Shown here: positions 1-37,852 of the stretch, piece by piece
Layout of the letters: each line of letters opens with the position of its first letter
How positions within the stretch are numbered: position 1 is the stretch's first letter
Virus record (IMG/VR): IMGVR_UViG_2531839583_000010
DNA from: a virus
Taxonomy: Duplodnaviria; Heunggongvirae; Uroviricota; Caudoviricetes
DNA length: 37,852 bases
Strand: one strand, 5' to 3'
Position numbers and translations under genes: made by a program
Notes under the pieces: generated by a model
Seen by the model: the letters and a program-made list of their open reading frames with translations, nothing else
Told to the model about the DNA's origin: nothing
The model's database searches: none

Positions 1-1053
1 TTACGGGGTAATGCCAACCGCTGCCGCCACTTTGTCGCCACTTGGCAGCGTTGCCAGAGGATTGAAACGGAGCGCCGTTTCCAGATGATCCGGTGCCAGA
101 TGTGCGTAACGCATCGTCATTTTTATATCGTGGTGTCCGAGAATTTTTTGTAAGGCCAGAATGTTTCCACCCGACATCATGAAGTGCGCCGCAAACGTAT
201 GGCGCAGAACGTGTGTGAGTTGACCGCGAGGGAGCACGATAGACGTTTTTTCCATCACGGATAAAAATTGAAAATAGCAGTCTGTGAAGAAATTGAACCC
301 ATCAAGCGCCATGATCTCTTCGTAAAGCTCTTTACTGATAGGGATGCTTCTGTTTTTCTTCCCTTTCGTTCTGACAAAGGTAATTCGGTATTTAGTCACC
401 TGTGAACGGGTAAGATTTATTGCTTCTCGCCAGCGTGCGCCTGTGCTTAAGCAGATCTTGACTACCAGTGCCAGAATTGGGTCCTGACGTTTGCAATCAG
501 CCAGCAATTCAACAATCTGTTCATGGGTAAGCCATGCCATCTCTTTTTCTGCGATGGTGAATTTTCGCATGTTCTCCAGTGGGTTCGGATACGACCATTC
601 GCCCAGGCGGGATAGTTCGCTAAAAACACTACTTAGATAGCTTTGCTCCAGGTTAACGGTGACCGGGCTTGCTCCTTTCTTCCATTTTTCGCTGAAGTAG
701 ATCTCTCCTGTCAGGCGTTTATCTCTATAGTGGGCAAACATTTTAGAGGTGAGATCGGTTGCAATGGGATTTCCCAGAGCGTCAACCATCAACAGCAATT
801 TGTCATAGACATGCTGCCCAGCCGTCAGAGATTTACCATGTAGTTTGAACCATAGCTCAACCACGTCTTTCAGTGTTCGACGATCCACTGATTCACCCAG
901 CCAGGGTTTTGCTTCGGTTTCTTCCATCGTGTGACGCTCAAAAGCCAGAGCTTCGCCTTTGGTGGCGAATTGTTTACGCACACGACGTCCACTACGTCCG
1001 GCGGGGTAACATTCGCAAAGCCATTTTCCTGTGGTGAGTTTTCGTACTGCCAT
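1..1053 (-). CDS. int: Tyrosine integrase (P2/186 family)
   Basis: 350-aa ORF; C-terminal region HVLRHTFAAHFMMSGG...HHDIKMTMRYAHL matches the tyrosine recombinase R-H-R-Y catalytic box; sits at the prophage edge. The last ~6 codons lie left of the att core. Confidence 0.9.
   Translation of the reverse strand: MAVRKLTTGKWLCECYPAGRSGRRVRKQFATKGEALAFERHTMEETEAKPWLGESVDRRTLKDVVELWFKLHGKSLTAGQHVYDKLLLMVDALGNPIATDLTSKMFAHYRDKRLTGEIYFSEKWKKGASPVTVNLEQSYLSSVFSELSRLGEWSYPNPLENMRKFTIAEKEMAWLTHEQIVELLADCKRQDPILALVVKICLSTGARWREAINLTRSQVTKYRITFVRTKGKKNRSIPISKELYEEIMALDGFNFFTDCYFQFLSVMEKTSIVLPRGQLTHVLRHTFAAHFMMSGGNILALQKILGHHDIKMTMRYAHLAPDHLETALRFNPLATLPSGDKVAAAVGITP
19..40. repeat. Putative attL core (cgctgccgccaCtttgtcgcca), inside the 3' end of int
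   Basis: 21 of 22 nt identical to 34988-35009, which lies immediately after the ogr stop; seen directly in the sequence. Confidence 0.45.
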
Positions 1054-1131
1054 AAAAAATGCCCTCCAATAGAGAGCATTTTTACTGTATGTATAACCAG
1101 TGTCAATGTATGATGCTTGAGGTTACATACA

Positions 1132-1503
1132 TCATAAGTACCGATATGATTGCGGGGCCGTTATGTTATCACCTAATGAACTTAGATGAAGCGGTTGATC
1201 ATAGATTTTTAAATTGCCAATTTCTATAGCAAAGGCTTTTTCTTTGCTATGAAAATATGAGTCAAAAAATTGTTTGCTGATACCTGCGTATTGGCTTGTT
1301 TTTTCCCATACAATACTTGGCTTGTCTTCTATAACGTCTGCAATGTCAAATTCAGCAACAACTTTACCGACAGGCATTGTTGAATAAATAACCACAGATT
1401 TTACATCCGGGTTTTTGAAAAGACCTTTCCTGAATTCAAACTTCTTTGTCCCATTAAGGATCTTTTCAACAAATTCAGGTTTTATTGACAATAATACTTT
1501 CAT
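1132..1503 (-). CDS. ASCH-domain (PUA-like fold) protein, cargo gene 3 of the cI-int cassette
   Basis: 123 aa; N-terminus LLSIKPEFVEKILNGTKKFEFRK resembles the ASCH signature (LSIkPeya..Il.GkKt.E.R); overlaps the upstream gene by 29 nt. Homology is recalled, not searched. Confidence 0.6.
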   Translation of the reverse strand: MKVLLSIKPEFVEKILNGTKKFEFRKGLFKNPDVKSVVIYSTMPVGKVVAEFDIADVIEDKPSIVWEKTSQYAGISKQFFDSYFHSKEKAFAIEIGNLKIYDQPLHLSSLGDNITAPQSYRYL

Positions 1504-2554
1504 CTACAGCACCAAGTTTAATTATATCGTCAAATTGCTTATCGGTTAATTTAACAACACCCCAACGGTTTTTAGGATTCAAACCAATTTCTTTAATTAG
1601 TTTAGCACGATTTATTCTTTTAGGTAAAGCTAGATTATATGTAAAACTAATAATGTAAGGGTATCTTCTTGTTTGATAAAATTTTTTCAATTCATTTTCA
1701 GAAAATACACTGTATCGTGCACAATATTGTATGAATTCATTTTCATTATGAAAAGAATCAATATATCTAATATCTTCAACTACACATAATGACGTTGCGA
1801 CAGAACGATAGTATGCTCTGTTCTCTTCGTCACTTGTTCTGTAAATAACTAAGATGTCATGTTTTTTTATTTTTTTTACATCATACATTCTACATATATA
1901 TATTTTTCTAATGCTATTAGCATGAGATACATCCGTGATTATATCTGGAGATTCAGTGACGAGTTTTGAATCAGGAAAAAGTTTTGTATGAAATTCAGGG
2001 TGTATTGACAATAGGTATTTATTCTCATTATTTTTATTATTTATATATGGGTAATCAGAAAGTATATCACCCGTGAGGTGATTTCTATTCATCTCTCTTA
2101 CTAAAACATTTTCTATACCATTTGCGGTTTTTTTTGTGCCATGAAGAATGAATCCATAAAGTTTGAATAGTTTTATTAGATATTCATGTTTTTCAAATAC
2201 AGTAACGTAAATATCATTAACTCTTTCTTTTAAAGCATGATCAAATATTTTTTTTAAAAAACGTTGCCCTCGTAATGTTTTTTTTGTATTGAACTTAAAG
2301 GTTCCAATTTTCAAATGTTTATGATTGATAATTGATGGGGTGACATCAGTTATTTTACCGAATTCAATTTTTAAATACATAAAACCATCAATGGTATTAT
2401 CGTCATTATAAAGCACATATGCTTTTTCTTCTGGATTAAGACTTTTTCTGTTGAACCATTCAATAAAACCGTGTTCATAGTCATTCTTTAACGAATCAAA
2501 AAATGTATCGTCAAAATTTACTTGACTGAATGGAATAAGTTTTAAATTTTCCAT
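1475..2554 (-). CDS. Hypothetical two-domain protein; C-terminal half has an ASCH-like motif, N-terminal half has weak GNAT-like features
   Basis: 359-aa ORF in an AT-rich island; C-terminal segment LLSIHPEFHTKLF...ILVIYRTSDEE echoes the neighbouring ASCH start; the N-terminal RGQRFLKKIFDHAL stretch only loosely resembles GNAT motif A. Confidence 0.5.
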   Translation of the reverse strand: MENLKLIPFSQVNFDDTFFDSLKNDYEHGFIEWFNRKSLNPEEKAYVLYNDDNTIDGFMYLKIEFGKITDVTPSIINHKHLKIGTFKFNTKKTLRGQRFLKKIFDHALKERVNDIYVTVFEKHEYLIKLFKLYGFILHGTKKTANGIENVLVREMNRNHLTGDILSDYPYINNKNNENKYLLSIHPEFHTKLFPDSKLVTESPDIITDVSHANSIRKIYICRMYDVKKIKKHDILVIYRTSDEENRAYYRSVATSLCVVEDIRYIDSFHNENEFIQYCARYSVFSENELKKFYQTRRYPYIISFTYNLALPKRINRAKLIKEIGLNPKNRWGVVKLTDKQFDDIIKLGAVDESIIVNKT

Positions 2555-2581
2555 GTTGCCCCCTGTTTAATTATTGTGAGA

Positions 2582-3646
2582 TTATTTTCTATAGGTCCAA
2601 AGGTGAATAATTATATATATTACAATAGCTAAAATTGCCCCACCGATATAATATGTGCTTGTCGGTATAAATTTAAGAATAAAAGCAAAGGCAGCACCAT
2701 ATATCAAGTACGCAAAAATTTTACTGAATTTGGTTTTCGTGTTTTTAAACTTCACAACAACAGAGAAGTCATTTAGTGTTGTTTCATTATCATTAACAAT
2801 CTTCCAATGGTAAATCATAGGGTCGTGATCACCAAATGAAATACCTTTTTCGAAATATTTTGTCCATGTTTCAGACTCTAATATTCTACATCCTTTATAA
2901 CTTGAGCCAGATGCTGAACATTCATCAACAATATCTCTTATTATAAACAAATGTATTTTTAAAGGTGTGCAAGCGGCGCTCGCCAGAGTTGTAGCAATTT
3001 CTGAAGGTAGGTTTCTTTGTTCATTGATCCTAAAATCAATAATATCAGAACGCTCAATATTACTTTTGAGAAAGAGATCTTTTGGATAAAATGTTTTTAC
3101 TAAAACACCTATATCTTCATTGTTGAGTTTAACTCGAAATCTTAAATAATGTGGAGCATCCTCTGACGATAGGCAATCTTTTAGCTTGAAAACAATGAAG
3201 GTGCCATTATGTATTTTAGTTACCTTAACCCTACGATCAAGTTCGCCACCACTAAAGGTCAGATTTGTATTAACAACTAAATCACCTTTATTCGCAAGTT
3301 CTAATTTTGAATGTCTGACGTCTACTGTTTTTGTATTAATAAGATATTCATTAAAAACAGCTGTTACGAGATCTCGGCTTGACTCGAGATTTTTACTAAG
3401 ATCAGAAAAAAAACAATTTTCCTTCTCAAATGGTAAAAATATGCATATTGCACCATGATTTGCAATGGTGTCGTCATCAGGTTTTTTAAACGTAATACCA
3501 AAATCTAAATAACAAAATTTATGAGCACTTATATTCCAAAAATTTATGTGTAACTCATTAATAAAATTATTGCGTTCAGGGTTATAGGTCGAACTCGAAT
3601 TGCTCCTATAATCCCTACATCCCCAGATAGCAAAACTTTTTGACAT
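2582..3646 (-). CDS. Hypothetical protein with a large soluble N-domain and two C-terminal transmembrane helices
   Basis: 354-aa ORF; C-terminus IFAYLIYGAAFAFILKFI...YYIGGAILAIVIYIIIHLW has two hydrophobic helices; no recognised catalytic motif. Confidence 0.5.
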   Translation of the reverse strand: MSKSFAIWGCRDYRSNSSSTYNPERNNFINELHINFWNISAHKFCYLDFGITFKKPDDDTIANHGAICIFLPFEKENCFFSDLSKNLESSRDLVTAVFNEYLINTKTVDVRHSKLELANKGDLVVNTNLTFSGGELDRRVKVTKIHNGTFIVFKLKDCLSSEDAPHYLRFRVKLNNEDIGVLVKTFYPKDLFLKSNIERSDIIDFRINEQRNLPSEIATTLASAACTPLKIHLFIIRDIVDECSASGSSYKGCRILESETWTKYFEKGISFGDHDPMIYHWKIVNDNETTLNDFSVVVKFKNTKTKFSKIFAYLIYGAAFAFILKFIPTSTYYIGGAILAIVIYIIIHLWTYRK

Positions 3647-3674
3647 AAATATTTCCTTATATCATAGTAAATTA

Positions 3675-4328
3675 TTATACATCTGATAATACTTTTCGAT
3701 AGCATCTTGCGATGGGTTTTATATCGTCAAGCATACATTCAAAAAATGTTTGACCACTGCTAACTTTTACTCTCCCAACTGGAATTCTAACCAGATCACG
3801 AGAACTTATTTTTCCTTCTATTTCAACAATCCATTTCCCATCAATAATTTCATCAAATTTCATGTCTACCAGATAATTATCTGATAACTCAGAAAATATT
3901 GCGGGGGTAATCATATCCACCGGGAGCAAATCTTTATCAAAAATGTAAGAGGAATCACCTTGTAGCTTGCCATCTACTATTTTGTAATGTGGCAATTTTA
4001 TACCTTCTTTCGTTGCTTTAAGACGAGGAGAACCAACACCAGACACTAACCATTCGAGAGACACTCCCGTTTCTAGAGCGCACTGAATTACCCAATCAGC
4101 TGGAAAAATATCACGCATATAGCGCGTTGCCATGGTGCTCTTAGAAACACCTAAATGATCACAGAGAGCCTGACGGGTACCGAACCCATATGCTTCAACT
4201 AAACGTTCTATAGCTTTCTTACCGCCGCTATTGAAATCCACAAGTCCTCCAAAGAAATCCAAAACTCGTTGACAGATTCCAAAAGCGATCTTAAAGTTGA
4301 ACCAGAAGTGTTCTTTTGGAGCCTTCAC
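3675..4328 (-). CDS. cI: CI-type immunity repressor (phage 186 family, HTH)
   Basis: HTH region ERLVEAYGFGTRQALCDHLGVSKSTMATRY...CALETGVSLEWLVSGVG resembles the 186 CI N-domain; divergent from apl/cII as in 186. The true start may be internal (ORF is about 25 aa longer than expected). Confidence 0.7.
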   Translation of the reverse strand: MKAPKEHFWFNFKIAFGICQRVLDFFGGLVDFNSGGKKAIERLVEAYGFGTRQALCDHLGVSKSTMATRYMRDIFPADWVIQCALETGVSLEWLVSGVGSPRLKATKEGIKLPHYKIVDGKLQGDSSYIFDKDLLPVDMITPAIFSELSDNYLVDMKFDEIIDGKWIVEIEGKISSRDLVRIPVGRVKVSSGQTFFECMLDDIKPIARCYRKVLSDV

Positions 4329-4386
4329 TACTAATCACGACAAACAACGGCTCGCCAAAAGCCATATCTAGAAGGAATATTGCCTT

Positions 4387-4590
4387 ATGACACCTAACAT
4401 TTCAATTACTCTGAATACACCACATGTCACAATCGAACGTTATAGCGAACTGACTGGCCTTGCTATTGATACGATTAACGACATGTTGGCTGATGGCCGA
4501 CTACCTCGTCATCGTCTTCGTAAAGACAAAAAACGTGAAAAGGTAATGATTAACCTGGCTGCTCTGACTGTTGATGCTTTGTCTGTTTAA
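4387..4590 (+). CDS. apl: Apl/Cox-like excisionase-transcriptional regulator
   Basis: 67-aa ORF, first gene of the early rightward operon directly opposite cI; positional and size analogy to 186 Apl / P2 Cox. Confidence 0.55.
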
Positions 4591-4645
4591 TAGACGTCTA
4601 TTTTCGCAATAAGACGCTGAGTTCGATTTTGCGATAAGTTCGGAG

Positions 4646-5164
4646 TTGAAAACCATGTTTGATTACCAAGTTTCCAAACATCCACATTTTGATGAAGCCT
4701 GTCGTGCATTTGCACTGCGCCACAATCTGGTGCAACTGGCAGAACGTGCAGGCATGAATGTGCAGATTCTGCGGAACAAGCTGAACCCAGCTCAGCCTCA
4801 TTTATTAACCGCACCAGAAATCTGGCTGCTTACCGATCTGACTGAAGATTCAACGCTGGTAGATGGTTTTCTGGCACAGATTCATTGTCTGCCATGTGTA
4901 CCGATTAATGAGGTGGCAAAAGAGAAACTGCCACATTACGTCATGAGTGCAACCGCAGAGATCGGGCGTGTTGCTGCAGGTGCGGTGTCTGGCGATGTAA
5001 AAACCTGTGCCGGTCGTCGTGATGCTATCAGCAGCATTAACTCTGTAACACGACTGATGGCGCTGGCGGCTGTTTCATTGCAGGCCCGTTTACAGGCTAA
5101 TCCTGCGATGGCGAGTGCAGTTGATACCGTGACTGGCCTCGGTGCTTCATTTGGTTTGCTGTGA
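4646..5164 (+). CDS. cII: CII-like lysogeny establishment regulator (186 type)
   Basis: 172 aa; [23 protein letters not shown]...[25 protein letters not shown] matches recalled 186 CII. The start may be the ATG at 4655. Confidence 0.75.
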
Positions 5165-5171
5165 GGTGCTT

Positions 5172-5372
5172 ATGCTGACGAAAGAACCATCATTTGCATC
5201 GCTGCTGGTTAAACAAAGCCCGGCAATGCATTACGGTCACGGCTGGATCATGGGGGAGGATGGTAAACGCTGGCATCCGTGCCGTTCACAAGATGAATTG
5301 CTGGCAGAACTATCTACGAAAAAACGGGGGAACAAATGGCTATTGAAGGCGCTGCGGCGACTGTTCCATTAA
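5172..5372 (+). CDS. Hypothetical early protein
   Basis: ORF with GAGGTG Shine-Dalgarno 5 nt upstream of ATG 5172; position equivalent to 186 fil / P2 orf78. Confidence 0.45.
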   Translation: MLTKEPSFASLLVKQSPAMHYGHGWIMGEDGKRWHPCRSQDELLAELSTKKRGNKWLLKALRRLFH

Positions 5373-5677
5373 GCCCCGGTGAACGCCTGAATGGACTTAA
5401 TCACATAGCGGAATTAAGGGCGAAAGTTTTTGGCCTGAATATTGAGTCAGAGCTTGAGCGGTTTATTAAAGATATGCGTGATCCACGGGATATCAATAAT
5501 GAACAAAATAAACGGGCACTAGCTGCCATTTTCTTTATGGCAAAAATTCCAGCTGAACGTCATAGCATCAGCATTAATGAGCTGACCACTGACGAAAAGC
5601 GGGAGTTGATTAAAGCAATGAATCATTTTCGTGCAGTGGTGAGCTTATTTCCCAGACGGCTAACCATGCCGAATTAA
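5336..5677 (+). CDS. Hypothetical early protein
   Basis: 113-aa ORF in the early operon; overlaps the previous gene. Confidence 0.45.
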   Translation: MAIEGAAATVPLSPGERLNGLNHIAELRAKVFGLNIESELERFIKDMRDPRDINNEQNKRALAAIFFMAKIPAERHSISINELTTDEKRELIKAMNHFRAVVSLFPRRLTMPN

Positions 5678-5744
5678 CCAACTAATGAAATTAATGGCGT
5701 AAACCCGCCGGGCATCCCTTTATCTAAATTCAGGAGAATTGATT

Positions 5745-5978
5745 ATGCGTAATATTGAAACCCTCTCGACCAAAACCGGACCGGATGACGCAGGGCTTAA
5801 TATTTTACTGACAGAGGCTCGTCTGGAAGAACGCCGGGCAAGGGCTGAAGCAATGGCAGCTCGCCTTGATAGCCTGGCGTGTCATATCACATCCCGCCAG
5901 CTAACCCACGTCGAAGCGGCAGAACTGCTTCGTGTGACTGCTGAAGCAATCCAGAACGAAGCGCAGGAGATCCACTAA
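5745..5978 (+). CDS. Hypothetical early protein
   Basis: ATG 5745 preceded by AGGAG; its stop overlaps the next start (TAATG). Confidence 0.45.
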   Translation: MRNIETLSTKTGPDDAGLNILLTEARLEERRARAEAMAARLDSLACHITSRQLTHVEAAELLRVTAEAIQNEAQEIH

Positions 5979-6205
5979 TGGCTGATGCAATGGATCTCGT
6001 ACAGCAGCGCGTTGAAGAAGAACGCCAACGCCATATCCGTGCTGCCCGTGCCAAAACGCCGGGCGTGTCCCGCGTGCTTTGCATTGAGTGTGAAGCGCCA
6101 ATTCCGCCAGCACGCCGCCGTGCCATTCCGGGTGTGCAGCTTTGCATTACCTGTCAGGAAATCGCAGAGCTGAAAGGCAAACATTACAACGGAGGTGCTG
6201 TATGA
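5978..6205 (+). CDS. TraR/DksA-family C4 zinc-finger protein
   Basis: 75 aa with CIECEAPIP...CITCQE (C-x2-C...C-x2-C), typical of P2 orf82-like TraR/DksA proteins. Confidence 0.65.
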   Translation: MADAMDLVQQRVEEERQRHIRAARAKTPGVSRVLCIECEAPIPPARRRAIPGVQLCITCQEIAELKGKHYNGGAV

Positions 6206-7020
6206 GCACCATCCTGAAATGGGCGGGAAATAAAACTGCCATAATGTCCGAACTGAAAAAACATCTTCCTGCTGGCCCGCGACTGGTTGAACCTTTCGCG
6301 GGTTCCTGTGCTGTGATGATGGAGACGGATTATCCCAGCTATCTGGTTGCGGATATTAATCCTGATTTAATCAACCTCTATAAAAAGGTTGCCGCTGATT
6401 GTGAATCGTTTATATCTCGCGCCAGAGTTTTATTTGAGATCGCAAACAGGGAGGTGGCTTATTACAACATAAGGCAGGAGTTTAATTACTCAACTGAAAT
6501 TACTGATTTCATGAAAGCGGTATATTTCCTGTATCTCAATCGTCACGGTTACCGTGGTTTATGTCGCTATAACAAGAGCGGGCATTTCAACATTCCCTAC
6601 GGTAATTATAAAAATCCGTATTTCCCTGAAAAAGAAATTCGCGCTTTTGCAGAAAAAGCCCAGCGAGCAACGTTTATCTGCGCCAGCTTTGATGAAACGC
6701 TGGCGATGTTGAAGGCGGGGGATGTGGTGTATTGCGATCCGCCTTATGACGGTACGTTTTCCGGCTATCACACTGATGGTTTCACTGAAGATGACCAGTA
6801 TCACCTGGCATCTGTTCTTGAACATCGATCATCAGAAGGACATGCGGTCATTGTTTCTAACAGTGACACATCCCTGATCCGTTCGCTGTATCGCAATTTT
6901 ACTCACCACTACATCAAGGCAAAACGCAGCATCGGCGTAGCAGCTGGTGAGAGTAAATCTGCAACAGAAATCATCGCTGTTTCCGGGCCACGCTGCTGGG
7001 TGGAATTTGGTGGAATTTGA
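6202..7020 (+). CDS. dam: DNA adenine methyltransferase (Dam-like, D12 class N6-adenine MTase)
   Basis: N-terminus LKWAGNK...[10 protein letters not shown] (AdoMet motif) and catalytic DPPY ([10 protein letters not shown]); GGAGG Shine-Dalgarno before ATG 6202. The longer track ORF from 6142 is rejected. Confidence 0.85.
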
Positions 7021-7065
7021 TCCTTCGCGTGGCGTGGATAGTTCTGCTGTGTACGAGGTGCGTGT

Positions 7066-9480
7066 ATGAGTCATGACGATATGAGCAACTCTAGCGGCTT
7101 TAACGAGGCCGCTACAGCATTTTCATGGAACGGCCCGAAAAAGGCCATTAACCCTTATCTGGACCCGGCGGAAGTTGCGCCGGAGTCTGCACTTTTAAAC
7201 CTGATCACTCTGTACGCTGCCGATAATGAGCAGGAACAGCTGCGCCGCGATGCACTGAGTGAGCAGGTCTGGGAGCGTTATTTCTTTAATGAATCTCGTG
7301 ATCCTGTCCAGCGCGAAATGGAGCAGGATAAGCTCATTAGCCGGGCAAAGCTGGCGCATGAACAGCAGCGTTTTAACCCGGACATGGTCATTCTGGCGGA
7401 CGTCAGCGCCCAGCCCACCCATATTAGCAAGCCGCTGATGCAACGTATCGAATACTTCAGCAGCCTGGGCAGGCCAAAGGCTTATTCCCGCTATTTGCGT
7501 GAGACGATTAAGCCATGTCTGGAGCGACTGGATTGTGTACGTGACAGTCAGCTGTCTGCTTCTTTCCGTTTTATGGCAAGCCATCAAGGGCTGGAGGGCC
7601 TGCTGATCCTGCCTGAAATGAGTCAGGACCAGGTGAAACGCCTGTCCACCCTGGTAGCTGCGCATATGAGCATGTGCCTTGATGCAGCTTGTGGCGATTT
7701 GTATGCCACCGATGACGTTAAGCCAGAAGAAATCCGCAAGACATGGGAAAAGGTGGCGGCGGAAACCCTGCGTCTGGATGTCATCCCACCTGCGTTTGAG
7801 CAACTCCGTCGGAAAAGAAACCGCCGTAAACCCGTACCCTATGAACTCATTCCGGGTTCGCTGGCGCGTATGTTGTGCGCCGACTGGTGGTATCGGAAAT
7901 TATGGAAGATGCGTTGCGAATGGCGGGAAGAGCAGTTGCGTGCTGTCTGCCTGGTCAGCAAAAAAGCATCTCCCTATGTCAGCTATGAAGCCGTGATGCA
8001 TAAACGTGAGCAGCGCCGTAAGTCGCTGGAGTTTTTCCGTTCTCATGAACTGGTGAACGAAGACGGCGACACGCTGGACATGGAGGATGTGGTAAACGCC
8101 AGCAGCAGCAACCCTGCGCATCGCCGCAATGAGATGATGGCCTGTGTTAAAGGTCTGGAGCTTATCGCGGAAATGCGCGGTGACTGCGCCGTTTTCTATA
8201 CTATCACCTGTCCGTCACGTTTCCATTCCACGCTCAACAACGGCAGACCCAACCCGACCTGGACAAATGCGACGGTAAGACAAAGCAGCGATTATCTGGT
8301 CGGCATGTTTGCTGCATTTCGTAAGGCAATGCACAAAACCGGGTTGCGCTGGTATGGCGTGCGGGTGGCTGAGCCGCACCATGACGGTACTGTGCACTGG
8401 CATCTCATGTGCTTCATGCGTAAAAAAGACCGCCGCGCCATCACTGCATTACTGCGTAAGTTTGCCATCCGTGTAGACCGCGAGGAGCTGGGCAACAACA
8501 CGGGGCCACGCTTTAAGTCTGAGCTGATTAACCCGCGCAAAGGAACACCGACAAGCTACATCGCGAAATACATCAGTAAGAACATTGACGGGCGTGGTCT
8601 GGCTGGCGAGATCAGCAAGGAAACGGGTAAATCCCTGCGTGATAACGCCGAATACGTTAATGCCTGGGCGTCTCTGCATCGTGTTCAGCAGTTCCGCTTC
8701 TTTGGTATTCCGGGACGTCAGGCTTACCGTGAACTTCGCTTGCTGGCTGGTCAGGCGGCAAGGCAACAGGGGGACAAAAAAGCAGGTGCGCTGATACTGG
8801 ATGACCCGCGCCTTGATGCCATCCTGGCTGCTGCTGATGCTGGTTGTTTTGCCACCTACATCATGAAGCAGGGCGGCGTACTGGTTCCCCGTAAATATCA
8901 CCTTATCAGAACCGCTTATGAAATCAACGAAGAGCCGACCGCCTATGGCGATCACGGCATTCGTATTTATGGCATCTGGTCACCCATTGCAGAGGGCAAG
9001 ATCTGCACTCATGCAGTGAAGTGGAAAATGGTTCGTAAGGCCGTTGACGTTCAGGAGGCGGTAGCCGACCAGGGCGCTTGCGCCCCTTGGACTCGTGGCA
9101 ATAACTGTCCCCTTGCTGAAAATTTGTACCAACAAGGGAAAGACAAATCAGCTGATGGGGATACCAGAACGGATATCACCCGTATGGATGACAAGGAGTT
9201 GCACGATTACCTGCACAGTATGAACAAAAAAGAACGCCGGGAACTGGCTGCAAGGTTACGCCTGGTGAAACCGAAACGGCGTAGAGACTACAAACAGCGA
9301 ATTACAGACCATCAACGACAGCAGCTCGTCTATGAACTGAAGTCCAGAGGATTTGATGGCAGCGAGAAAGAGGTCGATTTACTCCTTCGCGGCGGCAGTA
9401 TTCCGTCAGGAGCAGGCCTGCGTATCTTCTATCGGAACCAGCGTTTGCAGGAAGATGATAAGTGGCGGGATCTGTATTAA
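7066..9480 (+). CDS. A: Replication initiation protein A (rolling-circle nickase, P2 gpA-like)
   Basis: 804-aa ORF downstream of the early genes, in the position and size of P2 gene A. Confidence 0.8.
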
Positions 9481-9573
9481 TTACGCGGGTTAACAATTCG
9501 TGCTCTTAATAATACCAGGCATATCAGGCTGATGAACGTAAAAAAAACGTTTTACATCAGTAAGATTATTATA

Positions 9574-9593
9574 TACTGTAAATATAAACAGTG
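9574..9593. promoter_or_regulatory. LexA (SOS) box CTGT-N8-ACAG
   Basis: tactgtaaatataaacagtg: CTGT at 9576-9579, 8-nt AT spacer, ACAG at 9588-9591; about 45 nt upstream of ORF 9635. Confidence 0.6.
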
Positions 9594-9634
9594 GTTATGT
9601 GTACAGTATTGCTTGTGGTGTCATAGGAGGAAAA

Positions 9635-9823
9635 ATGCAGGACTATTTTTTGGAGTCTTTGAAGCTCCAGCGCATTGATTTTTTTCTTAAGCTTGTAGCG
9701 GCTAGTGAGTGTAGTGATGAAGAGAAGGGGCTGGCTCTGCAGTGGGTTTCTGAATTGACTGATGAACTCATGGCAAAAATCAGAAGCCACGAATACAACC
9801 GCTCAATGGATGTCATCAGCTGA
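9635..9823 (+). CDS. Hypothetical protein, first ORF of the SOS-controlled tum-like module
   Basis: 62-aa ORF with GGAGG Shine-Dalgarno; directly downstream of the LexA box. Confidence 0.45.
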   Translation: MQDYFLESLKLQRIDFFLKLVAASECSDEEKGLALQWVSELTDELMAKIRSHEYNRSMDVIS

Positions 9824-9833
9824 GGTGACTTTT

Positions 9834-10067
9834 ATGCGCATTGAAATAATGATCGATAAAGAGCAGAAAATTAGCCAGTCTACCCTGGACGCCCTTGAAT
9901 CCGAGCTTTACCGCAATCTGCGCCCCCTGTATCCCAAAACGGTAATTCGTATCCGCAAAGGTAGCTCTAACGGTGTGGAACTGACCGGACTGCAACTGGA
10001 CGAAGAAAGAAAACAAGTGATGAAAATTATGCAGAAGGTGTGGGAAGACGACAGCTGGCTGCATTAA
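9834..10067 (+). CDS. DinI-like protein (Tum C-terminal-domain-like antirepressor module)
   Basis: MRIEIMIDKEQ...LDALESELYRNL...KIMQKVWEDDSW parallels E. coli DinI (MRIEVTIAK...EILQETWESADDW); GAGGTG Shine-Dalgarno upstream. Confidence 0.7.
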   Translation: MRIEIMIDKEQKISQSTLDALESELYRNLRPLYPKTVIRIRKGSSNGVELTGLQLDEERKQVMKIMQKVWEDDSWLH

Positions 10068-10572
10068 GAAACGTTGCTGGCGTCTGAACTTGCTTCTGGC
10101 GTCAGCAAGGTTGAATAACGAGCTGTGCGAGGCGTTAGCCATCTGATCAAAAGACATCAAATATCATATTGTATATCGTGGTCAAACGCTGGAAACAATC
10201 ATTCCCGGTCAGAGGGGCTTCTTTCAATGTCTAAAAGAGTGAGATAGAGGATACAGGATGGGAAGAGCTTATGATGATTGTTCTTGGATTGACTTGGAAT
10301 ATTTGATGTCCATTATCTAATGGACTTGGTCTTGATAGTTATCACGAAAGAGGAAGCCAACGTCATGTATTTGAAGAGTATCTCTTACCTTTTGATTAAT
10401 TATTGTCCAAGTTTTTCAAAAGCTTCTTATCTGGCGGTCGATACATGATTTACTGTTGGATATGGTATTTAAAATTAATCTTTACACTGTGGTATATGCA
10501 GAATAGGATATTATCAATACAATCAAACTGTTTTCATACGGTTGTTAATATTGCAATGTTATAGGTAATGTC

Positions 10573-11691
10573 ATGTATCTTTTCAAGTATTACCGTCCGG
10601 ACTTCTTCTTCGAGAAAGCTATTCGTTATAATGAATTATATTTTTCCGCTCCTGCGCAATTGAATGATCCTAATGATCTCAATATAGATTATCGTTTTGA
10701 TAATAAATTGAAATTATGAGATATTTTATTGCGTTCTCCTTGCGATAAATCCTATAAAAATTTGAGTCACATATTAGATTTGAGTAATTTGAAGATACAT
10801 AAGGGATTGAATCGTATTTTTAGAGGAAAAAAAATAAAAAGTAGCATTGAGTCATTAGATAGCCTGTTTGACTCACACGTTGATGAGATACGTAAGATCA
10901 TAAATGATGGTTTACTACCTATCAATGTGATTAATTCCGCTATTTATGGGAATATTCCTGAACCACGCCAATTTTTGGTCTCACTTTGCGAGAACAGTAT
11001 CAAAGAAAGGTTGTATAGGAAAATAGTTCCTGCAGTATTCAGTGTGTCATTTTCAGCTAATGCGTTAGATCGTATGATGTGGGCGCATTATGCTGCAGGC
11101 TTTAGTGGTTGTGTTGTGATTTATGAAACGCAGGATTTTAATATTAATGGCGTACCACATCCTGGAATGAAGTTAAGAGAAAATTTATTTTCATCAGATA
11201 AAATTAATTTTCCAGTTAAGCCAATAAAATATAGTAATCAAGCTAAAGAGGTTTCACTTCTAGACCCAAGCGCAAATGTTGCAGAGTTATTTTTAACTAA
11301 AAATAGATTTTGGAGATATGAAGCTGAATATCGAATGTTTATTCCAGAGGCAAATGCAGGAATAGGGAGTGAGCGGCATGTTCAAAGACACGTAAATCGA
11401 AATATTGGACATGTTTTTCATCATGATGCTAATGTTGTTAAAGGGATCATTTTTGGTCCTAGAATGTGTGAAATGAAAAAAGAAAGCATATGGAATTGTA
11501 TCAAGTCAAATATGGAGAATTCAAATTCAACAATATGTTATTTTTTTGACTCTGAGTTATCAGCATCAGGAAAGATTACTATTTCAAAAGGGCAACGAGC
11601 GGAAAAAATGAAAAATTTCCCTTTGTTCAGGAACAAGTTAAGTCAGACGGAAATGGCTAAAGTTTTGAAGGAAATTGGCATTACGAACTAA
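10573..11691 (+). pseudogene. DUF2971-like gene interrupted by an in-frame TGA (10717-10719)
   Basis: ATG 10573 encodes YLFKYYRPDFFFEKAIRYNELYFSAPAQLNDPND (DUF2971 N-motif as recalled); a TGA follows; the same frame continues to 11691 and contains MWAHYAAGFSGCVVIYE and RFWRYEAEYR (DUF2971 core motifs). The track ORF 10729-11691 starts at a TTG. Confidence 0.55.
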
Positions 11692-11756
11692 CCTAACAAC
11701 AGTGCATGCCTATGCTGCCTGAATTTGCATGACCGTTTGAGGATCGTTTTTGCTAA

Positions 11757-11781
11757 GGCCCGCCAGAACTGGCGGGCTTTT
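11757..11781 (+). terminator. Rho-independent terminator candidate
   Basis: ggcccgccag-aa-ctggcgggc followed by tttt; GC stem plus T-run downstream of the DUF2971-like gene. Confidence 0.6.
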
Positions 11782-11826
11782 GCGTGGATCAGGCACCTGC
11801 ATGAAAACCACTACACAAAGCGGGCA

Positions 11827-11845
11827 GGCGTGGCGGGGATACGAG
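11827..11845. other. Putative cos (cohesive end) site, ggcgtggcggggatacgag
   Basis: The first 13 nt match the recalled P2/186 cohesive end (GGCG[A/T]GGCGGGGA...); it sits in a short GC-rich island between two AT-rich cargo genes. Assigned from memory of the P2/186 cos sequences. Confidence 0.4.
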
Positions 11846-11978
11846 CGCGCGTTATGACAAATAGATGATTAGCCTGATTTATTTACAGCTGTATAAATGA
11901 TCACCTTGTAATTAGGTAAGTAATGTCTTCTATTATCATTGATTTGATAGGATTAATCTGTTTTTTGAGGATTAGAGG

Positions 11979-14315
11979 ATGATTGAAGAGGTAGTTATTG
12001 ACAAGGTAGGCTCATATAATGGCCCTACGCAGCTTTTACATGGACTTTCTAAATTTAACTATTTATATGGAGCTAATGGTGCAGGTAAAACAACTATAAG
12101 TAAAATTATTAATGACCCTGAACAATATCCAACATGTCCGATTAAATGGAAAAATAATATATCTTTAATAAGCTACGTATATAATAAAGATTTTGTTGAA
12201 AGAAATTTTAGTCAAGATAAAATTAAAGGTGTATTTACCCTTGGTAGCGATCTTAAGGAGGATGAAGAGAAACTAATATCTCTTAAAGAAGAAAAAAATA
12301 AGCTAATGGAATCTATTATAGCAAAGGAAAAGTTAATAGATGGTGGTGATAATGAATTAGGCGTTATTAAAAAAATCGAAGACCATGAAAAATCTTTTAA
12401 AGATTCATGTTGGAAGCAAAAAGTAAAACATGACAATGTGTTCTCAAAGGCTTTTGAGGGATTAAGGAATAGTAGTGAAAAATTTAAAGCCAGAGTGTTG
12501 GCTGAGTATGAAAATAATACATCAGAAGTTTGCTCAATAGCAGAGTTAATTGAGAAAGCAAAAATTGTTTTTTCTACTGAATTGACATCACATGTATCAA
12601 TTACAATTCCATCCTTCAATGGGATAGATGATATTTTGAGTAGGGAAGTTTGGAGTGAGCGTATCCTAGGGAAAAAAGACGTTAGTGTTTCAGACTTAAT
12701 TACAATGCTCAATAACAGTGATTGGGTTAAGGAGGGTTTAACATATTTCAGTAAATCTAATCCCAAGTGCCCATTCTGCCAGCAGGATGTAAATGATAAT
12801 ATATTTGATAATCTTTCATCATATTTTGATAAAACATATGAGTTAAAAAAAAGAGAAATCGATGCATTGGTTTTACAATATGAATATCAACTTAATAATA
12901 TCTTGAAGGCGATAGATGATATAAGGGCGATTAAATCTCCATTCATAAATTATGAAGTGTTTGAGGATAAGGCTAAGATAGTATTATCTGAATTAAACAA
13001 GAATTTTGAATTGGCAAAAAATAAACGCAATTTTTTAAGTGAATCAGTTCATTTTAGTGACTTAAGTGAAGTTGTTGATGATTTTATTTCTTTTTTGAAT
13101 GATTCAAATCTATTGATAGATAATAATAACAAAATACATAGTAATAGAAAGGTAGAGGCTAGTAATCTTTCTAAGCAGATATGGGCATATATCGTAAAGG
13201 TGGAGTTAAAGTCTGAAATAACTTCTTACCGTAGCAAATCTGATAAGTTTAATAGGACGTTACAAGGACTTAAATCTGGGATAGAAGAAGACAAAAAGAA
13301 GTTAATGTTAAATACTTCGGCTATTGAGGCAATTGAGTCTAATAAAACCAGTACTCTTCCAACTATTACAAAAATTAACAAGATTCTGGACTCTTATGGC
13401 TTCAAAAATTTTTACTTAAAACCCTCCGAAGATAAAAAGCATTATATGATAGTGAGAGATAGTGGAGATAATGCTCGTACAACCCTTAGTGAGGGAGAAA
13501 AGACATTTATCACTTTTTTGTACTTTTATAGCCTTGTTAGAGGGAGTGATAATGCATCAGGTGTTTTAGATGATCGTGTTGTAGTATTTGATGATCCAAT
13601 TTCAAGTTTAGATAGTGATATTCTGTTTATTGTAAGTTCGTTGATTAAAGATTTAATGGAGGATGTTCGTAAGGATGAAGGAAATATTAAGCAAATTATA
13701 TTCCTTACTCATAATATTTATTTTCATAAAGAGTTGACTTTTAATACCAAAAGATCCGGTAATCAAGCAATGAAAGAGGAGACTTTTTGGATTGTAAGGA
13801 AAAAAGGGAAGGTTTCATATCTTGAAAAGTGCGAATCAAACCCAATAAAAACGTCTTATGATTTGCTCTGGTGCGAATTGAGAAGAACAGACATTAATAA
13901 TAATACTATACAAAATACAATGCGAAGGATTTTGGAGAATTACTTTAAGATATTAGGTGGGATGGATATTAGGAAGCTTGAGTGTCATTTTTATGGTGAT
14001 GAAAAAATCATATTTAAATCTTTAGTGTCATGGATTAATGATGGTTCCCATTTTGCAGGTGATGATCTTTATATGAATTTAGATACGGAGTCTGTGCAAA
14101 AATATTTAATTGTTTTTCAGAAGATATTTGAATGTAGTGAGCATACTGCCCATTACAAAATGATGATGGGTGAGTTTTATAAACCGTTAAATGAGTCACT
14201 TCATCTACAAGATGAGTTTGATATAGATGATAGTGCGAATGATGAGTATGCTTCGTCAAAAATTGAGATAAAAGATGGAATAAACACATCTCTACATAGC
14301 AACACATATTTGTAA
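11979..14315 (+). CDS. RloC-like ABC/AAA_13-type ATPase with coiled-coil CxxC hook and C-terminal HEPN-like (R-x4-H) domain; candidate anticodon-nuclease-type defense protein
   Basis: Walker A GANGAGKTT (aa 31-39, nt 12069-12095); CPFC (aa 264-267, nt 12768-12779) inside a K/E-rich predicted coiled coil; LSEGEK signature (aa 503-508); Walker B/D-loop VVVFDDPISSLD (aa 534-545); RKLECH (aa 665-670, nt 13971-13988). AT-rich. Confidence 0.6.
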   Translation: MIEEVVIDKVGSYNGPTQLLHGLSKFNYLYGANGAGKTTISKIINDPEQYPTCPIKWKNNISLISYVYNKDFVERNFSQDKIKGVFTLGSDLKEDEEKLISLKEEKNKLMESIIAKEKLIDGGDNELGVIKKIEDHEKSFKDSCWKQKVKHDNVFSKAFEGLRNSSEKFKARVLAEYENNTSEVCSIAELIEKAKIVFSTELTSHVSITIPSFNGIDDILSREVWSERILGKKDVSVSDLITMLNNSDWVKEGLTYFSKSNPKCPFCQQDVNDNIFDNLSSYFDKTYELKKREIDALVLQYEYQLNNILKAIDDIRAIKSPFINYEVFEDKAKIVLSELNKNFELAKNKRNFLSESVHFSDLSEVVDDFISFLNDSNLLIDNNNKIHSNRKVEASNLSKQIWAYIVKVELKSEITSYRSKSDKFNRTLQGLKSGIEEDKKKLMLNTSAIEAIESNKTSTLPTITKINKILDSYGFKNFYLKPSEDKKHYMIVRDSGDNARTTLSEGEKTFITFLYFYSLVRGSDNASGVLDDRVVVFDDPISSLDSDILFIVSSLIKDLMEDVRKDEGNIKQIIFLTHNIYFHKELTFNTKRSGNQAMKEETFWIVRKKGKVSYLEKCESNPIKTSYDLLWCELRRTDINNNTIQNTMRRILENYFKILGGMDIRKLECHFYGDEKIIFKSLVSWINDGSHFAGDDLYMNLDTESVQKYLIVFQKIFECSEHTAHYKMMMGEFYKPLNESLHLQDEFDIDDSANDEYASSKIEIKDGINTSLHSNTYL

Positions 14316-14326
14316 TTTTATTACAA

Positions 14327-14356
14327 TTGCCAGTAGCAACAATACGGTACTGGCAA
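14327..14356. terminator. Hairpin between convergent ATPase gene and Q (ttgccagta-N12-tactggcaa)
   Basis: Perfect 9-bp inverted repeat with a 12-nt loop in the 49-bp gap between convergent genes; AT-rich stem, so strength is uncertain. Confidence 0.35.
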
Positions 14357-14364
14357 CTAATATT

Positions 14365-15396
14365 TTAGTTAAGCTCATATGGAGAAAATTCTATAAGTTT
14401 TTCCCCGAGCCATGCATTAATTTCTCTAAATCGTTTTTGCAAAGGAATTAATTCATTTATCACAAAAACCTTACTAGCCTTCTCCACATCCCCAAACCCC
14501 CCGACATTATTAGGCATAATCCCCATCATTTGCGGTGGAACGCGGTGTGCCGCCATCATGTCATCGCGACTAACATTTTTGATATTCAGAAACTCATCCT
14601 TCGCTGCGACTTCTGATAACGGGATAATCTGAAGCCCGTCCTTTTTGCCGTTAGGTGAGTACATAAACAGGTTGCGGAAGTTGCCCGGCCCTTTGGCGCT
14701 TTTCATCGCATTGCGGAGGTTGTTCACATCCTCCTGGTTTTGCGCGGCATCGGTCATGTACATGATAAAGCCCGCATGACTGCCGTTAATGTAATACTTG
14801 CGACGGAACAGCGTGGCGGACTCGTTGAGCAGGGCTGACGGAATGGCAGAAAGATAACCGGGCAGGCCGTAGATCTCCTGATTAATATCCGGTTCCATCA
14901 GATGAAAAATGCTGCCTTTCGTGAACTGATACGGCTGGGGTGTCATACCGTATTGCACAAACCAGTAGGTATCCAGGTCTAATCCGCGTCGGGTGTATTT
15001 TGCCAGCGCAGGTTCAAGGGCGATCACTTCACCGAAGCGGTTCGTGCGTTTCTCCAGATAGGCGTTGCCAAATACCAGATAGTCCTGCACAAAACGCGAA
15101 AAAGCCTGCTGGCTGAGCAGAGGATGAGGGATATAGGTACTGGTCAGAATGTTGCACTTTACTGCAATCGGGGAACTGTGATGCACGGCAGCGCGGAAGG
15201 TGCGCGCCAGTCCGTCAAAGCTGACGGGCGGCTCATACCAACGGTCCATCTGTACGCATTCCACATAGTCCAGTAATTCTCGGCGGTCCAGAACAGGAAC
15301 GGGATCGCCGAAGCTGAATGCTTCGGCTGAAGTTTGGTTTTTATGCTGGATCTGATTCGTCGCCGCAGTGCGGTTTTTCTTATTCTTTCCCATCAA
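14365..15396 (-). CDS. Q: Portal protein (P2 gpQ-like)
   Basis: 343 aa (P2 Q is 344 aa); adjacent to and co-oriented with the terminase large subunit. Confidence 0.9.
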   Translation of the reverse strand: MMGKNKKNRTAATNQIQHKNQTSAEAFSFGDPVPVLDRRELLDYVECVQMDRWYEPPVSFDGLARTFRAAVHHSSPIAVKCNILTSTYIPHPLLSQQAFSRFVQDYLVFGNAYLEKRTNRFGEVIALEPALAKYTRRGLDLDTYWFVQYGMTPQPYQFTKGSIFHLMEPDINQEIYGLPGYLSAIPSALLNESATLFRRKYYINGSHAGFIMYMTDAAQNQEDVNNLRNAMKSAKGPGNFRNLFMYSPNGKKDGLQIIPLSEVAAKDEFLNIKNVSRDDMMAAHRVPPQMMGIMPNNVGGFGDVEKASKVFVINELIPLQKRFREINAWLGEKLIEFSPYELN

Positions 15397-17159
15397 AAAA
15401 TCTCCACAATATTGCTGGTATTGGCGGACTCGCCCTGCAGCGGTTCGTTAAACAGTGCGTGCATCGTTGCCCAGGCCAGATCGGCGTGGCTGGCTTCTTC
15501 GCTGCGGCTGGCTTCATAGGTTGGGCGGTTGCCACTGGCGGTGGTTGCGCGACGGATTGCCATAAATGACTGCGCAATGTCGGTGTGCCCGGCGTCAAAC
15601 TCCAGACGGCGGTGGCTGATAATGTCGTAGGCCTTGAGTACCAGGGCGTTTTTAACGTTGGGGTTGTAGACAAACTCCCGGACGGCAGGAAAGAACGCTT
15701 TCACGTTCTCGTAAACCCCGTGACCAACGCCGGTTGAGTCGATACCGATATAAGTCACGTTGTACTGCTCGGTAAGTTTTTTGATGGCGTCAGCCTGGGC
15801 GCGGAAGTCCATCCCGCGCCACTGGTGACGCTCAAGAATGCGGAACTTACCACCCGGCACGGCTGGCGGTGCCACCACCACGCATCCGGCGCTGTCGCCG
15901 TTTTGCGTACCTTTTGCCGGGTCATAACCGATCCACACTTCGCGCCAGCCAAACGGGCGCAGCGCCAGTGCATGAAAGTCGGTCCAGATTTCCCAGCTGT
16001 CTACCATGCACGCCTGCAGCTCGCTGAGAGGGAACACGGACGCGAGATCGTCCACAAACTCGCACATCAGCAGGTTCTGGTATTCGTCCGGGCTGTACTC
16101 CATGCGCAACTGGTCAAGGTCGAACAGGTTACAGCCGCCGCGCACCGCATCTTCCACGGTGACTATCTGGCGGTATTGCCCGTCTGCGCACAGCAGGCCG
16201 GGGGCCAGATTGCTGTGGGACAGGTCGATGTCCACCTTATCGGCTTTGTTGCGCCCACGGTTGAACAGCGCACCGGACCAGAACGGATAAGCACTGTGTG
16301 TCAGACTGGATGGCGTGGAAAAATAGGTTTGTCGCCATTTTTTGTGAATAGCCATACCGGAAGCCACTTTGCGCAGTTCCTGGAATTTCGGTATCCAGAA
16401 ATATTCATCCAGATACAGGTTGCCGTGGTAACTCTGGGCCGTGCGGGCATTGGTGCCGAGAAAGTAAAGCGTGGCCCCGTTAGGAAGCACCATCGGATCG
16501 CCTTTCAGCTCCACCTCCACTTCTTTGGCAAAGTCGATGATGTACTGTTTAAAGACGTGAGCCTGAGCCTTGCTGGCAGAAAGGAAAATCTGGTTACGCC
16601 CGGTCAGCAGGGCGTCAATCAGGGCTTCACGGGCAAAGTAAAAGGTCGCGCCGATCTGGCGAGACTTCAGCAGGTTGCGGATGCGATTGGTTTTTCCGGC
16701 TTCCCACCAGTGGCGCTGGTAGTTGAACATGGAGGAATGGAAGATTTCTTCCAGCTTCTCAATCTGTTCATCGGTGAAAACATTCTTTTCCGGCTGACGG
16801 CGCGGGCCTTTGTTGCGGTTGGCGACGTTAGGGTTTAAGTCGGCTTCGTTGCCGCCATTGTTAAACTTGCCGATGCGCGCGTGGCGCTCCGACTGGCGCG
16901 CCAGCAGGTCAATCTCTTTGAAATCTTTCCCTTCTTTGTGCTCCTTCATAATGAGCTGGCAGTAGCGTGCGGCGGTGGTGAGCTGCATCTGATCCAGCGG
17001 CCCATAGTCACCCCACTTGTCGCGTTTTTTCCAGCTATGAACGGTTGCAACTTTCTCGCCCAGCATTTCAGCAATGCGGGCGACGCGGTATCCCTGAAAG
17101 TACAGCAGCATGGCCTGCCGACGGGGATCGAGATCTGCGGGGGTCAGTGTGGTGTTCAT
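15393..17159 (-). CDS. P: Terminase ATPase (large) subunit (P2 gpP-like)
   Basis: 588 aa; position and size match P2 P; divergent from the O-N-M-L operon. Confidence 0.9.
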   Translation of the reverse strand: MNTTLTPADLDPRRQAMLLYFQGYRVARIAEMLGEKVATVHSWKKRDKWGDYGPLDQMQLTTAARYCQLIMKEHKEGKDFKEIDLLARQSERHARIGKFNNGGNEADLNPNVANRNKGPRRQPEKNVFTDEQIEKLEEIFHSSMFNYQRHWWEAGKTNRIRNLLKSRQIGATFYFAREALIDALLTGRNQIFLSASKAQAHVFKQYIIDFAKEVEVELKGDPMVLPNGATLYFLGTNARTAQSYHGNLYLDEYFWIPKFQELRKVASGMAIHKKWRQTYFSTPSSLTHSAYPFWSGALFNRGRNKADKVDIDLSHSNLAPGLLCADGQYRQIVTVEDAVRGGCNLFDLDQLRMEYSPDEYQNLLMCEFVDDLASVFPLSELQACMVDSWEIWTDFHALALRPFGWREVWIGYDPAKGTQNGDSAGCVVVAPPAVPGGKFRILERHQWRGMDFRAQADAIKKLTEQYNVTYIGIDSTGVGHGVYENVKAFFPAVREFVYNPNVKNALVLKAYDIISHRRLEFDAGHTDIAQSFMAIRRATTASGNRPTYEASRSEEASHADLAWATMHALFNEPLQGESANTSNIVEIF

Positions 17160-17205
17160 GGCACAAACCTACAGCCTTGAATGAAGGCTTTCCCCGCCTG
17201 CGGTT

Positions 17206-17223
17206 TGTGTGGTTGTCGGTACA
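17206..17223. promoter_or_regulatory. Candidate Ogr-dependent late promoter element TGT-N12-ACA (divergent P / O promoters)
   Basis: tgtgtggttgtcggtaca in the P-O intergenic region, about 80-95 nt upstream of the O start. Confidence 0.45.
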
Positions 17224-17301
17224 AATACCGCGCATTGTTTCACTGCCCCCATCACCGCAACCATAAGGCTCCAGTAAGTTTTTTCTAACGGAGCACGGCT
17301 C

Positions 17302-18135
17302 ATGACAGTGAAAGCAAAGCGTTTTCGCATCGGGGTGGAAGGTGCCACCACCGATGGACGCGAAATCCAGCGTGAATGGCTGGAACAGATGGCAGCCAGC
17401 TACAACCCGGCGGTGTATACCGCGCTGATTAACCTTGAGCACATCAAGTCTTATCTGCCGGACAGCACCTTTAACCGCTACGGCAAGGTGACGGCGCTGT
17501 TTGCTGAAGAAATTACGGAAGGTCCGCTGGCAGGAAAGATGGCATTGTATGCCGACGTTGAGCCAACGGAGTCCCTGGTGGAACTGGTGAAAAAAGGCCA
17601 AAAATTATTCACCTCTATGGAAGTCAGCCCGAAGTTTGCTGATACGGGCAAAGCCTACCTGGTCGGCCTGGCTGCCACTGATGATCCAGCCAGTCTGGGT
17701 ACGGAAATGCTGACATTCAGCGCCAGTGCAGCCCATAACCCGCTGGCAAACCGCAAGCAGAATCCTGCCAATCTCTTTACCGCTGCAGAGGAAACGGTGA
17801 TCGAACTGGAAGAAATCCAGGATGACAAACCGTCCCTGTTTGCCCGTGTCACGGCGCTGTTCACCAAAAAAGAGCAGTCCGATGATGCCCGGTTCTCTGA
17901 TGTGCATAAGGCCGTGGAGTTGGTCGCCACTGAGCAGCAGAACCTGAGTACGCGCACCGAAAAATCCCTGTCTGAGCAGGAAGAACGCCTGTCTGAGCTG
18001 GAGACTGCCCTGCAGGCACAGCAGACCGCCTTTAATGAACTGGTGGACAAGCTGAGCCATGAAGACAGGCGCCAGGACTACCGCCAGCGTGCAACAGGCG
18101 GCAACGCCCCCGCTGACACTCTGACCAATTGCTGA
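17302..18135 (+). CDS. O: Capsid scaffolding protein (P2 gpO-like)
   Basis: 277 aa; immediately upstream of the major capsid gene; acidic coiled-coil C-terminus. Confidence 0.85.
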   Translation: MTVKAKRFRIGVEGATTDGREIQREWLEQMAASYNPAVYTALINLEHIKSYLPDSTFNRYGKVTALFAEEITEGPLAGKMALYADVEPTESLVELVKKGQKLFTSMEVSPKFADTGKAYLVGLAATDDPASLGTEMLTFSASAAHNPLANRKQNPANLFTAAEETVIELEEIQDDKPSLFARVTALFTKKEQSDDARFSDVHKAVELVATEQQNLSTRTEKSLSEQEERLSELETALQAQQTAFNELVDKLSHEDRRQDYRQRATGGNAPADTLTNC

Positions 18136-18151
18136 TGGAGCACAAAACCTG

Positions 18152-19210
18152 ATGAAGAAGAATACCCGCTTTGCTTTTAACGCTTACCTGCAGCAGCTGG
18201 CGCGTCTGAACGGTGTGGCAGTTGAAGAACTGTCCAGCAAGTTCACCGTGGAGCCGTCTGTACAGCAGACGCTGGAAGACCAGATCCAGCAGTCCGCCGC
18301 TTTCCTGACGCTGATTAACGTCACGCCAGTGACTGAGCAGTCCGGTCAGCTGCTGGGGTTGGGAGTTGGCAGCACCATTGCCGGAACCACTGATACCACC
18401 GCGAAAGAGCGTGAACCTGTCGATCCGACGCTGATGGTCGATGTGGAATACAAATGCGAGCAGACCAACTTTGACACGGTACTGACCTACGCGAAGCTGG
18501 ACCTGTGGGCGAAGTTTCAGGATTTCCAGGTGCGTATCCGTGACGCCATCGTGAAACGTCAGGCACTGGACCGCATCATGATCGGCTTTAACGGTGTGAA
18601 GCGTGCGAAAACCTCCAACCGTAGCGAAAACCCGCTGCTGCAGGATGTGAACAAAGGCTGGCTGCAGAAAATCCGTGAGGATGCACCGGATCACGTCATG
18701 GGCAGCACCACCACGGGCGGTGAAACCACACCGGGCGCGGTGAAAGTCGGGAAAGGTGGCGAATATGCCAACCTGGACGCCGTGGTGATGGATGCGGTCA
18801 ATGAGCTTATCGACGTGGTCTACCAGGACGATGACGATCTGGTGGTGATTTGCGGTCGTGAGTTGCTATCTGACAAGTATTTCCCGCTGGTCAACAAAGA
18901 GCAGGAAAACAGTGAAAAACTGGCTGCCGATATGATCATCAGTCAGAAACGCATGGGAGGCCTGCAGGCCGTGCGTGCGCCGTTCTTCCCGCCGAATGCG
19001 CTGCTGATCCCCCGTCTGGATAACCTGTCCATCTACTGGCAGGAAGACACCCGCCGCCGTTCAGTTATCGACAACCCGAAACGTGACCGGATTGAAAACT
19101 TTGAATCCGTTAACGAAGCCTATGTGGTTGAGGACTACCGCTGCGCCGCACTGGTGGAAAACATCCAGATTGGCGATTTCAGCGCCGCCGCAGCAGAAAC
19201 CGGAGAGTAA
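18152..19210 (+). CDS. N: Major capsid protein (P2 gpN-like)
   Basis: 352 aa (P2 N is 357 aa); synteny O-N-M. Confidence 0.9.
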   Translation: MKKNTRFAFNAYLQQLARLNGVAVEELSSKFTVEPSVQQTLEDQIQQSAAFLTLINVTPVTEQSGQLLGLGVGSTIAGTTDTTAKEREPVDPTLMVDVEYKCEQTNFDTVLTYAKLDLWAKFQDFQVRIRDAIVKRQALDRIMIGFNGVKRAKTSNRSENPLLQDVNKGWLQKIREDAPDHVMGSTTTGGETTPGAVKVGKGGEYANLDAVVMDAVNELIDVVYQDDDDLVVICGRELLSDKYFPLVNKEQENSEKLAADMIISQKRMGGLQAVRAPFFPPNALLIPRLDNLSIYWQEDTRRRSVIDNPKRDRIENFESVNEAYVVEDYRCAALVENIQIGDFSAAAAETGE

Positions 19211-19213
19211 TCC

Positions 19214-19864
19214 ATGAGCCTGAGTCCCGCACGGCAGCATCGCCTGCGCGTTCAGGCTGAACAGGCCGCCCGCGAGGGCGGCAGTGTTCGCCACGCATCG
19301 GGCTATGACCTGATGCTGCTGCAACTGGCGGAAGACCGCCGCCGTCTCAAGGGCGTTCAGTCCACGGTCAAAAAAGCGGAAATCAAGGTGGAGCTGCTGC
19401 CGAAGTACGCCGCCTGGGCAGAGGGTGTCCTAGCTGCCGGAGGCGCTCAACAGGATGACGTGCTGATGTACGTGATGCTGTGGCGCATTGATGCCGGAGA
19501 TTATGCCGGGGCGCTGGAGATCGGGCGTCATGCCCTGCGTCATGGTTGGGTGATGCCGCTGGGTAACCGCAACGTGCAGACCGTGCTGGCAGAGGAAATG
19601 GCAGACGCCGCGCAGAGCGCAATGCTTGCTGCCACCGGCTTTGATGCCGATCTGTTGCTGCAGACGCTGGAGCTGACAGACGGTCTGGATATGCCGGACC
19701 AGTCACGGGCGCGTCTGCATAAAGCGATTGGCGCTGTCCTGAGTGAAAGCAATCCGGCTTCCGCCCTTAATCATCTCAACCATGCGTTACAGCTCGATCC
19801 CCGCTGTGGCGTGAAAAAAGACAAACAGCAGCTGGAGCGCAGACTGCGCAATGACAGCCGCTGA
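19214..19864 (+). CDS. M: Terminase endonuclease (small) subunit (P2 gpM-like)
   Basis: 216 aa; synteny. Confidence 0.8.
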   Translation: MSLSPARQHRLRVQAEQAAREGGSVRHASGYDLMLLQLAEDRRRLKGVQSTVKKAEIKVELLPKYAAWAEGVLAAGGAQQDDVLMYVMLWRIDAGDYAGALEIGRHALRHGWVMPLGNRNVQTVLAEEMADAAQSAMLAATGFDADLLLQTLELTDGLDMPDQSRARLHKAIGAVLSESNPASALNHLNHALQLDPRCGVKKDKQQLERRLRNDSR

Positions 19865-19959
19865 CAGAACGCGCCCCCGCGCACGGGCGGCACGGGGGGG
19901 CGAAAGGCACAGCCACATCAAAACCCCGTCCACCGCCCTTTATTTCAGGAGAAAGCAGC

Positions 19960-20424
19960 ATGAAGTTTGTTGCGCCAGAACAGGCACCGGAACAGGCGGA
20001 AATCATCAGAAATACGCCGTTCTGGCCTGATGTGGACCTGTCGGAGTTTCGCAGTGTCATGCGCACTGACGGCACGGTGACGCAGCCGCGTTTAAAGCAG
20101 GTTGCGCTGTCGGCAATTTCGGAGGTCAACGCAGAGCTGTATGAGTTTCGCAGACGCCAGCAGATGCTGGGGTATGCCTCGCTGGCAGAAGTCCCGGCGG
20201 AACAACTGGACGGCAAAAGCGAGCGCATTCAGCACTATTTCAACGCGGTTTACTGCTGGGCACGCGCCATGCTCAACGAACGTTACCAGGACTATGACGC
20301 CACGGCATCCGGTGCGAAGCGAGGCGAGGAACTGGCGGAAGCAAGCGGTGATTTATGGCGTGACGCCCGCTGGGCCATCAGCCGGGTGCAGGATGCGCCG
20401 CACTGCACAGTGGAGCTTATCTGA
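19960..20424 (+). CDS. L: Head completion/stabilisation protein (P2 gpL-like)
   Basis: 154 aa; synteny; stop overlaps the X start. Confidence 0.8.
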   Translation: MKFVAPEQAPEQAEIIRNTPFWPDVDLSEFRSVMRTDGTVTQPRLKQVALSAISEVNAELYEFRRRQQMLGYASLAEVPAEQLDGKSERIQHYFNAVYCWARAMLNERYQDYDATASGAKRGEELAEASGDLWRDARWAISRVQDAPHCTVELI

Positions 20425-20627
20425 TGAAAGTGCGTGCGCATCAGTATGACACGGTGGACGCACTTTGCTGGCGTCATTACGGGCGCACGCAGGGTGTCAC
20501 GGAGCAGGTACTGAAGGCAAATCCGGGGCTTGCCGAATACGGCCCCTTTTTACCTCACGGGCTGCAGGTGGAGCTGCCGGACATTCCGGCAATCACCACC
20601 GTGCAGACCGTCCAGCTATGGGACTGA
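20424..20627 (+). CDS. X: Tail protein X (P2 gpX-like)
   Basis: 67 aa, the same length as P2 X; synteny. Confidence 0.75.
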   Translation: MKVRAHQYDTVDALCWRHYGRTQGVTEQVLKANPGLAEYGPFLPHGLQVELPDIPAITTVQTVQLWD

Positions 20628-20630
20628 ATT

Positions 20631-20846
20631 ATGACGCTTGAGCGAATCAGCGCCTTTATCACGTATTGCATCGCCGTCGTGCTGGCCTGGCTGGGCGATT
20701 TGTCCATCAAGGATGCCTCAACGCTGGGCGGCCTGATGATTGGTGTGCTGATGCTGGCTATCAACTGGTACTACAAACACAAAGCCTACCAGCTTCTGCG
20801 CGACGGGCAGATCTCGCGGGAGGACTATGAATCCATCAATCGTTAA
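20631..20846 (+). CDS. Putative holin
   Basis: 71 aa with two hydrophobic helices and a charged C-tail; immediately upstream of the endolysin. Confidence 0.55.
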   Translation: MTLERISAFITYCIAVVLAWLGDLSIKDASTLGGLMIGVLMLAINWYYKHKAYQLLRDGQISREDYESINR

Positions 20847-21342
20847 ACGCTGCCTTGTCGGGGCCGTGCTGGCTATTGCTGCCACGCTGCCGGGTTTTCA
20901 GCAGCTTCACACCTCCGTGGAAGGGCTGAAACTGATTGCCGATTACGAAGGTTGTCGTCTGCAGCCGTATCAGTGCGGTGCGGGTGTCTGGACCGACGGC
21001 ATTGGTAATACGTCGGGCGTCATTCCCGGCAAAACCATTACGGAGCGACAGGCAGCAGAAGGGCTGATCTCCAACGTGCTGCGTGTGGAGCGGGCACTGG
21101 AAAGGTGTGTAAAGCAACAGCCGCCACAGAAGGTGTATGACGCTACGGTGTCGTTTGCCTTCAACGTGGGGACGGGCAATGCCTGTAGTTCCACGCTGGT
21201 GAAATTGCTCAATCAGCGGCGCTGGGCGGATGCGTGCCGACAGTTGCCGCGCTGGGTTTATGTGAAAGGTGTTTTTAATCAGGGGCTGGATAACCGCCGT
21301 GCGCGGGAGATGGCCTGGTGCCTTAAAGGAGCTGGACTATGA
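20827..21342 (+). CDS. K: Endolysin (T4-lysozyme/GH24-like), probable SAR type
   Basis: Catalytic pattern EGLKLIADYEGCRLQPYQCGAGVWTDGIGNT (E...D/C...T); hydrophobic N-terminus VKRCLVGAVLAIAATLPG suggests a signal-anchor-release domain. Confidence 0.8.
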   Translation: MNPSIVKRCLVGAVLAIAATLPGFQQLHTSVEGLKLIADYEGCRLQPYQCGAGVWTDGIGNTSGVIPGKTITERQAAEGLISNVLRVERALERCVKQQPPQKVYDATVSFAFNVGTGNACSSTLVKLLNQRRWADACRQLPRWVYVKGVFNQGLDNRRAREMAWCLKGAGL

Positions 21343-21767
21343 CACGTGCGCTGGCGGTAGTGGCGGCGCTGGCACTCGTTGCGCTGGGCTGGCAGTCGTG
21401 GCGGCTTAACAGCGCCAGCCACACCATCGAAACGCAGCGCGCGGCGCTGAAAAGTAAAGCGCACGAACTAACGAAGAAAAATAGTCAGCTGATCAGTCTG
21501 TCCATTCTGGCTGAAACCAACAATCGGGAGCAGGCGCGGCTCTACGCCGAAGCAGAACAGACCTGTGCACTGCTGAGACAACGACAACGCCGGATTGAGG
21601 AACTGAAACGTGAGAACGAGGATTTACGCCGCTGGGCTGATACTCCTTTGCCTGCTGACATTATCCGGCTGCGGAAACGTCCGGCATTCACCGGAGGTGC
21701 AGCTTACCGTCAGTGGTTGTCCGCGAGTGACGCCGTGTCGGCTGGATCAGGCAACGCCGCGCACTAA
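21339..21767 (+). CDS. lysB: LysB (Rz-like inner-membrane spanin)
   Basis: N-terminal TM (ALAVVAALALVALGW) followed by a coiled-coil region; follows the endolysin. Confidence 0.7.
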   Translation: MTRALAVVAALALVALGWQSWRLNSASHTIETQRAALKSKAHELTKKNSQLISLSILAETNNREQARLYAEAEQTCALLRQRQRRIEELKRENEDLRRWADTPLPADIIRLRKRPAFTGGAAYRQWLSASDAVSAGSGNAAH

Positions 21768-21900
21768 CGGTGATCTGAACGCATTGCTGGATGAAACGGA
21801 GGCCGCCTGGGCGGTCTGTGCAGACAAAGTGGACATGATTATTGCGTGTCAGGAGCGAAACAGTGAACAAACCACAATCCCTGCGCCACGCCCTCAATAA
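21610..21900 (+). CDS. lysC: LysC (Rz1-like outer-membrane lipoprotein spanin) overlapping lysB out of frame
   Basis: Lipobox LLTLSGC after a hydrophobic signal; begins inside lysB in another frame, the classic Rz/Rz1 arrangement. Confidence 0.6.
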   Translation: MRTRIYAAGLILLCLLTLSGCGNVRHSPEVQLTVSGCPRVTPCRLDQATPRTNGDLNALLDETEAAWAVCADKVDMIIACQERNSEQTTIPAPRPQ

Positions 21901-22294
21901 AGCGGTGCCTTATGTCCGCAATAACCCGGACAAACTGCATCTGTTTGTGGATAACGGTTCGCTGGTTGCTACGGGGGCCAGCTCCATGTCATGGGAGTAC
22001 CGTTACACCCTGAACGTGGTGATTGAGGATTTCAGCGGCGACCAGAATCTGTTGATGGCCCCGGTTTTATTGTGGCTGCGGGATAACCAGCCTGATGCCA
22101 TCAATAACCCGGCGTTACGGGAAAAGTTATTCACCTTTGAGGTGGATATTTTGCGCAACGATGTCTGTGATATCAGCCTTAACCTGCAACTGACGGAGCG
22201 TGTGCTGGTTAGCACTGACGGCAGTGTGTCGAGTGTTGAAGCTGTAGCGGAACCCGATGAACCTGAAGAAATGTGGACGGTGAAACGTGGCTGA
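21863..22294 (+). CDS. R: Tail completion protein R (P2 gpR-like)
   Basis: Track ORF starts at TTG 21842; GTG 21863 with AGGAG upstream gives a product starting VNKPQSLRHAL, similar to the P2 R N-terminus. Confidence 0.7.
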   Translation: MNKPQSLRHALNKAVPYVRNNPDKLHLFVDNGSLVATGASSMSWEYRYTLNVVIEDFSGDQNLLMAPVLLWLRDNQPDAINNPALREKLFTFEVDILRNDVCDISLNLQLTERVLVSTDGSVSSVEAVAEPDEPEEMWTVKRG

Positions 22295-22751
22295 ATTGCA
22301 GAAGGTGGACGACTGGCTGAGTGCCTTGCTGGCGAATCTGGAGCCAGCCGCAAGAATTCGCATGATGCGTCAGCTGGCGCAGGAACTGCGCCGGACACAG
22401 CAGCAAAATATCAGGATGCAGCGCAACCCTGACGGCAGCAGCTATGAACCGCGCAGGGTAACAGCACGCAGCAAGAAGGGGCGCATCAAACGTCAGATGT
22501 TTGCAAAGCTGCGCACCACAAAATACCTGAAAACTGCCGCCAGCGCCGACTCTGCCAGCGTACAGTTTGAAGGCAAGGTGCAGCGTATTGCCCGTGTTCA
22601 CCATTACGGCCTGCGTGATCGCGTCAGTCGCAAAGGACCGGAGGTCCGTTACGCAGAGCGCCGCCTGCTGGGTGTAAATGATGATGTTGAGGCAATGACC
22701 CGCGACATGATTCTGCAATGGCTGGCGGGGGGATCTTTGTATCAGCACTGA
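22287..22751 (+). CDS. S: Tail completion protein S (P2 gpS-like)
   Basis: 154 aa; synteny. Confidence 0.8.
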   Translation: MAELQKVDDWLSALLANLEPAARIRMMRQLAQELRRTQQQNIRMQRNPDGSSYEPRRVTARSKKGRIKRQMFAKLRTTKYLKTAASADSASVQFEGKVQRIARVHHYGLRDRVSRKGPEVRYAERRLLGVNDDVEAMTRDMILQWLAGGSLYQH

Positions 22752-22755
22752 TACA
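22738..22755. promoter_or_regulatory. Candidate Ogr-dependent late promoter element TGT-N12-ACA (V operon); near-perfect dyad tgtatcag-ca-ctgataca
   Basis: Sits at the 3' end of S, about 50 nt upstream of the V start. Confidence 0.4.
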
Positions 22756-22801
22756 AGTTGCAGCACTGCCGCCTTTCTTCCCCTGATGGCAACCTTTCCC
22801 T

Positions 22802-23380
22802 ATGAACGCACAATTAACCGAAATCATGCGCCTTATCACCAACCTGATCCGCACAGGGGTAGTCACCGAAGTGGACAGGGAAAACTGGCTTTGCCGGGTG
22901 AAAACGGGCGAGCTTGAAACCAACTGGATCAGCTGGCTGACGCTGCGTGCCGGGAATGCCCGCACATGGTGGCGACCATCGGAAGGTGAGCAGGTGGTGC
23001 TGCTGAGTCTGGGAGGAAATCTGGAAACCGCCTTTGCGCTGCCCGCTGTCTATTCGAATCAGTTCGCGCCACCGTCGACGTCGGCGGAAGCCTGCGTGAC
23101 AGAACATCCTGACGGAGGCTGGTTTGAATACGAACCAGCCACCGGGCGCTGGTATGTCAGGGGCATCAAATCCATGGTCATTGAGGCTGCCGACAACATC
23201 ACCCTGAAAACCAGTGAGTTTGTGCTGGAGGCTGACCACACGCGTATTAACAGCGAAGTAGTGATCAATGGTGGCGTTACCCAGGGCGGCGGAGCGATGA
23301 GTTCTAACGGGATTGTGGTTGATGCACATCAGCATACTGGCGTCCTGAAAGGCGGCGACACAACCGGAGGCCCGGTATGA
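22802..23380 (+). CDS. V: Baseplate spike/assembly protein V (P2 gpV-like)
   Basis: 192 aa; synteny V-W-J-I. Confidence 0.8.
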   Translation: MNAQLTEIMRLITNLIRTGVVTEVDRENWLCRVKTGELETNWISWLTLRAGNARTWWRPSEGEQVVLLSLGGNLETAFALPAVYSNQFAPPSTSAEACVTEHPDGGWFEYEPATGRWYVRGIKSMVIEAADNITLKTSEFVLEADHTRINSEVVINGGVTQGGGAMSSNGIVVDAHQHTGVLKGGDTTGGPV

Positions 23381-23736
23381 CTCTTTATAGCGGGATGAAC
23401 AATACCAGCGGTAAAGCCATTACTGATATTGACCATCTGCGCCAGTCGGTGCGGGACATTTTGCTGACGCCGCAGGGTAGCCGCATTGCCCGTCGGGAAT
23501 ATGGTTCCCTGCTGTCGGCACTGATAGACCAGCCACAAAATCCGGCATTACGCCTGCAGGTCATGTCGGCAGTGTATGTGGCGCTGAGTCGCTGGGAGCC
23601 AAGGCTGACGCTGGATTCCATCACCATCAACAGCAATTTTGACGGTTCAATGGTGGTGGAGCTGACCGGGCGGCGGAATAACGGTGTGCCTGTGTCCCTT
23701 TCCGTATCAACAGGAGCAGAGAATGGCAGTGATTGA
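23377..23736 (+). CDS. W: Baseplate wedge protein W (gp25-like)
   Basis: 119 aa; synteny. Confidence 0.8.
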   Translation: MTLYSGMNNTSGKAITDIDHLRQSVRDILLTPQGSRIARREYGSLLSALIDQPQNPALRLQVMSAVYVALSRWEPRLTLDSITINSNFDGSMVVELTGRRNNGVPVSLSVSTGAENGSD

Positions 23737-24631
23737 CCTTTCGCAGTTGCCTGCACCGCAGATTGTGGATGTGCCGGAATTTGAGACGCTGCTTGCCGAA
23801 CGCAAAGCAGAATTTGTGGCGCTTCATCCGAAAGATGAGCAGGAAGCCGTGATCCGCACGCTGGAACTGGAATCTGAACCCGTCACTAAATTGTTGCAGG
23901 AGAACGCTTACCGTGAGTTGCTTCTGCGCCAGCGCATTAACGAAGCCGCGCAGGCGGTGATGGTGGCTTACGCGATGGGCGGCGATCTTGACCAGCTCGC
24001 TGCCAACTACAACGTTACACGCCTGACGGTGACGCCTGCTGATAATGATGCTGTGCCGCCCGTTGCAGCTGTGATGGAAAGCGATGAAGCGTTACGCCTG
24101 CGTGTGCCTGCAGCCTTTGAAGGGCTTTCTGTTGCGGGGCCAACAGCAGCTTATGAATTTCATGCCCGAAGCGCCGACGGTCGGGTGGCGGATGCCAGTG
24201 CAACCAGCCCGGCACCTGCAGAGGTGGTGCTGACAGTCCTTAGCCGCGAAGGCGACGGAACAGCAGAAAAAGACCTGCTGGATGTGGTGGAGAAAGCACT
24301 GAACAGTGAGAATGTCCGCCCGGTGGCTGACCGTCTGACGGTTCGCAGCGCGAAAATCATCCCGTACCGCGTGGAAGCCACCATTTTTCTCTATCCGGGA
24401 CCGGAAGCAGAGCCGGTAATGGCAGCGGCAAAAGCCAGCCTGCAGAGGTACATTGCCAGTCAGACGCGGCTTGGTCGGGATATTCGCCGTAGCGCCATTT
24501 TTGCCGCGCTGCATGTTGAGGGTGTTCAGCGTGTGGAACTGGCTTCCCCGCAGGCGGACGTGGTCCTGAACAAAACGCAGGCGGCATCATGTACGCAGTG
24601 GAGCGTGACCAACGGGGGAACGGATGAATAG
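23723..24631 (+). CDS. J: Baseplate protein J (P2 gpJ-like)
   Basis: Start ATG 23723 with AGGAG upstream gives 302 aa, the same as P2 J. Confidence 0.85.
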   Translation: MAVIDLSQLPAPQIVDVPEFETLLAERKAEFVALHPKDEQEAVIRTLELESEPVTKLLQENAYRELLLRQRINEAAQAVMVAYAMGGDLDQLAANYNVTRLTVTPADNDAVPPVAAVMESDEALRLRVPAAFEGLSVAGPTAAYEFHARSADGRVADASATSPAPAEVVLTVLSREGDGTAEKDLLDVVEKALNSENVRPVADRLTVRSAKIIPYRVEATIFLYPGPEAEPVMAAAKASLQRYIASQTRLGRDIRRSAIFAALHVEGVQRVELASPQADVVLNKTQAASCTQWSVTNGGTDE

Positions 24632-25229
24632 TCTGCTGCCACCGGGTTCAACGCCACTGGAGCGCCGACTGGCGCAAACCTGCAGCGGGATTACTGATCT
24701 GCAGGTGCCGCTGCGTGACTTGTGGAATCCGGCAACCTGTCCGATCAGTTTCCTGCCTTATCTCGCCTGGGCGTTCTCTGTGGATCGCTGGGATGAGGGC
24801 TGGACAGAAAGCGTCAAGCGCCAGGGGGTGAAGGATGCTTTTTATATTCATCAGCATAAAGGGACCACCAGTGCCGTGCGGCGGGGGGTGGAGCCGTTCG
24901 GCTTTCTGATCCGCATTATTGAGTGGTGGCAGACCGGAGAGACACCGGGCACGTTTCGCCTGGATATCGGCGTGCAGGACCAGGGCATCACTGAAGATAC
25001 CTATCTGGAACTTGAGCGGCTGATAAGCGATGCCAAACCATGTAGCCGTCACATGATCGGCATGTCCATCAATCTGCAGACCAGCGGTCCGCATTGGGTG
25101 GGGGCCGCCAGCTATCTTGGCGAAGAAATCACGATCTATCCGTATATCAACGAAACAATTATTTCTGGCGGCACCGCGCATGAAGGCGGGGCGGTCCATG
25201 TTATTGACACAATGAGAGTGAATCCATGA
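24624..25229 (+). CDS. I: Baseplate/tail protein I (P2 gpI-like)
   Basis: 201 aa; synteny. Confidence 0.8.
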   Translation: MNSLLPPGSTPLERRLAQTCSGITDLQVPLRDLWNPATCPISFLPYLAWAFSVDRWDEGWTESVKRQGVKDAFYIHQHKGTTSAVRRGVEPFGFLIRIIEWWQTGETPGTFRLDIGVQDQGITEDTYLELERLISDAKPCSRHMIGMSINLQTSGPHWVGAASYLGEEITIYPYINETIISGGTAHEGGAVHVIDTMRVNP

Positions 25230-27331
25230 GCACAAAATTTTATACCCTGCTGACGGATATTGGCGCGGCGAAACTTGCCAGCGCCGCCGCGCTCGGTGTG
25301 CCGCTAAAAATTACCCATATGGCGGTCGGCGATGGCGGCGGAGTATTGCCAACGCCAGACTCAAAGCAGACTGCACTGGTAAATGAGAAACGCCGGGCTG
25401 CGCTGAATATGCTCTATATCGACCCACAGAACAGCAGCCAGATTATTGCTGAACAGGTGATCCCTGAAAACGAGGGCGGTTGGTGGATACGTGAAGTGGG
25501 CCTGTTTGATGAATCCGGGGCATTGATTGCCGTGGGAAACTGCCCGGAAAGCTATAAGCCGCAACTGGCTGAAGGCAGCGGGCGCACCCAGACCGTGCGC
25601 ATGGTGCTGATTACCAGCAGCACGGACAATATCACCCTGAAAATCGACCCTGCTGTAGTACTGGCAACTCGCAAGTATGTGGATGACAAAATATCAGAGC
25701 ACGAACAGTCACGACGTCACCCGGACGCCTCGCTGACCGCAAAAGGTTTTACTCAGTTAAGCAGTGCGACCAACAGTGAATCCGAAATACTGGCCGCAAC
25801 ACCGAAGGCTGTGAAGGCTGCATATGATCTTGCAGCAGGTAAAGCATCCGCCAGTCACACACACCCGTGGAATCAGATAACAGGTGTGCCTGCAGCCTCG
25901 CTGACGGTAAAAGGAATTGTGCAACTTAGTAGCGCCACTAACAGCACGTCAGAAACGCAGGCTGCCACACCAAAGGCAGTGAAGGCGGCATATGACCTTG
26001 CAGCAGGTAAGGCACCTGTCAGTCACACGCACCCGTGGAGCCAGATAACGGATGTGCCTGCAGCTTCACTGACGGTAAAAGGCACCGTGCAACTCAGTAG
26101 CGCCACCAATAGCACTTCTGAAACGCTGGCCGCAACACCGAAAGCGGTGAAGTCTGCCTATGACAATGCTGAAAAACGTCTTCAGAAAGATCAGAACGGC
26201 GCGGATATTCCTGATAAAAGATTATTCCTGCGCAATATTGGAGCAACAAATTCAACAACCATGTCTTTTAGTGGTGGTACAGGATGGTTCAGGCTGGCAA
26301 CTGTAACCATGCCACAGGCCAGTTCCGTGGTTTACATAAGTCTGATTGGTGGTGCCGGATATAATGTTAACTCCCCTATGCAGGCTGGTATATCTGAACT
26401 TGTTCTTCGTGCGGGGAATGGAAATCCAAAAGGTCTTACTGGTGCGTTATGGCGACGGACATCGGTTGGATTTACTAATTTTGCATGGGTGAATACATCC
26501 GGTGATACCTATGATGTTTATGTTGAAATAGGTAATTACGCCACAGGTGTTAATATTCAGTGGGATTATACCAGTAACGCCAGCGTAACGATTCATACAT
26601 CACCAACTTATACAGCGAATAAACCAACAGGCCTGACAGATGGAACTGTATATGTAATTTACAGTTCACATATTAAACCTACTGCTGCTGACCTTGGCTT
26701 GAGCGATGCAAGTGGATACGTGGGACGCTTGGTGAATACCCGGGTTTTCACGTCATCAGGTACGTACACCCCGACGCCAGGAACAAAACGGATCAGGGTC
26801 ACAATAACGGGCGGCGGTGGCGGAGGGGGCGGCTGCAAGGCTACATCCAATAATGAAACGTTTTTCGGTGCTGGCGGTGGGGCCGGTGGAACAATAATTT
26901 CAATAATGACCCCGACACAGAATAGTTATCCAGTCACTATCGGCGCAGGTGGGGCCGGTGGTGTTAGTGCGACGAACGGCACCAGGGGCGGGAATAGCGT
27001 ATTCGCATCGTTAATTGCTCCTGGTGGCGAAGGTGGCGGGAAAGTGGGTGTTACAAACACAAACGGCGGTAACGGAGGTGTGCCGAGTACTGGCGATATC
27101 CGCATCACTGGTGGAGATGGAGGCGACGGTCAGTCCGGAAATATCAGCGTCAGCGGTGAAGGCGGAACATCGCACTGGGGCGGCGGTGGACGTGCAGGCG
27201 CTGGCGGTGGTGTTATCGGTAAAGCATATGGTTCAGGCGGAGGTGGCGCATACGATGCCGGTTATAGCGGAACCAGTATGACGGGCGGGAAAGGCGCTTC
27301 AGGGATTTGTATTATCGAGGAGTTTGCATAA
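25226..27331 (+). CDS. H: Tail fibre protein H with internal tandem repeats and a glycine-rich C-terminal domain
   Basis: 701 aa; N-terminus MSTKFYTLLTDIGAAKLA typical of P2 H; three repeats of ...ATPKAVKAAYDLAAGKA..SHTHPW.QIT.VPAASLTVKG..QLSSATNS.SE; C-terminal 170 aa rich in GG/GGG motifs. Confidence 0.85.
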   Translation: MSTKFYTLLTDIGAAKLASAAALGVPLKITHMAVGDGGGVLPTPDSKQTALVNEKRRAALNMLYIDPQNSSQIIAEQVIPENEGGWWIREVGLFDESGALIAVGNCPESYKPQLAEGSGRTQTVRMVLITSSTDNITLKIDPAVVLATRKYVDDKISEHEQSRRHPDASLTAKGFTQLSSATNSESEILAATPKAVKAAYDLAAGKASASHTHPWNQITGVPAASLTVKGIVQLSSATNSTSETQAATPKAVKAAYDLAAGKAPVSHTHPWSQITDVPAASLTVKGTVQLSSATNSTSETLAATPKAVKSAYDNAEKRLQKDQNGADIPDKRLFLRNIGATNSTTMSFSGGTGWFRLATVTMPQASSVVYISLIGGAGYNVNSPMQAGISELVLRAGNGNPKGLTGALWRRTSVGFTNFAWVNTSGDTYDVYVEIGNYATGVNIQWDYTSNASVTIHTSPTYTANKPTGLTDGTVYVIYSSHIKPTAADLGLSDASGYVGRLVNTRVFTSSGTYTPTPGTKRIRVTITGGGGGGGGCKATSNNETFFGAGGGAGGTIISIMTPTQNSYPVTIGAGGAGGVSATNGTRGGNSVFASLIAPGGEGGGKVGVTNTNGGNGGVPSTGDIRITGGDGGDGQSGNISVSGEGGTSHWGGGGRAGAGGGVIGKAYGSGGGGAYDAGYSGTSMTGGKGASGICIIEEFA
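25727..26165 (+). repeat. Intragenic tandem repeat in H, about 2.6 copies of a 168-nt (56-aa) unit
   Basis: ASLT.KG..QLSSATNS motif recurs at aa 168, 224 and 280; the nucleotide repeats are near-identical by eye. Confidence 0.8.
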
Positions 27332-27744
27332 TGAATACGTCATATGCAGTTATTGAAAATGGGATGGTTGTGAATGTCATTGTCTGGGATGGCGAGGCTG
27401 AATTCACAGTGCCGGATAATCAGCAGCTCATTAATATTTCTGATATCAGTGAGCAGCCCGGAATCGGCTGGGTGTATTCAGACGGGGGATTTACTGCGCC
27501 ACCCACTCCGGAACGTTCTCATGATGAACTGGTAGCTGACGCTGAACAGAAAAAACAGTCGCTGTTAGACGCAGCAATGGCCAATATCAGCGTGATTCAG
27601 TTAAAGCTGCAGGCCGGGCGCAAACTGACGCAAGAGGAAACTACCCGACTTAACGTTGTGCTGGATTATATCGAGGCTGTGACGGCAACAAATACCAGCA
27701 CCGCACCTGATATTATTTGGCCTGTTTTCCCTGCAAGCAGATAA
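27331..27744 (+). CDS. G: Tail fibre assembly chaperone (P2 gpG-like)
   Basis: ATG 27331 overlaps the H stop (TAATG); 137 aa; synteny. Confidence 0.7.
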   Translation: MNTSYAVIENGMVVNVIVWDGEAEFTVPDNQQLINISDISEQPGIGWVYSDGGFTAPPTPERSHDELVADAEQKKQSLLDAAMANISVIQLKLQAGRKLTQEETTRLNVVLDYIEAVTATNTSTAPDIIWPVFPASR

Positions 27745-27756
27745 ATACCGTCATTT

Positions 27757-27774
27757 TGTGTGAATAACGGTACA
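27757..27774. promoter_or_regulatory. Candidate Ogr-dependent late promoter element TGT-N12-ACA (FI operon)
   Basis: tgtgtgaataacggtaca, about 77-94 nt upstream of the FI start codon, in the G-FI gap. Confidence 0.45.
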
Positions 27775-27850
27775 ACTGCGCTTAGCTGCTTGTCAGACAC
27801 AATCACTTCAACATAGGGCGAAGCCTAATCCAATCAGGAGGTTCGCCACT

Positions 27851-29023
27851 ATGGCTCAGGATTACCACCACGGAGTGCGCGTTGTTGAAGTCAACGAAGG
27901 CACTCGATCCATTACCACGGTGAGCACCGCCATCGTGGGCATGGTCTGCACGGGCGATGATGCCGATGCAAAAATGTTCCCTCTTAATAAACCCGTGCTG
28001 ATCACTGATGTGCTTACTGCCAGCGGTAAGGCGGGTGAATCCGGTACGCTGGCCCGTTCGCTGGATGCCATCGCTGACCAGGCAAAACCCGTGACCGTTG
28101 TTGTGCGTGTGCCGCAGGGTGAAACGGAAGAAGAAACCACGACCAATATCATCGGCGCAGTGACTGCTGAAGGTAAAAAAACTGGTATGAAAGCCCTGTT
28201 ATCTGCCCAGTCACAGCTCGGTGTTAAACCGCGCATTCTCGGCGTGCCGGGGCACGATAATAAAGCCGTTGCTACTGAGTTGCTGGGCGTGGCGCAAAGC
28301 CTGCGTGGGTTTGCTTACCTGTCAGCGTATGGCTGCAAGACGGTGCAGGAGGCGATCACTTACCGTGAAAACTTCAGTCAGCGTGAAGGGATGCTGATTT
28401 GGCCTGACTTTACTGGCTGGGACACGGTGCTGAATGCCGACGCAACGGCATATGCCACCGCCCGTGCGCTTGGTCTGCGTGCCAAAATTGATGAGCAGAC
28501 AGGGTGGCACAAAAGCCTGTCCAACGTGGGCGTGAACGGTGTCACCGGAATTTCTGCTGATGTGTTCTGGGATCTGCAGGACCCGGCAACTGATGCGGGA
28601 CTGCTTAACCAGAACGATGTTACCACACTTATCCGCAAAGACGGCTTTCGCTTCTGGGGTTCCCGCTGCCTGAGTGATGACCCACTCTTTGCCTTCGAAA
28701 ACTACACCCGCACGGCGCAGGTGCTGATGGACACGATGGCAGAAGCGCCAATGTGGGCGGTCGACAAACCGCTGAATCCGTCGCTGGCCCGCGACATTAT
28801 CGAAGGTATCCGCGCCAAAATGCGCAGCCTGATCAGTCAGGGCTATCTCATTGGTGGCGATTGCTGGCTGGATGAGTCGGTGAACGACAAAGACACTCTG
28901 AAAGCTGGAAAACTCACCATCGACTACGACTACACACCAGTGCCGCCACTTGAAAACCTGATGCTGCGTCAGCGCATCACCGATCAGTACCTGGTGAATT
29001 TCTCCAGCCAGGTCAGCGCGTAA
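27851..29023 (+). CDS. FI: Tail sheath protein (P2 gpFI-like)
   Basis: 390 aa (P2 FI is 396 aa); GGAGG Shine-Dalgarno; synteny. Confidence 0.9.
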
Positions 29024-29032
29024 GGGGACAAC

Positions 29033-29548
29033 ATGGCTTTACCACGCAAATTAAAACACCTGAACCTGTTTAACGACGGGAACAACTGGCAGGGGATCGT
29101 TGAGTCGCTGACGCTGCCGAAATTCACCCGCAAATATGAGAAGTATCGCGGTGGCGGAATGCCGGGTGCAGTGGATGTGGATCTGGGGCTGGATGATAGT
29201 GCGCTGGACACAGAATTTTCCATTGGTGGTACTGAACTGCTGCTGTTTAAGCAGATGGGCAAAGCCACGGTGGATGGTATCCAGTTGCGCTTTACCGGCT
29301 CTATTCAGCGTGACGATACCGGGGAAGTGCAGGCCGTGGAGCTTGTGGTGCGTGGACGTCACAAAGAAGTGGATTCCGGCGAGTGGAAGACGGGCGAAAG
29401 CAACACCACCAAAGTGACCAGTACCAACAGCTACGCGAAGCTGACCATCAATGGTGAGGTGCTCTATGAAGTGGACCTTATCAACATGGTGGAAATTGTG
29501 GACGGTGTGGACCTGATGGAAGCGCACCGCAACGCCCTCGGCCTCTGA
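29033..29548 (+). CDS. FII: Tail tube protein (P2 gpFII-like)
   Basis: 171 aa; synteny. Confidence 0.9.
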   Translation: MALPRKLKHLNLFNDGNNWQGIVESLTLPKFTRKYEKYRGGGMPGAVDVDLGLDDSALDTEFSIGGTELLLFKQMGKATVDGIQLRFTGSIQRDDTGEVQAVELVVRGRHKEVDSGEWKTGESNTTKVTSTNSYAKLTINGEVLYEVDLINMVEIVDGVDLMEAHRNALGL

Positions 29549-29602
29549 TATATCTGAACGGCGCGGGATACCGCGCCAGAACCCAATTTACAGGACAGCA
29601 TA

Positions 29603-29905
29603 ATGAGCGATAAGCAGACTGAAAAGACCATTCAACTGGATACCCCCATCAAGCGCGGTAAAACAGAAATCACCGAAATTGTGCTGCGTAAACCGCAGTC
29701 CGGTGCGCTGCGCGGTACACGCCTGCAGGCCATTATGGATATGGATGTAAACGCGATGATGACCGTGATCCCCCGCATCTCCAGTCCGGCACTGACTGCA
29801 CAGGAAATTGCAGAGATGGACCCGGCAGATCTCACTGCCATGTCGGTTGAGGTTGTCACTTTTTTGTTGAAGAAGTCGGTGCTTGCAGGTTTACCGACAG
29901 CCTGA
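29603..29905 (+). CDS. E: Tail assembly chaperone E (P2 gpE-like)
   Basis: 100 aa upstream of the tape measure; contains the slippery site T_TTT_TTG at 29860-29866. Confidence 0.8.
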   Translation: MSDKQTEKTIQLDTPIKRGKTEITEIVLRKPQSGALRGTRLQAIMDMDVNAMMTVIPRISSPALTAQEIAEMDPADLTAMSVEVVTFLLKKSVLAGLPTA

Positions 29906-30035
29906 CGGTTGATGATCTGGTGGCAGATATCGCCACCATTTTTCACTGGCCGCCATCCGTTACTGACGTTATGCCGCTGACCGAAGTGCTGGAATGGCGG
30001 TATAAAGCGATTCAGAGATGCGGGGCCAACGATGA
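29603..30035 (+). CDS. E': E+E' programmed -1 frameshift product (tail assembly chaperone, long form)
   Basis: Slippery heptamer TTTTTTG in the zero-frame codons TTT TTG; the -1 frame is open from there to TGA 30033-30035, overlapping the T start. Confidence 0.6.
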
Positions 30036-33000
30036 GTGATAACAACCTGCGCCTGCAGGTCATTCTTAATGCGGTTGACAAACTCACCCGCCCATTCCGT
30101 GCTGCACAGGCCAGTTCGAAAGAGCTGGCTGGCGCAATCAGAAACTCCCGTGACGCATTAAAGCAACTCAATCAGGCGGGTAACAGCCTGGAAAAATTTC
30201 GCAAGCTGCAGGCTGATAACAAGAAGTTAGGCGACAGGCTGAACTATGCCAGACAGAAGGCTAATTTGCTTAGCTCTGAGTTGGAGGCGATGGCGCAACC
30301 ATCACAAAGGCATCTTGTGGCTTTAGGTCGGCAAACGCTGGCAGTCCAACGCCTGGAAGAACAACAAAAATATTTGCAGAAGCAAACGGCGCTTGTGCGT
30401 GCTGAACTGTACCGGGCGGGAATTTCTGCGAAAGATGATGCGGGAGCAACTGCCCGTTTAGCCCGTGAAACATCACGTTATAACCAGGAACTTTCGAAAC
30501 AGGAGGCGCGGCTGAAGCGGCTGGGGGAAGCTCAGCGCAGGATGAATGCAGCGCGTGCCAGTTATGCCCGTTCGCTGGAGGTGCGTGATCGTATTGCAGG
30601 TGCCGGAGCCACCACCACGGCTGCAGGGCTGGCAATGGGCGCACCAGTGATGGCGGCAGTAAAAAGCTATACCAGCATGGAAGATGCCATGAAAGGTGTG
30701 GCAAAGCAGGTCAATGGTCTGCGTGACGATAATGGCAACCGCACTGCACGTTTTTATGAAATGCAGGATGCCATCAAGGCTGCCAGCGAACAGTTGCCGA
30801 TGGAAAACGGTGCGGTGGATTTCGCTGCACTGGTTGAAGGTGGGGCGCGCATGAACGTCGCAAACCCTGACGACAGCTGGGAGGACCAGAAACGTGACCT
30901 GCTGGCCTTCGCCAGTACGGCAGCAAAGGCGGCAACAGCCTTTGAGCTGCCAGCGGATGAACTGTCAGAAAGTCTGGGGAAAATCGCCCAGCTCTACAAA
31001 ATTCCTACCCGCAATATTGAACAGCTCGGTGATGCGCTGAACTATCTGGATGATAACGCCATGTCGAAAGGGGCAGACATCATTGATGTCATGCAACGCC
31101 TGGGCGGTGTGGCTGATCGTCTGGATTATCGTAAAGCGGCGGCGCTGGGTTCCACCTTTCTGACACTGGGCGCTGCGCCAGAGGTTGCAGCCAGTGCAGC
31201 AAACGCGATGGTGCGTGAATTGTCCATTGCCACCATGCAAAGCAAGAGTTTCTTTGAAGGGATGAATCTGCTGAAACTCAATCCTGAAGTGATTGAAAAG
31301 CAGATGACGAAGGATGCGATGGGAACTATCCAGCGCGTACTGGAGAAGGTGAACGCACTGCCGCAGGATAAACGTCTGTCTGCCATGACCATGTTGTTTG
31401 GTAAAGAGTTTGGCGATGACGCGGCGAAACTGGCAAACAACCTGCCGGAACTGCAGCGCCAGCTAAAACTGACAGCGGGCAATGATGCGCTCGGCTCCAT
31501 GCAGAAAGAATCCGACATTAACAAGGACTCACTTTCTGCGCAGTGGTTGCTGGTCAAAACCGGAGCGCAGAACACCTTCAGCAGCCTGGGCGAAACGCTG
31601 CGCCAGCCGCTGATGGATATTCTGTACACGGTGAAAAGCATCACGGGGGCGTTGCGCCGCTGGGTGGAAGCTAACCCGGAACTGACAGGCACACTGATGA
31701 AAGTAGCCGCTGTGGTGGCTGCGGTTACCGTAGGCCTCGGAACCTTAGCGGTGGCGCTGGCTGCAGTGCTGGGGCCGCTGGCAGTGATTCGTCTGGGATT
31801 CTCTGTGCTGGGTATCAAAACGTTACCTTCCGTTACGGCAGCAGTAACCCGAACCAGCAGCGCGTTGTCCTGGCTGGCTGGCGCACCACTGGCACTGCTG
31901 CGACGCGGGCTTGCTTCATCGGGCAACGCCGCAGGTTTACTTACTGCGCCGTTGTCGTCTTTGCGCCGCACGGCATTACTGACGGGAAATGTCCTGAAAA
32001 CTGTAGCAGGTGCGCCGGTTGCACTTTTGCGGTCTGGATTATCCGGTTTACGTGCTGTTGCTGTGATGTTTATGAATCCTCTGGCGGTACTGCGCGGTGG
32101 ACTGGCCGCCGCAGGCACGGTGCTGCGAGTACTGGCATCTGGTCCACTGGCGATGCTGCGCGTTGCCCTGTATGCCGTATCTGGTCTGTTAGGTGCTCTG
32201 CTCAGTCCGATAGGTCTTGTGGTTACTGCACTGGCGGGCGTGGCGCTGGTTGTCTGGAAATACTGGCAACCCATCACCGCATTTCTTGGTGGCGTGGTGG
32301 AGGGATTCAAAGCGGCGGCAGGTCCCGTCAGTGAAGCATTCGAACCGCTTAAGCCCGTGTTCCAGTGGATTGGCGACAAAGTACAGGCGCTGTGGGGCTG
32401 GTTTACTGATCTGCTGACGCCCGTTAAGTCGACCTCTGCCGAACTGCAGAGTGCAGCGGCAATGGGGCGACGATTCGGGGAGGCACTGGCGGAAGGGCTA
32501 AATATGGTCATGCATCCGCTGGACTCCCTGAAATCCGGCGTTTCCTGGTTGCTGGAGAAGCTCGGCATTGTCAGTAAAGAGGTCGCAAAGGCAAAACTGC
32601 CGGAAAGCGTGACGCGTCAGCAACCTGCGACGGTGAATGCAGACGGTAAAGTGATGATGCCATCGGGTGGTTTTCCATCATGGGGATATGGCTTTGCGGG
32701 GATGTATGACAGCGGCGGGTATATCACGCGCGGGCAGTTTGGCATCGTCGGTGAAAACGGGCCGGAAATTGTTAACGGCCCGGCAAATGTGACCAGCCGG
32801 AGAAATACAGCTGCACTGGCTGCCGTTGTTACCGGAATGATGGGAGTTGCTGCCGCGCCAGCAGAGCTTCCACCGTTGCACCCTTTGGCACTTCCCGCGA
32901 AAGGTGGAGAAGCAATTGTGAGTCGCACAGCCACTGTGCCGCCCGTTTACAGGATTGAGGCACCGACGCAGATCATCATCCAGACGCAGCCAGGACAAAG

Positions 33001-33109
33001 TGCGCAGGATATTGCGCGGGAGGTGGCCCGCCAGCTTGATGAACGTGAACGCAGGCTGAAGGCAAAGGCCAGGAGTAACTACAGCGATCAGGGGGGATAC
33101 GACGCATGA
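30032..33109 (+). CDS. T: Tail tape measure protein (P2 gpT-like)
   Basis: 1025 aa; coiled-coil N-half and hydrophobic Ala/Leu-rich central region; synteny. Confidence 0.9.
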   Translation: MSDNNLRLQVILNAVDKLTRPFRAAQASSKELAGAIRNSRDALKQLNQAGNSLEKFRKLQADNKKLGDRLNYARQKANLLSSELEAMAQPSQRHLVALGRQTLAVQRLEEQQKYLQKQTALVRAELYRAGISAKDDAGATARLARETSRYNQELSKQEARLKRLGEAQRRMNAARASYARSLEVRDRIAGAGATTTAAGLAMGAPVMAAVKSYTSMEDAMKGVAKQVNGLRDDNGNRTARFYEMQDAIKAASEQLPMENGAVDFAALVEGGARMNVANPDDSWEDQKRDLLAFASTAAKAATAFELPADELSESLGKIAQLYKIPTRNIEQLGDALNYLDDNAMSKGADIIDVMQRLGGVADRLDYRKAAALGSTFLTLGAAPEVAASAANAMVRELSIATMQSKSFFEGMNLLKLNPEVIEKQMTKDAMGTIQRVLEKVNALPQDKRLSAMTMLFGKEFGDDAAKLANNLPELQRQLKLTAGNDALGSMQKESDINKDSLSAQWLLVKTGAQNTFSSLGETLRQPLMDILYTVKSITGALRRWVEANPELTGTLMKVAAVVAAVTVGLGTLAVALAAVLGPLAVIRLGFSVLGIKTLPSVTAAVTRTSSALSWLAGAPLALLRRGLASSGNAAGLLTAPLSSLRRTALLTGNVLKTVAGAPVALLRSGLSGLRAVAVMFMNPLAVLRGGLAAAGTVLRVLASGPLAMLRVALYAVSGLLGALLSPIGLVVTALAGVALVVWKYWQPITAFLGGVVEGFKAAAGPVSEAFEPLKPVFQWIGDKVQALWGWFTDLLTPVKSTSAELQSAAAMGRRFGEALAEGLNMVMHPLDSLKSGVSWLLEKLGIVSKEVAKAKLPESVTRQQPATVNADGKVMMPSGGFPSWGYGFAGMYDSGGYITRGQFGIVGENGPEIVNGPANVTSRRNTAALAAVVTGMMGVAAAPAELPPLHPLALPAKGGEAIVSRTATVPPVYRIEAPTQIIIQTQPGQSAQDIAREVARQLDERERRLKAKARSNYSDQGGYDA

Positions 33110-33591
33110 TGATGGTGCTGGGATTGTACGTGTTTATGCTGCGCACCGTGCCGTATCAGGAACTGCAGTATCAGCGCAGCTGGCGACATGCGGCTAACAG
33201 CCGGGTAAATCGTCGTCCGTCCACGCAGTTTCTGGGACCGGACAACGACATGCTGACGCTTTCCGGTGTTCTTATGCCGGAGATAACAGGCGGCAGGCTG
33301 TCGTTGCTGGCACTGGAGCAGATGGCAGAACAGGGGAAAGCATGGCCTCTGATTGAAGGCAGCGGCACGATTTACGGCATGTATGTGATTGAGGGACTGA
33401 ATCAGACTAAAACGGAGGTTTTCCGCGACGGTATGCCGCGCCGGATTGAGTTCACCCTGTCGCTCAAACGGGTGGATGAATCCCTGTCCGATATGTTCGG
33501 TGATCTCAGTGCGCAGCTGAATAATCTGCAGGGAACGGCAACATCAGCCTTAAGCGATATCAGTAAAACGGTGGGAGGGCTTCTGTCGTGA
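33106..33591 (+). CDS. U: Tail protein U (P2 gpU-like)
   Basis: 161 aa; synteny. Confidence 0.85.
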   Translation: MMMVLGLYVFMLRTVPYQELQYQRSWRHAANSRVNRRPSTQFLGPDNDMLTLSGVLMPEITGGRLSLLALEQMAEQGKAWPLIEGSGTIYGMYVIEGLNQTKTEVFRDGMPRRIEFTLSLKRVDESLSDMFGDLSAQLNNLQGTATSALSDISKTVGGLLS

Positions 33592-34688
33592 ATTTCAGCT
33601 CTGAACTGCTTAACAAAGGCAACAAAACTCCGGCATTCAGCATCAGTATTGAAGGCAGGGATATCACCACTGTGCTGGACAACCGCCTGATGGGGCTGAC
33701 GCTGACGGATAACCGGGGATTTGAAGCGGACCAGCTTGATCTGGAGCTGGACGACGCCGATGGAAAAATCGTGCTGCCGCGCCGTGGTGCGGTCATTACG
33801 CTGGCGCTGGGCTGGAAGGGGCAGCCGCTTTTCCCGAAAGGGGCATTCACGGTGGACGAGATTGAACACACTGGCGCACCGGACCGCCTGACTATCCGGG
33901 CGCGAAGTGCTGATTTTAGGGAAACGCTGAATACCCGCCGTGAAAAATCGTGGCACAAGACCACTGTCGGGGAACTGGTGAAGGAAATAGCCGCGCGTCA
34001 TAAGCTGAAGATGGCACTGGGTAAAGACCTGTCGGATAAGCCCGTGGAGCATATAGACCAGACTAATGAGAGTGACGGCAGTTTTCTGATGCGGCTGGCG
34101 CGACAGTACGGTGCCATCGCGTCGGTGAAAAATGGCAATCTGCTATTCATCCGGCAGGGGCAGGGCAAAAGCGCCACTGGTAAACCACTGCCAGTGATCA
34201 CTATCACACGCAAGGACGGCGACAGTCACCGCTTTACCCTGGCAGATCGCGGAGCCTACACGGGCGTAATTGCCAGCTGGTTGCATACCCGCGAACCTGC
34301 GAAGAAAGAAAGCACCACGGTGAAGCGTAAGCGCAGAACTAAGAAGCAGAAGAAAGAGCCAGAAGCGAAGCAGGGCGATTACCTGGTGGGTACGGATGAA
34401 AACGTGCTGGTACTTAATCGCACTTATGCCAACCGGAGCAACGCCGAACGAGCGGCGAAAATGCAGTGGGAACGCCTGCAACGCGGCGTTGCATCATTCT
34501 CGCTACAACTGGCGGAAGGGCGGGCAGATCTCTACACGGAAATGCCAGTGAAAGTCAGTGGCTTTAAACAGCCGATAGATGATGCGGAATGGACCATTAC
34601 GACTCTGACGCATACCGTCAGCCCGGATAACGGTTTTACGACCAGTCTGGAGCTTGAACTGAGGATTGATGATTTCGAAATGGAATGA
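33588..34688 (+). CDS. D: Tail protein D (P2 gpD-like)
   Basis: 366 aa; synteny. Confidence 0.85.
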   Translation: MNFSSELLNKGNKTPAFSISIEGRDITTVLDNRLMGLTLTDNRGFEADQLDLELDDADGKIVLPRRGAVITLALGWKGQPLFPKGAFTVDEIEHTGAPDRLTIRARSADFRETLNTRREKSWHKTTVGELVKEIAARHKLKMALGKDLSDKPVEHIDQTNESDGSFLMRLARQYGAIASVKNGNLLFIRQGQGKSATGKPLPVITITRKDGDSHRFTLADRGAYTGVIASWLHTREPAKKESTTVKRKRRTKKQKKEPEAKQGDYLVGTDENVLVLNRTYANRSNAERAAKMQWERLQRGVASFSLQLAEGRADLYTEMPVKVSGFKQPIDDAEWTITTLTHTVSPDNGFTTSLELELRIDDFEME

Positions 34689-34778
34689 TTCTTCGCAATG
34701 GAGAACTTTTAAGTTTGCAAAATGGAATAATGCGGTATCATTATTGTGAATTTAGCAAAAATGGGGAGAACACGAAAA

Positions 34779-34997
34779 ATGATGATTTGCCCACTGTGTG
34801 GAAGTGCCGCCCATACTCGCAGCAGTTTTCAGGTATCTTCATTGACCAAAGAGCGTTACAACCAGTGCCAGAACATTAACTGCAGCCATACTTTTGTTAC
34901 CCATGAAACTTTTGTTCGTTCGATTGCAACGCCAAAAGAGTCAAATCCGGTTCAGCCGCATCCAATGAAATCAGGACAGGTGGCGCTCTCTCTTTGA
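34779..34997 (+). CDS. ogr: Ogr-type zinc-finger late transcription activator
   Basis: MMICPLCGSAAHTRSS...CQNINCSHTF matches the P2 Ogr C-x2-C...C-x4-C zinc-finger pattern; last phage gene before attR. Start could be 34779 or 34782. Confidence 0.85.
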   Translation: MMICPLCGSAAHTRSSFQVSSLTKERYNQCQNINCSHTFVTHETFVRSIATPKESNPVQPHPMKSGQVALSL

Positions 34998-35009
34998 CGC
35001 TGCCGCCAT
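34988..35009. repeat. Putative attR core (cgctgccgccaTtttgtcgcca)
   Basis: Direct repeat of 19-40 with one mismatch; begins within the ogr stop codon. Confidence 0.45.
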
Positions 35010-35232
35010 TTTGTCGCCATCGTTAAAAAACAGTGCTTCTAACATCATGATTTTAAACAGCTTAAATTTCAGGCAACAAAAAACCCATCAACCTTGAACC
35101 GAAATGGCGGGGGTGATGGGCTCCACAAAATGGGGACATCAAAGAAAAGCAGTGGCACTAATTAAGACTGATGCCCTGCGGAAAAGTTCTGCGGTTGTGC
35201 AAAAAAATTTCATTTTCAGGGCAACTTCAGTT

Positions 35233-36918
35233 TTATCCTAATCCTGGCCATACCATGACGATGATTGTCCCTGCCAGCGTCAGCAGGACGTTGGCGATTG
35301 CATAGGTGCCCGCATAGCCCAGCGCCGGGATGTTACTGCGAGCTGTATCACTGATGATCTCCATTGCCGGCGCGCAGGTACGTGCGCCCATCATTGCGCC
35401 GAACAACAGCGCGCGGTTCATTCGCAATACATAAGCACCGAACAAGAAACAGATAACCACGGGCACCAGACTGACAATCAATCCGGCAATCAACATCTGA
35501 CCGCCAATCGCGCCCAGGCCGTTATTAATACCGCTACCGGCGCTCAGACCAACGCCTGCCATAAACACCATCAAGCCGAACTCTTTCACCATGCTTAATG
35601 CACCCTGCGGAATGTAACCGAAGGTCGGGTGGTTAGCACGCATAAAGCCCAGCATAATTCCGGCGAATAACAACCCGGCAGCGTTCCCCATGCCGAAACT
35701 GAATGTGCTGAACTGGAAGGTGATCATCCCGATCATCAGCCCAATAACAAAGAAGGCGCAAAATGCCAGCAGGTCAGTGACCTGGCTGTGAATCGAGATA
35801 AAGCCGATGCGATCGGCGATGGTTTTTACGCGACGGGCATCACCGCTGACTTGTAAAACGTCACCTTTGTTAAGCACGACGTTGTCATCTATCGGCATCT
35901 CAATCTGGCTACGAATGACGCGGTTAAGGAAGCAACCGTGATCGGTCAACTTCAGTTGTGCGAGACGTTTACCTACAGCGTTATGGTTTTTAACGACCAC
36001 TTCTTCAGTGACGATACGCATGTCGAGAAGGTCACGATCGAAAACTTCTTTACCGTTACGGAAGCTGGGATCGAGTCGGGCATGGGCGTCGGGATAGCCT
36101 ACCAACGCTATTTCATCGCCCATTTGTAGCACGGCATCACCGTCTGGATTTGCCAGAATCCCGTTACGTCGAATACGTTCAATGTAGCAGCCGGTTTGTC
36201 GATAAATACCCAGTTCACGCAGATTTTTGCCGTCGGTCCAGGCCACCAGCTCCGGGCCGACGCGATAGGCGCGGATCACCGGTAAATAAACCTTACGGTT
36301 GGCATCAGTGTCCAGGCCACGTTCGCGGGCGATTTGCTGGGCGCTGGTCTGTAAGTCCTGATGCTGCAATTTCGGCAAGTAACGCGCACCAACAATCAAA
36401 CTCACCAGACCGATTAAATAGGTTAAGGCATACCCGAGGCTCAGATTATCCAGTGCCAGTGAGAGCTGCCTGCTTTCCATGCCGGAATGACGCAGTGTAT
36501 CGCCAGCACCGACCAGAACCGGTGTCGACGTCATAGAGCCTGCTAACATACCGGCCGTCAGGCCAATATCCCAGCCAAACAGCTTACCTAACCCTAAGGC
36601 GATCACCAGCGCACTGCCAACCATCACCAGTGCTAACATTAGGTAATTTTTCCCATCGCGAAAAAAAATGGAAAAAAAGTTCGGTCCGGCTTCAACCCCA
36701 ACACAGAAAATAAACAGCATAAAGCCAAGATTAAGCGCATCGGTGTTAATGCTGAAATGTTGTTGGCCTAATAACAGCGATACGACTAAAACGCCAATGG
36801 AATTACCCAGTTGAATCGAACCAAGTCGTAACTTTCCGAGACATAGCCCAAGCGCGAGGACCACAAATAATAACAGAATGTAATTCCCATTTAACAATTC
36901 GGCGACGTTTATATTCAC
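35233..36918 (-). CDS. ybjL: Putative transporter YbjL (AAE-family membrane protein with central TrkA-C-like domains)
   Basis: 561 aa; multi-TM N- and C-halves around a soluble middle; matches recalled E. coli YbjL and the ybjL-ybjM-grxA neighbourhood. Confidence 0.8.
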
Positions 36919-37187
36919 GGAGGCTAACTTCTTGTTTACTAGTAAGCTGTTGAAAGAAATGGTAATTTACGATAATGTTTTTTACCAGAATTCAGGGCGC
37001 AGATTCATTCAGCGCACCTAAACGATAGTAAAGTAACAATATATTTTACTAGTGTAATCACATTAGGTATCAACGGCTATATGAATTGCGTTGGCCTATA
37101 TTAGCATGGAATGCGAAGCGGCTTTATCTTACTGAACGCCACACTGGCGAAAAATGTGTTCGATAGACGCAGTGTCAGGAGGAACGA

Positions 37188-37565
37188 GTGAAACATAAAC
37201 AACGTTGGGCGGGGGCAATCTGCTGTTTTGTCCTCTTCATTGTGGTGTGCCTTTTTCTGGCGACGCACATGAAAGGCGCTTTTCGGGCTGCCGGGCATCC
37301 TGAAATCGGCTTGCTATTTTTCATTCTTCCTGGAGCAGTCGCCAGCTTCTTTTCACAGCGTAGAGAAGTCCTGAAACCTCTGTTTGGCGCAATGCTGGCG
37401 GCACCCTGTTCGATGCTCATTATGCGGCTGTTTTTTTCACCGACGCGCTCATTCTGGCAAGAGCTGGCATGGTTATTAAGTGCGGTGTTCTGGTGTGCGC
37501 TGGGGGCACTGTGTTTCTTATTTATCAGTAGTTTGTTTAAACCACAGCACAGAAAAAATCAGTAA
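37188..37565 (+). CDS. ybjM: Inner membrane protein YbjM
   Basis: 125 aa, four hydrophobic helices; lies between ybjL and grxA as in E. coli. Confidence 0.65.
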   Translation: MKHKQRWAGAICCFVLFIVVCLFLATHMKGAFRAAGHPEIGLLFFILPGAVASFFSQRREVLKPLFGAMLAAPCSMLIMRLFFSPTRSFWQELAWLLSAVFWCALGALCFLFISSLFKPQHRKNQ

Positions 37566-37584
37566 AGCCCTCAACGCGAGGGCT
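37566..37584. terminator. Bidirectional terminator hairpin between convergent ybjM and grxA (agccctc-aacgc-gagggct)
   Basis: 7-bp GC-rich inverted repeat with a 5-nt loop immediately after the ybjM stop. Confidence 0.5.
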
Positions 37585-37594
37585 TGTCAGACGA

Positions 37595-37852
37595 TCAGGC
37601 GTCCAGATTTTCTTTCACCCATGCAGCAAAATCGGTATAGCCGCCGATATGTTGCTGATCGACAAAAATCTGCGGCACGGTTTCTACGGGTTTACCTGCC
37701 TTTTGTTGTAGATCTTCTTTAGTGATCCCTTCCGCACGAATATCTACATAGTGATACTGAAAATCATCGTGTTCATTGCTCAATTTCTCAGCCAGATCTT
37801 TTGCACGCACACAGTAAGGGCAACCCGGACGACCAAAAATAACGGTTTGCAT
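37595..37852 (-). CDS. grxA: Glutaredoxin 1
   Basis: 85 aa, MQTVIFGRPGCPYCVRAKDLAEKL... with CPYC active site; near-identical to recalled E. coli Grx1; starts at the last codon of the window. Confidence 0.9.
   Translation of the reverse strand: MQTVIFGRPGCPYCVRAKDLAEKLSNEHDDFQYHYVDIRAEGITKEDLQQKAGKPVETVPQIFVDQQHIGGYTDFAAWVKENLDA

Follow-up and report, generated by a model that had tools for sequence, protein, structure and literature searches.

The window analysed here, a stretch of DNA 37,852 nucleotides in length, is a P2-like prophage of E. coli, with the late genes in the P2-like order portal, terminase, capsid, lysis, V, W, J, I, H, G, FI, FII, E/E', T, U, D and ogr, and with the host genes ybjL and ybjM following the late block. 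The tail-fibre gene H (25226..27331, plus strand; 701 aa in the list of open reading frames) lies between I and G as in P2, and its stop codon is overlapped by the ATG of G (TAATG). The G gene (27331..27744, plus strand) encodes a tail-fibre assembly chaperone of 137 aa that belongs to the Pfam family Caudo_TAP (PF02413; E = 5e-20, 72.4 bits versus 22.1). Between G and the sheath gene FI lies a gap of 106 nt (27745..27850), which, unlike its counterpart in P2, harbors no Z/fun-type insert; a search of this gap for a consensus promoter or an intrinsic terminator recovered neither.

H is a mosaic of at least four segments, all read on the plus strand, and its Pfam content comprises Phage_tail_fib, three copies of Phage_fiber_2 and Gly_rich_2. 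1) The first segment is a P2-type N-terminal collar or baseplate-attachment domain (aa 1-150, 25226..25675; PF12571, E = 1.8e-64), which aligns with P2 H and shows 96-98% nucleotide identity to many P2-like phages. 2) The second consists of three tail-fibre repeats (aa ~168-318, 25727..26179; three stretches matching PF03406), the last of which, together with the next ~25 residues, resembles the S fibre of Mu and P1 (aa 274-344 versus Mu S, PDB 5yvq/8ju3; E = 1e-17 to 1e-20). 3) The third is a middle shaft or domain (aa 319-496, 26180..26713) that bears no similarity to P2 H and is 92% identical at the nucleotide level to a "hypothetical protein" of the Yersinia phages vB_YpM_5/6. 4) The last is a TNF-like plus glycine-rich (TG) domain (26714..27328), with about 11-12 glycine-rich motifs, which is the putative receptor-binding tip of the fibre.

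The first-pass annotation had singled out the C-terminal ~170 residues of H as dominated by glycine, and a residue count bears this out: glycine accounts for 62 of the last 175 residues (35%) as against 43 of the first 525 (8%), an excess with a binomial tail probability of 5e-24 at the background rate. The motifs that it had quoted are all present in the H frame, namely GGGGGGGGC at aa 529 (nt 26810), GAGGGAGG at aa 548, GGEGGG at aa 600, GGDGGDG at aa 629 and HWGGGGRAGAGGG at aa 650; a regular-expression count recovers 11 such motifs in the tip along with a weaker RGGNS stretch. The glycine codons of the region are mixed (GGC 23, GGT 22, GGA 10, GGG 7) and the longest run of G in its DNA is 5 nt, indicating that the bias is a compositional feature of the protein rather than a simple DNA repeat or slippage tract. 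The interval 26800-27331 that had been assigned to this region is indeed glycine-rich, but the domain begins some 80-90 nt upstream of it, at about nt 26714-26723 (aa 497-500); the β-strands that precede the first glycine run, from aa 497-500 onwards, are part of the same structural domain.

In sequence searches the region is recovered as a member of the Pfam family Gly_rich_2 (PF21722; 50.0 bits versus a gathering threshold of 24.3), with residues 510-698 of H covering profile positions 2-224 of 226, and its close homologs carry the NCBI name "glycine-rich domain-containing protein". It is a plain member of this family, structurally no different from the rest. An exhaustive HMMER search with the TG domain retrieved 8,204 clusters (built at 50% identity) at E≤1e-3, of which 1,360 reach E≤1e-10, and among the matches listed most end at, or a few residues before, the C-terminus of the protein. 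When 105 diverse members are aligned, glycine occupies every column that is invariant or nearly so. A profile made from these 105 sequences, when run against PDB with hmmsearch, recovered the fibre of cyanophage Pam3 (7yfw/7ypx; 7yfw_a, E = 4.8e-20, chain residues 57-276), with weaker matches to RemZ and Bxb1 gp33. The RemZ match covers the N-terminal ~200 residues of a bacterial protein (8gl8_D; E = 5e-4), showing that Gly_rich_2-type domains exist outside phage fibres as well.

An AlphaFold2 model of the TG domain computed with the same alignment (pLDDT 94.7, pTM 0.88) shows short β-strands interleaved with long glycine segments, which are confidently placed even though DSSP assigns them neither helix nor strand. 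A Foldseek search initiated with this model placed the Pam3 fibre first (7ypx_A; E = 1.3e-9, TM-score 0.68), followed by tail-tip chains of Bxb1 (9d93) and then by the TG domains of ALK and LTK. These results bear directly on the notion that the region is a low-complexity or disordered linker, or else a reading-frame artefact of G-rich DNA, for which one could point to its very skewed composition and to the short poly-proline ORFs on the opposite strand, themselves the mirror of the GGN codons. The ordered and confident model, the thousands of homologs with invariant glycine positions, and the continuous ORF conserved within the P2 gene order refute this possibility, to which we accord a negligible probability.

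Both the profile and the structure searches thus identify the C-terminal end of H as a TG fibre tip of the Pam3 gp24 type, a known kind whose structure was first solved in Pam3, belonging to the Gly_rich_2 family and sharing the Pam3 fibre fold. A Pfam family, a solved homolog and RefSeq naming already account for the domain. Literature searches for PF21722 or Gly_rich_2, or for "glycine-rich domain-containing protein" in conjunction with "tail fiber", returned no papers, and none were found that link P2-like fibres to TNF-like or glycine-rich tips.

In Pam3 the corresponding protein combines a TNF-like sandwich with a glycine-rich domain, in which 12 glycine-rich motifs form a four-layer lattice; gp24 couples a conserved glycine-rich stem to a distal tip that is hypervariable, and the N-terminal β-sandwich of the chaperone gp25 holds it (PMC9608196). 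The two fibres differ in what the tip is mounted on: Pam3 gp24 (7YPX/7YFW) is a stubby fibre of 280 aa with an α-helical stalk only, whereas the tip of H caps a 500-aa shaft of the P2/Mu type. The other structural relatives are further removed in context. The "wing brush" gp33 and a subdomain of the tail spike gp29 of the mycobacteriophage Bxb1 (9D93) are tail-tip accessories of a siphovirus that infects actinobacteria, and not the fibre tip of a contractile tail as in H. The ligand-binding TG region of the ALK and LTK receptor tyrosine kinases (7LIR, 7LS0, 7NX1) belongs to metazoan cytokine receptors and shows low identity (12-22%) to the H domain, with only ~120 residues superposable; this relationship may be a very distant one.

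The adhesin gp38 of T-even phages and of Salmonella phage S16 (6F45) is likewise described in the literature as a glycine-motif lattice with variable receptor-binding loops, which raises the possibility that the H tip is a fused relative of gp38. However, gp38 is a separate monomeric protein while the H domain is fused to its fibre, and the comparison with T-even tip domains proposed in the first-pass annotation did not bring the two together: no sequence match was obtained and 6F45 is absent among the listed fold matches, which argues against homology. We therefore regard a fused relative of gp38 as very improbable and retain the Pam3-type TG domain as the identity of the tip.

The departure of H from its P2 counterpart is evident on comparing the two directly. 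P2 H occupies the same gene position and has a homologous collar and fibre repeats, but in BLASTP it aligns with H solely over aa 1-318 (47% identity); the C-terminal ~380 residues are unrelated, and in P2 H a Gp34_trimer-like segment stands in place of Gly_rich_2, which it lacks. Comparison with two close E. coli prophages reveals sharp breakpoints. Up to nt 26843 the D7 prophage hardly differs from this one, without a single mismatch over 26434-26843, and identity then declines, to 82-85% across 26824-27123. This break lies just behind the first glycine run of the TG domain. Relative to E. coli USMARC-50748 nt 26124-26699 are unrelated, showing that the middle segment of H is exchangeable independently of the rest, and from ~26700 through the end of G identity reaches 97-100% per 100-nt window. 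Taken together, these breakpoints indicate that the TG domain and G constitute a unit of exchange, with further recombination inside the domain. The suggestion made at first pass that a host-range domain had been swapped is therefore well founded: the usual P2 tip has given way to the TG tip, which brought along a small chaperone gene of its own, in a clear but ordinary host-range module swap.

The G protein carries the imprint of this association. Its predicted structure (pLDDT 82) has five strands within aa 3-55 and, beyond a linker, two helices (64-94 and 101-119), and we accordingly divide it into a cassette-specific N-terminal β-domain (aa 1-55) and a conserved helical C-terminal domain. 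DNA shared with the Tfa genes of other phages is confined to the codons for aa ~76-131, i.e. the conserved Tfa C-terminal domain, and P2 G (175 aa) is similar to it over the C-terminal ~90 residues only, corresponding to this shared Tfa domain (31%). That G is short at 137 aa had been remarked upon at first pass and is confirmed; this length is normal for its subtype, in which hundreds of sequences measure 134-138 aa, and the length lost relative to P2 G sits in the small tip-specific N-terminal domain.

To assess the linkage between the two genes we used 51 loci from IMG/VR in which the TG match is full-length and enough sequence follows it. In 50 of these a G homolog starts directly at the stop codon of the TG protein, with an identical overlap in 48, which implies that the TG domain and G move as one cassette. 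Across the IMG/VR loci the identity of the N-terminal 60 residues of G rises and falls with TG identity (r = 0.79), and this part of G is still detectable, at 34-47%, where TG identity drops to 44-76%. A G that is ~90% identical directly follows the TG domain in P2-like prophages, in a ~90-kb P1-like plasmid and in an invertible-segment remnant. A dedicated chaperone gene is likewise located directly downstream in Pam3, and the two-domain layout of G is that described for Pam3 gp25 and Mu Tfa; sequence and fold comparisons of G with gp25 and Mu Tfa yielded no detectable match, so that a shared chaperone mechanism is argued for by membership in Caudo_TAP and the similar two-domain layout.

The pairing is not universal: an IMG/VR contig (L069, 3581-6928) encodes a distant TG protein of 353 aa (34% identity), and what comes next is a protein of 758 aa and no Tfa, which suggests a different, possibly branched, receptor-binding arrangement. 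Two further distant family members lie on contigs of 1.2-1.4 kb, too short to include neighboring genes.

Several lines of evidence relate to the function of the tip. Among 141 distant members per-column entropy is low at the glycines and high between the motifs, whereas comparison of close E. coli relatives reveals only a loose clustering of variable positions, at aa 556-566 and 580-592, that does not extend to every loop. One Klebsiella phage has a fibre of the TG kind that recognizes LPS, with host-range mutations mapping to the glycine-rich domain (PMC12671077), and in a further Klebsiella phage, MMNM, the fibre is Pam3-like and mutations of host adaptation fall in its long loops between strands (PMC11633184). 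By analogy with these systems, the TG domain of H most likely binds a surface receptor via variable loops displayed on a conserved glycine scaffold.

A different function could be envisaged for a domain that is C-terminal in most of the matches listed, namely that of an intramolecular chaperone that is cleaved after assembly rather than a receptor-binding part. There is general precedent for this, as some fibres and spikes have C-terminal autoproteolytic chaperone domains. However, Pfam finds no peptidase S74 chaperone domain in H, the fibre structure from Pam3 virions (7yfw) contains the homologous domain, and the TG domain is already linked to G, a chaperone gene in its own right. We accordingly consider a cleaved chaperone very unlikely. 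The interpretation that we favor, and hold to be highly probable, is that residues ~497-701 of H are a receptor-binding tip of the Pam3 TG type that was recombined, together with the chaperone G, onto a P2-type fibre body; the first-pass interpretation is thus supported in outline.

This interpretation can be extended to a model for the assembly and action of the fibre. [quoted passage not shown] The invariant glycines would serve as the scaffold, and the non-glycine variable loops would contact a surface receptor, such as LPS or an outer-membrane component, with this contact probably setting the host range. During folding, the short tip-specific N-terminal β-domain of G is predicted to clamp each TG module, while its conserved helical C-terminal half might aid trimerization that starts at the C-terminal end, a role also suggested for Mu Tfa and Pam3 gp25; G would leave once trimerization is complete. 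The cassette itself has recombined onto the P2-type fibre body, displacing both the P2 tip and a P2-type G.

DNA of the TG domain is present in 290 of 5,426 complete E. coli genomes (~5%), including 77 places on plasmids, and the cassette is carried by fibres of P2-like, P1-like plasmid, invertible-segment and jumbo-phage (Goslar) types. This stands in contrast to deposited phage genomes, where the whole cassette was found in just one of 50,697, the jumbo phage Goslar (67% nucleotide identity). With the TG domain as query, tblastn against deposited phages likewise detected Goslar alone, and blastn in distant mode the same single phage; the low-complexity filter of BLAST probably hides matches, and the tblastn count by itself is hence no measure of rarity. 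A P2-type collar is found upstream within the flank in only 19 of the 51 IMG/VR loci, and the distance from collar to tip ranges from ~1.4 to 2.3 kb among loci and is ~4 kb in Goslar, indicating that the fibre bodies differ.

On plasmid pMRSN124611_p1 (NZ_CP158318.1; locus L005, 1892-7002), a ~90-kb P1-like phage-plasmid, the TG tip (95% amino acid identity; G 90%) ends a fibre of ~1,480 aa adjoined by a recombinase fragment; RefSeq flags both the fibre and the Tfa as pseudogenes. Further, many E. coli proteins of 308 aa (locus L001, 5995-6108; proteins P0010-P0120) are 85-93% identical to residues 480-701 of H and bear the NCBI name "carbohydrate kinase". Their genes lie in the remnant of an invertible tail-fibre segment, with opposed Tfa genes and a recombinase fragment, in a defective prophage near yfdP/yejM. 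The dozens of close homologs so named might be taken to mean that the TG domain is an enzyme, i.e. a carbohydrate kinase or perhaps a depolymerase; we find this extremely unlikely, and what has been misnamed here is a cassette for a tail-fibre tip, a recurrent database error that deserves to be flagged. As identities of the TG domain, an enzyme, a cleaved chaperone, a disordered linker and a gp38 homolog were all rejected.

Given the different, structurally defined tip found here, the host range of P2 is not to be expected of this P2-like prophage. We tentatively propose, while according it somewhat less than an even chance, that the TG tip with its short chaperone represents a common receptor-specificity class of temperate E. 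coli phages that moves among P2-like, P1-like, Mu-type invertible and jumbo-phage fibres, possibly with a receptor distinct from the LPS-core site of P2, and a portable module for retargeting. As the glycine scaffold tolerates replacement of its loops, this compact and portable cassette could retarget P2-type particles or tailocins, and with borders as well defined as these (~nt 26700 to 27744) it lends itself to practical use in fibre engineering. The points of interest are modest, namely the clean borders, the tight pairing with a short Tfa and the spread over unrelated fibre bodies, and they leave the current understanding of fibre biology unchanged.

Beyond the tail-fibre genes, the window contains two low-GC islands. 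The first (1132..3646, minus strand; 29-32% GC) lies between the integrase (1..1053) and a CI-type repressor (3675..4328). It encodes an ASCH protein related to the PADLOC candidate PDC-M11B (E = 2e-49), a 359-aa protein related to PDC-M11A (E = 1e-133) and a 354-aa protein that has no match in Pfam or PADLOC, and is probably a spot for prophage defence cargo. The second (10729..14315, plus strand; 30-37% GC) is situated between the replication gene A and the portal gene. Its products are a PDC-S31-like/DUF2971 protein of 320 aa and an AAA_13 ATPase of 778 aa that matches the PADLOC candidate PDC-S06 (E = 2e-266), and it occupies the position that is held by tin/old in P2.
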